Positions 1-64,000 of a DNA stretch of 64,000 nt are shown piece by piece. Source of the stretch: Leucoraja erinacea. Taxonomy: Eukaryota. A program made the position numbers and the translations under genes. The stretch lies in NCBI RefSeq assembly GCF_028641065.1, contig NC_073387.1, positions 38,130,001-38,194,000 on the forward strand. Direction: 5' to 3'. Under the pieces are notes generated by a model that saw nothing but the letters and a program-made list of their open reading frames with translations, was not told the DNA's origin and did not search any database. Each line of letters begins with the position of its first letter. The stretch's first letter is position 1.

Positions 1-1367
1 CTTTTCCACTGGCCCTGCCCGTCAGCTGCGTCACAATAATGGTACAATGGGATCCCGAATTTCATTAACATAAGAAACCGTGATTTTCTAATAAAATCCG
101 TTGTAATCAAATTCTTCCTTTTTCATTAACAGCTGACATCGTGTTTGGTTTTTTTAAAAAGAAAAAACATCATTTTTATTGAGTATTCCATTAACAAAAA
201 AAAAAATCATGATTTTCATTTGGGGGGGGGGGGGGGGGGGTTTCATTTTTCAAAAAATCATTCCGATTTTCATTGTGGAGGGGTGGGGATAGGGGCAGGT
301 GAGGAGTGGGGGAGCAGGGGGATAGTGGGAGTGGAGGGGGTAGGGAGGGGAGAGGGGTTATGGAGGGAGGGAGGGAGGGAGGGAGGGAGGGAGTCACTGA
401 GGGTATCCACGTGTGCGGATTTTGAAATAACTAAAAGTCTCCCCGCGTGTGCGGGATTTGAAATGACCGCGGCTCTGAGACTGGGGAGACGTCTGAGGGC
501 GGCGGTGCTGGGAGGGAGAGGAGCGGGTCCTGGGGTAAGGACTAGGACGCCGCCTCGGCCTCTCTGCCCCCACGCCACTCGGCCCTTCCCCCCCTGACAG
601 GTCCCACCTCAAGTACAACTTAATCGCCGATGTCACGGAGAAAACGGGGCTGGCGGTGGTTTACATCAGATCCTGGGGAGGCGAGGAGAGAGAGTGAGGG
701 GATTGAGGGAGAGGAAAGTGGAGGAGGTGAGGATGGTGAGTGGGGGATAGAGAGGGAGAGGAGGGGCAGAGTGGGGGAGTGGAGGAGGGGCGGAGTGGGG
801 GCTAGAGGGAGCCGTGGCAGTGAGGGATGCGAGGAGGGAGTGTGGAGGGATGAGATAGGGGGGAGGCGAGCAGTGGGGAGGAAGAGGATAGAGGGAGAGA
901 AGGGAGTACGGTGGGGAGATGGGTTATGGAGGGAAGGAGGGTGACTGCGGGCAGGGGAAAGGAGTGGGAGGGAGAGGTGGAGGGGAGGAGGAAAGGGGAT
1001 AGAGGGAGGGTGAAGAGGAGGGGGAGGGAGGAGTGCTGGGGGATGAGGGGGAATGGAGGACGGGAGGGGTAGGAAGAGGGATGGTAGGGTAATGGAGGGG
1101 AGGGGGGAAAAGAGAGGCGGGGAGGGAGGGGTGAGGGGTGGAAGCAGATGAGAGTTTGTGAAGGGTGGGGAGAGGGAGGATAATGGAGGAGGGGAATAGG
1201 GGACTGAAGAGGGAGAGTGAGATGTGTTCACATTTATCTTATAATTTTACAAGTTATTGCCATTTTAAACTTTAAAAACGTCAGCCACGCCTGCGCAGCT
1301 GGGAGATGTGGGAGTGGTGGAATATTGCGCTGGGGGAATGGGACCCAACGGGTCCGCACATGTCTAG
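1..1367 (+). mobile_element. Non-autonomous Helitron-like element, 3' part (5' end outside window)
   Basis: Ends in hairpin GGACCC-aac-GGGTCC (1341-1355), 8 nt, then CTAG (1364-1367) followed by T. Internal segments (13-150, 1280-1367) match the reverse complement of the element at 25679-26963. Purine-rich low-complexity interior. Confidence 0.75.
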
Positions 1368-1502
1368 TATTACATGAAAAACAGGAAAATAACCTGGAAA
1401 TTTGGAGACATTCAGTTTCACTACTGAGTGCTGTATTTATGGAAACACCCATATCTGAAATTAAGAATATCCAAGAATTAAAATTCTGATAGCAATACAA
1501 AC

Positions 1503-1551
1503 CATTAATGACATGTGGGTTAATAACAACCTTCTCTCTAACTTCCATTTT
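1503..1551 (-). CDS. NOP16: NOP16 coding exon 3 (KMEVREKVVINPHVIN, ends phase 1)
   Basis: tttttcag acceptor and gtttgt donor. In frame with exon 2. Resembles vertebrate NOP16 'AMEV...VRKPYVLN'. Confidence 0.8.
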
Positions 1552-2436
1552 CTGAAAAACAAATTAAACCATAATAAGTTAATTTTATCATAATGGCAAT
1601 TTAGCAAAATGCTGACTGAAGACTAAAATGTTGCGTCACATTCTTCCCAATTCATTCCCGTCCCACTTTGGTAAAGAAATATTTCAAAATATTTTGATGA
1701 AACTTATTTTGCTGCTGTATTCTCAATGTTACCCACTTATTGCCTCCCGAACACTGAATGCCATGTACATTACAAGATGCAGAGCAATAGGCCAAATATC
1801 AACTCAAACATCCGCTGCACTGACCAAAAGGGAATAATTTCACTAGATAAAAAATATTATCAAGCATTCCACATCACTAACATCCACTGGATATTTTATT
1901 ATTCTTTGTTTTTATTTTTATTTTTTAAATTTTTTAATTTTATTAGAAGCAATGTACCTACATCTTAATCATAACATGCAACATATTACATTTCTTGTAC
2001 AACTTCTTTTTTTAAAACTTTAACCTATAATAGAAAAAGAGAAAAGAAAAAATAGAAAGAAGAGTGAGGATAGTAGTGGAGTGTAGTCCGCAGTAGTTGG
2101 AGTTAAGTGAATGATAATGGTTAAGTAGGCTGCGTGCTTGAAAATGTGAAAAAAGAAGGAAAAAAAAAAATCTCCACTGAAAAGGAGGTAAAGCAAGAAG
2201 GAAAAGGAATGTGTCAAATTCGATTCACACCCATCACCTAGTTCTAAAAGAATTATTTTCCAGGGTTGTGTTGCACCATATTACACCTGTAACAAATCAA
2301 TGAAAGGTGACCATATTCTTAAGAATTGCTCTTTTTATTATTCTTTGGAGATGGAATAACTCCAATTATAACAAGTAGATACAAACTGAAGATGCCAGAA
2401 TTTTGAGCAGAAAGCAAAGTGTTGGAAGAAAGGAGG

Positions 2437-3240
2437 GACAAAGTGTTAGTCCCCTTGTCCTCACCTTCCACCCCATCAGCCGTCGCATACAGCATATAAT
2501 CCGCCAACATTTTCACCACCAACGGGATCCCACTACTGGCCACATCACCCCATCTTCACCACTTTCTGCTTTCCGCAGAGACCGTTGCCTCCGAAACGCC
2601 CTGGTCAACTCGTCCCTTCCGTCCCAAACCACCCCCTCCCCAGGTACTTTCCCCTGCAACCGCAGGAAATCCAACACCTGACCCTTTACCTCCCCCCTTG
2701 ACTCCATCTTAGGACCCAGTCTTTCCAGGTGGCAGAGGTTCATTTGCACCTCCTCCAACCTCATCTACTGTATCCGCTGTTCCAGGTTTCAACTTCTCTA
2801 TATCGGCGAGACCAAGCGCAGGCTCGGCGATCGTTTCACTGAACACCTCCGCTCAGTCCATCTTAACCTACCTGATCTCCCAATGTCTCAGCGCTTCAAC
2901 TCCCCCTCCCATTCCCAATCTGACCTTTCTGCCCAGTGCAAATTGGGGGAAATAGCACCACATATTTTACTATGGTAGTTTACACCCCAGTGGTATGAAC
3001 ATTGACTTCTCTAACTTCAGATAGCCCTTGCTTTCTCTCTCCATCCCCTTCCCAGTTCTCCCACCAGTCTTACTGTCTCCGACTACATTCTATGTTTATC
3101 CTGCCGTCTCCCCTGACATCACTGAAGAAGGGCCTCAACCCAAAAAGTCGCCCATTCCTTCTCTCCAAAGATGCTGCCTCACCCACTGAGTCACTCCTAC
3201 CTTTGATTTAAACCAGCATCTGCAGTTCTTTCTTACACAA
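2437..3240 (+). mobile_element. Penelope-like retroelement 3' fragment (GIY-YIG endonuclease region plus terminal repeat)
   Basis: About 2756-2860 translates NLIYCIRCSRFQLLYIGETKRRLGDRFTEHLRSV (GIY-YIG signature). Followed by the terminal repeat with a degenerate hammerhead core ctgaagaagggcctcaacccaaaaagtc at 3122. Confidence 0.85.
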
Positions 3241-3508
3241 AGTGTTAGAGGACCTCAGCAGGTCACACAATATCTGTGGAGGGAATGGATAGATGATGTT
3301 TGTCGGGTCAGGCCCCTTCTTCAGACTGATAGGAGTGAGTGGAGAAAGCTGGAAAAGATATGTGGGAGTGGGATAAAGCCTGGCAGTGATAGTGGTGGTG
3401 GGTGTAAGGGGGTGATTGACAGATGGGTGGATTATGTTGCAAAGGCCAGAGATGAAAAGGAGACTAAATAAGGTTAGTTAAAGAAAGAAGAGGAATGGAA
3501 TGTAAAGC
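3241..3508 (-). mobile_element. Inverted Penelope terminal repeat, interrupted by the element at 3509-6916 and resuming at about 6917-6960
   Basis: Reverse complement reads tcagtctgaagaaggggcctgacccgac...ccattccctcc, tail-to-tail with the preceding copy. The flanks tgtaaagc / cagagggtggga rejoin across the insertion. Confidence 0.7.
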
Positions 3509-3906
3509 CAGGGCTCGAAATTAACGGTTGCCCGGGTGCCAATGACCACTCAAAGTGCTGCCGGGCAACCTAAACGACGAGTCATTTTGCCCGGCTTGGC
3601 AACTTGGTTTATACCGAAGATAGACACAAAAAACTGGAGTAACTCCGCGGGTCCGGCAACATCTCTGGAGAAAAGGAACGCGACGTTTTGTGTCGGCGAC
3701 GGTTGTGGGAAAGATGCTAAGTGTGGCGTGACGGAGGGTCGGAGCTAAAGATGGGCAGCAGCGGCGGCGGCGACGGCGCCATCTACTCCTCCTCCCGCAC
3801 CCCGCCCCGCCCGGCTTGTTAGCGGCAGCTGCTGCCACTCTGCCAACGGCGCTTTCAAAACAGACCCTTGGAGGAGGGAGGTGTCGGTCAGAGGCGGAAG
3901 TAGAGT

Positions 3907-4925
3907 AGGTATGTTACAAAACTTACCTTCAGCGGCGCTGTAATTCTGCCACTGGCCGTCTGCGCGATTTTGGCGCTTTTGAGAGGCGGGCAGGGTTAAA
4001 ATGGGTTTTTTCCCCGACCTGGTCCTGAATTATATTTGTTGGAGTGCAAGATTTTGCTAAAGAATCGTTCCTACGGCCGTTCTGTGTGTTTTAAAAAAAA
4101 AATTCACCCGACAAGTTAATCGCTGGAATGATTTTAAAAGCAGCTTCTGAAGCCGTCAATGCCGACAACTGGGACGGATTTTATGCAGGACCAGGTAAAA
4201 GAAAGTAGTTTATTTTTATGTATAAAAGTGTTGCTTAAGATGTATTTAATTCACATTTTACGTTGCGAAACGGTGATTTTTCCCCCCGAAGAACCGGCAG
4301 TGTATTTGCTGCAGATATGGGGGTATAAATTCACCGTATCTGAACGTTCTAAATGGTCCCGTTCCAGTAAAACCCACTCGCAAGCTGATTTATTATTAAT
4401 TTACAGGTATTAAACATTATATTCCTTCCATTTGGCCTATAAACCCATGACAATGAGATTTAAAAATTATGTTATATTCTGAATTATTGTGTGAATGTTA
4501 TTTGGACACTTAGGCTATTTAAAAATGTTAATCTATTCTTAAGAAATGGATAGATGTTTAGATCTAGTAATTGAATTTTGTAATTAGCTACAATTAGGTA
4601 ACTAACTAATTATATGCTTTAATTTTAAGTCATCGAAGTAAGATTGTTTTATATTTGTTTCAGAATGCTTCAATCTACAATAACTGAAAATTTCTTTCAG
4701 TTCACTTATATTTTAAGAAAGTTTAAGCCTTTAAATGTTCTCGATCACAGCTTTTGTGTTAAGTCAATGAAAAAGCAATAGGGAACAAGATGCCAATTTC
4801 CGAGTATGAAAATGGCCATAACTTTTTTAATACTGAAGATATGAAAGTGAATTAGGTGTCAAATTAATCTGATGGGATAAATTAAAGACTTGGTTTTTAA
4901 AATCTCAAAATTTTGTAACATTGCT
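3907..4925. mobile_element. Nested non-autonomous TIR DNA element (unclassified), apparent 4-bp TSD GAGT
   Basis: Imperfect TIR aggtatgttacaaaa / ttttgtaacattgct. gagt at 3903-3906 and 4926-4929. Right arm matches the reverse complement of 12845-13215. Confidence 0.7.
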
Positions 4926-4931
4926 GAGTAA

Positions 4932-4969
<38 letters not shown>

Positions 4970-5509
4970 GATTGGAGGAGGGAGACGAGCCAAAACACTC
5001 TCGACAGACCTGCACCGCAGCTAGGACCGATCCCGGTCTCCGGCGCTGCAATCGCTGCCGAACCGCCACTGGACCATCCCCGCCCGAGAGCCTCCACACA
5101 CCCGGGGATGGCCAGAGGCGTCGGGAGTCAGATGGGCGCGGCGCCCCCAGCCAGCGCAGAGAAGCAGCGTTAAACCCAGCTCACTCTGCCTGTCCCGCCA
5201 GGTTAACCAACAGCCATGTCTGGATTGACACAGGGCTGTAGGCGAGACAGGCACAGTTGGACTGCATTTAGCGCTGGATTGAGCTGAAATTACCGTTCAC
5301 AGAAGCCTCCGAAGCCTCGCGCGTGTGTGAGTGTGCGCATGCACGCGCGGCCGCCAAGATATTCTGTCCGCGGTCCCCTCCATATTTTGGTTGCGATTTA
5401 TGTGCCTGACAGGTGTTGTCCGAGGAGCGTTGGCCTTCCTTCCCACCTCCTCTGCCCCTTCCTCTCTCTCTCTCTCTCTCATACGCCGCCCTCCACTCCC
5501 CTTATCCTG

Positions 5510-5870
5510 AGACCCCTCCTCTCCATCCCGCACTGATCCCCATTCCTGTCTCTATTCAGTCCTCACTGACATCCCCTGTGCTCCCCACTCCTCCCCCCCA
5601 TCTATTCATCCTGCACTGATCTCCCTAGCCACCTCGCATTGATTCTCCTGCCACTCCCCATCAATCCTACACTGGTCCCCCAATTCATCCTGTGCTGACC
5701 CCCTTCCCATCCATCCTGCACTGCTCCCCCCATCCATCCTGCACAGATCCCCCCCCCCATTCAACCTCACTGACATCCCCCGCGCTCTCCCCTCATAATT
5801 TTACCTACTCCAACCAACACTCACTAATTTCCCTGGCTCAAGCCATCCAATCCACACCGATTCATACACT
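5510..5870. repeat. Degenerate C-rich minisatellite (core catcctgcactgatcccc) inside the hAT-like element
   Basis: Repeated imperfect units catcc(t/c)gcactg(a/c)tcccc visible by eye. Confidence 0.6.
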
Positions 5871-7035
5871 CCCCCCCCCCCCCCCCCCCCCCCCCACCCT
5901 ATTGTGCTGGAAATGTCTTCAGAGCTAACATTAACTATGTTGATAATGGAATGCAATCAAATATGTTTTAATTCCCAATGTTATTATTTGTTTTAATCCA
6001 TAAAGATGGATTCATTAGATTTTGAACACGTGAAACATTAAAACCGCAGTGTATTACAGAATTCATTTTAATGGCAAATCAATGATCAGGAGATATTTCA
6101 GTTGAAATTTTAACGTTAATTCTGAAGTGGGAATGATGGAAAAAGCGTTTATCAACAATTTTTTTTTAAATGGTGCTTACAAACTGGGTATCTTCATTGC
6201 CACATACATCTAATCTGAATGTCTGGTAATGAGGCGTCTTGACACCTTTAAATATATTACCAAACATTTGCTGCATTTATGTCCTTTGGCCTTCTCTTGT
6301 TAGTTAGTGAAATGTTTAACCTGCCAGATGGGTATAGTCAGTTTTGTCAGCTATTATCATAAAATGCCTTTAGAAAATTCCTTGCAACCTGTATATTTTG
6401 TTGTGGATAAATTATGTGGGAAGCGAGAGTGTTTCTGTACCAATAGCAATAACGACTCATGCTATGGCCATGTCATGATAATGTTCGGTCCTTCACAGAA
6501 AACATGCTTGTAGTGTGCATGGTTAAGCATATATGTTATCAATGTCCAGGATTTATTGACACAGGTTGATCATACGCTGAATAATCCAACCACATTTTTG
6601 TTTGGAAGTGGAAAGAAAGAATAAAAGTTGCATTAATTGCAATGTGTAAAAATAGTTGAGATACCGTATTATAATGTTGCTGTGTGTCATTGTGGTATAT
6701 ATCATGTCTTGATTGGTGAATATGTTAGTTTGTGACTTTATTTGAAGCAGAAATAATATGTGAATGCATAATTCCGACTGATAACTATGCACTTCGCCCG
6801 AGCATGCGTCATGCAAGCCATCTTAAATGACCACCTAAAATGTCATTTGGCAACCTAAAAAGCTGCCAAGGTTGCCCGGCTGGCAACAGGGAAAAAAAAG
6901 TTAAGCGAGAGCCCTGAAAGCCAGAGGGTGGGATATGGGGGAAGTGGAAAGAGGGAGGATATCGACCTGATTTATTTACATTACAAGAAAATGGATAAGA
7001 TTTTGATATTAATATGAAACCCCAGTAGCACATAC

Positions 7036-7144
7036 CTTGACTTTCTGAATGGGAAGTGTGCGGTTTGGATCAGACGCCAAACCCATTTCAGCTAGATTTT
7101 GAGCAACTGATTTTCTGTTGTTCCACGCATTTCTTATCTGTGCA
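7036..7144 (-). CDS. NOP16: NOP16 coding exon 2 (AQIRNAWNNRKSVAQNLAEMGLASDPNRTLPIQKVK)
   Basis: tttttaaag acceptor and gtatgt donor, 109 nt. Matches NOP16 'IRHAWDHAKSVRQNLAEMGLAVDPNRAVP'. Confidence 0.95.
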
Positions 7145-7896
7145 CTTTAAAAAGCAAAATTAATATTCAAGTCAACTATTGCTCAGTTAAACTTTCTTCT
7201 AAACTCATCATCAGCAAAACACTGTAAACATATTTGGGAACACCCCCACAGAATACCTCTTGTTGCAACCATTTAAAAAAAAATTAAAACATGCTCCATT
7301 CTTAAGTACAGAAAGTACCCTACTTCTCAACTTTATAGAACAAATGGAAAATCAAAATTATAAAGGTGCTGGAACAAAGATGAAATGCTAGACATGCTCA
7401 TCAGGTGAAATCAGACCCATTTATCTCTCTGCACAAATGAAAGAGCATTTAAAACAAAAATGTTTAAGAATAACTTAACGTACAAAATATGGCGGGGTTG
7501 GGGGGGAGGGGAGAGCAAACTAAGGGAAACCTTGACAGTGCAGACAGTGATGGCGCATGATAGACGAGGTAAAATAAACTAAAGGCTGGGTATACCAGAA
7601 GAGGTGCAGATAAGAATAGAAGTTTAATCATACATTATTACAGTCAACTATTCATATTTTGCAAAGAAATGGCAGTTTACCACAATGCACATGAAATACA
7701 AGTGTTGAACCTCCTAGCCATTCTTCGACCATCTTTTCTGAAATGTGTACCAAAGTTGGTCTCCTTATGGAGTCTAGCAGTGAAGTTAAGTTGCACTGGA
7801 AAAACAACTTGAATCTCATATCCAAGCATCCACACTCACTTGAAGAGGAACAATGTAAAAACAAAGAACTACTGATTCTGATTAATACTCAATGGG

Positions 7897-8100
7897 ACAC
7901 ATAGTGCTGAAGTAACTCAGCATATCAGGCAGCTTCCCTACAGAACATGGATAGGTGATGTTTCAGGTCAAGATCCTTCATCAGACTACGTTTCGGGTAG
8001 AGACCCTTCTTCATGCTGAAGAAGAGTCTGGACCCAAAACGTCATCTATTCCTGTTCTCCAAAGATGCTGCCTGATTTGCTGAGCTTCCAGCACTTTGCA
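7897..8100. mobile_element. Palindromic (head-to-head) Penelope-derived terminal-repeat unit with three hammerhead-like cores
   Basis: Left arm is the reverse complement of the right arm. Minus-strand cores at about 7958-7984 and 7988-8013, plus-strand core ctgaagaagagtctggacccaaaacgtc at 8016. Confidence 0.75.
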
Positions 8101-8322
8101 AAGAACCAAAAAACAAAATTGAATATAAAGAGTAATTTGAATGGAATCTAGTATAATCAGTGACCACGTTCCAAAAGTGCTTCATTGTCTGTAAAGCACT
8201 TGGAGAAACCCTAGATATGAAGTTATATAAATGTGAGCTTGCAACATTAAAGACCCTTTATGACATCTGATTATACAATCTATACTACTATCTGAATAGT
8301 ATCCCCACACCTGAAACCATGC

Positions 8323-9807
8323 CAGGCATGTGCTGTCAGGGTAGGCAAGGTAGGCACTGCCTACCCTGACTAAAATTATGACATGGTAATCATTAAATAT
8401 AAATAGTAAAGGCATGGGAGAATTATGCCTATCTAAGAGATCGATCTCTTCGGTAGGCATAATTCTCTGTGCCTTTCAACCGCAGCACTTGTAACATGTG
8501 AAGGTCTGTGCAGCCCACGTGCCATCCGCGCTGCTTGAAGCCGTCAATTTCAAGCGGAGCTGAAGGCAGCTGAAATTCTGCCTTTGCTGTACTGCTGCGC
8601 AGCAGCCTACTGCGCATGCGCAGCGCAAGTTTCTTGGCGGGTTTTTCAAATATGGATTGCCATTATCTGAAGGGTATGTTAGGAAGCAAAGAGAGAAGAA
8701 TGGAGTTTGTGTACCAATACCGTGGTAAGTACATTTCTTGGTACTTTATGGTTTTAAATACTGTATGTCCCGGGGTGGGGGTGAAGAGCCTCCTTTCACA
8801 GTGTTTGAGGAGTCTGGCCCGGGGTAAAGTTGTGGGGAAGGCAGGAGCGTTGTGAAGGAGGGGATCGGGACCAGTAACCCGCTTGCGACGCTCCGGGCAC
8901 GGAGCCACTGCATTGTGGCCGTGGAGTGAATTAGATCGGGTGGCTGCTGCAGCGCTCCGGGCACGGACAGCAGAACTGGCTGCCACTTCAGCCCCTTCTG
9001 CTGGTCCCCACTCACCTCTGGCAGTGCTCTCCGTCTCAACACCTCTCTCCTGCCGCTCGCCGGCCGGCTTCCCGCAAATCCTTAAATTCCAACAGCACGT
9101 TCAAGGGACCAATTGAGGTTACTCGGCTGTGGGAATTTAAGGATTTGCGGGAAGCAGCTGACATGAGTGAAGCCCGTAAGCGGCAGGTGAGAGGTGTTCA
9201 GTCGGAGAGCACTTCCAGAGGTGAGCGGGCCGGCAGAAGGCACTGAAGTGGCAGCCGGTTCTGCTGTCGGGTCCCGGCGGCCGCTCGCAGTCACCTGACC
9301 TGCTTCCTTCCCCGGAAGTGGCGGCCAGTTTTGCTGTCCGTGCCCGGAGCGCTGCGGCAACGGTGAATGAGTCTGTTATGATATCCGACCCCCTCCTTCT
9401 CAACATGCTGCCCTCCCCGCATCTTTAACCCCTGGCACAGACTCTCCACACGCTGTGAAAGGAACTCTCCCTCCAATTGGTCCCTTGAATTAGTAATAAT
9501 AATAATAAATACTTTATTGATCCCCTCAGGGAAATTCAGATGTCATGGTTTTGTCATTCAATAAACAGATTCAACGTCCTGGTGTGCTCCCGTTTTTCCC
9601 ACCATCTCTCCACCTGCCTTCATCCTCCGTCCCCCACCCATTCAGTAATTAAAAATGAAGGAAATTTAGAAGCCTTGGGCAAATTAAATTGCTACTTATT
9701 TTTATTTTTTTATTTTTAAGGAGAGAACAATCTGCGCATGCGCGGTTTAGGATTTTTTTTTTAAAGCCACCTGCCTACCTTGAGTAATTACTCACGGCAC
9801 GTGCCTG
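8323..9807. mobile_element. Non-autonomous hAT DNA transposon, 8-bp TSD AACCATGC
   Basis: TIR caggcatgtgctgtcag / reverse complement caggcacgtgccgtgag. Perfect aaccatgc at 8315-8322 and 9808-9815. CpG-rich interior. Confidence 0.9.
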
Positions 9808-10539
9808 AACCATGCTGTATGAACACCTGGTAATTATTCCATAAATATCCTGTAGTGTTCTGCAGCAGGGAACCATATTTTTGTTACCATCCCAATCCAA
9901 TTATGTAACACTTACACTTTTCTTACATCTTAGCTTGTCACTCAGGGTCAAAGATTACTTGTTTCCACTATTCAGTTTCGCAGGTTCTGAGGAGACTGCA
10001 GAGGCCAACTTACGAGCTCATGGTCCCTACCAGTGAAAGTGTAGGCTCATGCAAAGAGCAGGTGAATAGTTTATAGGGGCAAGGTACGCTACTTTTTACA
10101 CTATATTTCCAATGTCAGTGCGCCCTGAATGTCTTTATACATGGTGGATAATTATGAGCCAGTGCTCCAAGATGCATGTTGAGGTATTGCACTCTCCTCC
10201 CTACTCTGCCCTCTGGCAAGGAGACTTTAAGAACATCTGAATCATTTTCCCTCCAATCATTTTTACAGAACTCTGAAACAAAAGTGTGTTTCAGGAGCAC
10301 AAAAATGATGCAATCAACACAACACATTACTGCAATTAAGACCCCAATGCTGGGGCTGTAAGTTTGCTTATCCTATCAGTGGATTTGGAACATTTTGCAA
10401 AGACAAGCATAGATACTATCTCTCTAGTGCCGTGGTGCTTGCGGTAGATAGACTGAATCGTAAATCACTACTATCCAGGAAATAATTGGTATTTTTGCCA
10501 GGTTTAAGCTCTTTATCTTCAAGCACCCTTTATCTCAAC

Positions 10540-10960
10540 TCGCCAAAGGCAATGATTGGCAGCTGGCAGCTTATAACCCAACTGTATGAATATAGTTACT
10601 TGAACTTCAAGTAACTCTGCATCCCCTCTCTCTCCATCCCTCCCCCACCTTAGTTGTCGTACCAATTTTATTGTCATCCTGTTGAGTTCCTCTGTCTGTA
10701 TACTCATTATCACCTATTCCATAGCTAACAATGGCCTATTGCATGCCCCATATTTCCTTGATTATCATTGCATTTTTGCATATCTTCCATTCATTTCTCG
10801 TGAGCATTGTCTAGATCTCTTGTTCCCCTGTCCCCTGATATTCGTAGTCTGAAGAAGAGTGCCGACCCAAAACGTCATCCATTCCTTTTCTCTAGAGATG
10901 CTGCCTGGCCTGTTGAGTTACTCCAGCCTTTTGTGTCTGTCCTCCAGCACTTTGTTTTGT
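10540..10960 (+). mobile_element. Penelope-like 3' end / terminal repeat fragment
   Basis: Same 3' sequence as about 2960-3240. Core tctgaagaagagtgccgacccaaaacgtca at 10848, then agatgctgcctggcctgttgagttactccagc. Confidence 0.7.
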
Positions 10961-11449
10961 TCATAATCTAAAGGTCTGGACAAACAATCCAGAGACACAC
11001 GTTCAATATTCAACAGCCATAGAATTTAAATTTAAATTTATTCGATTTAAAAAAACGTTCATAATATTGATCACATAAAAGTAATGAATCGCCATATTAA
11101 AACAAAATCGTTTCATTAATGTCCTTCAGGGGGGAAATCTGACATCCTAACTGGAAAGGCATATGTGATATGAGGGATTAGCCATGTGGGTAATCCTTTA
11201 TATTGCCTCTGAAATGCCGCAGAAAGCACACTCGATTGTATCATAACCACGTTGGAACTGAAAAAAAAACAGGAATGCCATCCAGCTAGGGTGGAGAAAA
11301 TTGATTCAAACGCCACAAGGTCCCCACCAGTTGTCCTTTTACATTGCAGTTTCCCCTCACAAACACATGGTGACTGATATTCAAATAGGAAGAACTGTCC
11401 CGCAGGCAGCTCAGGCAATTGCCCGACAGTAAGCACTCCAACAATCGGT

Positions 11450-11613
11450 ATCTACCTTATTGGTGACCTTGGGACTGTATTTGATCGGACTTTATTTTAT
11501 ACTAAACATTATTCCCTGTGTATCTGTGCACTTGAATGACTAGATTGTAATCATATATTATATTTCCGCTGACTGGTTAGCACCTCGGTACACGTGACAA
11601 TAAACTAAACTAA
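11450..11613 (+). mobile_element. LINE (L2/Rex-type) 3' tail fragment
   Basis: Ends ...ggtacacgtgacaataaactaaactaa. The same tail occurs inverted at about 43590. Confidence 0.55.
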
Positions 11614-11823
11614 TCATCTACATTCTACATGGACAAAGTGCTCGACTCGCTTCTACAGTAATATAATGCCAAGTATGTTCTTATCCACAGCCAGAGCGTC
11701 CAGGTGGTACAATGTTGCATGGAGTAGAGAGTAGTGTAACCTGCCCCGCGGACTTGCATAACACGAACTAGTAAAAGCAACCACGTTTTACTCCCCGCGG
11801 TGTAACAGGACGGCAACGCTCAC

Positions 11824-11930
11824 CACTCGATCCGGGGCGCAGCCTTCTTCGCCATCTTCCGCTTCAGCTTTTTCCGATTCGTCGTGTAGTCGAACTTCTT
11901 CCTCCTGTTTGTACCTTTTGCTTTCGGCAT
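11824..11930 (-). CDS. NOP16: NOP16 coding exon 1 (nucleolar protein 16; MPKAKGTNRRKKFDYTTNRKKLKRKMAKKAAPRIEC)
   Basis: ATG at 11930, gtgag donor after 11824, 107 nt. Matches NOP16 N-terminus MPKAKGKTRRQKFGY...KAAPRIEC. Confidence 0.95.
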
Positions 11931-12261
11931 CTTGCAGCGATTTCCAGGCGGGCGACGTCCAACCGACCAACCTTCTCGCACACACCCCAGCAACCGGCGT
12001 GGCGCGGCCTCCGACCCCCGACCCCCGACCTCTAACCGGCGTGGGCGGATCTAGCCGCGGTTGTTGTGAATAATTCCAGCACAAATCGGATATTACACCA
12101 TCCTTTTACAATGCATAGCAAATAATGCTCCGATTGTTATTTTTGTTGTGTTGCCCGGTAGTTATATAAATGGTGCTAGCCCGCCCCCTGAACTATGACT
12201 GGCAATTTGAAGGCCGCTCGGTGCCGCTTCCCGCCCCCTGCTTCTCGGGAGGCGAAAGACG
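11931..12261. promoter_or_regulatory. CpG-rich bidirectional promoter of NOP16 and HIGD2A
   Basis: Divergent ATGs separated by 331 bp. TATATAAA at 12163-12170, GC box cccgccccc at about 12180. Confidence 0.8.
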
Positions 12262-12409
12262 ATGTCGAAGCCGGTGTCTGTGGTCTCAGCGCTCGACCTG
12301 TCGAAGCCACCCGTCATCGAGGGCTTTGCCATTCTGCCCAAGCACACTGAGGAAGGATTTCAGGACAAATTAATCAGGAAAACAACGGAGAATCCGTTCG
12401 TGCCAGTCG
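12262..12409 (+). CDS. HIGD2A: HIGD2A exon 1 (MSKPVSVVSALDLSKPPVIEGF...KLIRKTTENPFVPVG)
   Basis: SKPPVIEG and RKTxENPxVP motifs of HIGD2A. gtgag donor, phase 1. Confidence 0.95.
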
Positions 12410-12844
12410 GTGAGAGTTAACCGCTCCCCCCCCATAACTTCTTCCTCCTTTTGAGACACCAGGAACTGCAGATGCTGGAATCTTGTGCAAAATGCTAAGG
12501 ACTTGGATTGGAGGACAGTGAGATTCGTGTGGAGAAAACACATCTGTTTATGATTGAGGGGGTGGTGGTGCTGAGGATCTAGAAGAGCATTCAGGTGCTT
12601 AAGTCCCCAGCAAAGATTATAGAGCTCCTCTATAATCTTTGGTCCCCAGGGCCTGATGAGATCTATCCCAGGTTATTGAGAGGGGATATTGCGGTGGTCT
12701 TGACGAGGATCTTTGTTTCTCTATATCCACAGACGAGATCCCAAAGCACTGGAGAGTGGCCAATGGTGTTTTAGAAGGAAAGTCGAGAGAATTCAGGGAA
12801 CTATAGGCCAGTGAGCTTCGCATCGAGTGGTAGGGAAACTTAGT

Positions 12845-13310
12845 AGCAATGTTACAAAATGTTGAGATTTAAAAAATCAAGTCTGCAATTTATCCCAGAG
12901 ATAAAGCATAAAAAGAAGTTTAATTTGACACCCAATTCACTTTCATATCTTCAGTATTAAAACAATTATTGCCATTTTCATACTCGGAAATTAGCATCTT
13001 GTTCCCCATTGCTTTTCCATTGACTTAACACAAAAGCTGCGATCGAGGACAGTCAAAAGCCCATAACTTTCTTAAAAATTAAGAGAACTGAATGAAATTT
13101 TCAGTTATTAGAGATCGAAGCATTCTAAAACAAATATAAAACATCTTACTTGGATGACCTGAAATGAAAGCATATAATTAGTTAATTACCTCATTGTAGC
13201 TAATTACAAAATTGACCGTTGTGACGGAAATAGTAATAAACACCCAGACTGCCTTGAAAATTCAAAAATCTCAAGATCAGGACTTTAATATTAGTGTATT
13301 ATATGCTGTA
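12845..13310. mobile_element. Truncated relative of the TIR element at 3907-4925 (opposite orientation), in the HIGD2A intron
   Basis: Starts agcaatgttacaaaa. About 370 nt match the reverse complement of about 4570-4925. Preceded by a decayed CR1 piece (about 12580-12840). Confidence 0.75.
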
Positions 13311-13678
13311 AGACCCTCCTTCCTCTCAACCCGAAACGTCACCCATTCCTTCTCTCCAGAAATGCTGGATGTTTAACTTGACAACATGTTTGGTACAAAC
13401 ATAGTGAGCCAAAGAGCCCGTTCCTGTGCTGTACTTTTCTATGTTTACAAATACTTCATGGAAATTTCAGCACAGTATGTGTCAGTTCTTTATCCATGAC
13501 ACATATTGTTAAATGTTGTATTCATTGCTGCTGCGTCTTGGTACTAGGCTTAAACAGGAAGAACAACTTGATTTCTACAGATGATTGGAATACGGTTCAC
13601 TTATGCAATTCCTGTGAAAATAAAACCTAAAATGCTCTTTGACAATAGTTGAGTCAAATTATTTTTCTTCTTTTGTAG

Positions 13679-13848
13679 GAATGCTGGGTACAGCAGCTGC
13701 CCTTACGTATGGCTTGATCGCTTTTAAACAGGGCAAGACCCGGCAATCTCAGCTGTTAATGCGAACACGTATCTTTGCCCAAGGTTTCACTGTTGTTGCT
13801 ATCCTGGTGGGTGTGGTAGCTACTGCAATGAAGCGCAAGGAAAAGTGA
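13679..13848 (+). CDS. HIGD2A: HIGD2A exon 2 (MLGTAAALTYGLIAFKQGKTRQSQLLMRTRIFAQGFTV...KRKEK*)
   Basis: ttttgtag acceptor. HIG1-domain motif SQLxMRTRIxAQGFTV. TGA ends at 13848. Confidence 0.95.
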
Positions 13849-14485
13849 ACTTCCACTCTGAACAGAATCAACCAAAAATGGAACAATCTAATTGTTGGAA
13901 AATTGTATTCTGACATTTGAAATATGAATTCACCATAAAAACATTAAACTTATCACTATAAAGTTTTATCACTTTCTGCATTTCCAGAAAAAAATGACTA
14001 CAATGTAAGTGTGTTTTCTGCATTATTATTGCAAAGTTATATGGTAAAATAGGTTTAAAAAAATAATGTTCTCAGGCAAGCCACGTTTAAACATTCACAT
14101 TTATCAAGAGTCAAGAGTGTTTTATTGTCATATGTCCCATGAAATTCTGATGCAGTATCTTATACTCATGCTCTATACAATCCAGGCCATTCCTCAAGTA
14201 GGTAATAATATTGTTCCATGATTGTTGATGACTATATACTATTTGATTTGCTATATTTTCAACTTTGTTTTCTCAGCTGCAGTGTTCATGACTAAATACT
14301 GACATTTAAAAACCTGAATTGTATTAGGAAGTATGTGACCAAAACAAGTGCTAGATTAAAGCTTCTGAGCAGTCAAAATACCAGTACCGTCCAAAATATC
14401 ATAGCATATCTTAGCAAATAGTGTTCACTTCCTTTACCTGAAAAATAGACTTTACTGAATTTTCCATACATTTTAACTGTAATGT

Positions 14486-14491
14486 AATAAA
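14486..14491 (+). terminator. Candidate HIGD2A polyadenylation signal AATAAA
   Basis: AATAAA about 640 nt after the stop, followed by GT-rich sequence (ttgtcttgcacgttttgtg). Confidence 0.5.
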
Positions 14492-14940
14492 CCATCACTT
14501 AAAAATTATTGTCTTGCACGTTTTGTGACAGTAAATTGACTTTAACATACAAGGCTTTGAGGATTGGCTATGAATACAATTAGGGAGATCATTAGTTTAA
14601 TTTATTCAATTGTTATTGATCTAAAAAACAGCATTACCTGAATATAACATAAGGCAATAGCTTTTCATCCCAGAAAGGCTCTGCTGAGGATCAAATAAAG
14701 ATCAGACACAGCAATCAAGCCTTGGTTTGACGCTGCTTTGAAACATTGAATTGAACATTTAATTGAAATTGGAAACTATTGTCTTATTCCTAACTATCCT
14801 TGAAGGAGGGTAAGCTGTCTTTAATGGCTGCAGTCCATCAAGTAAAAGGTATTTGTATGCAATTGTTCAACTCTGATATAGAAATAGTAATTACCATATT
14901 TCCAAAGTCAGACAGCATTAACTGTAATGTAATACAGTTG

Positions 14941-15755
14941 TCTTGGCACTCTGGTGCCAGGACAACAGCCTCCTCTTGAATATCAAAAAAACGAAGGAGC
15001 TGATCATGGACTTTAGGAGGGCACATCATCCGTGGACGTACACTCCATTGAGGATAAATGGGGATCCTGTGGATAGGGTGACTATTTTAAATATCTGGGA
15101 GTCCACATCTCGGAGGATATGACATGGGCATCACACGCCTCAGCACTTGTGAGTAAGGCAAGGCAGCGCCTTTACCACCTCAGGCAATTGAGGAAATTCA
15201 GAGTGTCTCCGAGGATCCTCCAGTGCTTCTACGCAGCGGCGGTGGAAAGCATCTTATCCGGGAACATTACCATCTGGTTTGGGAATTGCTCTGCCAAGGA
15301 CAAGAAGGCTCTGCAGAGAGTAGTGCGTTCGGCCGAACGCACTATGGGAACTTCACTCACCCCCCTGCAGGAACTATACAACAGGAGGTGCAACTCCAGA
15401 GCAAACAAAATCATGGGAGACCCCTTCCACCCCTGCAACAGACTGTTCCAGCTGCTACGGTCAGGAAAACGCCTCCGTTGCCATGCGGTGAGAACAGAGA
15501 GGTTAAGAAGGAGTTTCTTCCCAGAGGCAATTCGGACTGTAAACGCCTATCTCACCAGGGACTAACTCTAGAGAACGTTTTTCCTTCCACTATTTATTAT
15601 GTAAAAGAATATGTGTGTTATGATTGTGTTTATAATTTGTTTGGTTGTTTTGTTGTTTGTCTTTTGCACAAAAGTCCGCGAGCATTGCCACTTTCATTTC
15701 ACTGCACATCTCGTATGTGTATGTGACAAATAAACTTGACTTGACTTGACTTGAC
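14941..15755 (+). mobile_element. 5'-truncated LINE (Rex1/Babar or L2-type), RT C-terminal region, (ACTTG)n tail
   Basis: LWCQDNSLLLNIKKTKELIMDFR, then ORF 15119-15565 (KARQRLYHLRQLRKF...LRSGKRLR...RLRRSFFPEAIR). aataaa plus tandem tail. Confidence 0.85.
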
Positions 15756-15916
15756 ATTAAGTGTCAAAATCCATGGGTGTGAGAACTGCTGTTGCAATAT
15801 TTTTGATAAATTGCTGCGATCCCAGTGAAGCAAGACAAGAGGCTGGAATCTTGAGCAAAAAACAAAGTGCAGAAGGAACTCAGCTGGGCAGGCAGCATCT
15901 ATAGAGGGAATACCCT

Positions 15917-16680
15917 TTGTGGTTGTTGGACTAAATATTCCCTGTTCCAAGTGTACCGCGGTACCATTCCCTAAGGGGGTAACTTTTAAATCTCTCCCTG
16001 TACGGGAGACCCGACCTTTTCTTGTCGGGTCTCCGTTGTCGTTGGGGCTGCAACGAGGAGCGGCCTCCAACAGGAGAAGACCGAGGAATCTCGTGCCGAC
16101 GACTCACCTCACCGTCGCGGAGCTGGCCGAGTCCAGAGTGGGTGGAGCGGTGGTGGAACGCTGCTGCGGCCCGACCTCCGGAGATTCAGAGGCTGCAACT
16201 GCGGGTCTGGTGGACGGCGGCACCGGGAGCCTGCGGGTCCCTGGAGGGAGACCGCTTTTCAGGGCTCTCGCAACGGCGACTTCTCCCGTCCGAGTTGCGG
16301 GGTCGAAGAGCTCCTGGAGCGGGGCCTGGCATCACCGCCCCGCGCGGCTTGGAATGGCCGTGGGACTCTGCGAGCGCACGCCGGGGGCTTTAACACTAAG
16401 ACCCGGTGCGTGCCCTCGCATCACCCGGCGTGGCTTTAATGGCCGCGGGACAATCGCCATCGCCAGCCGGGGGCTTTGACTTTGACTCTGACATGGAGGG
16501 GGGGGGAGAGTGCAGTGGAGAGATAAGTTTTTTTGGCCTTCCATCACAGTGATGTGATGGATGTTTATGTAAATTATGTTGTGTCTTGAGTCTATTTGTT
16601 TGTAATGTATGGCAGAAACGGCATTTCGTTTGGACCTCAAGGGGTCCAAATAACAATTAAATTGAATCTTGATCTTGATC
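15917..16680 (+). mobile_element. GC-rich non-autonomous non-LTR (SINE-like) element with (ATCTTG)n tail
   Basis: CpG-rich body, 3' stem-loop tttggacc-tcaagg-ggtccaaa, attaaa and tandem tail. No credible protein. Confidence 0.55.
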
Positions 16681-16699
16681 TGACACAGACTATCAATTA

Positions 16700-16990
16700 G
16701 GATGTTTGACTGCACTTCCTCCCACTTTGATCTTGCAAGGACGCAATTTATTGTGCTCAATTTCCTTTTGTTTCACAAAGACATGGCTCACCCCTGATAT
16801 ACCTGACTGTGCCATTCCAATCCAAGGCCTTCTCCCTTCACCAGATGGACCACATCGTGGCTTTGGCAAGATTAGAGATGGAGGGATTCACCTCCTAATC
16901 AATACCTCTTGGTGCTCAGATGTGGCAGTCCTGGCGAGCTCATGCTCCCTGAATCTGGAATATCTTGACTGAATCTGGAATATCTTGACT
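16700..16990 (+). mobile_element. Old LINE endonuclease-domain fragment, continued at about 19243-19335 beyond the CR1 insertions
   Basis: CFTKTWLTPDIPD...GGIHLLINTSWCSDV...NLEYL, then (19243) YL.WEFTSSTLIAVYISPHADVKLALNEL. Confidence 0.65.
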
Positions 16991-17004
16991 ATTTATTTGC
17001 TGAG

Positions 17005-18655
17005 GAAATTTGACTCTGTATTTACTGAGAAAAAGACAGTAGGACGGAGGAACTTGCGGCAGTCAATGGAAATGTCTTGAGAGCAGTCAGTGTTACCATC
17101 AAAGAAGTTCTGAAGGTACTATCATGTATGAAGGTAGACAAATCTCCAGGACCTGATCAGATATATCTGAGGACATAGTGGGAAACTAGAGGGAAAATTG
17201 CGGGAGCCCTGGTTGAAATTTACGAGTCATCCTTAAATACAGGAGAGGTGCTGGAAGACTGGAGGGTGGCAAATGTTGTGCCTCTATTCAAGAGGGGCTC
17301 CAGGGAAAATGCTGGGAACTATAGGCCGGTGAGCTAAACATCTGTAGTTAGTAAGCTACTAGAGATTATTCTGAGGGATAAGTTAAATAGGCATTTGGAT
17401 GGGCATGGGCCGATTAGGGATAGTCAGCATGACTTTGTATGTGGGAGGTCGCTTCTCACAAATCTTGAGTTTTTTGAAGACGTGACCAAAAAGGTCGATG
17501 AGTGCAGAGCTGTAGATGTTGTATACATGGATTTAACAAGGGTCTACATGGTAGGCTGTTCTGGAAGGTTAGATCGCATGGGATCCAAGGATAACTGAAT
17601 GGATAGCAAATTGGCTTCATGGAAGGAAGCAGAAGGTGATGGTGGAAGGTTGCTTCTCAGACTGGAGGCATGTGACTAGCGGTGTGCCTCAGGGTTCAGT
17701 GCTTGGCCCGTTACTGTTTGTCATCTACATCAATGATTTGGATGAGAACATACGGGGCAAGATTATTAGAAAGTTTACTGGTGATACAAAAGTGGGTGAA
17801 TTTTCAGATAGTGAAGATGGTTGTGAAAGATTGCAACAGGATTGGCCTGGTGGGCTGTGGAATGGTTGATGGAATACAATAGAGAAATGTAAGGTGTTGC
17901 ATTTTGGGATGTCTAATAAGGGCAGGACCTACCTGCACAGTACATGGTAGGCCTCTGGGGAGTGTTGTCGAGCAGAGGGATCGAGGAGTGCAGGTGTACA
18001 ATTCCTTGAAGGTCGAGTCGTAGGTAGATAAGGCGGTCAAAAAGGCTTTTGGCACATTGGCCTTCATCAGTCAGAATATTGAGTATAGAAGTTGGGAGGT
18101 CATGTTGCAGTTGTATAAGATGTTAGTGAGACTGCATTGTGTTCAGTTCTGGGCACCATGTTGTAGGAAAGATATTGTCAAGCTTGAAAGGGTTCAGAGG
18201 AGATTTACGAGGATGTTGCCTGGACTAGACGTCTGAGCTATAGGGAGAGGTTGAGTAGGCTGGGTCTCTATTCCTTGGAGCACAGGAGGATGAGGTGATC
18301 TTATTGAGGTGTATAAAATCATGAGGAATAGATTGGGTAGATGTGCAGAATCTCTTGCCCAGAGTAGGGGAATCTAGGACCAGAGGACATAGGTTCAAGG
18401 TGAAGGGAAAAGAGTTAATAGGAATCTGAGGAATAACTTTTTCACACAAAGGGCGGAGGGTGTATGGAACAAGCTGCCAGAGGAGGTAGTTGATGCTGAA
18501 ACTATCCCAACGTTCAAGAGGTACATGGATAGGACACATTTGGAGGGATATGGACCAAGTGCAGGCAGGTGGGACTAGTGTAGCTGGGACATGTTGACCA
18601 GTGTGGGCAAATTGGGCTGATGGGCCTGTTTCCACACTGTATCACTATGACTATT
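17005..18655 (+). mobile_element. Degenerate CR1 LINE (RT region to 3' tail)
   Basis: KSPGPD, DWRVANVVPLFK, GNYRPVS, VTSGVPQGSVLGPLLFVIYINDLD, with multiple stops and frameshifts. Confidence 0.9.
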
Positions 18656-18664
18656 GTCCTAACT

Positions 18665-19240
18665 TTATTTTGAGAGGACTGGAATACAAAAACAGGAATG
18701 TAATGCTAAGGCTTTAAAGGGCACTGGTCAGACTGCATTTGGAGCATTGTGAACAATTTTGGGGCCATATCCGAGGAAGATTTACGAGAATGAAGCCAGG
18801 AATGAGTGGCTTAACATAATGAGCGTTTAATGGTGCTGGGCCTATAATCGCTGGAGTTTAGGATGAGGGAGTACCTCATTGAAACTTACCAAATAGTGAA
18901 AGGCCTGGTTGGAAAGGATGTGGAGAGGATGTTCCACTAATGGGAGAGTCAAGGAACAGAGCCTCAGAATAAAAGGATGGTCCTTTGAGAAGGAGATGAG
19001 AGTAATTTATAGTGTCAGAGGGTGGTGAATCTGTGGAATTCATTGCCACAGAAGGCTGTCGGGGCCAAGTCAAGGGATATTTTTAAGGCGGATGGATTCT
19101 TGATTGGTTCGGGTGTCGGGTTATGGGGAGTAGGCAGGTGAATGGGGTTGGGAGGGGGAGAGAGAGGGAGATCAGCCATGATTGAATGGTGGAGTAGACC
19201 TGATGGGCCAAATGATCTAATTCTGCACTTATGACCATGA
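18665..19240 (+). mobile_element. Degenerate CR1 3' fragment (second subfamily)
   Basis: gtggtgaatctgtggaattc...gatcagccatgattgaatgg 3' UTR motifs shared with other CR1 copies. Confidence 0.75.
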
Positions 19241-20424
19241 ACTTATACCTGCTGTGGGAATTCACCTCATCCACGCTGATAGCAGTCTACATCTCTCCCC
19301 ATGCTGATGTCAAGCTTGCTCTGAATGAACTCTCCTCTGCTACCAGAAACCATGGATGAACTTATTCTTTGCAGTTCGCTGACAAATGTCATACTGGAAT
19401 CTCCACATTTGTTAAATTTAAGGAAAGAAAAACTCTTATTCTTATGAAAAAATCCTTATGCTAAACCTAATGCATGCAAAATCATGGATTATTAGGCTGT
19501 TTTGTTACTGAACTATATGCATTGGGCATTCTCATGAAGCTTATGCATTACTGTTCTGACATAACTTTTATTTGGCAAGGCAAAGAGGAACAATTTTGAA
19601 TTGACAAATTAACCACATTCACAACAAGCCACATCGAAAATAGATACATCTCAAAAATAGATCTAAAAAATTCTAAATTGTCACAGGGAAAATTAAAATT
19701 AGATCACCTCCTGCCCAGGGCATATCCTGATGTGAAACTAACAGGCATGCAGAATTTCAGATTTCTAGGTTGTTATTAAGCTATGCATGGGAAACAAGCA
19801 TTCTATTTTATGATACAGAATGTCCCTGTCTTTCAAATGTTGGACTTGTAGTCCTGTAATATTATTTGTGCTCTGCTGCCATCACAATATCATGGGGCCA
19901 TGGTTACCATCTAGCAATTGTGCACTCTCCAACTAAAGGACAAAAATCAAATTGTGGACATCTGTAAAAGTGGAACTGTTTGTAACAAGGTATGCCTGTA
20001 AAGCTTTAAATGTTTGAAGATTTGGAATTGGTACCATCATTGTTTTTGCTAAGTTGCAACATCTTACATGTATATATTAACCTTATGAATTGAAAAATTA
20101 AGTCCACCAGTGCCTCTTCTTAGCAAAACAAGGTTCTTTGGAAAAACATTAAATTTCTTTCCTGCCCCTCTTTGGAATTCTTTCTCCTTGTGCCCCATGC
20201 CAACTTTAACTAAAGATGTTCTGCGTGGACTCGGGGGCCTGTTTCCTTGTTGTATCAATCAGTCAACTTTAGCTTTGTGCATACTCATAGGTCAAGCTTA
20301 AAAAAACCAAAAAAAACCCCACTGATGACACATTTGACAAAACCCCTCCAAGTGTTAATTGGGAATGTCATTGAATTTTGATTTCTAAGAGGAACATTAC
20401 GTAATTTTCACAATATGATAGAGA

Positions 20425-21197
20425 TGTCTTGTTTTAGTTAAATTTTAGTTTATTAGGTTGTGTGTGTGTGTGTGTGTGTGGGGGGGGGGAGGTGAAACAT
20501 GTTTTTTTTGTCTCTTCGGGGGAATGCGACTCTTCTTGTCGTATCCCCCTTCTCTGCCTCCGTCTGCGCTGAGGCCTAATGGCGGAGCTGGTGGCCTCCA
20601 ACTGCGACCAAACTCGAGGCTCCGGAGGCAGAGCCAGCCAGGGCTTACCAACGCGAGGCTGGCTGAATTCGGAGCTGAGGCGGCGTTCCGGTGGCGGTGG
20701 CCCGGCTTCAGGGCTTAGGCGGCATTCCGGCGTTGGCTACCTGAATTCGGGGCTCGGCCGCGGGCCCAGTGGACGACATCGTTGGGAGCTCGCAGGTCAC
20801 AGGTTGTTGACCTGTTTCTCCGGAGCTCCCGCAACTACGTCCGCTGGACTGGAGGGCGGCATCTTCGGCAGCTTCTACCACCCCGGGCCATGAAGCTTGA
20901 ACCGGCCCGTTCGCGGAGCTCGGTTGAGCCACGTGACTTACTCACCATCATCTGGCGGGGTCACAACAACGGAAGCCTGGATCGCCTCAGCGCAGAGGGA
21001 GAACAAGGAAGAGACAGAGACTTTAAGACTTTTGCCTCCATCACAGTGAGGAGGTGCCTGGTGAACTCAGTGGTGGATGTCAATTTTTGTTTATTGTACG
21101 TTTTGTTATTTATTATTATATGTATGGCTGCAGGCAACAAAATTTTGTTCAGGCCGAAAGGTCTGATTGACAATAAAGGAATCCAATCCAATCCAAT
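20425..21197 (+). mobile_element. GC-rich non-autonomous non-LTR element with (ATCCA)n tail and an internal (TG)n
   Basis: CpG-rich body, 3' stem caggcc-gaaa-ggtctg, aataaa, then atccaatccaatccaat. Architecture parallels 15917-16680. Confidence 0.55.
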
Positions 21198-23478
21198 TTA
21201 TTAGTCAGGAAGACACATGCCCATCATGGCTGAGGATACATCTTGCCAACCTTCACCAAGACCAATCAAGCACAATTTACAGCAACCTTAACAATATTTC
21301 CCCAATTTATAGTTTAAAAATCAGGATTCAAAATTTGTTGCCATTTTCAATGAAATATGTGTCTGAAAGGGCACGGCTGATGAATCTTGTAAAACAGCTC
21401 CATGTCATGAGAATTACTTGGTTTGTCAGTATTTACGAAATGAATTAGGTCACAGCATACCACTTGAAATGCTAATACAAATTGAGACATTTTTTTCATT
21501 GGCAAACCAAAAGAAATTGAAGAAGACTTCTAATATTAAATATCGTAGAGTATTCAAATCTGAAATGCAATTATACTAAAACAAACAAATATGAAGTTGC
21601 TTCCCTCTCCTTCAAAAACACATCTATAATGGTAGGTGAAAATGAAAATTTTTGTTCAATTAGAAAATCTTAAATGTCAGCACCAATTTGCACAATAACT
21701 ACACAGCTTTACTTTAAAATTGATACCTGATTTTCTGTGATAACAGAACACTAGAATTGTGTTAACTGCCTCGTCGGGTTTCAAACATGTAAGGTGAAAC
21801 GGCTAGATAAAACTATAATACACCTGTATGCTAGATTAACATGTTGCTACACCCGATTCCTTTAAATGTAGAGACATATTTTGAACCAGCTATACCCATT
21901 GGGTACTGATACTTTCAAATAATTTTCCTCTGCACTAAATTCATTCAGAAAAGCAACAGCGTTTGTTGACAGATATAGCATTCATTCATTGCGTGTTTGG
22001 CTGTGCAATAACCAGAAAAATTCTCACTCTTCACAATGCATCTCTTTCCCAGTAGCAGGTAGTGATTACTAAAGGGACTTTGCTGATCCTATTATCTTTT
22101 TAATCAATGAAAGCCACCAGCTTGTCACTTGCCCTGGTTTGTGTACATTGTGGGAAAATTTGCAAGGAGCATTCTAAATGTTACTTCAGATTGCTTGACA
22201 ATCCAAATCATAGAAATCTCCACCATAAAGCAACTTTGTACTGAAAAAAATGGATTTACACAAAACTGATTTTTACTATATTATTTGACGGTGCAGCACT
22301 TGATTAGAACCTTTGAAGAATGAGCAGATCTGCACAAGGCCGACATTTTAATAGCATAAGAATATTGAAACACCAGGTAGGCCTTTATTTCAAGCCTGTA
22401 CCCTTATTTGTGCTCAAGTACATATCTTCACCTTTGCTTCACGTATTTTTTGGTTACAGAAAATCAGTGACAACCTAGCATAGACTGCTGGTTAGCAAAT
22501 TCAAAAATCCCACCACACTTTATATTTTCCAAAACTTAATTCTTGAAAGGTTTTCAGATTCAGATTCAGATTCAATTTTAATTGTCATTGTCAGTGTACA
22601 GTACAGAGACAACGAAATGCATTTAGCATCTCCCTGGAAGAGCGACAAATTTTTGCTGTTAATAAATGCTTTAACACTATAAGTAGCAAAATAAATCCCA
22701 ATCAATAACAAACTTTAATAGCAAAGCAAATTTCTGGAAAAATAGTTCACGTGATTTCAATTTCCCTTCCTCTAAGTTTTCAGAAAATATATTCTACAAG
22801 TTCACTTTCAATGTATGGTCTTGAGAGCACAGTAATGGAATGACCTCAAGAGATCACTTAATTGCATTTCAACAATGAGAATGAAAATGGAATGATTTAA
22901 AAATCAGTCTGGAACTGATAAACCTCAAGTTATGATCAGGACTAATTGTAAATTTAAGGATATTGCTTCAAATACAAACATTTGGCACACCACTCTTCCC
23001 AGCAGTCAAATCTATTTTGAGCATAAACAGTTTGAGACAGACTGATTATCTGGAAACTTATGCATTAGCACAAGGAAAAACAAGCAAATAAGCAAAAATG
23101 TTTTAATATTTAACCTTTAATGCATAACAGTGTAGTCAACATGATTTTTTTTTAAACCAGGGCCAATAGATTCCACTCATAATTCATGCATAAATAATCA
23201 TGTGATGCAGCACAAGGACAGTGTAGGGATATCAATAATTGAGAAAGTTAAACATTAATGAGAATCGGGAGTGTATGAGGGCAACAATTTTACCTGCCTG
23301 CCCAGTAACCCAAGGCAACAAACCACACGAACAGTTGGAAAATAATTAAACTCAGATTTTGTAATTTACATTGGTTTGGTCCAACAGGAATGACTAACAC
23401 CCATCCTTCTATTCTAATGGCCATCAATGTTTAGGATGCGATTAGAGCAACAAGAAAGCCCACACTAATGTGGTGTGT

Positions 23479-23650
23479 CTAGCGGACTAAAGGCGACTGC
23501 TTAAGTGATATCAGTACAGAGCGCATACGCGATACATCCTTAGACTGCTTGCTGGTTTTGGGATTGAAATCACAAAGGCGTGCTACTCGCTCCCATTCTG
23601 TTCCAGGTGTATCTTCTTCACAATCCTGGACAAAGGCCTCTTCCGCAGCT
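23479..23650 (-). CDS. CLTB: CLTB last coding exon (AAEEAFVQDCEEDTPGTEWERVARLCDFNPKTSKQSKDVSRMRSVLISLKQSPLVR*)
   Basis: atttcag acceptor. Clathrin light chain C-terminal motif. TAG at 23481-23479. Confidence 0.95.
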
Positions 23651-25678
23651 CTGAAATGATAACCAAAAATGAGAAACCAGCATCACATTTGCTACTGTAC
23701 ATTCAGTAAAATTAAGTGACTTACTAAAATGTTAATGCAAATTTTAGCTACTGCTGCCACTTATTCAACAAATATATTAAATGAGGGCACAATTACATCG
23801 ACAGGTATAATAATAATAATAGATCACAGTACCCCAAGCAGCTATTCAACAGCAATTTTAGACAAGCTAACCAATAACTTGGAGCTCATGGCCAAGCTTA
23901 CAATTTGTCCCTTTCCAACACAATGCTTCACTAGATGTTCAAGCAAGGGTTAGAATTATTCCATCCGTCTGTAAGGGTTCTGATGTCATTTGCAACAACC
24001 CTATTAACAATCTAGAATGATCAGATATTTCAGTCAGCACTAAGGAGTAAATTTAGAATCTTGGTTGCATGTCATAGAAAACAACTGCATAACTTTCAAC
24101 CATAATCACCAAATAAACTCAAACTATAACTCTTAACAAATCAAACCAGCAGAATACAAGGTTTTAGTTTTCCAAACTCGTGTCACAAGTGCTTTGCTGT
24201 TCCAATACAAAAGTTAAGCATGATCATACAAACTAATCAGTTTGGTTCGAGAATTTTTCTACTCCTAAACATCTGCAAATAAAATTTATTATGAGGGCTC
24301 GCATCTGCCTGTTCATTCGAAATCAAAGTCATTGAGCTGCATTTCATCTGTTGACATGCAAATTCATAAAGTGAATGAAAGAATGGGTTGTCAATAGAAA
24401 AGTTACCATGCAACTTGATGGACCACATCTTTACACCTAACAATGAATGAGGAAAATGTTGAATGTGAGTGAACATGAAATTTCACAAATTACAGCCAAA
24501 GCAATAAAAATTGTTGGATCATGTACCGTTTTGCCAAATCACACAGCCCGAGCTTGAACTCTCGATTCAAAGTTTAGTCTAACAGTTAAGTTCAATCGGC
24601 CACTTCAGTGGAAATTTTGTCATCTTTTGCCAAAGGGAGGAAAGACTTTCCAAGGCAGGCATTCTGCTTCCCTGGATGGAATACTCATTCAAGTCACAAT
24701 ACCTATCAATTTAGAAAATTGTTAGGTTTTCAAAAGATAGAAAAGTTAGAAACAATATGTAGCAGAGTTCATAGCTCTGGCTTCGAGGCAATGATCAGAT
24801 TAACAAATTCTGGAAGCAGTTAGTCTTGTTACTCCACAGAAAATCCAGGCTAAATTTTCTTTGCATTCTAAAGATCCATGATAAGGATCAACTTGGACAG
24901 ATGTGTCTGAAAGTAGATTTAAGATTAGATACAGAATAGCAGCTTGAAAAGCAGAACCAAACTGAGATGAAGTTTAATAAGACATCTTTTCACACAAACA
25001 GATCAAGTAAATCTAACTTGCACTCGCAATAACAATGAGGAAATGAGATGAAATGCAGACTTGTCAAAAAAAAAGATGGGGGAAAAAAAATCACATCTTC
25101 ACTACAAATATTTTAAATTCAAAGTCTGAGTCTAGCTGTTGAAATCAAACTGAGCCTTGATGTTTGACGATGTAGCTAGCATTGGTTGTTTTTGACCATC
25201 ACATTGGGACAATTCTGAGAAACATCAATTTCAGGTTTATGTATTCTTTTCTCTTATTTTGATCTTTGCTTTATGTTGCTTCCATTGTCATTCTGGTCCA
25301 GAGAAAGCTAAAAAATCAATCTATTCTACCTGTATGATGAGATTAAAACCAAGAACACTGTCACTATTCACTTGGGCTTCAAAAATTGTTTTAAATCACG
25401 CATAAACCATAAAGAACATTTAAAATTTTGATAGGCAACTATACTATAAAAAAACACAAGCCTAGACTGCACGAGTAGGGATTCATATTCCTATTCCACT
25501 TCTCACCTACAACCCACTCATTTAAACATTTGCATTACTTCATTCACTATCGTTATTTGTACATCTTACAGTATCTAGCCCTAAATATAGAATGCTATAA
25601 TCATTCAAACTTTCAAACACTCAAAAAATCCCCAATGTTTCTACTTAAAATGAGCCACAAATCTGGATTTAGTTTCCA

Positions 25679-26963
25679 CTAGACCAGGTGCGGACCCGTT
25701 GGGCCCCATCCCCCAAGGCAATATTCCACCACTGACCCATAGCTCCCAACTGCGCAGGCACGGCTGAGGGGTTCCCATTCTGACACCAAGAGATCCCCGT
25801 TGAGACGGCAACCCTCCATCAACTGCCTCTCTTCCTACCCCTATCCGCCTTCATTCCCCCTTATCCCCCAGCACTCCCTCCCCTTCCTCTTCTTTCCCCT
25901 CCCCCTCCCCTCTCCTTTCCCCTCCCCTCTCCTTTCCCCTACCCTCATCACTCCCTCCATAACCCCTCTCCCTCCATCCTCCTGCAATCCTAAACCTCCC
26001 CTATCCTACTCCCCCACTCTCCCTCATCTCCCCACTGCCCGCCTCTCCCCTCTATCCCCCACTGCCGGCCTCTCCCCTCCCCCACTGCCCGCCTCTCTCC
26101 TCTATCCCCCACTGCCCGCCTCTCTCCCTCTACCCCCCACTATACCTCCCCTACCCCCTCTCCTCTTGCTCTATCCCCCCCCCCCCCCCCCCTCCTCCTC
26201 TCACCTCCCCCAATCCCACTCCCAAATGAAAATCAGTTTTTTTTTAAAATGAAACCCCCATCCTTCTCCCTCCCCCCCACCCCCCTCCCTCTATCTCTTC
26301 TCCCCCCCCCTCCCCCCCCAGTGAAAAGCGTACATTTTTTGAATTAAATTCACATTGAAAATCGTGTTTTTTTCTTCAAAATAACCTAAACACAATATTA
26401 GCTGTTAATGAAAATGGAAGAATTTGGTTAAAATTGAGTTTTTTTTTAAAAGCGTGATTTTTTAATGTAAATGAGATTCGGGATCCCACTGTAATGTTGA
26501 ACACGGCTGACGGGCAGGGAGGGGGGGGGGGGGCACGGGTAGGGGGGCACAGGGGAGGGGGGGAGGGGGGGGAGGGGGGGGGGGACGGGACGGGGGGGGG
26601 GCGACGGGACGGGAGGGACGGGGGGGACGGGGAGGGGGGGGACGGGGAGAGGGGGGCGACGGGGACGGGGGGGGGGGGAGGGGGGAGGACGGGACGGGGA
26701 GGGGGGGGACGGGACGGGGGGGGGGGGGACGGGGAGGGGGGGGACGACGGGGGGACGGGACGGGGAGGGGGGGGACGGGACGGGGAGGGGGGGGGACGGG
26801 ACGGGGGGGGGGGGGGGGGACGGGGGGGGGGGGGGGGGACGGGACGGGGAGGGGGGGGACGGGACGGGAGGGGGGGGGGGGACGGGGAGGGGGGGGACGG
26901 GACGGGGAGGGGGGGGACGGGACGGGGACGGGGGATCGGGGAGGGGGGGGCGATATAGATAGA
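25679..26963 (-). mobile_element. Apparently full-length non-autonomous Helitron-like element
   Basis: Minus strand starts A|TCTATCTATAT and ends gggcccaacgggtcc-gcacctggt-CTAG|T. No TSD. Same family as 1-1367. Confidence 0.75.
26510..26950. repeat. Extreme G-rich (GGGAC / poly-G) low-complexity array
   Basis: Repeated gggac / ggggag units. Source of the spurious Pro- and Gly-rich ORFs. Confidence 0.85.
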
Positions 26964-27900
26964 TAGCCTCCGGGACACCCTTCCTATAGCAAGTGGCCAG
27001 ACTGTTTAATGCCATACCTTAATATTGGAATTTACTGCAAAAACTAATGTCTAGCATTGAAAAGTAATTTCAGTAGCAGTAGCATGGAGGAAGGTCTGAA
27101 GTTGAAATCTGCGTCGGGACTTTTTGGAGTAATTACATATAAGGAACAAAGTATCTGTGGATGTCAAAAATATAAAATGAAAATGCTATTTAATATTGAA
27201 AATAATTGCTCTGATTAGAACTTGAGTCAAAGAAACAATGCAATGAAGTTGGAATATTGATTGAAGAATATTAGCAGTCTACTGTTAACACTATATAATG
27301 CAACAGAGGACCTATAGCATGAGCTCCATGCAAGAACTACTTTCAATGCCAAGAGCATGCCTAATTGGGATGGGGCAGGAAGAATGTTTGTGAACGACTA
27401 GTTTTGTTCTGATGCAGGATATTGACTTCCCTTTGTCTTCGTAGATGCTGCCCAACCCTGTGTGTTCCTCCTGCAGCTTTTTTTTTAAACTAACCATGTA
27501 CATTTGTATATTAGCTATTACCCGTGCCGAATACAAAAGAAACAAGAGATTAGCTGGCATCCACCACTGCTGAATCAACAAATATCTCTGTCTAGAGGAA
27601 CATGTAGGTTCAGTAATTAAACTAGCTCCAACATTTTGTCTAGTTTTACCTGAACAGCTGCTTAAGGCACTGGGGGTAGATTCAAAGATATGGAAACATG
27701 TTTTAACATTATAACGGTGAGAAAGTTTTGCTACAGAATAATTAAACTACAAAATTAAAGCTGGTAGTCAAATATTATTCTAATCTAAATATTAGATATT
27801 GCAGTCTTAAAGTACTAGGTTTGACTCATTTGAAAATGTAAATATTTTAAAAGTCGTTCTACTGCTAATGTGCAATTAACAAAGAAAATAGCCAACATAC

Positions 27901-27954
27901 ACGTAGCCTATCACATCAGCGAAGGACTGTTTGTAGAAAGCTTCGTCAGCGATC
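27901..27954 (-). CDS. CLTB: CLTB 54-nt neuron-specific alternative exon (IADEAFYKQSFADVIGYV)
   Basis: cactag acceptor and gtatgt donor, phase 2-2. Homologous to the 18-aa neuronal insert of clathrin light chains. Confidence 0.92.
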
Positions 27955-28804
27955 CTAGTGCACATGCATGTTAGTCCAGAAAGTGAACCAGCAGATCAAC
28001 AGGAAAGGGAGCACAGAAGTTGCAACAGGTACAGAAAAGACAAGGAATAAAAAGAGGAAGGACAGTGTTAATATTTTTAGTAAGTATTTCACCTTTGCCT
28101 GGAATAAAGCTAGGAAAATAGTTAAGTGAAGAAAATTTCCATTACAAATCTGCAGTTCAATTGTGTATTGTTAAGACAATCTAATTCTGGCAGTCTAAAG
28201 TAAAGCTAATTTTACAATGGACACATTGCATTATGGACTGTGAATCCAGTCACTATTCAGTTCAAGTTATCAGTCATAATTTAACATTCAAATTAGTACA
28301 TTCAATGTTACAAGCATGCTCTTTAAATGTGATATTTGCCCAAAAAGAACAGTGTAAACAAACTTCAATAAAAAACATTTCTGCAAAATCTAGTTCAAAT
28401 TGCAAAAAATACAGCTAAATCCAGTTGTGAGGAATCAAATCCCCACCTCTAAATTTTAAAACTTACTTTACTCTCCATATTGAATTTTTTTTAATCGTGA
28501 CAATATTGTTTCTGAAAAGCTCTAACGTATTCAATTAAGCCCCCTGCTTGAAATGTTTAGTGTCAAAATAGCTTTGAAACTCTTAGGCACTCCATTTCAG
28601 ACTGTAATTTTTACTTTAAAACACCCCTAATCCCATATTCTTTGTTGCTTTATCTCAAGACTGCATTTTAGCAACTAACCATCTGCCACCAGGCTTCCAC
28701 CCAAATTTACCTGCCGTTTGTGAGAAAAATGCAATCTAATGCTAAAATAACTGCAATCATCCTCAAAATATTTGCAACCAACTACTCCAAATACACAACA
28801 TTCC

Positions 28805-29185
28805 TGTGTACATGATGTACCAAATCATGAGGAACAGATTGGATAAACGCACAATCTCCTGCCCAGAGTAGGGGAAATCGAGAACCACAGGACATGGGTG
28901 TAACACGGGGGGGGGGGGAAAGGGGAAGGAATAGATTTAATAGAAACCAGCGGGGTAACTATTTATTTTACATAAGGGTGGTGGATGTATGGATCGAGCT
29001 ACCGGAGGAGGTAGTCAAGGCAGATACTATCTCAACATTTAAGACACATTGAGACAGGTACATGAATAGTATAGGTTTAGAAGGATATGGGCCGAATGCA
29101 GGCAGGTGGGACTAGTGTGGATGGGGCATGTTGGTCGGTGTGGGCAAGTTGGGCCAATGGGCCTGTTTCCACAATGTATGACTCG
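28805..29185 (+). mobile_element. CR1 3' fragment
   Basis: gcaggcaggtgggactagtg...gggcctgtttccac 3' UTR shared with about 18300-18650. Confidence 0.75.
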
Positions 29186-30220
29186 TAAAGTGTACTTGCC
29201 AGAATTGGCTTGAACAGCAGTTTAAGTGTTTAGCATTATTCTTTTGTATTCATACTCCATGCCTCCTCAAAACTTCAAACACCATTTTTAATGGCCTTGA
29301 TCGTCATCTTCAAAGATTCATGCATCTCATTCTGCAGATATCCAAGATGGAAAGTTAATTAAATCCAAGTAAACAATTGCATAAAGCTCAGAACAGAGGA
29401 TGAAAAATCCAGTTCTAAATGATCACGCATAGTTATTTGATTTTATCCACGGTAGACAAAAATGCTGGAGATTTTATCCAAGTACTTGCATTGACTTAAG
29501 TTACGATGACCTGCAAAATACAAGTCTTAATTTGTTATATAATGTTGACATGAAAATTAAAAATATTCTGAGAGGTCCGTACAAGAAACACTGATTTTAA
29601 ATAAATTTGTTCCTTTGCGGTTGCTCGTTATCTGTAAATGAATTTTCAAAGCAGATAAAGGCAAACAGGAGAAATTTGAATAAACTACTTTAAGCACTTC
29701 AAGGTATAAAGTAAAATTCCAGGGTAATCAAGGCCATTGTTTAAAAATGCTTCTTTCCCTGAAGCAATGACAGTCAAGGACTAGAAGAGTGAGCCAAACA
29801 ATTTATAATTGTAACAGTAACTTTTGTAACACCTTTACTCAAAATTGTGGCCTCACCCAGACTAGTTAGAACCCAATGTTACATGATGAGATTGTGCATT
29901 GCTGCAATCTATTCCTCATAAATGCACTGTATGTCTGCTGTGCATAATAAGATCTATAACTAAAACTAACATTACAATGCTCTTACAAAAAATATAATCT
30001 TACTTGTATAAGGAAGATGGAATAGGGATTACCATCCAAGCTTCACAAATAAAGCCCCAAAATATTAAGTTATTTAAGTTGAAACTCTTGATACTTCCGT
30101 ACTAACTGGAATTAAATGAACATCCACCGGGATTAAAGCATTTCTAGTCAAATTCTATTTGGAATAGCCCATACCATTAAGCATAAAATATTTTGGTGCT
30201 TAACCAAAATATTTTTTTAA

Positions 30221-31152
30221 TATAACCATATAACAATTACAGCACGGAAACAGGCTATCTCGGCCCTACAAGTCCGTGCCGAACAACTTTTTTTCCCTTA
30301 GTCCCACCTGCCTGCACTCATACTATAACCCTCCATTCCCTTCTCATCCATATGCCTATCCCATTTATTTTTAAATGATACCAACAAACATGCCGCCACC
30401 ACTTCCACTGGAAGCTCATTCCTCACCGCTACCACTCTCTGAGTAAAGAAGATCCCCCTCATGTTACCCTTAAACTTCTGTCCCTTAATTCTGAAGTCAT
30501 GTCCTCTTGTTTGAATCTTCCCTATTCTCAAAGGGAAAAGCTTGACCACATCAACTCTGTCTATCCCTCTCATCATTTTAAAGACCTCTATCAAGTCCCC
30601 CCTTAACCTTCTGCGCTCCAGAGAATAAAGACCTAACTTATTCAACCTATCTCTGTAACTTAGTTGTTGAAACCCAGGCAACATTCTAGTAAATCTCCTC
30701 TGTACTCTCTCTATTTTGTTGACATCCTTCCTATAATTGGGCGACCAAAATTGTACACCATACTCCAGATTTGGTCTCACCAATGCCTTGTACAATTTTA
30801 ACATTACATCCCAGCTTCTATACTCAATGCTCTGATTTATAAAGGCTAGCATACCAAAAGCTTTCTTTACCACCCTATCTATATGAGATTCCACCTTCAA
30901 GGAACTATGCACGGTTATTCCCAGATCCCTCTGTTCAACTGCATTCTTCAATTCCCTACCATTTACCATGTACGTCCTATTTTGATTTGTCCTGCCAAGG
31001 TGTAGCACCTCACATTTATCAGCATTAAACTCCATCTGCCATCTTTCAGCCCATTTTTCCAAATGGCCTAAATCACTCTGTAGACTTTGGAAATCCTCTT
31101 CATTATCCATAACACCCCATATCTTGGTATCATCTGCATACTTACTAATCCA
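30221..31152 (-). mobile_element. Young 5'-truncated CR1 LINE with open RT C-terminal ORF
   Basis: ORF 30298-31167: SKYADDTK, WQMEFNADKC, LVRPNLEY, LERRRLRGDLIEVFK, with no stops. Confidence 0.93.
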
Positions 31153-31360
31153 ATTAATACAAGTCAATTTTGAGCATAGTTAGAATTGTGCAGAATTTTT
31201 TTAATTTCTAAAGTAGACCCACTAGCTTAGTTTATAAGAAATTGCGTTGGAAAAGCAACTAACATCTCATTTAGAATTAGGTATTCTACAGCCATTTGTG
31301 GTAGCAAACCTATGAATTAGAATTTTCAACAGCTGAGATGAACTTTAAACATTACCATAC

Positions 31361-31472
31361 CTGTTATGTTTCTTCATTTTCTCCAATTGCTCATTCTGTC
31401 GAATATACCATTCATCCAGTTCTTTTCGTGCCTTCTCTTTCCATTCCAATTCGGCTTTTCGAGAAGCAGCAT
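31361..31472 (-). CDS. CLTB: CLTB coding exon 4 (DAASRKAELEWKEKARKELDEWYIRQNEQLEKMKKHNR)
   Basis: ttatcag acceptor and gtatgg donor, 112 nt, phases consistent. Confidence 0.95.
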
Positions 31473-32925
31473 CTGATAAAAATGTTTTAAAATGACAACT
31501 TGGACGACAAACAATGGCTTGTAATTGCTCCATTCAGTTTTCCTCTACATTTCATGCAACTTCACAAATACAATGCTTAATTTACAAGAATCCTAGAGAA
31601 AGTGACATAGTCTGTAGGAGGGCAAAGGATCAATAGGAGTTATAATAACAGGAAAATCTATGCAGGAGGTTTGGTGGATTTAACACCCACATTATGAATA
31701 ATACCTTTTACTCGTGCGACTGCGTATTTTACCAACAGATACTAAAATTAGCAATGTGGCTCACAATGAGAAAAACACGAAAACTACAAGGACGATACCA
31801 AATTTTTATTTGCTTCATATCTCCAGATAGGATTTCAGCAAATTGATGGGACCGCAGTAGATGAAAAAGTCATTAGTCTGGGAATTGCTTTGTTTGTAGA
31901 AAGCAACCCCAGCATGGTCACTTTTCTGGGGTTGTTCTAACAGGAAGATCAATTAAGATGAATAGATTTAACTAAACAAAATTGAGGCTTAAACTTTGAC
32001 AGAGTTCAGTAACTAGGGAAGCAAAGTAATTGGAAAGAACAGGGAAGTTGAGAAAATATTCAGGAATTGTGCAAGGATACAACAATTTCAAAAATGGAGG
32101 CAGAAGCACACTTCCACACAACATTTACTGAGTGGCTACACAAATATTAGACCCATAACACACTACAGAATGAGGAACTTTGTAATCTAAACAGCTCATT
32201 TGTTTGGCTGCCAGGGCTGTTTGTTAGCTCATGATGCAAATTTATACGAGTAAACATCAAAAAGTGAACACAAAATGAACTGTAATCACTTCTGAAACAA
32301 TACCAAGATGACTATTAAAGTGCATGAGCAGAATAGTTTACTGTAAACAAAGTGAACTTTTCTACAAAGTATAAAAATGAAACACCTGATCAATAATTAG
32401 TGCTGTATGCAGACTTGAATACATCCTAAACCCTGCACACAACAATTAGATGCTGGAAAACGCTTCAAAAACATGGCATACGGGAACACTCAAGGCTCAA
32501 TTCCTACAAACCAAAAACCCTACTCAGCCGAAACAAGCATAAACAAACCACAGGTAACAAGTTGGATTTTTTTGTTTTGAGGATTGTAAGTAACAGATAA
32601 TATTCCATTACAGCAATTTAACTAACTAAAGAAGTTTCAGAGTAAAACAGTAGGGAAATTTTCATGAATCCAATCTAAAAGAATAGTGGTCTTTAGTTAA
32701 TGGAATTAGTTACTTTTCTCAAAAAAAATTGTATTTATAGTTAAAACATTGTTAATTGTTATTGTTAAGCATTTATAAAGCATTGTTGATTCTTCACCCA
32801 CACGCATGCAGAGAAGCATTGGAAGTTTTTAATTCTCCCACTAGACATAAATGGTTTATGCATTTTCATTTTATGATTAACGTGAGACTAATGTTACTAA
32901 TGCACACACAAAAATTACATCATAC

Positions 32926-33043
32926 CAAGGTTTTCTAGACGAGTTATCTGTTCTTCTCTCCATTTTCGAATGCTTTCTGGTTCCTGACTCAAGCGGTCTG
33001 CTCGAGCTATTGCTGCATAACTGTCGCTTGGACCGTTTGATTC
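32926..33043 (-). CDS. CLTB: CLTB coding exon 3 (ESNGPSDSYAAIARADRLSQEPESIRKWREEQITRLENL)
   Basis: aatacag acceptor and gtatga donor, 118 nt. EPESIRKWREEQ motif. Confidence 0.95.
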
Positions 33044-34115
33044 CTGTATTAACAAATCATTACACAAGTACGACTCAGTCTCTGTTGATGGGACTGCACT
33101 TATCAATTCCTGCTTAAAATATGCATGGCAAATTCTGCCAAATGTTTTATCTTCAGATTATGTTTGAATTAAGCATAGTATTAGTACCCAGAACATTCTG
33201 ATAGGCCCGATTATAGTTTTTATTCTCTTCATTGAGGCTTCACTGGTTTCTTTTCCTAGTTCACTGTATGCTGCACCACCAAGATTTGAGACATTAAAGT
33301 ATAAAAACCACTGGTATTATATTAAGTGATTTGTGACATCATTTCCAAGTGATTTGTGACATCAGTCACTTCAGAAAAACTCAAAATGATTTTCTTAATT
33401 TCTCCTTGTTTTACATTAAGTTGTCATTTTGCTAACTTTCAGATCAGATCAAGCTTACTGCCCAATGGGCTCTACCTGTAAGACATGTTAATGTAATTTT
33501 CTTTACAATTAACTGAATACCTTTCCCCAAACTGAATTACTTCTCTGAAACATACCATTGGAAACTTAATGTGACCATAACCGCAAACGTTTACTTATAA
33601 AAATTAAGCTTCAAAATTGTGCTTCCTCCAACTCCAGGTAATCAATAATGTACCATGGATATACACTAGAATCCAATTTAAAGGTCTCAATTTTGCAGTC
33701 AATGATGACCCACAGTAAGACTATATTTAGGACGGTATAGATCCACAAGCATCCAATCATGCTCCCAAGGTTGTCTGATCCTCAACATCAAGATCTTGCA
33801 TTATATCACAACTTCATATATTGAAATCCTTTGTGGTGGAAAAAGCCACAGCAAGCAAGCAAAAATGTTGACATTCAACCAAGCTTTAAAAACCACTATA
33901 GCATAGAACCAAAATTAGAACATGCTAAAATTAACACTCAAATGAAAAAACATATTTATATTCCAGAGTAATTAAGAGTCAACTAAAGATTGGAATAACT
34001 TGAACATGACTAATCAAATGAATGCAGACATCCTTTCTGCACAAGGTCAACACATGTTGTTAAAGCAAATTATTTACTTAAAAAATTACTGTAATTGAAA
34101 CATTTTCACACTAAC

Positions 34116-34162
34116 CTGATATACTTCTCCATTAACTGCATTAATTTCATCTTTAAATTCAT
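34116..34162 (-). CDS. CLTB: CLTB coding exon 2 (DEFKDEINAVNGEVYQ)
   Basis: cttttcccccctag acceptor and gttagt donor, 47 nt. Bridges phase 1 to phase 0. VNG.V.Q motif. Confidence 0.88.
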
Positions 34163-34711
34163 CTAGGGGGGAAAAGATATAAAGTTGATGCAATGATACA
34201 CATCGACAATTGTACAGAAAATGTACAAGTTGCATTTGAAGTACAAGAAAGTCATACCATCCAATTTATCAGTTTGTATGCCAAGATTAGAGACCAAGCA
34301 TCCGTGTCACAGCTTTCCACATTTATCTGCAGGTTCGTGACAAAAGTCATTTGATTGGCAATAACTGTGCCATTTAAACCACACAACCGCAGTCCAATAG
34401 ATTTTGTCAGTATTGAACAAAATATCTACATCTGGCTATCTAAACATGCAAATCAAAGCATTAAAACCAACCTCTCTTGAAGGGAAAACAAGCAAAATCC
34501 TCAATAAAATACAAATTTGAAGTTATTTTTTATATTTCAACTGAGAAATATGATACAATGAGGGGAAACATGGCTAGTACCCAATCTAAGGTCTGTAATT
34601 TAAACCTATGTCATCAAGATACTCTTTAAATTATTTAAGGCAGACAGCTACATTTCATTCTGAAGAAGTCAGAAATATCCAGAAGCATTAAGAGAGACAG
34701 CATTTTGATCT

Positions 34712-36308
34712 CATAGAAACATAGAAAATAGGTGCAGGAGTATGCCATTCGGCCCTTTGAGCCTGCACCACCATTCAATATGATCGTGGCTGATCATCCA
34801 ACTCAGTATCCTGTACCTGTTTTCTCTCCATACCCCGATCCCTTTAGCCACAAGGGCCACATCCAACTCCCTCTTAAAAATAGCCAATGAACTGTAAAAG
34901 ATGATTTTCTCATCTCATCTCGGTCCAAAAAGACTTCCCTCTTATCCTTAAACTGTGACCCCTAGTTCTGGACTTCCCCAACATCGGGAACAATCTTCCT
35001 GCATCTAGCCCATCCAACCCCTTCAGAATTCTGTAAGTTTCTACAAGATCCCCCCTCAATCTTCCAAATTCTAGCGTGTACAAGCCAAGTCTATCCAGTC
35101 TTTCTTCATATGAAAGCCCCGACATCCCAGGAATCAGTCTGGTGAATCTTCTCTGCACTCCCTCTATGGCAAGAATGTCTTTCCTCAGATTAGGAGACCA
35201 AAAGTGTATGCAATACTCCAGGTGTGGTCTCACCAAGACCCTGTACAACTGCAGTAGAACCTCCCTGCTCCTACACTCAAATCCTTTTGCTATGAATGCT
35301 AACATACCATTCGCCTTCTTCACTGCCTGCTGCACCCGCATTCCCACTCTCAATGACTGACGCACCATGACAACCAGGTCTCGTTGCATCTCCCCTTTTC
35401 CCAATCGGCCACCATTCAGATAATAGCCTACTTTCCCGTTTTTGCCACCAAAGTGGACAACCCCACATTTATCCACATTATACTGCATCTGCCATGCATT
35501 TGCCCACTCACCCAACCTATCCAAGTCACCTTGCAGCCTCCTAGCATCCTCCTCACAGCTAACACTGCCCCCCAGCTTCGTGTCATCCGCAAACTTGGAG
35601 ATGTTGCCTTCAATTCCCTCATCAAGATCATTAATATATATTGTAAATAGCTGGGGTCCCAGCACTGAGCCTTGCGGCACCCCACTAGTCACTGCCTGCC
35701 ATCCTGAAAAGGACCCGTTCGCTCCTACTCTTTGCTTCCTGTCTGCCAGCCAGCTCTCAATCCACACCAATACCGAACCCCCAACACCGTGTGCCCTAAG
35801 TTTGTATACTAATCTCTTATGTGGGACCCTGTCGAAAGCCCTCTGAAAGTCCAGACATAACACATCCACTGGTTCTCCCCTATCCACTCCACTAGCCACA
35901 TCCTCAAAAAATTCTATAAGATTCGTCGGACATGATTTACCTTTCACAAATCCATGCTGACTTTGTCCAATGAATTCAACACTTTCCAAATGTGCTGCTA
36001 TCCCATCTTTAATAACTGACTCCAGAATTTTCCCCACCACCGATGCTAGACTAACTGGTCTGCAATACCCCGTTCTCTCTCTCCCTCCCTTTCTAAAAAG
36101 TGGGGTTACATTAGCTACCCCCCAGTCCTCAGGAACTACTCCAGAATCCAAAGAGTTTTGAAAAATTATCACTAATGCATCCACTATTTCTGCGGCTACT
36201 TCCTTAAGTACTCTGGGATGCAACTTATCTGGCCCTGGGGATTTATCGGTCTTTAATCCATTCAATTTACCTAACACCACTTCCCGGCTAACCTGGACCT
36301 CACTCAGA
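34712..36308 (-). mobile_element. 5'-truncated CR1 LINE with 470-aa open RT frame and an apparent A-to-G excess
   Basis: ORF 34910-36322 with KSPGPD, SQHGF, VTSGVPQGSVLGP, SKFADDTK. Tail reads catagaaacatagaaa on the plus strand. Confidence 0.95.
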
Positions 36309-36877
36309 TAGAGTCCTTCCATCTCTAAATAAATCTAAAGCCTATTCTCCATTCATATCTGACCTGTGCATTCATTTTCACCCCTTTCCTGCCAAGTTGC
36401 CCATCTGTCTTTATCTCACACTTCATTGAAACTTGTGCCTGAACCTGATACTCTTTTAAGGAATTGTGTATGACACTTAGTAACATCTCCTTGCTCCCTC
36501 GTCTCAATCATCTAAGATTAGAATGAGAGTTCCCTTTTAGGATTTCAAACATAATAATTGGGTTACTTATTCAAGTTCATTCCCCCTCAAGCACTCTTTG
36601 AACTCTGCCGTGTTCCTTCAAAGGCAAAAAAAATCCCAAGTTACATTTTCTAGAATGTCCTGTGTGGTGACTTCTTAACATTCATTTAACAACTATAGAC
36701 AACACACCTTTCAGCCTAAATATTTGTGATGACAGGTGGTTTGGTTTGTTCCGATACGACCTACACCCTTGAGCTTTCTTCAATGGCATGGATACCGAAG
36801 AGAGTGAGAGATTTCCATGCAAAGTTGATGAAACAGCCAAAATAGAACGGAGCTATAGAGCAAAATAGAACTCCCGA

Positions 36878-37112
36878 TGAGTGGTGAATCTGTGGAATTC
36901 TCTGCCGCAGCATGTAGTTGAGGCCAGTTCATTGGCTATATTTAAGAGGGAGTTAGATGTGGCCCTTGTGGCTAGGGGGATCGGGGGGGTATGGAGATAA
37001 GGCAGGGATGGGATACGGAGTTGGATGATCAGCCATGATCATATCGAATGGCGGTGCAGGCTCGAAGGGCCAAATGGCCTACTCCTGCACCTATTTTCTA
37101 TGTATCTATATG
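36878..37112 (+). mobile_element. CR1 3' UTR fragment, inverted relative to 34712-34895
   Basis: Close reverse-complement match to 34712-34895. Confidence 0.8.
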
Positions 37113-38979
37113 AACATTTAAAATCAGAGTGAAAAATTCGAACTGATTTGGAGGCTAGGAAGAATAAAATTAATCCTATGTTGGTTACTTGTAAAACAGA
37201 TACATGCAAAAATAATATAACAGGATTACACCATTATGAGTACTTAAACTCGCTGCACTATTAAATATTATTTGATTTTGACCTTTGCTGCAATTTTCTC
37301 AGCACAGGACACGTCCCCCACCCCCATGAACAAAAATATTAAGCTCACGATTAATCTCGATTCGGCTTTCACAGCTCTCTAGAGCTCCACTGATTCGCAA
37401 CTTTCAAAGAAAGCTCATCTTCCTAAACAGATAACATTCATTCTGAATCTTGGGTTAAATTTATAACCATAGGATGCAAGCTGGAAAGCTGTACAAGTCT
37501 CAAATCTGGAGGTGACCGAAATAAGTATGGTTTAACAGTATGCAAAAAAGCCCAACATGGAACCAAAGAATCAGTTCAAAAGATGCACCGATTGCAAACA
37601 TTTTGCTTTGATGAATTTTCAGCCCACAAGAGGCGCAGTTGTGAATTGGAAATAAGACTAGAGCCTGGTGGCCACATATGTGCAATGGATCCCAATGCAA
37701 AACCTATACCAATGTCAGGCAAATACAAGCATAACAGTACTTATGAATATTTGCCTGATAGTTAACAGCGAGTGCAAGGTCAGAAACGAAAGTGAAATTT
37801 ATACCTGTACTCCTGAAGGGCATGTCGAAAATAATACAGCTCATCTCCTATAATTGCTTTTTATAAACATAGCAAACATTAAGCATTAATAACATAGTAA
37901 TTAACAAAACAAAAAGGTTAGTCACAGCTGGGTTTACCCGGTTGGAAGTACTAGAATTTTAGAAAAGTCGCAACAGCATATAGAATATATGAAGGTGGTG
38001 CAAATCACCAAGATGAGAAAAACAAATTGCTGGTAGAACTGAGATTAGGCAGGATCCATTGAAAGAAAAACAATGTTTCCAATCTGGAACCAGTCATAAC
38101 TAAAATTAACTGTTTTTCTTTCACAGATGCTGTCCGACCTACTGAATTTCTCCACCACATTTCAGATTTGCAGCTTTTGCGTTTTTTGTCTTTCAAAGCA
38201 ACTACAAATGAGAGGTTTCACTTATGTTAATAGACTGGAGAAACTCTCATTATTTTTCATTAAGTTAAAAAAGTAGAACTGATCCATGAGGTATTTGAAA
38301 TAATGCAGGGCACAGACTTATGGCAGATCAAAACCAGCATCATAGAATCATAGCAAATGTTGAGAAATATATGTCATTCCCTAAAAGGAAAATGCCATAG
38401 CTGATCACAAAAATTGACAACGATTGCAGAAAACTGCAGCACAAGTGATTTGGGGGTCACACATAAAGCACATTTAGGTGTGGCAGGTAAATTGGGAAAA
38501 GCTACTGGAAAGCACAGTTTTATTTGGAGGTTGGAGTATATGAGCAGGGAAGTTGTACTACAAATATACATGATGCTAGCGAGAACACGTCAAGTACTGA
38601 ACTGTATTCACCCCTTACGGAATGAAACATCACTAGCTGCAGTTTAAAGAAGTTTCAATGGGATGAATCTGGGAACACGTTTTGAGATTGAAAGGTTGAA
38701 CAGAATGCACTTGGAGTTGAAGTATAATGTCACTGAAAAAGATACTTGGGAACATGACAAGTACAGGTAGGGGACTTCATTGAAGAGTCTAGGATCAGAG
38801 CAAGGGGTGGGGTGCTAAGAGTTCTCTTAAAAACAAGGAAGAAATTATTCGAAGATAGACACAAAATGCCTTTATTTTATCTGTGTGTTTTTTTTTAAGT
38901 GTTTCGTAAAAAGCATCAAGTGGCTCAGGTCTGGAAGGCACTGCCAAGGATAGTAGCAGACTTAACTACAGAGCTAGTC

Positions 38980-39220
38980 CAGTCCAGAACCAGAGGTTTA
39001 AGAATAAGGGGCAAGCCATTTAGAACAGATAAAATGAACCACTTTTTCAGAGAGTTACGAGTCTGTGGAATTCTTTGCCTCATAAAGATAGCAGAGTCAG
39101 GGGATATGGGGAGAAGGCAGGAACAGGGTACTGATTATGGATGATCAGCCATGATCACATGGAATGGCAGTGCTGGCTCGAAGGGCCGAATGGCCTACTC
39201 TTGCACCGATTGTCCATAGT
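38980..39220 (+). mobile_element. CR1 3' fragment (older CR1 remnants at about 38200-38850)
   Basis: tccagaaccagaggtttaagaataagg...gatcagccatgatcac...gaagggccgaatggcctactc. Confidence 0.7.
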
Positions 39221-40226
39221 ATACTAAGAATTTTAAAGGAAAAAAATGTGAAATTACAGGGAAAAGATAGATTATTGGGACTCACTGGATTACTCTTAAA
39301 TTGAACCATAACATACTCCACCAGCCAAAGTGCCTCTCACTAATGATGGTTTGCAACTAAACCTTTTGAACACTTGACCTCTTGGCACAATATGGCCACA
39401 AAACATAAGCAGGTGAAGGGGGTTGGAAAGCATTACACACAATTAAATACTCCAATGGACATGTGGTAAATCTAGTAATACTACAACCAGGTAGCCTCCA
39501 TGGGGCCATACAGGTGAAGCAAGATGGAAGAAACACACACGTCAGAAAACAGCTTTCAGTTTATATTGGCACGGATGAACAAATACCATTTTTTTTTTAA
39601 ACAGTACCAGTTAATCACTCTGTAGAACTGTAATTTAATATGTTGCAATTTGCTGGTAAATTGTATAAATTTCAGGATACAAAGTCAAAACATCAAATAA
39701 ACGGCTTAATAGCTTACTCAACAAACCTTGAACATTGTAACCTTCCCAGTGTTAAGCTAAACATAACATTAAATATGTTTTACTATACTGTAAACTATAC
39801 ATGAAAAATGGGGTTTACAGCATCTTTCGCTCAATGTGTCTTTTAAAAAGTGTGGTGATGACACACACACACACCCTTTAGGAGGCAGTAGCATAATGCT
39901 TTGTGGCCCTTGTTCAACTAAGCATTCAGAACATAGGTCATAGGCCAATGTTTTCTTTGCTACACAATCAGCAATGTTATGGTTACTTCAGCAGAATGTC
40001 CATGCAGAGGAAGACCAAGGAAAGCATGAACTTAAATGCTGGAGTTAATGATTAACTCTTGGCAAAACAGCAGAATATTTAGTTTATTCTATTGATAAGC
40101 AAGGTCTGTAACAATTTAAAATTCATGAGCTCAAGTTTTCCTTCAATAAAGCAATACTGATGAATGTAGGCTCACCATTTCAAAATATTTATTAAATGCC
40201 TAAAACCAGTCCTAAAATGAGCAATG

Positions 40227-40445
40227 TAGACACAAAGAACTACATATGCTGGTTAATACACAAAGGGACACAGAGTGTGGAATAACTCAGCAGGTCAGGC
40301 AACATCTCTGGAGAACATGGATAAGAGACGTTTCGGATCAAGACCAAACTTCAGATTCAACTGAAGAAGGGTCTCGACCGTCACCTATACATGCTCTTCA
40401 GGGATGCTGACTGACCTGCTGAGTTACTAGAGGACATTTTGTCAC
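40227..40445. mobile_element. Palindromic Penelope-derived terminal-repeat unit
   Basis: taactcagcaggtcaggcaacatc...gacgtttcgg...cttcag | ctgaagaagggtctcgacc...gatgctgactgacctgctgagtta. Confidence 0.75.
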
Positions 40446-41798
40446 TTTGCCTATTTGGAACAAATTTGGATAGCCACTCAAGCCAGTTTTGATATTGATG
40501 ACCACCACGGCAAAATTTGAATACCAATCCACTTTCCTTTGCTAACTGATCTTTGCCATCCAAATGAAGCTTTATTCTCAACATAAAATTGTAGCGTTTG
40601 CCTGTGCTGTAGTGGTTCTACAACTGATTTATAGCAGTGGCAACCATTTATATTGGTGTAACAAACTAAGTAGTTGAGAATAATAAATATCCACAGGGCT
40701 GCTCTTCAGGTTACCCTGCTGTAAAATTACAGAGAAGACTTGGAAATCATAATTCATTTTCACATAGAACTTCATCCTTTACATAAAAGTTGAAGTAGTC
40801 AAAGATAGGTTAACTACATTAAAATAACTCGCATATTTAATGTGATATCAAATAGAAATTTAAACTTACTACTAATATAGCGAGTCAGTCATGTACAATA
40901 TGGCATAGCACTCAAATAGTCAAACAGCATAAACAAACTGAACAAATGTACGTATACTCACCCATCCAAAGGTTTGGTATATTTAAGTAAAGTAATGTAT
41001 AGGGCATAAATCAATCATGGTATTTATAAGATTAGTAATCCATCAAATAACAAAATGAGCAACTTTCTCAGTAAACTAGTGGTCGATTGCACAAGTCACT
41101 AAAACCATGATACAAGGACAACGTATGCTCAAGGTTGCGAATCCTTGCTACACACACGCTAGGAACACCGAAAGGGCAAGTTAACGTAATTCCTTTGAAC
41201 ATTAAAAACTAGTTGAAGTGCAGAATCAGCAAACTCTATGGAATTAACAAAGTATTCAAACATTCAGGCGGAAGCAAATTTGGCAGGAGCTCTGGAGACA
41301 CTACGCGGGAAGCACGATAAAATTGCAGTCGTTTCTCCGGTCACTAAATGACAGATGCACAATAGGATACTTCTCTTTCGCAGCGCCAACGCGGAAAGTC
41401 AGGGAAGCGACGCAGGAACTCGGCTCCTTTGCGGAGTAATTAGCAATGTCATCTCGAGTGACGACGCTGCCGGAGCTCAACTCGCAAACCACCGAGCGGT
41501 GTTTCGCCAAGTTGGGAGACGACCCCCGGTTTAGACCGCTATCCTAACCCGGCGAGGGTTGTTTCAACACAGACAAGCGTCGCTTCACAACACTGCTCGG
41601 TTTATAGTTTAAATAAGTGGAAATACTTCTGGTCCACTTCACGAGGGGGGAAAAAGGGCCCAACAATACAAAAAGGCACAGCTGCCAGGAGGCGCTTGGA
41701 AGAGGAGGAAGCTGCGGGCAGCCGGACTCCACGCCCCGGGCAGGGCCGGGTGTTGCCCCCGAATCCCCGCCGCCCGCAACTGCCCTCACCCCGCTCAC

Positions 41799-41988
41799 CT
41801 GCAACATCGTCCGGGTGCGGCGGCAAGGCCGACGGCACCTCCCCGCTGTCCAGGATGCTGAACCCTTCGTCGTTCTCGATGCCGGCGATCTCGCTCTCCT
41901 GCTGCGCCAGGAAAGCAGCGGCCGGGTCCTCCTCGGCGCTGCCCGTGGTGCCGTTGTCGGAGGAAAAGAAACCGAAGTCTTCTGCCAT
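41799..41988 (-). CDS. CLTB: CLTB coding exon 1 (clathrin light chain B; MAEDFGFFSS...EEDPAAAFLAQQESEIAGIENDEGF...)
   Basis: aagATGG start. Conserved consensus EEDPAAAFLAQQESEIAGIEND. CLTB-type N-terminus. gtgag donor. Synteny with NOP16, HIGD2A and FAF2. Confidence 0.95.
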
Positions 41989-42120
41989 CTTCGACGGGTT
42001 GCTGCCACTGAGCGGAAGCGAGACGCGACACACCGGAAGCTGCCCCGGCTCCCTGACGTCACCCTTATCCCGCCGCCGGCACCCGAAGCCCCGCCTCCCT
42101 CCCCGCACGTGATCATCCCT
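41989..42120 (-). promoter_or_regulatory. CLTB CpG-island promoter: ETS-like CGGAAG x2, full CRE TGACGTCA (42054-42061), GC box, E-box CACGTG (42106-42111)
   Basis: Motifs read directly from the sequence just upstream of the ATG. Function not demonstrated. Confidence 0.65.
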
Positions 42121-43244
42121 GTTGTGCAAAGGCTACATGGCTCTAAAGATGCACTGCAATGCATTGCTCCACTCTACTTTAAAGTGAGAGCATGTTAGAC
42201 AAATGAAACTGTTCCTCAGAACTAAAATAACCAATTCAGCAGAGTTGAGACAAAGGTAAAGGACTGCAGATACTGGAAAAACTAAATTCTGTGGAGAGTG
42301 ACATAGAGCAAAATTCCACATCAATAACTTTCAACAGAGTTCTGATGGAAGGTAATAAATAAATTCTCACTAAAGTGTTGGATGAACTACAAAATTGCAG
42401 CTGATTTACGTAAAAGGCAAAATTTGCAGAAAAGTAATGTAGCTTTTTATTAATAGTGATACATTTTGAAAGTCAAATTCAGTTGCCATATTTATTATAA
42501 TTGCTTAAACTGGACAAGCACTGTATTATCTTTACACAAAAAAATGGGTTGGTGGGGATATGGCCCTAAACCTTGGCCCAATCAAAGTCTGGGGGTTGGT
42601 GCCATTGACTGCATCCTACCAAGCCAGACTACCCTACTTCAAACTCTTAACAGTCCACCAAACCACTTTTCACACTACCTCGTAGCTGCCTAACCAAGTA
42701 CAGGGTTATGTGTACCTGTAAATCAATCCCTTGTCTAGTTCATGTGAGGCTATGTCACCTCTATTTCCCTCTTTGCAAGATTGGTACTGAGGGGTCAGAT
42801 TCTGTGTGTGTCCGTGTTAGAAAGTGGGAGAGTCTATATGTGAGCAGATATAATCTGCCAAAATATTGCAGTTGAGGTGTAATGTTACGGAATTTGCAGC
42901 ATCACAGTTTAGGTGGAGGCTCAGTATCGATCTGAAACATTAACTCTGTCTTTCTGTAGCTGTAACATCATCCACTGTCAGGATAGATAAGTCTCTGTGG
43001 TGATTTTGCAAGGTTTATGTCATTTCCCTGTCATCTATTACAACCTATATATTATCCTTCCAAGTGATCTGCTCAGGAGACTGAGTTGCATCCATTTATC
43101 GAGATACAGAATAATCAATTGATATTGGTTAGAGATCTGAAATGCCATCTGTCCATTTCTTCCATAGGATGCTGCCCGACTCTCTGGGTGCCTCTAGCAC
43201 TTTGTTTTATGCTCAAAATTCTACCATCTGCAGTTTCTTGTGCT

Positions 43245-44250
43245 CTAATTTATTTGTATTGGTTTATTGTTGTCACATGGTGATACAGTGAAAAACGTTG
43301 TTGGCATACTATCCAGTCAAATCTTACATAGTACAATCAAACTGTACGCAAGTTCAACAGATAGTGCAAAGAGAAAAATGCCAGAGTGCAGAATATAATG
43401 CTACAGGGTTATAGCGATACTCCAACTAAGAAAGTGCAGATCACATAAAAGCACAAAGGCAGCAATGAGGTAGGTTGGGATATCGGGAATACACCTTTAG
43501 TTTATGGGAGAACCATTTAGCAATCCTAAATTTAGTGGTACGTGCTTTCAAGCTTTCGTATCTCTGCCTGTAAAGAGAGGAAAGAAGAGTTCAGTTCAGT
43601 TTAGTTTATTGTCACCTGTATCGACCTACAGTGAAAAGCTTATGTTACGTGCTAAACATTCAGCCGGAAGACAATACATGATTACAATTAAGCCATATAC
43701 CGTGCACAGATACGTGACAAGGGAATAATGTTTAGTGCAAGGTAAAGCCAGTAAAATCCGATCAAGATCGTTCGAGGGTCAACAATGAGGTAGGTAGTAG
43801 TTCAGGACTGCTTTCTAGTTGTGGTAGGATGATTCGGTTGCCTGATAACAGCTGCAAAGAAACTGTCCCTGAATCTGTAGGTGTGTATTTTCAGATATCT
43901 ATATCTTTTACCTTATGGGAGAGGGGAGAAGACGGAATGACCAAGGTGTAAAAGGGACCTTGATCATGCTGGCTGTTTTTCCGAGGCAACGTGGTGTTGA
44001 TGGAGTCGATGGGTGGGGGGGGAGGTTGGGTTTGTAATATCGACTGGGTACATCCACAACTCGCTGCAATTTCTTGGGGTCTCGGCCAGACCTGTTGTCA
44101 AACCAAGTTGTCTTTTTCTACTTGCGTATGGCGTGCACAGCCTAAAATTGTAAGACAATTTGTTCTGTTTGATCTTCTGTTTGTGTACGCCAGGTTGATT
44201 GCTTTCGTTGAAACGGGGTTGAAACCAAGTTGTGATGCATCCATTAGGAT
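43245..44250 (-). mobile_element. Nested L2/Rex-type LINE 3' fragments
   Basis: Two inverted tails (gtttattgttgtcac at about 43262; ttcagttcagtttagtttattgtcac at about 43590) and the cctgataacagctg...aaactgtccctgaatctg motif. Confidence 0.65.
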
Positions 44251-45582
44251 TATTAAAATAATCTATGCTTGTTTCTTAAAGTTGCCAAGTAAAAAAAAAC
44301 ATACTCACGATCATAACATAAAACCTTTCAAATTATAGTAAGTGAAAAGCAAATAAAGAACAGCAGTTGCTGGAAATCTGAAATACAAACAGATAAAACT
44401 GGAAATGCCCAGAAGGCCAGGTAACATTGTTGCGACATAAACAGTCTATATTTCAAGCCAATCATCTTCTGTCAGAATTAGGATAAGTTAAACATGTTTC
44501 AACTTGCAGAGAAGGGAAAGGAGCAAAATAAATGTTAGTTGTCTCGTCAATCCAAAATTATTGTTACAAATAATGAATATGCTCACTGAGTGAAGCTTGT
44601 AAGAGCTTGATTGTCACACTTGGGTCGGTTAATCTCCTTCTCTAAGCACCTGATCTCACCCTGTCATACATTTAGTTTGTTTCCTCCACTCCCCATTCTT
44701 CTCTGCAACATAATCTATGTTTAATTTCGAACTGTCCCTAGATTTGAAATGTTAAGAAGAAACAAGACTGCAGATGCTAGAATCTGGATCAAAGAAAAAC
44801 TGCTGGAGAAACTCAGAGGATCAAGCAGCAACTGTGAAGGAATAAGGATGGTTGATGGTTTGTTTGAGATCTGCCCATTGAGATTCAGAGTAATGCATTT
44901 CACCCTTAACTAGTCTCTAAAAAGACCACTTATCTATAACTGCTGGCCCTGATAGCAATGCCTATATACTAAAAATGAATAAAAGTGTCTATCCACTGGA
45001 AACTATTAGATCAAATTCCATGTTAAAATCAATCTTGTTGTTCCATTATCTGACGTTTATCAATTTTATAGCTCCCCCAAATGCTTTAAGATTAGGTTAT
45101 TTTTCTGCCACATCACTTAATTATTATTCCAATAATATTGCTCAACCAGATGTCGAGAAAAGTTAATCTCAATTAACCATCAATGTCAACTGTTCACCAA
45201 GGGATGACATACATTATTACATTGATAATATAGGCTCATTTAATAAAGAAATAGAATTTAAGTAGCCATACTACTTTTTGATTCTAACATTTTCTGTTTA
45301 TACCTTTGATAGTAACTAAGCTATGACATATATAATAATAATAATAATAATAATATATTTTATTGTCATTGCACATCAGTGCAACGAGATTTAGATTTAG
45401 TGCAACGAGATTTAATATATGGTACTATTACTGCTAATATATTAATAATGAAGCAACTGTTCCTCAGAAAATATGTACACATTTATTCTAAAAGCAGAGG
45501 AACATTTATGTCAATTAAATGGAATATAGTCACACATGAAAAGTCAACGGGGAAACGTTTTTAACATGGCAAAACTCTACAT

Positions 45583-45723
45583 CTTCTTCTTCTTGCGTAC
45601 GGCGTGCACAGCCTAAAGTTTTAGGACAACTTGTTCTATTTGATCTTATTTGATTGTGCACGCCAGGTTGATTGCATTTGTCGAAACAGGGCGGACATCG
45701 TGAAGGTTGCAATCTCCCACCCC
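45583..45723 (-). mobile_element. Short SINE-like / LINE 3'-end element with (GAA)n tail; second copy at about 44118-44220
   Basis: Two similar copies in the window. Internal 10-bp stem ggcgtgcaca / tgtgcacgcc. Possible decayed TSD aaaactc. Confidence 0.6.
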
Positions 45724-46799
45724 AAAACTCCACTAAAATGTTTTAAGATTAGGCTATTCCTAAACCTGACCAAAATAACCTGTTTTAACATTATACTGAA
45801 TGGTAGGAATTTAATTATGAAATCCTTTCACTGCTCGCTCCTGACTTTTCTCCAGTGTTAATTTGCATGTTGTTTTGGGTATATACATAAGACTAGTTGC
45901 GTCTACAGCTCCTGATTATGTTCAAACAATGTCAGATTAAATGGCTCAGGGTCAATATCTGTCTTATTATGCTCTTGTTAATTGCTTTTGGGCTTTTTTT
46001 ATTAGGTTATAGGTGGCAAATAAATTATTGTTGAATATCTAGGTTCTGTCATGCACAAAAGATCATTCTCCATTTCCAATTTGCCTTTGAGCAAATATTC
46101 TGGATTTATATAATGATAATAACGGTTACTGAATTATAATACCTTTCAGGTTAATGGAGATGAATCATTCTTCAAAAAGAAATGTTAAACAGTCGTATTA
46201 AATGCAATTCATCTAAATAAGCAATCATAGAAGGCAGAACACGTAATAGTACTGCACAGGCACTTCGGCCCACAATGGCTGTGCTGAACAGGATGTCAAG
46301 TTAAACTAATCTTCTCTGCCTGCAAATCATTCATATCTCTTCATTCAGTGGATATCCATGTGCCTATCTAAAACCCTCTTAAATGTCTTAATTTAGTCTG
46401 ATTCCACCACCACTTATGGCAGTATGCTCCATCGCTAGGGGAAGTTGACAACGAGGCATACAAAGATGAAATATAATCAGGAGGACAGTCAAACTAGTTG
46501 GATAACTTGGATGGGGAAGGGATAGAGAGAGAGGGAAAGCAAGAAAGCTGCCCAAGCAAAATATGAGGTGATGTTTTCAAGAGAGTTAGATTTAGCTCTT
46601 AGGGCTAAAGGAATCTAGGGATATGGGGAAAAAGCAGGAACGGGTTACTGATTTTAAATTATCAGCCATGATCATATTGAGTGGTGGTGTTGGCTCGAAG
46701 GGCCGAACACCCCACTCCTGCACCTATTTTTCTGTTTCTCTGTTCCTCCAATTTGCGTTGGGCCGTATCCCATTGCTTTACATTGGGCTGATGCATTCA

Positions 46800-47403
46800 A
46801 GAACGTCTCACAGTCATTTATTTCCGTAGATGATTAAGGAGATTTAGTATGTTGACGAATTCTCTCTTGAACTTCTACACATGTAAGATAGGGAGCATAT
46901 TGATTAGTTGACACGACCTGGTTTGGCAACTCGAACGTCCAGGAACGAAGATTACAAAATGTGGTGGACACTTCCCAGTCCACTATGGATATTGACCTCC
47001 CCACCATTCAAGTTATCTATTGGAGACACTGCCTCAGAAAGGCCCCCAGTATAATCAGGGACCCACAACACCCTAGCCACGCTCTCATTTCACTCCTGCC
47101 ATCGGGAAGAAGGAAGAGCAGTCTGAAAACTGCAACTTCCAGGTTCAGGAACAGTTTCTTCCCGACGACCATTAGGCTATTGAACTCTGAACACTAACTA
47201 AACTTTTAACTATGAAATGTTTGGTTGCACTTGGGACTCAAGGCTACGTTTTGTTTGCACTAAATTGTTTTTTTATATATTTATTAAACTTTTTATTGTT
47301 TGTTCATTATGTTATCTATTGAGTATTATGTTTACAAACCTGTTGTACTGCTGCAAGTAAGAATTTCATTGATTTGTTTTGGTAAATATGACAATTAAAA
47401 ACT
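46800..47403 (+). mobile_element. Degenerate Rex/L2-type LINE 3' fragment (preceded by a CR1 3' piece at about 46578-46742)
   Basis: CLRKAPSIIRDPQHPSHALISLLPSGRR...RFRNSFFPTTIRLLN. Confidence 0.75.
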
Positions 47404-47921
47404 TTTAACTTTGCTCCATGTCAAAAATGTTCCCCAACACCTTGGGTACACAAGGAAGCCATAAGTATACTGGTAGTTGTGGCGTGTGGCCATTGTTATG
47501 GAGGGTAGACTGGTACCCAGAACGATTAAGCAGATTGGTTACACCTAGTTTGGATCTATGAATGGCCACCTTGATCAGGCCCAGCTCAGACCTACCCAAC
47601 CACACCCCACTCTTTCAACACAGTGCAGCAGGTGACCAAAAGGTTAGGAGTGAAGTGTAAGGACAAATTGAGGACCATCCTCATCACTTATGAAACATTG
47701 ACTCCCTGTTTTTCTTCTCTATCAGGTTCCCTGAGACAACATGTTTTAGCTACCAATAGACAGTGGATATTGAAAAAAAGAACCTTGTAGTTATGTCATT
47801 CATTTAACATTATAGAGATCTCAAGATTGTGATATCCTTTGCTTTATCTGATCTTTGATTCTATCAATTATGCCCTTCATGATGCACTTTTGATGGATTT
47901 TCATATTGATTTTGCTTTATA

Positions 47922-49884
47922 CAGTGCCCTCCATAATGATTGGGACAAAGACCCATCAATTATTTATTTGCCCCTGTCCTCCACAATTTGAGATTTTTTA
48001 ATAGCAAATCACGTGGTTAAAGTGCACATTCTCAGATTTTAATAGAGGACATTTTTATACATTTTGGTTTCACCATGTAGAAATTACAGCAGTGTTTATA
48101 CATTGACTCCCTCCCATTTCAGGACACCATAATGTTTGGGACACAGCAATGTCATATAAATGAAAGTAGTGATGTTTAGTATTTTGTTGCATGTCCTTTG
48201 CATGCAATGACTGCTTCAAGTCTGCGATTCATGGACATCACCAGTTGTTGGGTGTCTTCTCTGGTGATGCTCTGCCAGGCCTGTATTGCAGCCATCTTTA
48301 GCTTATGCTTGTTTTGGGGGCTAGTCCCCTTCAGTTTTCTCTTCAGCATATAAAAGGCATGCTCAATTGGGTTCGGATCGGGTGATTCACTTGGCCACTA
48401 TCAAGAATTTATCATTTTTTAGATTTGAAAAACTCCTTTGTTGCTTTAGCAATATATTTGGGATCATTGTCTTGCTGTGGAATGGACTGCCAGCCATTGA
48501 GTTTTGAGGAATTTGTTTGAACTTGAGCAGATAGGATGTCTATACACTTCAGAATTCATTATGTTACTACCATCAGCAGTTGTATCATCAATGAAGATAA
48601 GCGAGCCAGTACCTTCAGCAGCCATACATGCCCAGGCCATTACACCCCCACCCCCATGTTTCATAGATGAGGTGGTATGCTTTGGATCTTGGGCAGTTCC
48701 TTCGCTCCTCCATACTCTGCTCTTGCCATCTGGTACAAGTTAATCTTCATCTCATCTGACTACAAGACCATTTCCCAGAACTGTGGTTGCTCTTTCAAGT
48801 ACTTTTTGGCAAACTGCAACCCGGCCATCCTATTTTTGCGGCTAACCAGTGGTTTGCATCTTGCAGTGTAGCCTCTGTATTTCTGTTCATGAAGGCTTCT
48901 GTGGACAGTGGTCAATGACAAAACCACACCTGACTCCTGAAGAGTGTTTCTGATCTGTCGGACAGGCGTTTGGGAATTTTTTCTATATTGTAGAAATAAT
49001 TTTTCTGTCATCAGCTGTGGAGGTCTTCCTTGGACTGCCAGTCCCTTTGTAATTAGTAAGCTCACCAGTGCTCTCTTTCTTCTTAATGATGTCCCAAACA
49101 GTTGATTTTGGTAAGCCTAAGGTTTGGCTGATGTCTCTAATGGGGCTGTCCCACTGTACGAGCTAATTCAAGAGTACTCCCAAGTGTCTCCTGAATCGAA
49201 CTCGGAAAATTACGGTAATAGCTGCTCGTAGGTACTCGGGGCTCTCGTGGACATTTTACAACACGTTGAAAAATCTTCACGAGTCTTTACGAGCTTACCG
49301 TGTTTCCCGAGTACCTGCCGTTAGCGTTACGAGCCGCTAAGGGACGTCCCGAGCTCCGACGTACCCGCTACATACATTCTACGTACTTACCACGAGTTTG
49401 ATTTTTTTAAACTCGGGAGAGCTCTTGAATTAGCTCGTACAGTGGGACAGGCCCTTAACAGCTTTCTTGTTTCAGTCTCATAATGGCTTCTTTGACTTTC
49501 ATTGGCACAACTTTGGTCCTCATGGTGATAAACAGCAATAAAAGTTTCCAAAGGTGATGAAAAGATTGGAGGAAACACTTGGTGCTGAGAGCTCTCTTAT
49601 ACCTGCATGAAGGAGGCAATTAAACACACCTGAGCAATTACAAACACCTGTGAAGCCATGTGTCCCAAACATTATTGTGTCCTGTAATGGGGGGGGGGGG
49701 GACTATGTATAAACACAGTTGTAATTTCTACATGGTGAAACCAAAATGTATAAAAAATACTCTTTTATGAAATCTGACAATGTGCTTTTTTTGTGATTTT
49801 TTTCTATTACAAATCACAAATTGGGAATACAGAGGCAAATAAATAAATGATGGGTCTTTGTCCCAAACATAATTGCGGGGACTG
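47922..49884 (-). mobile_element. Tc1-family DNA transposon (long TIRs), defective transposase, copy 1
   Basis: TA|cagtgccctccataat...ggggactg|TA, with TIRs of roughly 220 bp. Fragments [48 protein letters not shown]. Confidence 0.92.
49141..49455. mobile_element. PIF/Harbinger-type MITE nested in Tc1 copy 1, TSD TAA
   Basis: About 34-bp TIR with core ctgtcccactgtacgagctaattcaagag. taa on both sides. The empty site gatgtctctaacag is seen in Tc1 copy 2 (about 54006-54019). Confidence 0.9.
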
Positions 49885-50429
49885 TAGCTTAACTAAAGGC
49901 CATTGAGAGCAATATTCTACCTACTTCAATCCCGACATCGACATAAATGTTAGAAACATCTTCTTTGAATTTATTGCTTTTATTCTTTAACATACAAGCC
50001 ACGCATCAATTTAACCAAAGGAATTATTTATTTTAAAATGTCAGAAGTTGCCCAGTTCCACTTTTTAAAAAATGGTTACAAATATAATTTAAAAAACTCG
50101 TAATACGTGCGTACTTCGCATTGTCCTTGATTTAACAACATTGTTCTGCCAAGAGTGTTTGATTGTCATTTGTCCCAAATGGAACAATGAAATTCTTACT
50201 TGCAGCAGTACAACATAATATGTAAACATAATGCCCTGTAAACAATATAATAAACGAGAATAAATGCCTGGGTCATTTGACAGTAAAACACTCTTTAAAA
50301 GGCTAGAAAAACTCAAGCAACATCTGCAAAAAGCATTCTCGGCCTTTTATTTTTGCAGCATTTCCTATGTTTATTTTATTTCTCAGTCTAATATTTTTTC
50401 TCCACCCGGGTTAATGATTCAAGACCACA

Positions 50430-50929
50430 TTGTGTGCTATTGGCCTCCGTCCGCCAATGTTTCCGGAGGGACACGTGTCGGTAGAAGTGGAGCTCCGAAT
50501 TTTGGCGCGTTCGCATGTCGTAGTTCTAGAACGCGGGCCCGGATCCGGACGCGTTCCATCGGTGCGGAGCCGCCGCCAGCCTGCACCTTCCCTGCACTTG
50601 GCTCAACACCCCCGTCTGCGAAGAGCAGCATTTCACCATCCCTGCCGCTCCGCTCCTCACCTACTTGGCCGAGGTCGACGTAAGGAGGACCCGACAGTCA
50701 CCGAAGAGCCTCGGCTCCCTCCGTCACTGGCGCACTGGCTGGCAAACAAATGCATTAAAATCCAAATCCGGACACGCACAAATGCCTGGTGTGCTTTTCC
50801 AGTCGTAGCGCAAGGACAGGAGCTGTTTTTTTTCTCTCTCTCGGCCTGTAGTTTTATTTTTTGCGTTTCACGAATGTGACTACCCAAAGATCATCTACTT
50901 CCGCACAGGCCTGTATCGCAAAGTGCAAG
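50430..50929. promoter_or_regulatory. FAF2 CpG-rich promoter / 5' region; YY1-type AAGATGGCGGC overlaps the start codon
   Basis: High CpG density. acttccg ETS-like site at about 50897. caagATGGCGGCG. Confidence 0.65.
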
Positions 50930-50995
50930 ATGGCGGCGCCTGGCAATGAAGAGGAACTAACGCAAGACCAGACAGAGAAACTGTTGCAGTTTCAG
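50930..50995 (+). CDS. FAF2: FAF2 (UBXD8) exon 1 (MAAPGNEEELTQDQTEKLLQFQ)
   Basis: Matches FAF2 N-terminus MAAPEE..LTQEQTEKLLQFQ. gtgaat donor. Confidence 0.95.
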
Positions 50996-52757
50996 GTGAA
51001 TTTGTTCATCTAACGTTATACTACTTAAAGTGACACGGGTTGCTTTTGCAGGCCACTTTTTAATTCATTTGTTAGCTTGATTTAATCTTGCCGAAACGTT
51101 GAAGTCTGCACCTGTGGCATTTTTCTGTACTGAACATTTTATGGTAAAGCCCCCCATATGACACGATTTATACCACCCTCATCAGTTTGTCAGTGGCAAA
51201 TTTAGTTCAAAGATCCTAAGCAATGGGAATAGGAGCATCTGAAAAAGTAGCATCAATTTATTTCACCATGAGTACTGAGTAAACATTACCTGGCAACAAA
51301 TGTTAACTGTAATCTATTCAACTTTTATTTTGCGGGACGATAATTGTCTAAAGACGATATTTCCGGACAATGAAAATCATCAAAGGTTCGTCATGGAGCT
51401 GATGCATAACTAGCACGCTGTGCGGTTCTTGTATTGCTACTATAACTTTAATTAAAAATTCTATACATATTCAAAAGCATTCAATTTAGTTCACAGTTTT
51501 AATACTTTTTGTATGTTTTAACCGGCATTTGAATGGAATGAATATGAGAATCAAGCTACAATCCCGGTATATTAAATATTGTTTTAATCTAATTTATTTT
51601 GAACAGTAATACTCATTGGGGATGCCCTGAAAGCAAAAATATTACATGAAGGAGCACTTCAGAAGTGTTTATGGAATTAGTTGGTAAAGCAGATTAAATT
51701 ACATTATGGGGGACTTCAATTGCCTAGGTTTGTATCCAGATCTTAAGTAGTGCTGTGGAAAATCTCATTTGATCTTGTGCATCAAAAAGTGAGAGTCGTG
51801 GATTGCCAATGTAACTGCAGAAGGAGATTTCCGTTACTGGTGGAGGGAATGGTTATGGAGACAGGGCTGTTTTCTGTATATCTTAGGAGAGCACGAAAAT
51901 AATAAGACAATTCTGATAATGTATCAATGTTTCTAAACTGCCAATTGTAAAATATCTTAAGTTTTAATCTTAACGTACATGACACATTCAATGTTCATGT
52001 AGGATAAATAACAGTATTTTCACTTTAAGATGCCCTAATGTAGACGGAAAATATGGGTCTCAACTAAGTGCCAAAAAGGGTGCTTTCTTTTCTCCAGAGA
52101 TACTGCCTGACCCACTGAGTTACTCCAGAATTGTGTGTCTCTTCAGTGTAAACCAGCATCTGCAGTTCCTTCCTACACAAAACATTTAACACTAGTGTTC
52201 ACCAGTTTAAAATTGTGGAAGCTTGGCTACACAGGTAACTTAACAAACAAGTAACCAAAATCTTGGTTAGAGTTAGTTTTCAAGGAGCTTGATGAACCAG
52301 AATTTATGAGGAGGAAGAGGGGAAAGTGAATTTCAGAATTTGGGGTCAATGGCTAAGTGTTAGCTAAGTGTAGCCATTGGTAACAGAGCAGGATTGAAAT
52401 GTGACTGCACAAGATGCTAGAAATGGAGGAGCACATATCTTTAAGCCTTGCAAGGTTGGAGGAGATTAGAGGTCGAAAGTTGCAAGCAAGATTTTAAATT
52501 CAGCTATTGTCTCGAAACATGAGTACAGTAGTCAGCACAAGAGTGAAAGGTGAATAAGTCCAGGTCAAGTTAAGGTATTAATTAACAGCAGTCTTTTAGT
52601 TAATTTAAGATTTTTTTAGAATTAAACCAGAGGTTGGCCAGCAAATCATAAGGGTAACAATAACACAGATAAGTTCTTCTGCAGTGGATGAGTTGAGGTA
52701 AAGTAACAATTGACTATGCCAAGGAGGTGGGTAGAGCTAATTTTGGTCTTGTAGTTA

Positions 52758-54460
52758 TAGTGCCCTCCATAATGTTTCTGACAAAGACCCATCATTTATA
52801 TATTTGTCTCTGTACTCCACAATTTGAGATTTGTAATAGAAAAAAAATCACATGTGGCTAAGTGCACATTGTCAGATTTTAATAAAGGCCATTTTTACAC
52901 ATTTTGGTTTCACCATGTAGAAATTACAGCAGTGTTTACACATCCCAACCCCCCCCCCCCCCCCCCCCCCACCCCATTTCAGGGCACCATAATGTTCGGG
53001 ACACAGCAATGTCATGTAAATGAAAGTACCCGGTAGTCATGTTTAGTATTTTGTTGCACATCCCTTTGCATGCAATGACTGCTTGAAGTCTGCGATTCAT
53101 GCACATCACCAGTTGCTGTGCTTCTTCTCTGGTGATGTTCTGCCAGGCATGTATTGCAGCCATCTTTAGCTTATGCTTGTTTTGGGCGCTAGTCCCCTTC
53201 AGTTTTCTCTTCAGCATATAAAAGGCATGCTCATTGAGTTCAGATCAGGTGATTGACTTGGCCACTCAAGAATTGACCATTGTTTAGCTTTGAAAAACTC
53301 ATTTGTTGCTTTAGCAGTATGTTTGGGATCATTGTCATGCTGTAGAATGAACCGCCGGACAAGTAGGTTTTGAGGCATTTGGTGAACTTGAGCAGGTAGG
53401 ATATGTCTATACACTTCAGAATTCATTATGCTACTACCCTCAGCAGTTGTATCATCAATGAAGATAAGTGAGCCAGTACCTTCAGCAGCATACCCAGGCC
53501 ATAGCACCCCCCACCATCGTGTTTCACAGATGAGATGGTATGCTTTGGATCTTGGGCAGTTCTTTCTCTCCTCCATACTTTGCTCTTGCCATCACTCTGA
53601 CATAAGTTATTCTTTGTCTCATCTGTCCACAAGACCTTTTTCCAGAACTGTGGCTGCTCTTTTAAGTACGTTTTGGCAGACTGTATCCTGGCCATCCTAT
53701 TTTTGCAGCTAACCAGTGGTTTGCATCTTGCAGTGTAGCCTCTATATCTGTTCATGAAGTCTTCTGCAGACACTGGTCATTGACAAATCCACACCTGAAG
53801 AGTGTTTCTGATCTGTCGGACAGGTGTTTGGGGATTTTTCTTTATTATGGAGAGAATTCTTCTGTCATCAGCTGTGGGTGGTCTTCCTTGGCCTGCCAGT
53901 CCCATTATTTTAGTAAGTTTTAGTAAGCTTAGTAAGCTCACCAGTGCTCGCTTTCTTCTTAATGATGTCCCAAACAGATGATTTGGGGAAGCCTAAGGTT
54001 TGCCTGATGTCTCTAACAGTTTTATTCTTGTTTCTTAGTCTTGTAATGGCGTATTTGACGTTCATTGCCACAACTTTGGTCCTCATGATGATAAACAGCA
54101 ATAAAAGTTTCCAAAAGTGATGGAAAGACTGGAGGAAAGACTAGGTGCTGAGAGCTCTCTTATACCTGCATGTAGGATGCAATTAAACACACCTGAGCAA
54201 TTACAAACACATGTGAAGCCATGTGTCCCAAACATTATGGTGCCCTGAAATATGGGGGGGGGGGGGGGGGGAGACTATATATAAACATAGCTCTAATTTC
54301 TACATGGTGAAACCGAAATGTATAAAAATATCCTTTAATAAAATCTGCACGTGTACTTTAACCACCAGTGATTTTTTTCTATTACAAATCTCAAATTGTG
54401 GAGTACAGAGGCAAATAAATAAATGATGGGTCTTTGTCCCAAATGTTATTGAGGGCACTG
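52758..54460 (-). mobile_element. Tc1-family DNA transposon, defective, copy 2
   Basis: TA|tagtgccctccataat...gagggcactg|TA. Catalytic-region motifs VLWTDETK, QHDNDPKH, WPSQSPDLN, split by frameshifts. Confidence 0.93.
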
Positions 54461-54599
54461 TAAGTGGTTGCAAGTTCAACTGTATATGCTTGAACTACAA
54501 ACAAGGCCAGTGTTGCAAATGGTCTTGCCTAATTTCAGATAGTTGCTAGTGAGAGGAAAGTTAAAGGGTCAGGAATTAGAATCTCCACTAAACACTCTT

Positions 54600-56200
54600 C
54601 AAATACCTCAATTTTTATTGTGTGCCCCCTTGTTTAGTCCATTCCCACCACATCCAGGACACCTCGTATGCTTCCCACCATTTCAATAACTTCCATTTCC
54701 TTGGTCCCCATCTCATCATCTTTACCATGGATGTCCAATCTCTGCTCTCTGTCAGAAAGGATGCATGACCTTCTGGTTCTTCGAACAGAGCCAATCAATC
54801 CTCTCAACTAACATTCTCCTGCACCTGGTGGAACATGTCTTTGCCATCAATTTCTCACGATTCCTCTCCCTTGCTACAAGTCAAAGTGTAGCCAGGGGCA
54901 CTTGCATCCTGGCACCATTCCCCAATTCTTTCGCTACATCATCAATTGCCTCCTGTACCCGTCCAGATCTCATTGGTTTCATCAATTGTATTATTAACTT
55001 CCACCCTGTCCTCAAATTCACTTGGAATATCTCTGGCATCTCTGTTCCCTTTCTCGATCTCTATGTCTCCATCATGGGACAGCCTACAGATGTCTACTGT
55101 AAATCCATTAACTTCCACCCTTGCTGCAAAGCCATTCCTTGCTCTCAATCTCTGTCTCCACTGTCAAGATGAGGATTTCCACTGTAGTACATCCGAGATG
55201 CCCTCTACATTCAGCTTCCCCCTTCAGTCGTTGATGGTCCTCACCTATGTCTCCTCTGTTTTCCACAGTTCAGCTCTCCTGGTAATCCCCTGGCCCTTGC
55301 CTTTAACCCACCAGTCTGCGTTCTTCGACATTTCTGTCACCTCCAACATGTTTCCACCACCAGTCGCATCTTCCCATCTCCACACATTTCCATTTTCTAT
55401 ACAGACCACTCTCTCTGCAACTCCTTGGTTTGTTAGACTTTTCCAACCCAAATCGTCCACTCCCCAGGCGCATTCCCCTGATATTCCCCTGTTCTTGTAC
55501 CTTCTCACTTTCTTCCATCCAAGGATCCCAGAAGCCCTTCCAGGTGAAACATAGGTTCATTTTTTTTCTCCTACAACCTCGTCTCTTGCATTAATTGCTC
55601 CAGATGTGGCCTGTACATCATTGAGACGAGGCATAAATTAGGTAACTCTTTTGCCTAACACTTGTGATCTGTCCACCAAGGCCCGCTGGTTCTCCAAATA
55701 CACTGGTTCAAGAAATACGCCCCAACCCCACTCTATTTTTCCCCAGTCTCACCACCCACACACTCCCCCACCTCAGTGCAAGCATATTTATCCCAATACC
55801 TTCCACCATCCCAGTCATCCTGTTCTTTTCCCCTCCTACATACACTCACCACCCATTCCTGAGACCCTAATTTCACTTTCAACCCCATTCTTCCTCCTCT
55901 CCACTTGCTTTATATTTCCCTCCCTTTCCCTATCTGACACCCTTTTGTCTCCTTTACATCTGTTATCTCCACCTGTTTACCAATCACGGTCCCATTCATC
56001 TGTATTACTTGCAGGGTTTGCCCCACTCACCCCTCACTTTTCCAGGTCACCCTCTCCCCACGATTGTGTCAGTCTGCAGAAGGATACTAAAACAGAATGT
56101 CATCTGTCCATCCACTCCCTCCGTAGATGCTGCCTGACCTGCTGAGATTGTTCAGCACTTTTTTTGCCCAAGATTCCAGCATCTGTAGTCTCGTCTCCAG
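54600..56200 (+). mobile_element. Decayed Penelope-like retroelement (RT, GIY-YIG remnants and terminal repeat)
   Basis: FTMDVQSL (about 54721), NFHPVLKFTWNIS..SVPFLDL. About 55570-55640 is homologous to the GIY-YIG region at 2756-2830. Ends agatgctgcctgacctgctgag...cagcatctg. Confidence 0.8.
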
Positions 56201-56546
56201 GAAAATGTTTGTAGTAAAGTCAGAGGGTTTGATTTTTCCTTGTTTAATTGGCAGAAACATCTCTTTATCCAAACTGTCTATTGGATAAGCAGTGGGACTA
56301 ATTAGGGACAACTAAATTAATGATATTAAATAGTTCAGTGAATCAAAGAAGGAACAGAAGATGACTTTTGGATGCAAATAAGAGTTTGCAAGAATAATGT
56401 TTCAAAGAACCAACATAATTAACAATATCAATAACTTGACGAATTGGAGCATATACCGTCCCATTGAAAAATGGAATTGAATGCAATGTTACTATCTGTG
56501 CTGTTTCAATTTAACCTTTTTTTCCTTACGACTTTTTTCATTATAG

Positions 56547-56615
56547 GACTTGACTGGTATTGATTCAATGGACCAATGTCGACGCACACTGGAACAGCAT
56601 CATTGGAATATTGAG
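56547..56615 (+). CDS. FAF2: FAF2 exon 2 (DLTGIDSMDQCRRTLEQHHWNIE; UBA-like domain)
   Basis: ttatag acceptor and gtaaaa donor, 69 nt. Confidence 0.95.
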
Positions 56616-56912
56616 GTAAAAATGAAACGTGTTCTTATTTTATGACTATTTAAAAAAAAAACTATCATTGGCTTTGGATTGATGTTTTCCTTTTAAATGT
56701 AAAATTCTGCCATATGATCTGATGATTCTTTGTTCTGATGCATGAATGTTAATATTGTAGGAGACAATGACATAGTGAACGGTGCATTTGTTATAAGGCT
56801 TGTACTTTATATTGCGTTGGGTGAATAAATCGGTCCCATTCAATGGAATTTTGATGAGTTATTCATAATCTAAAATTTTCTTCCAAACCATCCATCCCAT
56901 TTTATTTTCTAG

Positions 56913-57047
56913 GCAGCTGTTCAGGATAGGCTAAATGAGCAAGAAGGAGTTCCCAGTGTCTTCAATCCACCTTCTTCTCGTCCGCTTCAGGTCCACACAG
57001 CTGACCACAGGGTGTATAGTTATGTAGTTTCAAGGCCACAGCCCAGG
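56913..57047 (+). CDS. FAF2: FAF2 exon 3 (AAVQDRLNEQEGVPSVFNPP...YSYVVSRPQPR)
   Basis: ttttctag acceptor and gtgagt donor, 135 nt. Confidence 0.95.
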
Positions 57048-58113
57048 GTGAGTACATTTTAGTTATTTGATTATTTTAGTTCTATTTAATAATAATCATT
57101 CGATTGAAATTGTATATCAGTTATGTGTTGAGTTTATAATTAAATTTGATTTATTTTGCCGACGGTGCTTGTCCTGTAATCCCATGTTACTAAAATGATG
57201 GATTATTCCTTTTGGTAGTTGAAGATGCATTGAATGTTAATGCTATCTTGTGAACAGCTCATATCTTATTTCTTTGAGTTCTCGTTCAAAGAAATGCTTG
57301 GGAGCGATAGACTAGTAAATTTAACATCTGTGGTAGGAAAGCCATTTTAAGAGAATTTTGAGGGATAAGCTATACATTTGTATACATTCCAGAACCAGGG
57401 GCCACAGTTTAAGAATCCAGAAGCAGGGGCCACAGTTTAAGAATCCAGAACCAGGGACCACAGTTTAAGAATAAGGAGTAAGCCATTTAGAACGGAGACG
57501 AGGAAACACTTTTCCCCCACAGAGAGTGGTGAGTCTGGAATTCTCTGCCTCAGAGGTTGGCGGGTTCTCTGGATGCTTTCAAGAGAGAGTTAGATACGGC
57601 TCTTAAAAATAGCGGAGTCGGTGGATATGGGGAGAAGGCAGGAACGGGTTGCTGATTGGGGATGATCAGCCATGATCACATTGAATGGCGGTGCTGGCTC
57701 GAAGGGCCGAATGGCCTACTCCTGCATCTATTGTTTCGGAAGACCAGTTGAATATGAATAGTCAACATGGTTTTATGTCTGAAGTTATCTTAAGAATTTG
57801 ATTATTTTTAAAGAAGTAAAATGGAAAGTTGATGAAGAGGACTGTGGATGCAGTGTATACAAACTCGAGCAAGGCCTTTGATAGCATTCTGCATAGTAGG
57901 CTGCTCTAGAATGTTAATCACATGAGATCCAGGGAGGGCTAGTTAACTAGATGGCATCAAGGTAGGAAACAGAGGGTAGTTGTAGAAGATTACTTTTCAG
58001 AATAGTTGCCTGTGATGAGTCATGTGCCTCGGGGATTAGGGCTAAGCCCATAGCTGTTTGTCATCTCTAGCAATGATTTGGATGGGAATGTAGAAGGCAT
58101 GATTAGTAAATTG

Positions 58114-58815
58114 GAGACACACGGAATGCAGATGCTGAAATCTTGAGCAAAACACAATGCTGGCTGATCATTCTCTGGAGGGAATGGATGGGGACCTCTT
58201 GGGTTGGGACCCTTTGTCAGGCTGATGGTAGGAGGGTGGAGATAGCTGTAAAAGAGTTGGGAGCAAGATAAAAGTTAGACAAAAAATGCTGGAGAAACTC
58301 AGCGGATGAGACAGTATCAATGGAGAGAAGGATTTGGCGAAGTTTCGTATCGATGCCCCTCTTCAGATTGAATTGGAGCATATACCGTGCCATTGAAAAT
58401 CTGAAGAAGGGTCTCGACCCGAAACGTTGCCAATTCCTTCTCTCCATAGATGCTGCCTCACCCACTGATTCTCCAGCATTTTAATTTTTCCAGTATCTGC
58501 AGTTCTTTCTTAAACACGGGTGCAAGTTAAAGCCTGGCAAGTGAGAGGGGGTGCATTTGAATGACAGATGGGTGGAGAAAATGGCAACGGCTAGATATGA
58601 AAAGGAAAGAAAACAGTGGCAGATAAGAAGAGAAGAAATATGAAGCTAGAGGGAGGCATATATCACGAGGTGGATGTTGTGGGTGGAGGAGGGGTGGGAA
58701 TGTGGAAGAAATGGGTGTACACTGGTGTGGAGAGGAGGCACAGGAAAGAGGAGGGGGAAGGGTGGTTTATTTAAAATTGGAGAATTCAGTGTTCATACCG
58801 TTGGGTTGTAAACTT
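58114..58815 (-). mobile_element. Penelope terminal-repeat fragment with a nested palindromic unit (about 58276-58517)
   Basis: The outer copy parallels 3241-3508. The inner palindrome is flanked by the imperfect direct repeats gggagcaagataaaag / gggtgcaagttaaag. Confidence 0.7.
58401..58428 (+). ncRNA. Minimal type I hammerhead ribozyme core (best-preserved copy)
   Basis: CUGAAGA-A-GGGUC-UC-GACCC-GAAAC-GUU: catalytic boxes CUGANGA and GAAA, helix II, very short palindromic helix III, NUH triplet. Helix I is not clearly formed in this copy. Confidence 0.65.
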
Positions 58816-60000
58816 ACAGATGACACTAAAATAGGTGGTTCCGTAGACAGTGACAATGGTTATCAAGAATTGCAGCAGGATTTTGATTAGCTGGACAAGT
58901 GGGCTGAGGAATGATAAGTGTTTTATTCTGATAAGCATAAGGTGCTGAGTTTTGTGAAGTCAAACCAGGGCAAGACGTTTACAAAGAACAGTGGGGCCTT
59001 CGGGAATGTTTTAAAGCAGAGACATCTAGGATGACAAGTACTTAGTTCCCCAAAAGTGACGTTATGGGTAAATAGGATGGCGACACAGGTTTTTGACACA
59101 TTGCCTTCACCAGTCTAGCAATTGAGTATAGAAGTGTAACAGTTGGTGAGGCCGATTTGTAGTATTTTGTTTAGTTTTGGTCACCCTGTTATAAGAAAGA
59201 TGCCATTCAGTTAGAAAGAGTGCAAAGAAGATTAATGAGGGCGTTCCTATTACTCGAGGGCTTGTGCAATAGGGAGAGGTTGGCCAAACTAGGACTTTAT
59301 TGTTTGGAGTGCTGGAGGCTGAGGGGTGATATAATTGAAGTTGATAAAATTATGAGGGGAATAGAATGCAATCATGAATGCAATCTTTTTTTTCCCAGGG
59401 CAGGGGAAATTGAGAGCTAGAGGGCATAGGTTTAAGGTGAGAGGGGAAAGATTTAATAGGAACCTGAGGGCAACTTTTTCTCACATAGGGTGATGGTGTG
59501 TATGTGGAACGAGCTGTCAGTGGAAATAATTGAGGTAGGTACATTTTGGATGGGTACATGGATAGGAAAGTTTTAGAGGGCCAAACACGAACTGGCTATG
59601 ATGGGGCATTTTGGTTGGCATGGACGAGTTGGGCCCTGAAACCCAGTTCAGTGCTATGTAAGATATATAATTCTGTGACCCTAAATTTATTTAACATATA
59701 GACTTGACAGAACAGGATAAATCTTGACGTTAGTGCTAGTAGATTACTTTGGGTTTGCAAGGACCCTCAGGAAATTAGGTGTTATTGAAGGGCAATTATT
59801 TTACAAGTCAAAAGCCTTGCGTGAATTGCAAAAGCTTTCTTCCATGTATGCAATAGAAGTTTGTGTTCTTTATGGGTTGGCAGACTGTGATGAAGCCACG
59901 TATGTTGAATTATATTGAACTTTCAACGTTTGATATGCCACCAAATGTAGTTTTGTAATTTTATCCATTATGTATTAATGAAACCTGTTCAATTTTTCAG

Positions 60001-60077
60001 GGTCTCTTAGGATGGAGTTATTACTTGATAATGCTTCCATTCCGATTCACCTATTACACGCTACTGGACATTTTTAG
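60001..60077 (+). CDS. FAF2: FAF2 exon 4 (GLLGWSYYLIMLPFRFTYYTLLDIFR; membrane hairpin)
   Basis: tttttcag acceptor and gtagga donor, 77 nt. Confidence 0.95.
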
Positions 60078-60154
60078 GTAGGATACAAAGTGATTTTGTT
60101 TTAAACATAAACATTTGAAAAAGCGATCCTGCGTTTAAACTGTGTTTTGTACAG

Positions 60155-60293
60155 GTTTGCTATACGATTTATTCGGCCAGATCCTCGGAGCCGAGTTACT
60201 GACCCGGTTGGAGATGTAGTTGCATTTGTTCGGAATTTTGAGGAACAATATGGAAGGATCCATCCTGTCTTTTATCAAGGAACGTACAGTCAG
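60155..60293 (+). CDS. FAF2: FAF2 exon 5 (FAIRFIRPDPRSRVTDPVGDVV...HPVFYQGTYSQ)
   Basis: gtacag acceptor and gtttgt donor, 139 nt, after a 77-nt intron. Confidence 0.95.
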
Positions 60294-60679
60294 GTTTGTA
60301 CAAATGTCTGTTTATGTGGGTTCTTAAAATTTTTGCTGGTGAGAGTAATTTGCAGTTATACTCATTTATCTTTTTCTTAGTATATTTCAACATTTTAATT
60401 AAACTTCTATCCACTCTCAGCTCTGCAAACATATTTCCTCATAGTTTTGGTAAACCATGTTGAAGTGCAATTTCTGAATCCACAATTGTCATAATTAATG
60501 TTATTCTACAATTCTTTTAATTTTCATTCATTTTCTTTTTGTATTCCACACAAGAAATCAGTACATGTGCTTAATATCACTGAAAATTAGTGCTCTCTGA
60601 TTGTGTGTTTGATGTGGCATCCATTCTACATCAACATTCTTGTGTTGTTGGAACACTTGAATTGTATCAGCCTTCTGAC

Positions 60680-61252
60680 TAAACAGCTTGTGTAAATTTG
60701 GTGCGTGTGCAGATGTGGTGAAGATGTCGCTATTTAGAGCATACTGCACACCCCTCTACACTGCGCACCTGTGGTCGAACTATTTAAAGACAAGTATGCA
60801 GAGACTAAAGGTGGCATATAACGATGCCATGAGAACACTGCTAAGGCAACCTAGATGGTGTAGTGCCAGTAATATGTTTGTGGCTGCAGGAGTCAGTACT
60901 TTAGAAGCTATCCTAACACACCACATGTATAAATTCATTTGCAGGATAAATGACTCTAAAAATGTGCTTATTGTGGCCTTGACAAACATAAGGGTTAGCA
61001 CTACACGCTACGAATCCCAGTTGTGGAGACACTGGTATCGTTGTCTCGTTGTAGGACATTGATCATCTTTTAATCTGGATTTTTAACTTAAGTATTGTGG
61101 GTTTTTGTTAAATATAAATTATGATGTTTTAAGTGATATACCATGATTTTATATATATTTATGATATTTGATATGCAATGCATTTTTAATGTAATGTTGC
61201 CCCTTGTCTGGACCTTGAGTCTGTAATAAAGTTTATTATTATTATTATTATT
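60680..61252 (+). mobile_element. 5'-truncated LINE 3' end (possibly RTE-X-like), (TTA)n tail
   Basis: Open frame 60688-61062 (SLFRAYCTPLYTAHLWSNY...RLKVAYNDAMR.LL..PRWCSAS.MF). aataaa plus (tta)n. Clade assignment is tentative. Confidence 0.7.
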
Positions 61253-61309
61253 AAACAAAAAGAAGGGCATTTTTTTTTTACAACGGCAGTTTTTGTCTCC
61301 TAATGTGAG

Positions 61310-61760
61310 GTAGGACATTCTTGCTATTGAGGGAGTGCAGGGTAGGTTCACCAGGTTAATTCCTGGGATGGCGGAATTGACATATGAAAGAATGGATGGA
61401 CTGGGCTTGTATTCACTGGAATTTAGAAGGATGAGAGGAGGGATTCTTATAGAACATAACATTATTAAGGGATTGGACAGGCTAGATGCAGGTAAAATGT
61501 TCCCGATGTCGGGGGAGTCCAGGACCAGAAGTCACAGTTTAAGAATAAGGGCTAGGCCATTTAGGACTGAGATGAGAAAAAACCTTTTCACCTAGTGTTG
61601 TAATCTGGAATTCTCTGCCTCAGAAGGCAGTGGAGGACAATTCACTGGATATATTCAGGAGAGAGTTGGATATAGCTCTTGGGGCAAACAGAATTAAGGG
61701 ACATGGGGAGAAAGTAGGAACATGTTACTGGATGATCAACCAGGACCTACTCCTGCAACT
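61310..61760 (+). mobile_element. CR1 3' fragment
   Basis: RFTRLIPGMAELTYERMDGLGLYSLEFRRMRG. Confidence 0.85.
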
Positions 61761-62387
61761 GCAGGAATTTTATAGGTACAAGGTTAAATCATCGGATTGA
61801 CGTTATAAACAGATCTGTCGTCTAGTTTCCATTCATGAGACCAATATTTGCACAGCATTGTGGACCAGACCCCAGTTATGAAATTAGCTGAGACTCGGAT
61901 GTCCTGGTCAAATGAACCATTCTTTCAATTTGATCTGCCAATAGGTATTAGTAGGGTTTTTCTTTACTTCATGGAATTCATCTTGCTAACGAACACAAGG
62001 GTGGGTTTGGATAATAATTAAGAGTAGAAACATGGGTGATTTTTCAATGAAACTAAATATTACGTAACCCCTGTCATGCAAGGCAGATGAGATTTATTTT
62101 GGTTGCATAAGCAAACAACAGTTCTGTGTCCTAAGCTGAATTCAAGTTAAGATGCTAGCTAAATTTGTTTTAATGCCATGAACCATTAAACATACATGTT
62201 AATTTCTAGATTACCCAAGCTATTTCAGCACAAAATAGGTACAAAATTCTGCATTAAAGTCTTAAAATAATTTTACAATGTCAAAATTTGTTAGTTATTT
62301 TGATACTTATTTTCCCATTCAAATAGGAAGATTATTGTACAGCTTTAACACTCATTAACCATGATTTATCTTTCCCAATGAGTGCAG

Positions 62388-62473
62388 GCTCTGAATGATG
62401 CCAAACGGGAGCTTCGTTATTTATTAGTTTATCTTCATGGAGATGATCATCAGGACACAGATGAGTTTTGTCG
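62388..62473 (+). CDS. FAF2: FAF2 exon 6 (ALNDAKRELRYLLVYLHGDDHQDTDEFCR; UAS domain)
   Basis: gtgcag acceptor and gtgagt donor, 86 nt. Confidence 0.95.
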
Positions 62474-62986
62474 GTGAGTGTAGTGAGGCTTTTTATTTAA
62501 TCAAATCCAATAGTGTGGTAATCTTTGTTTGCATGGGTGCTTTCAATAGCACAACAATAAACTTGGAGATTTTTACATATAATAACATGTTCCTATCGTG
62601 TGCTGGAAATTGCTCCCTTTGTTTAATAATGTTTTAAAATGTAGGCAGCTGCTGATGACCTGATGTGTTAATAGACCACATTAATATTGAGGAGACCCCA
62701 GGTTTGAATTAGGCCAGCTTGGCTGCTGATGTTTACTTTAAATACAATAACTACATTTGCATGTGATAAACCAGTTAGGGCTTATCATGATTGATTAACT
62801 GACTGATGTTAACTTTATTAATGAAAATGGGTATTCGAGTGAAATAGTTCCATAAATGAAATAGTGTTTAAGTAAAATGTGCCTCTGTATAAGGATATTC
62901 ATGGAGATGGGGGAGCAGGGTGTAGGCGATAAATGTGAGCATTCTGTCCTTGTGGATCACTAAATATCAGTTTGTTTCTACCTCAG

Positions 62987-63078
62987 TAATACGATGTGCT
63001 CTCCAGAAGTTGTAAACTTCATCAACACCAGGATGCTTTTCTGGGCCTGTACCACTAGTAAGCCGGAAGGCTATAGAG
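62987..63078 (+). CDS. FAF2: FAF2 exon 7 (NTMCSPEVVNFINTRMLFWACTTSKPEGYR); gene continues beyond window
   Basis: cctcag acceptor and gtaagt donor, 92 nt. Confidence 0.95.
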
Positions 63079-63185
63079 GTAAGTGTCAGCTTTACAGAAA
63101 TGAACTCTGCTGGTGCACTAATGAAATAAGCCTTGTTTTAAATTGAATGAGTCAGCTGCACATAAAATGAAATCGTGAATTAAAT

Positions 63186-63245
63186 CAATGAGTGCAGGAT
63201 CTGTACAATGTCAAACGGGAGTTTTGTTACTTATTAGTTCATCTT
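63186..63245 (+). pseudogene. Decayed partial duplicate of FAF2 exon 6 with its acceptor
   Basis: caatgagtgcag|gatctgtacaatgtcaaacgggagttttgttacttattagttcatctt aligns without gaps to 62376-62435. Confidence 0.85.
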
Positions 63246-64000
63246 AGAAACATAGAAAATAGGTGCAGGAGGCCATTTGGCTCTTCGAGCCAGCACTGCC
63301 ATTCATTGTGATCATGGCTGATCATCCACGATCAGTAACCCGTGCCCGCCTTCTCCCCATATCATAGAAACATAGAAAATAGGTGCAGAAGTAGGCCATT
63401 CGGCCCTTCGAGCCTGCACCGCCATTCAATATGATCATGGCTGATCATCCAACTCAGTATCCTGCACCTGCCTTCTCTCCATATCCTTTGATTCCGCTAG
63501 TCCCCAGAGCTCTATCTATATTTCTTTTAAATTCCTCCAGTAAATTGACCTCTAAAGCCTTCTGTGGCAGAGAATTCCCCAAATTCACAACTCTCTGGGT
63601 GAAAAAGTGTTTTCTCATCTCAGTTTTAAATGGCCTTCACTTTATTCTTAAACTGTGGCCCCCGGTTCTGGACTCCCCCAACATTGGGAATTTTTCCTGC
63701 ATCTAACCTGTCCAGTCTGTTTATAATTTTATATGTTTCTATAAGATCCCCTCTTATCCTTCTAAATTACAATGAATACAAGCCCAGTCTTTCCAATCTT
63801 TCCTCGTATGACAGTCCCACCATCCTAGGGATTAACCTTGTGAACCTACGATGCACTGCCTCAATAGCAAGGATGTCCTTCCTAAAATTAGGAAACCAAC
63901 ACTGCACACTATATTCCAGATGTGGTCTCACCAGGGCCCTGTACAACTGCAGGAGGATCTCTTTACTCCTATACTTAAGTCCTCTTGTTATGAAGGCCAA
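63246..64000 (-). mobile_element. CR1 LINE 3' region with tandemly duplicated 3' end; continues beyond window
   Basis: Two agaaacatagaaaataggtgcag tails (63246 and about 63366). ORF 63767-64000 has LLQLYRALVRPHLEY. Confidence 0.9.

Follow-up and report, generated by a model that had tools for sequence, protein, structure and literature searches.

A CR1 retrotransposon copy with sense-strand A-to-G hypermutation and the case for ADAR editing of its RNA before insertion

A CR1 LINE copy in the genome of Leucoraja erinacea carries A-to-G substitutions at about ten times the usual level, all of them on one strand. We consider it very likely that ADAR edited a CR1 RNA while it was paired with antisense CR1, and that germ-line retrotransposition of the edited RNA followed. 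With ~8–10% of its A's changed, the copy is only mildly affected, and its value is that of one member of a strand-controlled class: besides it, five clearly A>G-hypermutated copies and one weak copy were found. The edited copy is most likely a rare by-product and an RNA-editing fossil rather than a member of a working subfamily.

The CR1 copy and its setting

The window, that is, the whole stretch of 64,000 nucleotides that was analyzed, corresponds to G000:C11:38130001-38194000 in a genome of 2.19 Gb; its features are collected in the table. We take the element to belong to the CR1 clade from its tail and its sequence motifs. It shares ~90% identity with its closest relatives in the genome, has lost its endonuclease through truncation and, like those relatives, terminates in an 8-mer repeat of the TTTCTATG type. 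The family is high-copy (one 27-base site is matched by 50,489 copies in the genome) and dispersed, and most members are 5′-truncated with varied 5′ ends. In birds, one study describes CR1 elements with a 3′ hairpin followed by an 8-bp microsatellite tail, ATTCTRTG, and presents the hairpin as a hypothesized recognition site for the reverse transcriptase (PMC8665684).

An earlier note on this DNA had pointed to an open reverse-transcriptase frame, which is indeed present (Pfam RVT_1, E=1.1e-29). It had also taken the openness of the frame as a fit for A-to-G change. That argument is weak, since stop-free frames of greater length occur in 5 of 29 comparators and the stop closing this one is the product of the private 5-base duplication, which lies beside the 52-base deletion.

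Two clathrin light chain exons lie on the same strand as the element, from which we infer that the CR1 copy is intronic and in sense orientation to this gene. The first exon of the gene presumably lies within the frame 41602–42132, for which a Pfam search returned no match. No paralogue of the spacer 5′ of the element was found in the genome, and there is thus no sign of a transduced source flank.

Table. Features of the window and A>G-hypermutated CR1 copies elsewhere in the genome (counts for a copy cover stable columns and leave out the motif that it matched)
Feature	Position	Strand	Remarks
CR1-type LINE copy, 5′-truncated	34712–36308	-	3′ 1.6 kb: reverse-transcriptase (RT) region, 3′ UTR, short TTTCTATG-type tail
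Stop-free frame, 474 codons	34910–36334	-	RT domain at residues 88–294
Private 52-base deletion and 5-base duplication	34890–34915	-	near ORF2 end
A>G hypermutated tract	35011–36299	-	33 of 34 strict A>G sites (remaining one: 34864); 5′ G depleted
Element 3′ end without A>G	34712–34815	-	0/23 stable A's
Spacer 5′ of element	36309–36878	.	single-copy
Inverted 230-base 3′ fragment, same CR1 family	36879–37109	+	570 bases from element
Clathrin light chain exon	31360–31473	-	Pfam PF01086 positions 124–161
Further clathrin light chain exon	23488–23652	-	Pfam match
Clathrin light chain gene, inferred host of the CR1 copy	23488–41970	-	two exons by Pfam, first exon putative
L131	G000:C2:35543830-35546856, locus 1143–1804	-	A>G 27/158, T>C 2/153
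L192			A>G 17/151, T>C 0/139
L153			A>G 12/94, T>C 1/92
L191			A>G 7/52, T>C 0/57
L195			A>G 7/43, T>C 0/51
L194			A>G 2/61, T>C 0/65; weak outside its motif

A-to-G changes in the window copy

The strong sense-strand A>G excess claimed in the earlier note is borne out by two counts. In the first, each column was compared with the majority base among the 29 copies in the genome that are closest to the element, and A>G stood at 48/483 and T>C at 5/403 (Fisher p=7e-9), with 1–16 A>G changes in each comparator. Because these comparators had been picked by likeness to the query, a stricter second count was made over the 1,506 of 1,651 columns at which at least 93% of 221 ordinary segments agree, the segments being drawn from similarity searches, fixed-position samples and motif hits. 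This strict count gave A>G at 34/434 versus T>C at 4/372 (p=2.6e-6), whereas the pooled ordinary segments showed 0.80% and 0.78%, respectively. As for other substitutions at the strict columns, A>C was absent, A>T and G>A occurred four times each, and C>T twice; A>C, T>G and T>C were at background level. G>A (4/439) was at or below background, with no APOBEC-type clusters of G>A seen on the sense strand. Fourteen of the 48 sites fall at family-variable columns, and since 10–12 of the 12 nearest relatives carry A there, the true A>G count of the window copy is 34–48.

The changes are neutral for the protein sequence (nonsynonymous 24/277, synonymous 9/108, p=1). They are also evenly spread, with a longest inner gap of 54 A sites (p=0.28), and the patchiness described in the earlier note is not borne out. 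That note had read individual residue changes against CR1 sequences within the window, which are actually distant families, 70–78% alike across the coding part. The residue changes it named correspond to A>G at 36121, 36063, 35463, 35274, 35065, 35011, 35044, 35031, 35856, 35841 and 35829 and to one T>C at 35928, except that the change from N to Y is an A>T at 36067.

Searches for copies sharing the same substitutions found none among those scored. The best other match was 93% for an edited 261-base stretch (40 scored of 2,749 candidates) and 90% for an edited 63-base stretch (40 scored of 211), and no other copy crossed the deletion junction at 34890–34915 among 40 scored of 260 candidates. 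Copy L005 was rejected as a sibling, its 53-base deletion being a different one. No daughter copies of the window element were found.

The G alleles claimed for the genomic DNA agree with short-read contigs where these give cover: of the 48 A>G sites, 10 are covered, and nine or more of those match G. The support consists of contigs, not raw reads, run X1 may come from the very sample that the assembly was built from, and the support concerns the window copy alone. One X1 contig, 110 bases long and at depth 38 (single-copy), spans 35307–35416 with one differing letter; this interval holds 10 departures of the window from the 29-copy majority, eight being A>G. A second X1 contig, spanning 36268–36905, shows zero differences and takes in the A>G sites 36298 and 36299. 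Organisms A, B, C and D are all represented among the contigs crossing the 5′ junction, that of B reaching just 27 letters into the element, and the insertion therefore appears to predate the split of these organisms. The contigs of B, C and D begin at 36282, 36268 and 36264 and have no difference listed at 36298 or 36299, though 1, 1 and 2 differing letters, respectively, are unlisted; those of A and C both start exactly 30 bases before 36298, as a shared variant would cause. A second read check over 35660–35960 (99% likeness; runs X2, X4, X6 and X8) yielded, in all four runs, neither a contig of single-copy depth across the densest clusters nor any cover of 35759–35791, but such contigs drop rare variants and these holes prove nothing. 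The share of words present in X1 is 0.79, a value that is not decisive when set against the share of 31-mers with private differences.

The wider class and its sequence context

The earlier note had proposed that a hyper-edited class could be looked for, and motif searches recovered at least five further A>G-hypermutated copies. Motif 1 required at least two of five chosen A's to be changed to G. It returned 34 matches, 31 of them scorable (L135, L146 and L158 have no alignment over the motif and were left unscored), and two copies, L131 and L153, were hypermutated outside the motif. The T>C mirror of this motif at the same site returned 39 matches, all scored, with a T>C excess in L188 alone (T>C 7/82 vs A>G 1/91); three of its seven changes lie within four bases, and the mirrored context is absent. 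Its T>C excess is possibly due to antisense editing or to a multi-base event. L188 (G000:C40:3670055-3673081, positions 1231–1640) is a tail-less CR1 piece; its locus is dense in repeats and also holds palindromic repeats and the inverted end of an older CR1. Motif 2, requiring at least three of five chosen A's, had five matches (L131 again, L191, L192, L194 and L195), and its T>C mirror had none. Motif 3, run without a mirror control, recaptured L131 and L153 and added one older copy, L211, which is unscorable (older subfamily, 78%). L131, recovered by three motifs and with all five motif A's changed, is the most heavily edited copy found.

Two properties characterize the class. First, several of its copies are otherwise nearly unmutated, with 1–7 other changes, and age therefore does not explain them. 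Second, their 5′ ends differ and only one non-A>G change is common to any of the 21 pairs, which indicates separate events. Recurrence of edited sites is modest (20 shared, 72 and 118 unshared, 1,064 neither). With motif columns included, the stable A columns of the seven copies read G 128 times, T 5 times and never C, and C was found at 7 of 985 stable T columns. The bare count of five or six A>G copies versus one T>C copy is not significant (p=0.13–0.22); the contrast between A>G and T>C rests on intensity and context.

Such copies are rare. Two found among 50,489 translate into 4–37 at that site for per-site rates of 35–8%, or roughly 1 in 1,400–14,000 copies. The subfamily would hold a few tens at most, and the effect on the genome is small. 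Motif-free sampling, which comprised ~460 kb at set positions, the window and the similarity-ranked copies, yielded no second hypermutated copy. Three candidates for mild cases, L051, L097 and L016, were at background after removal of family-variable columns. The long copy L144 (G000:C7:42038772-42041798) has a mild excess of A>G over T>C (11/420 vs 5/366, stable columns) and may be lightly edited. Some copies met in these searches have structures of their own. L161, L162, L163, L174, L203 and L207 all start at family position 775 and have a double T>C change in common, which suggests a small subfamily or a duplicated composite unit. L088 and L092 display an identical rearrangement of pieces 141–605, 1194–1665 and 1389–1659 in mixed orientation, suggestive of a duplicated, internally inverted CR1 able to give fold-back RNA.

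The context of the changes was compared through the neighboring bases. In the window copy, the A>G rate by 5′ neighbor is 12/91 (13.2%) after T, 12/117 (10.3%) after A, 6/86 (7.0%) after C and 4/140 (2.9%) after G, and 5′ G differs from the rest (4/140 vs 30/294, p=0.007). In the six other copies, with all motif columns excluded, the rate is 21/89 (23.6%) after A, 14/96 (14.6%) after T, 11/102 (10.8%) after C and 8/209 (3.8%) after G (p=8e-6), whereas in ordinary copies it is flat at 0.7–0.9% (p=0.75). Work on ADAR specificity reports that ADAR1 and ADAR2 favor U or A above C or G on the 5′ side, this neighbor weighing most (PMC3113232), and that upstream G is low at edited sites (PMC2873906). 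The observed 5′ bias fits this preference. The ADAR neighbor bias predicted in the earlier note is thus seen on the 5′ side; enrichment of 3′ G is not significant in the window copy (13/144 vs 21/290 for other bases, p=0.57) and stands at 27/187 vs 27/309 (p=0.054) in the six others. Over the seven copies, the last ~100 bases are spared (4/157 vs 82/746, p=5e-4), with L195 as an exception (3/23 edits there).

Proposed editing mechanism, rival explanations and known systems

The mechanism that we favor comprises four steps. First, a CR1 transcript would pair over ~1.3 kb with antisense CR1 RNA, supplied either in trans or by a read-through transcript that includes an inverted copy. Second, ADAR would deaminate ~8–10% of the adenosines in the paired RNA. 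Third, the 3′ hairpin and tail, largely unedited, would leave the RNA usable by the CR1 reverse transcriptase, and inosine would be taken as G during target-primed reverse transcription. Fourth, the edited copy would have become fixed before organisms A–D split. ADAR is named here from sequence context alone, and the source locus, the antisense partner and the edited RNA were not found.

The reverse-transcriptase region of an unedited relative (901 bases) does not fold unusually as RNA (z=-0.84, 20 shuffles), which makes it probable that the partner was either a separate RNA or an inverted copy that the source transcript contained. At the present loci no partner fits the edited span, and no inverted copy of the same family was found within ~1.5 kb of the six other class copies. 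The inverted fragment at 36879–37109 was rejected as the partner behind the edits, given that it pairs just with the spared 3′ end and shows A>G at 0/60 on the host-sense strand. The fragment had looked edited at first count, with 4/55, and gave 2/52 at stable columns (p=0.22). Two of its sites carry a G where L191 and L192 are likewise edited. Hyper-editing is heavy in chicken CR1 RNA, owing to 3′ fragments in opposite orientation that pair into dsRNA (PMC5625713). For human L1 RNA over more than 2.5 kb, PMC5224506 reports no editing upon ADAR1 over-expression in cell culture.

The main rival is polymerase error at insertion, which we regard as unlikely: error-prone Pol eta, or the element's own reverse transcriptase at low dATP, would place G opposite template T on the sense (second) strand. 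Such errors would yield sense-strand A>G within the insert only and independently between copies. WA motifs are common to both explanations, Pol eta being described as favoring them in PMC11817618, and a 5′ T or A gives the top contexts here. However, A>C is missing and A>T is at background in the pooled A columns, A's after C are also struck well above background (11/102), and the 3′ tails are spared. Pol eta spectra are rich in transversions. Slippage models, by our reasoning, would favor A beside G, opposite to the observed depletion of 5′ G.

An assembly or polishing artefact in a high-copy repeat is very improbable. Locus-specific contigs cover just 10 of the 48 sites, but those of X1 at single-copy depth carry G where they cover, and the A and C contigs share their start 30 bases before 36298; errors, moreover, would neither track element sense on both genomic strands nor avoid 5′ G. 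The same low probability attaches to a change in place after insertion, through an A>G bias linked to transcription or through cDNA of edited host pre-mRNA converting the copy, an explanation that we consider largely refuted. The direction of the changes does match the host sense strand, and an inverted family fragment lies 570 bases off. Other repeats in the clathrin gene, however, show A>G at 1/396 on that strand, with 0/260 for one sense-strand LINE and 0/60 for the inverted fragment, and this fragment could pair with the unedited 3′ end alone. Change in place would also make T>C copies and A>G copies equally frequent, and no inverted partner of their family was found within ~1.5 kb of the six other copies. 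Least probable of all is GC-biased gene conversion or a separate subfamily rich in G: family-variable A/G columns do account for 14 of the 48 sites, but 34 are at stable columns and the nearest relatives have A at the others, T>C is not raised alongside A>G (nor are A>C and T>G), and no near-identical copy was met among those scored.

ADAR editing before insertion is hence the reading that we retain. The core idea of the earlier note, an edited CR1 RNA reverse-transcribed and fixed, passes three tests directed at its refutation. Its suggestion of an anti-retroelement or diversifying process is unsupported, in that the class is very rare, the changes are neutral, no daughter copy was found and the edited RNA evidently still inserted. 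More broadly, it is likely that ADAR-edited LINE RNAs repeatedly enter the germ line, and that the genome thereby keeps an inheritable and dated record of A-to-I editing that took place in germ cells or in early embryos. In it, spared tails would mark the needs of the CR1 reverse transcriptase, and edited spans would map the CR1 duplexes that existed. If this is true, RNA edits turn into heritable DNA through LINE retrotransposition, the LINE reverse transcriptase can still use edited duplex RNA, and ADAR acted on CR1 RNA in cells founding the germ line. In-vivo ADAR editing of LINE RNA would also become a question testable from genomes alone, and edited copies would look older than they are.

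Several known systems offer partial parallels, compared here from the available portions of the papers cited. In chicken CR1 hyper-editing (Porath et al. 2017, PMC5625713), the likely substrate is alike, but editing was measured in RNA only, with no description of edited copies in genomic DNA. In the restriction of LINE-1 by ADAR1 (Orecchini et al., PMC5224506), ADAR likewise meets a LINE ribonucleoprotein; restriction there is independent of editing, whereas here a trace was left and insertion was not blocked. Avian retroviruses (Rous-associated virus as well as avian leukosis virus; reviews PMC12925331 and PMC8586724) display ADAR-type A-to-G hypermutation, an A-to-I editing of retroelement RNA that is similarly kept as A>G in the DNA copy. 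They differ in being infectious LTR viruses with short tracts and ~50% of A's changed, in contrast to a non-LTR element with ~8–17% of A's changed over 0.2–1.3 kb, inherited and apparently common to related species.

A further likeness is to retrotransposons that were edited by APOBEC and are now fixed in the genomes of vertebrates (Knisbacher and Levanon, PMC4866542; Lindic et al., PMC3880073), among them 85 of 32,872 L1 elements in the lizard. There too, rare copies bear a dense, strand-specific and context-biased load from one round of retrotransposition and are inherited. The first of these studies confined its screen to LTR elements and judged clusters of other mismatches negligible; the second looked for G>A, using C>T as a control, and detected none in lizard CR1. 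Outside subscription papers, we came upon no account of LINE copies that ADAR had edited and that had become fixed in a genome, and the published screens did not look for this class in LINEs. The APOBEC systems differ from the present one in that they produce G>A through cytidine deamination of DNA, whereas A>G in an ADAR-like context in a CR1 LINE implies an RNA stage, which would make this class an RNA-stage counterpart of APOBEC DNA editing.

What the first reader, a model, noticed from the sequence alone, without database searches (positions are those of the whole stretch)
58276..58517. Palindromic hammerhead unit holding a 30-nt copy of nearby host intron at its centre
Seen: two Penelope-type terminal repeats sit head-to-head. 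The spacer between their cores (58370-58399, gaattggagcatataccgtgccattgaaaa) is 29/30 identical to FAF2 intron 1 sequence at 56441-56470, 1.9 kb upstream and in the same orientation. The plus-strand hammerhead core begins 1 nt after the copied piece. Inference: template switching onto local DNA or the host pre-mRNA during insertion, or a templated repair insertion. This would be a route by which these palindromes acquire locus-specific loops.
Basis: partly seen in the sequence, partly recalled or inferred. Interest (0 to 1): 0.7.

Follow-up and report, generated by a model that had tools for sequence, protein, structure and literature searches.

The report
Penelope palindromes patched with nearby DNA
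A mirror-image jumping-gene insertion in the FAF2 gene carries at its centre a 30-letter copy of intron DNA from 1.9 kb away, and 8 of 140 similar insertions checked in the same genome also match DNA within 3.5 kb, so this is a rare but recurring patch that was likely copied in while the two halves were being joined.

Summary
Confirmed. 58370-58399 matches FAF2 intron 1 (56441-56470) at 29/30, and these are the only two hits in the 2.19-Gb genome. The palindrome is one Penelope-like insertion: two head-to-head terminal repeats, a tail on one arm and a 15-16-nt target duplication, inside an older element in intron 3. The spacer matched its own ±5 kb better than any other locus in 16 (about 1 expected); 8 did so clearly (0.05 expected), 5 of them with non-element donors. 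Donors lie 0.2-3.5 kb away, in both orientations; 0 of 20 tested had a clear donor at 5-15 kb. Spacer-donor divergence roughly tracks arm-arm divergence, so copying likely happened at insertion. Local copying is a minor route: most centres are direct joins, element pieces or one propagated family. DNA versus pre-mRNA template is unresolved. The hammerhead looks inactive. The scan noted single cases in three other genomes; this adds a count with a control. L1 templated insertions are the known parallel.

The parts
56441..56470 (+). Donor: unique sequence in FAF2 intron 1, 76 nt upstream of exon 2
   Evidence: contigs of four organisms (A-D) run through it with no difference listed inside it (table cut, 64 rows not shown)
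56547..56615 (+). FAF2 exon 2 (UBA-like)
   Evidence: AG/GT ends and translation; Pfam UBA_8
56913..57047 (+). FAF2 exon 3 (end approximate)
   Evidence: translation
58111..58274 (-). Left part of an older Penelope-derived element, the insertion target
   Evidence: self-blast; aligns to the uninterrupted copy at 3270-3465
58259..58274 (+). Target-site duplication, left copy
   Evidence: 12/14 identical to the right copy; present once in the uninterrupted copy
58276..58369 (-). Left arm: short terminal-repeat copy without tail; decayed hammerhead at 58340-58366
   Evidence: 13 of 91 letters differ from the nearest copy found
58370..58397 (+). Spacer: 28-nt templated filler copied from intron 1 (match runs on to 58399, overlapping the arm by 2 nt)
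58398..58517 (+). Right arm: terminal-repeat copy with the ~35-nt tail (about 58483-58517) and small deletions
58401..58430 (+). Minimal hammerhead motif (core boxes and helix II intact, helix I not formable)
   Evidence: motif scan; no Rfam hammerhead hit; folding
58518..58532 (+). Target-site duplication, right copy, followed by the rest of the older element

Best explanation
This is a single Penelope-like insertion of two head-to-head terminal repeats flanked by a 15-16-nt target duplication, with a 28-nt centre that copies FAF2 intron 1 DNA 1.9 kb away, likely copied in while the two cDNA ends were joined at the time of insertion. Inferred steps: (1) the element's endonuclease nicks both strands about 15 nt apart; (2) each 3' end primes reverse transcription, one at the inner and one at the outer (tail) start site, giving a short arm and a tailed arm; (3) both cDNAs end near the start of the terminal repeat, where the self-complementary TCAG.CTGA normally lets them anneal directly; (4) occasionally one end first pairs by a few letters with nearby chromosomal DNA, is extended by 20-75 nt (by polymerase theta or the element's own RT), releases, and is then joined to the other end. 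The product is a dead scar that would fold as a long hairpin in the pre-mRNA.
For: Single event: the target duplication is 12/14 identical and occurs once in an uninterrupted copy. Across loci, 26 of 94 palindromes with both ends recognisable have a duplication scoring 10 or more (0 of 300 shuffled pairs), and 25 of those 26 carry the tail on one arm only. Default join: 1125 palindromes have 0-19 nt between the cores, and 19 of the 50 listed are the direct CAG-A/T-CTG join. Recurrence: own-locus match ranks first in 16 of 140 (p 8e-15); margin of 12 or more in 8 of 140 versus 0.05 expected. Proximity: donors at 234-3529 nt, and 0 of 20 clear at 5-15 kb. Priming from the arm end: in L148 the donor continues into 8 nt identical to the arm end (perfect 14-nt duplication, 0 of 95 arm mismatches); in L018 the donor shares 6 of 7 nt with the arm end; L146 has a 12-nt arm-like stretch beside the donor. 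Timing: spacer-donor divergence equals or exceeds arm-arm divergence in 6 of 10 other cases, and none but L018 is significantly lower. A purified Penelope protein cleaves and extends both strands and has two RT start sites that define the tail (PMC11167929).
Against: At this locus the junction homology is only 2-3 nt, so neither the priming arm nor the template strand can be read. The spacer is closer to its donor (1 of 28) than the arms are to each other (13 of 85; P 0.058), which leans towards a later event, though the locus was picked because the match is so good. Three of the 8 clear cases have donors that are old element copies (L052, L062, L139) and could be element-derived. L018 has unlike arms and no clear duplication. 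Fold-back self-priming would give the same anatomy. Some young palindromes with a duplication have unique spacers with no donor found in the assembly (L128).
Confidence: 0.62

Rival explanations
1. The element's RT jumped from element RNA onto the FAF2 pre-mRNA (or the intron 1 lariat), copied 28 nt and was then joined.
For: The copy has the sense orientation of FAF2 and lies in the same transcription unit. The right-arm cDNA end could pair with the RNA by 2-3 nt. L1 insertions made from two RNAs are described (PMC11702581 passages).
Against: Orientation cannot decide this, because either arm may prime. Other donors occur on both sides and both strands and fall off within about 3.5 kb. No spliced or distant exonic donor was found: of 5 spacers searched genome-wide, 4 hit only themselves and 1 hit a paralogous locus. 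Host gene orientation at the other loci was not determined.
Confidence: 0.14
2. The palindrome inserted with a direct join, was later cut at its hairpin or cruciform tip, and was repaired with a templated insertion (centre-break type repair; mechanism recalled, search listing only).
For: Spacer-donor 1 of 28 versus arm-arm 13 of 85 (P 0.058), and L018 is similar (P 0.022). A break at the tip would leave the same arm ends and the same microhomologies.
Against: In the other 9 cases the spacer is not significantly younger than the arms. A palindrome with identical arms (L148) already has its filler. Arms of about 95 nt are short.
Confidence: 0.13
3. One cDNA jumped to local DNA, then folded back and copied itself to make the second arm (self-priming, as proposed for rotifer Penelope palindromes).
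For: Self-priming is proposed in PMC3846280 (passages). Both arms here share the same variant at the arm end (only 4 such exact loci).
Against: In vitro both strands are nicked and extended (PMC11167929). A precise one-sided tail plus duplication follows simply from two start sites. Not separable with these data.
Confidence: 0.09
4. Chance match, dispersed repeat, or host DNA left in place between two independent insertions.
For: The in-place class exists. L154 has a paralogue 212 kb away with only one arm, and several spacers share 11-17 nt with an outer flank, as a solo-arm duplication would.
Against: Two hits genome-wide. The duplication flanks the whole unit, and the target element has no such sequence.
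Confidence: 0.02

Closest known systems
EN+ Penelope-like insertions with inverted pLTRs, one-sided tail and TSD (PMC3846280, PMC8557442 passages; PMC11167929 main text)
   Same: Head-to-head terminal repeats, a 30-40-nt tail on one end, a target duplication, a minimal hammerhead in the repeat, and a GIY-YIG frame upstream of the same repeat in longer copies.
   Different: No ORF between the arms. The passages read describe host DNA captured between pLTRs (0.9-1.5 kb spacers, a whole gene in trans), but not short fillers copied from within a few kb of the insertion site.
L1 templated insertions and twin-priming inversion junctions (bioRxiv 10.1101/2024.08.27.596794 and PMC11702581, passages)
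   Same: [quoted passage not shown]
   Different: L1 templates are typically within 15 bp of the site. Here they are 0.2-3.5 kb away and sit at the cDNA-cDNA seam. The supplementary figures on L1 template positions were not seen.
Polymerase theta templated insertions at repaired breaks (recalled; search listing only)
   Same: Short microhomology priming; patchwork repeats of the copied piece (L148); fillers copied from the ends themselves.
   Different: The enzyme is not identifiable from sequence; the element's RT could do the same.
Minimal hammerhead of metazoan PLEs (PMC4209133, parts 1-2 of 4)
   Same: Core boxes, extra base before helix II, G-C closing pair and palindromic CG in the plus arm; pairs of motifs on opposite strands are mentioned.
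   Different: Helix I cannot form here and the left copy is broken.

Membership tests
EN+ Penelope-like element (terminal-repeat insertion) | Repeat lies downstream of a C-terminal GIY-YIG frame in longer copies | tested here: met
   13 matches to the endonuclease end motif, most followed within ~250 nt by this repeat family; Pfam GIY-YIG E 0.001-0.003, below the curated cut-off
EN+ Penelope-like element (terminal-repeat insertion) | Telomerase-like RT in the same ORF | not tested
   No full-length copy was examined; this insertion has no ORF
EN+ Penelope-like element (terminal-repeat insertion) | Inverted pLTR with a 30-40-nt tail at one end | tested here: met
   Right arm tailed, left arm not; one-sided in 74 of 94
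EN+ Penelope-like element (terminal-repeat insertion) | Target-site duplication | tested here: met
Minimal hammerhead ribozyme | Core boxes, helix II, palindromic CG, NUH site | tested here: met
   Plus arm 58401-58430 by inspection; the left arm has lost helix II
Minimal hammerhead ribozyme | Helix I and an accessible active fold | tested here: not met
   Opening the core costs about 26 kcal/mol against the long hairpin; no Rfam hit
Minimal hammerhead ribozyme | Self-cleavage | not testable with these tools
   Needs an in vitro assay
Templated insertion at a retrotransposon junction | Insert is a unique copy of DNA near the site | tested here: met
   recurrence
Templated insertion at a retrotransposon junction | Microhomology at the junctions | tested here: inconclusive
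   2-3 nt here; 7-8 nt in L018 and L148
RT template switch onto host RNA | Donor limited to transcribed sense strand or spliced | tested here: inconclusive
   Compatible here; host genes at other loci not determined; no spliced donor found

The most novel reading that the evidence does not exclude
Penelope's own dimeric RT makes both arms from its two start sites and, when the cDNA ends fail to anneal, jumps to chromosomal DNA or nascent host RNA up to a few kb away. The thousands of palindrome seams in such genomes would then be a readable record of the unknown joining step of Penelope transposition, including long fillers with no genomic source and captured loops that later spread as new families.
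Probability: 0.2. Interest if true: 0.7.

Novelty: new variant of a known kind. Interest (0 to 1): 0.42.

Why it matters
How Penelope-like elements form head-to-head repeats and finish integration is described as unresolved in the papers read (PMC8557442, PMC11167929). This genome holds well over a thousand such palindromes. Their seams show direct microhomology joins, element-derived patches and, in a few percent of longer non-family spacers, copies of DNA 0.2-3.5 kb away. That turns a one-off oddity into a measured class with a control, and gives predictions for the existing in vitro system. My paper searches found no report of this for Penelope elements; the library lacks most subscription papers. 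The locus itself is most likely a neutral scar.

Tried and rejected
Rfam found no hammerhead at gathering score or at E up to 10; the miRNA-family hits reflect only the long hairpin. Dating the spacer by related organisms failed: the narrow lay covered nothing of the centre in 3 runs and 34 nt of one arm in the fourth, which is no evidence either way; the wide lay was swamped by repeats at the centre. Genome-wide donor searches for 5 long spacers: 4 found only themselves. The one extra hit, 212 kb away, is a paralogous locus carrying one arm, not a donor. Extending 20 orphan spacers to 5-15 kb gave 0 clear donors and 1 borderline (L152, 40 versus 33). Eight of the 16 first-ranked cases were set aside as a solo-arm duplication (L157), a tandem arm copy (L041), element or repeat sequence (L035, L122) or marginal (L072, L075, L095, L140). 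A 6-nt likeness between the spacer start and the target duplication was judged chance. Reading the direction of copying from microhomology suggested synthesis towards the break in five cases, but three assignments are ambiguous, so it was not used.

Full report
Observation. The 30-nt direct repeat (56441-56470 / 58370-58399, 29/30) and the inverted arms (76 nt, 80% complementary) are as described. The 30-mer has exactly two hits in the 2.19-Gb own genome at up to 2 mismatches. The donor is 76 nt upstream of exon 2 of the host gene; the palindrome is in intron 3. The name FAF2 rests on Pfam UBA and FAF1 hits plus recalled exon sequences.

Anatomy. The unit is a short left arm (58276-58369), a 28-nt spacer, and a right arm with an extra ~35-nt tail (58398-58517). 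It interrupts an older Penelope-derived element. A 15-16-nt piece is present on both sides (12/14 identical) but once in an uninterrupted copy at 3270-3465, so it is a target duplication around the whole unit. The same repeat follows a GIY-YIG-like frame in longer copies (Pfam below cut-off). Contigs of organisms B, C and D reach into the right arm's tail, and one of C spans the left junction, so the insertion predates their split. The centre was not covered. The plus-strand hammerhead keeps its core boxes and helix II but cannot form helix I. The RNA is predicted to fold as one long hairpin (-120 kcal/mol, z -11), and opening the core costs about 26 kcal/mol. Rfam finds no hammerhead.

What palindrome centres usually are. 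Exact-match patterns found 1125 palindromes with 0-19 nt between the cores; 19 of the 50 listed are a direct join at the self-complementary arm end. Of 599 with 20-45 nt, 27 of the 50 listed share one spacer, an amplified composite family. The rest are heterogeneous.

I fetched ±5 kb around 140 non-family palindromes: 79 of the 100 listed (112 found), 1, and 60 of the 80. The 41 left out were dropped by eye as element-only or duplicates, which inflates the rates below. Each spacer was aligned to its own locus (spacer masked) and to the 140 others. The own locus ranked first in 16 of 140 (about 1 expected, p 8e-15). A margin of 12 score points or more was reached in 8 of 140, against 7 of 19,600 foreign pairs (0.05 expected). 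Five of the 8 have non-element donors (L018, L046, L136, L146, L148). Three donors are old element copies (L052, L062, L139) and may be element-derived. Donors are 234-3529 nt away; 2 are direct and 6 inverted; 5 lie to the right and 3 to the left of loci whose orientation is arbitrary. Sixty-seven of 140 spacers are repeat-like. Among the 73 others, 7 have a local donor. Twenty orphans extended to 5-15 kb gave no clear donor. Five long spacers searched genome-wide gave no donor; one hit was a paralogue showing host DNA trapped between two separate insertions.

Mechanism. Shown: single insertion, one-sided tail (74 of 94; 25 of 26 with a clear duplication, null 0 of 300; 47 of 141 had unrecognisable ends), local copying above chance, and 7-8 nt of homology between donor and arm end in L018 and L148. 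From the literature: a purified Penelope protein cleaves and extends both strands and starts at two sites that define the tail, and hammerhead cleavage is not needed in vitro (PMC11167929, parts 1-2 of 4). Inferred: two cDNA ends meet at the repeat start, usually anneal directly, and sometimes one first primes on nearby DNA. On timing, spacer-donor divergence equals or exceeds arm-arm divergence in 6 of 10 other cases and is significantly lower only in L018. Here it is 1 of 28 against 13 of 85 (P 0.058), so later repair is not excluded. On template, the junction homology here is 2-3 nt, either arm could have primed, and orientation cannot separate DNA from pre-mRNA.

Comparison with what is known. 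Inverted pLTRs, tails, duplications and captured host spacers are described for Penelope elements (PMC3846280 and PMC8557442, passages), and minimal hammerheads on opposite strands in PMC4209133 (parts 1-2 of 4). L1 has templated insertions, typically from within 15 bp of the site (bioRxiv 10.1101/2024.08.27.596794, passages; PMC11702581, passages); their supplementary figures were not seen and may include more distant templates. Polymerase theta and centre-break repair are recalled, with search listings only. Searches found no report of kilobase-range local fillers in Penelope palindromes. The scan's own notes list three single cases in other genomes; I did not check those loci, and they are not independent support.

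Verdict. Real, recurrent at a few percent of longer non-family spacers and far less of all palindromes, and a variant of known junction filling. The locus is likely a neutral scar; the value is the counted class as a handle on Penelope end-joining. Interest 0.42.

Noticed in passing
L004, L007, L010-L014 (G000): One fixed ~38-nt spacer is shared by 27 of the 50 listed palindromes, with modified arms and shared flanks: an amplified composite element built around a Penelope palindrome, probably hundreds of copies.
   Followed up: partly
L128:5014-5072: Young palindrome with a perfect 15-nt duplication and a 59-nt unique spacer that has no donor anywhere in the assembly. L147, L133 and L149 spacers also have none; L133 may be host DNA in place.
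   Followed up: partly
L154 and L160: Paralogous loci 212 kb apart, one with a solo arm and one with a second arm added: some apparent palindromes are two separate insertions enclosing host DNA.
   Followed up: yes
L148:5014-5077: Filler is a patchwork: 24 nt copied from 1 kb away plus repeated bits of itself, as in iterative priming.
   Followed up: partly
window 58370-58376 and 58430-58436: The first 7 nt of the spacer are complementary to the right arm just past the cleavage site, so the donor shares a 7-mer with the element subfamily; probably chance.
   Followed up: no
window 8791-9463: A 670-nt G+C-rich imperfect palindrome (about 70%) with internal inverted segments, unlike the Penelope repeat; perhaps a miniature DNA transposon.
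   Followed up: no
window 47920-49886 and 52753-54462: Two ~1.7-kb elements with ~230-nt terminal inverted repeats (Tc1/mariner-like ends, recalled) flank exon 1 of the host gene at 50975.
   Followed up: no
window 7900-8100, 40220-40455, 3122-3325: Further head-to-head or tail-to-tail Penelope repeat pairs with little or no spacer.
   Followed up: no
window 57388-57472: Three tandem 28-nt copies inside a LINE-like fragment in intron 3.
   Followed up: no
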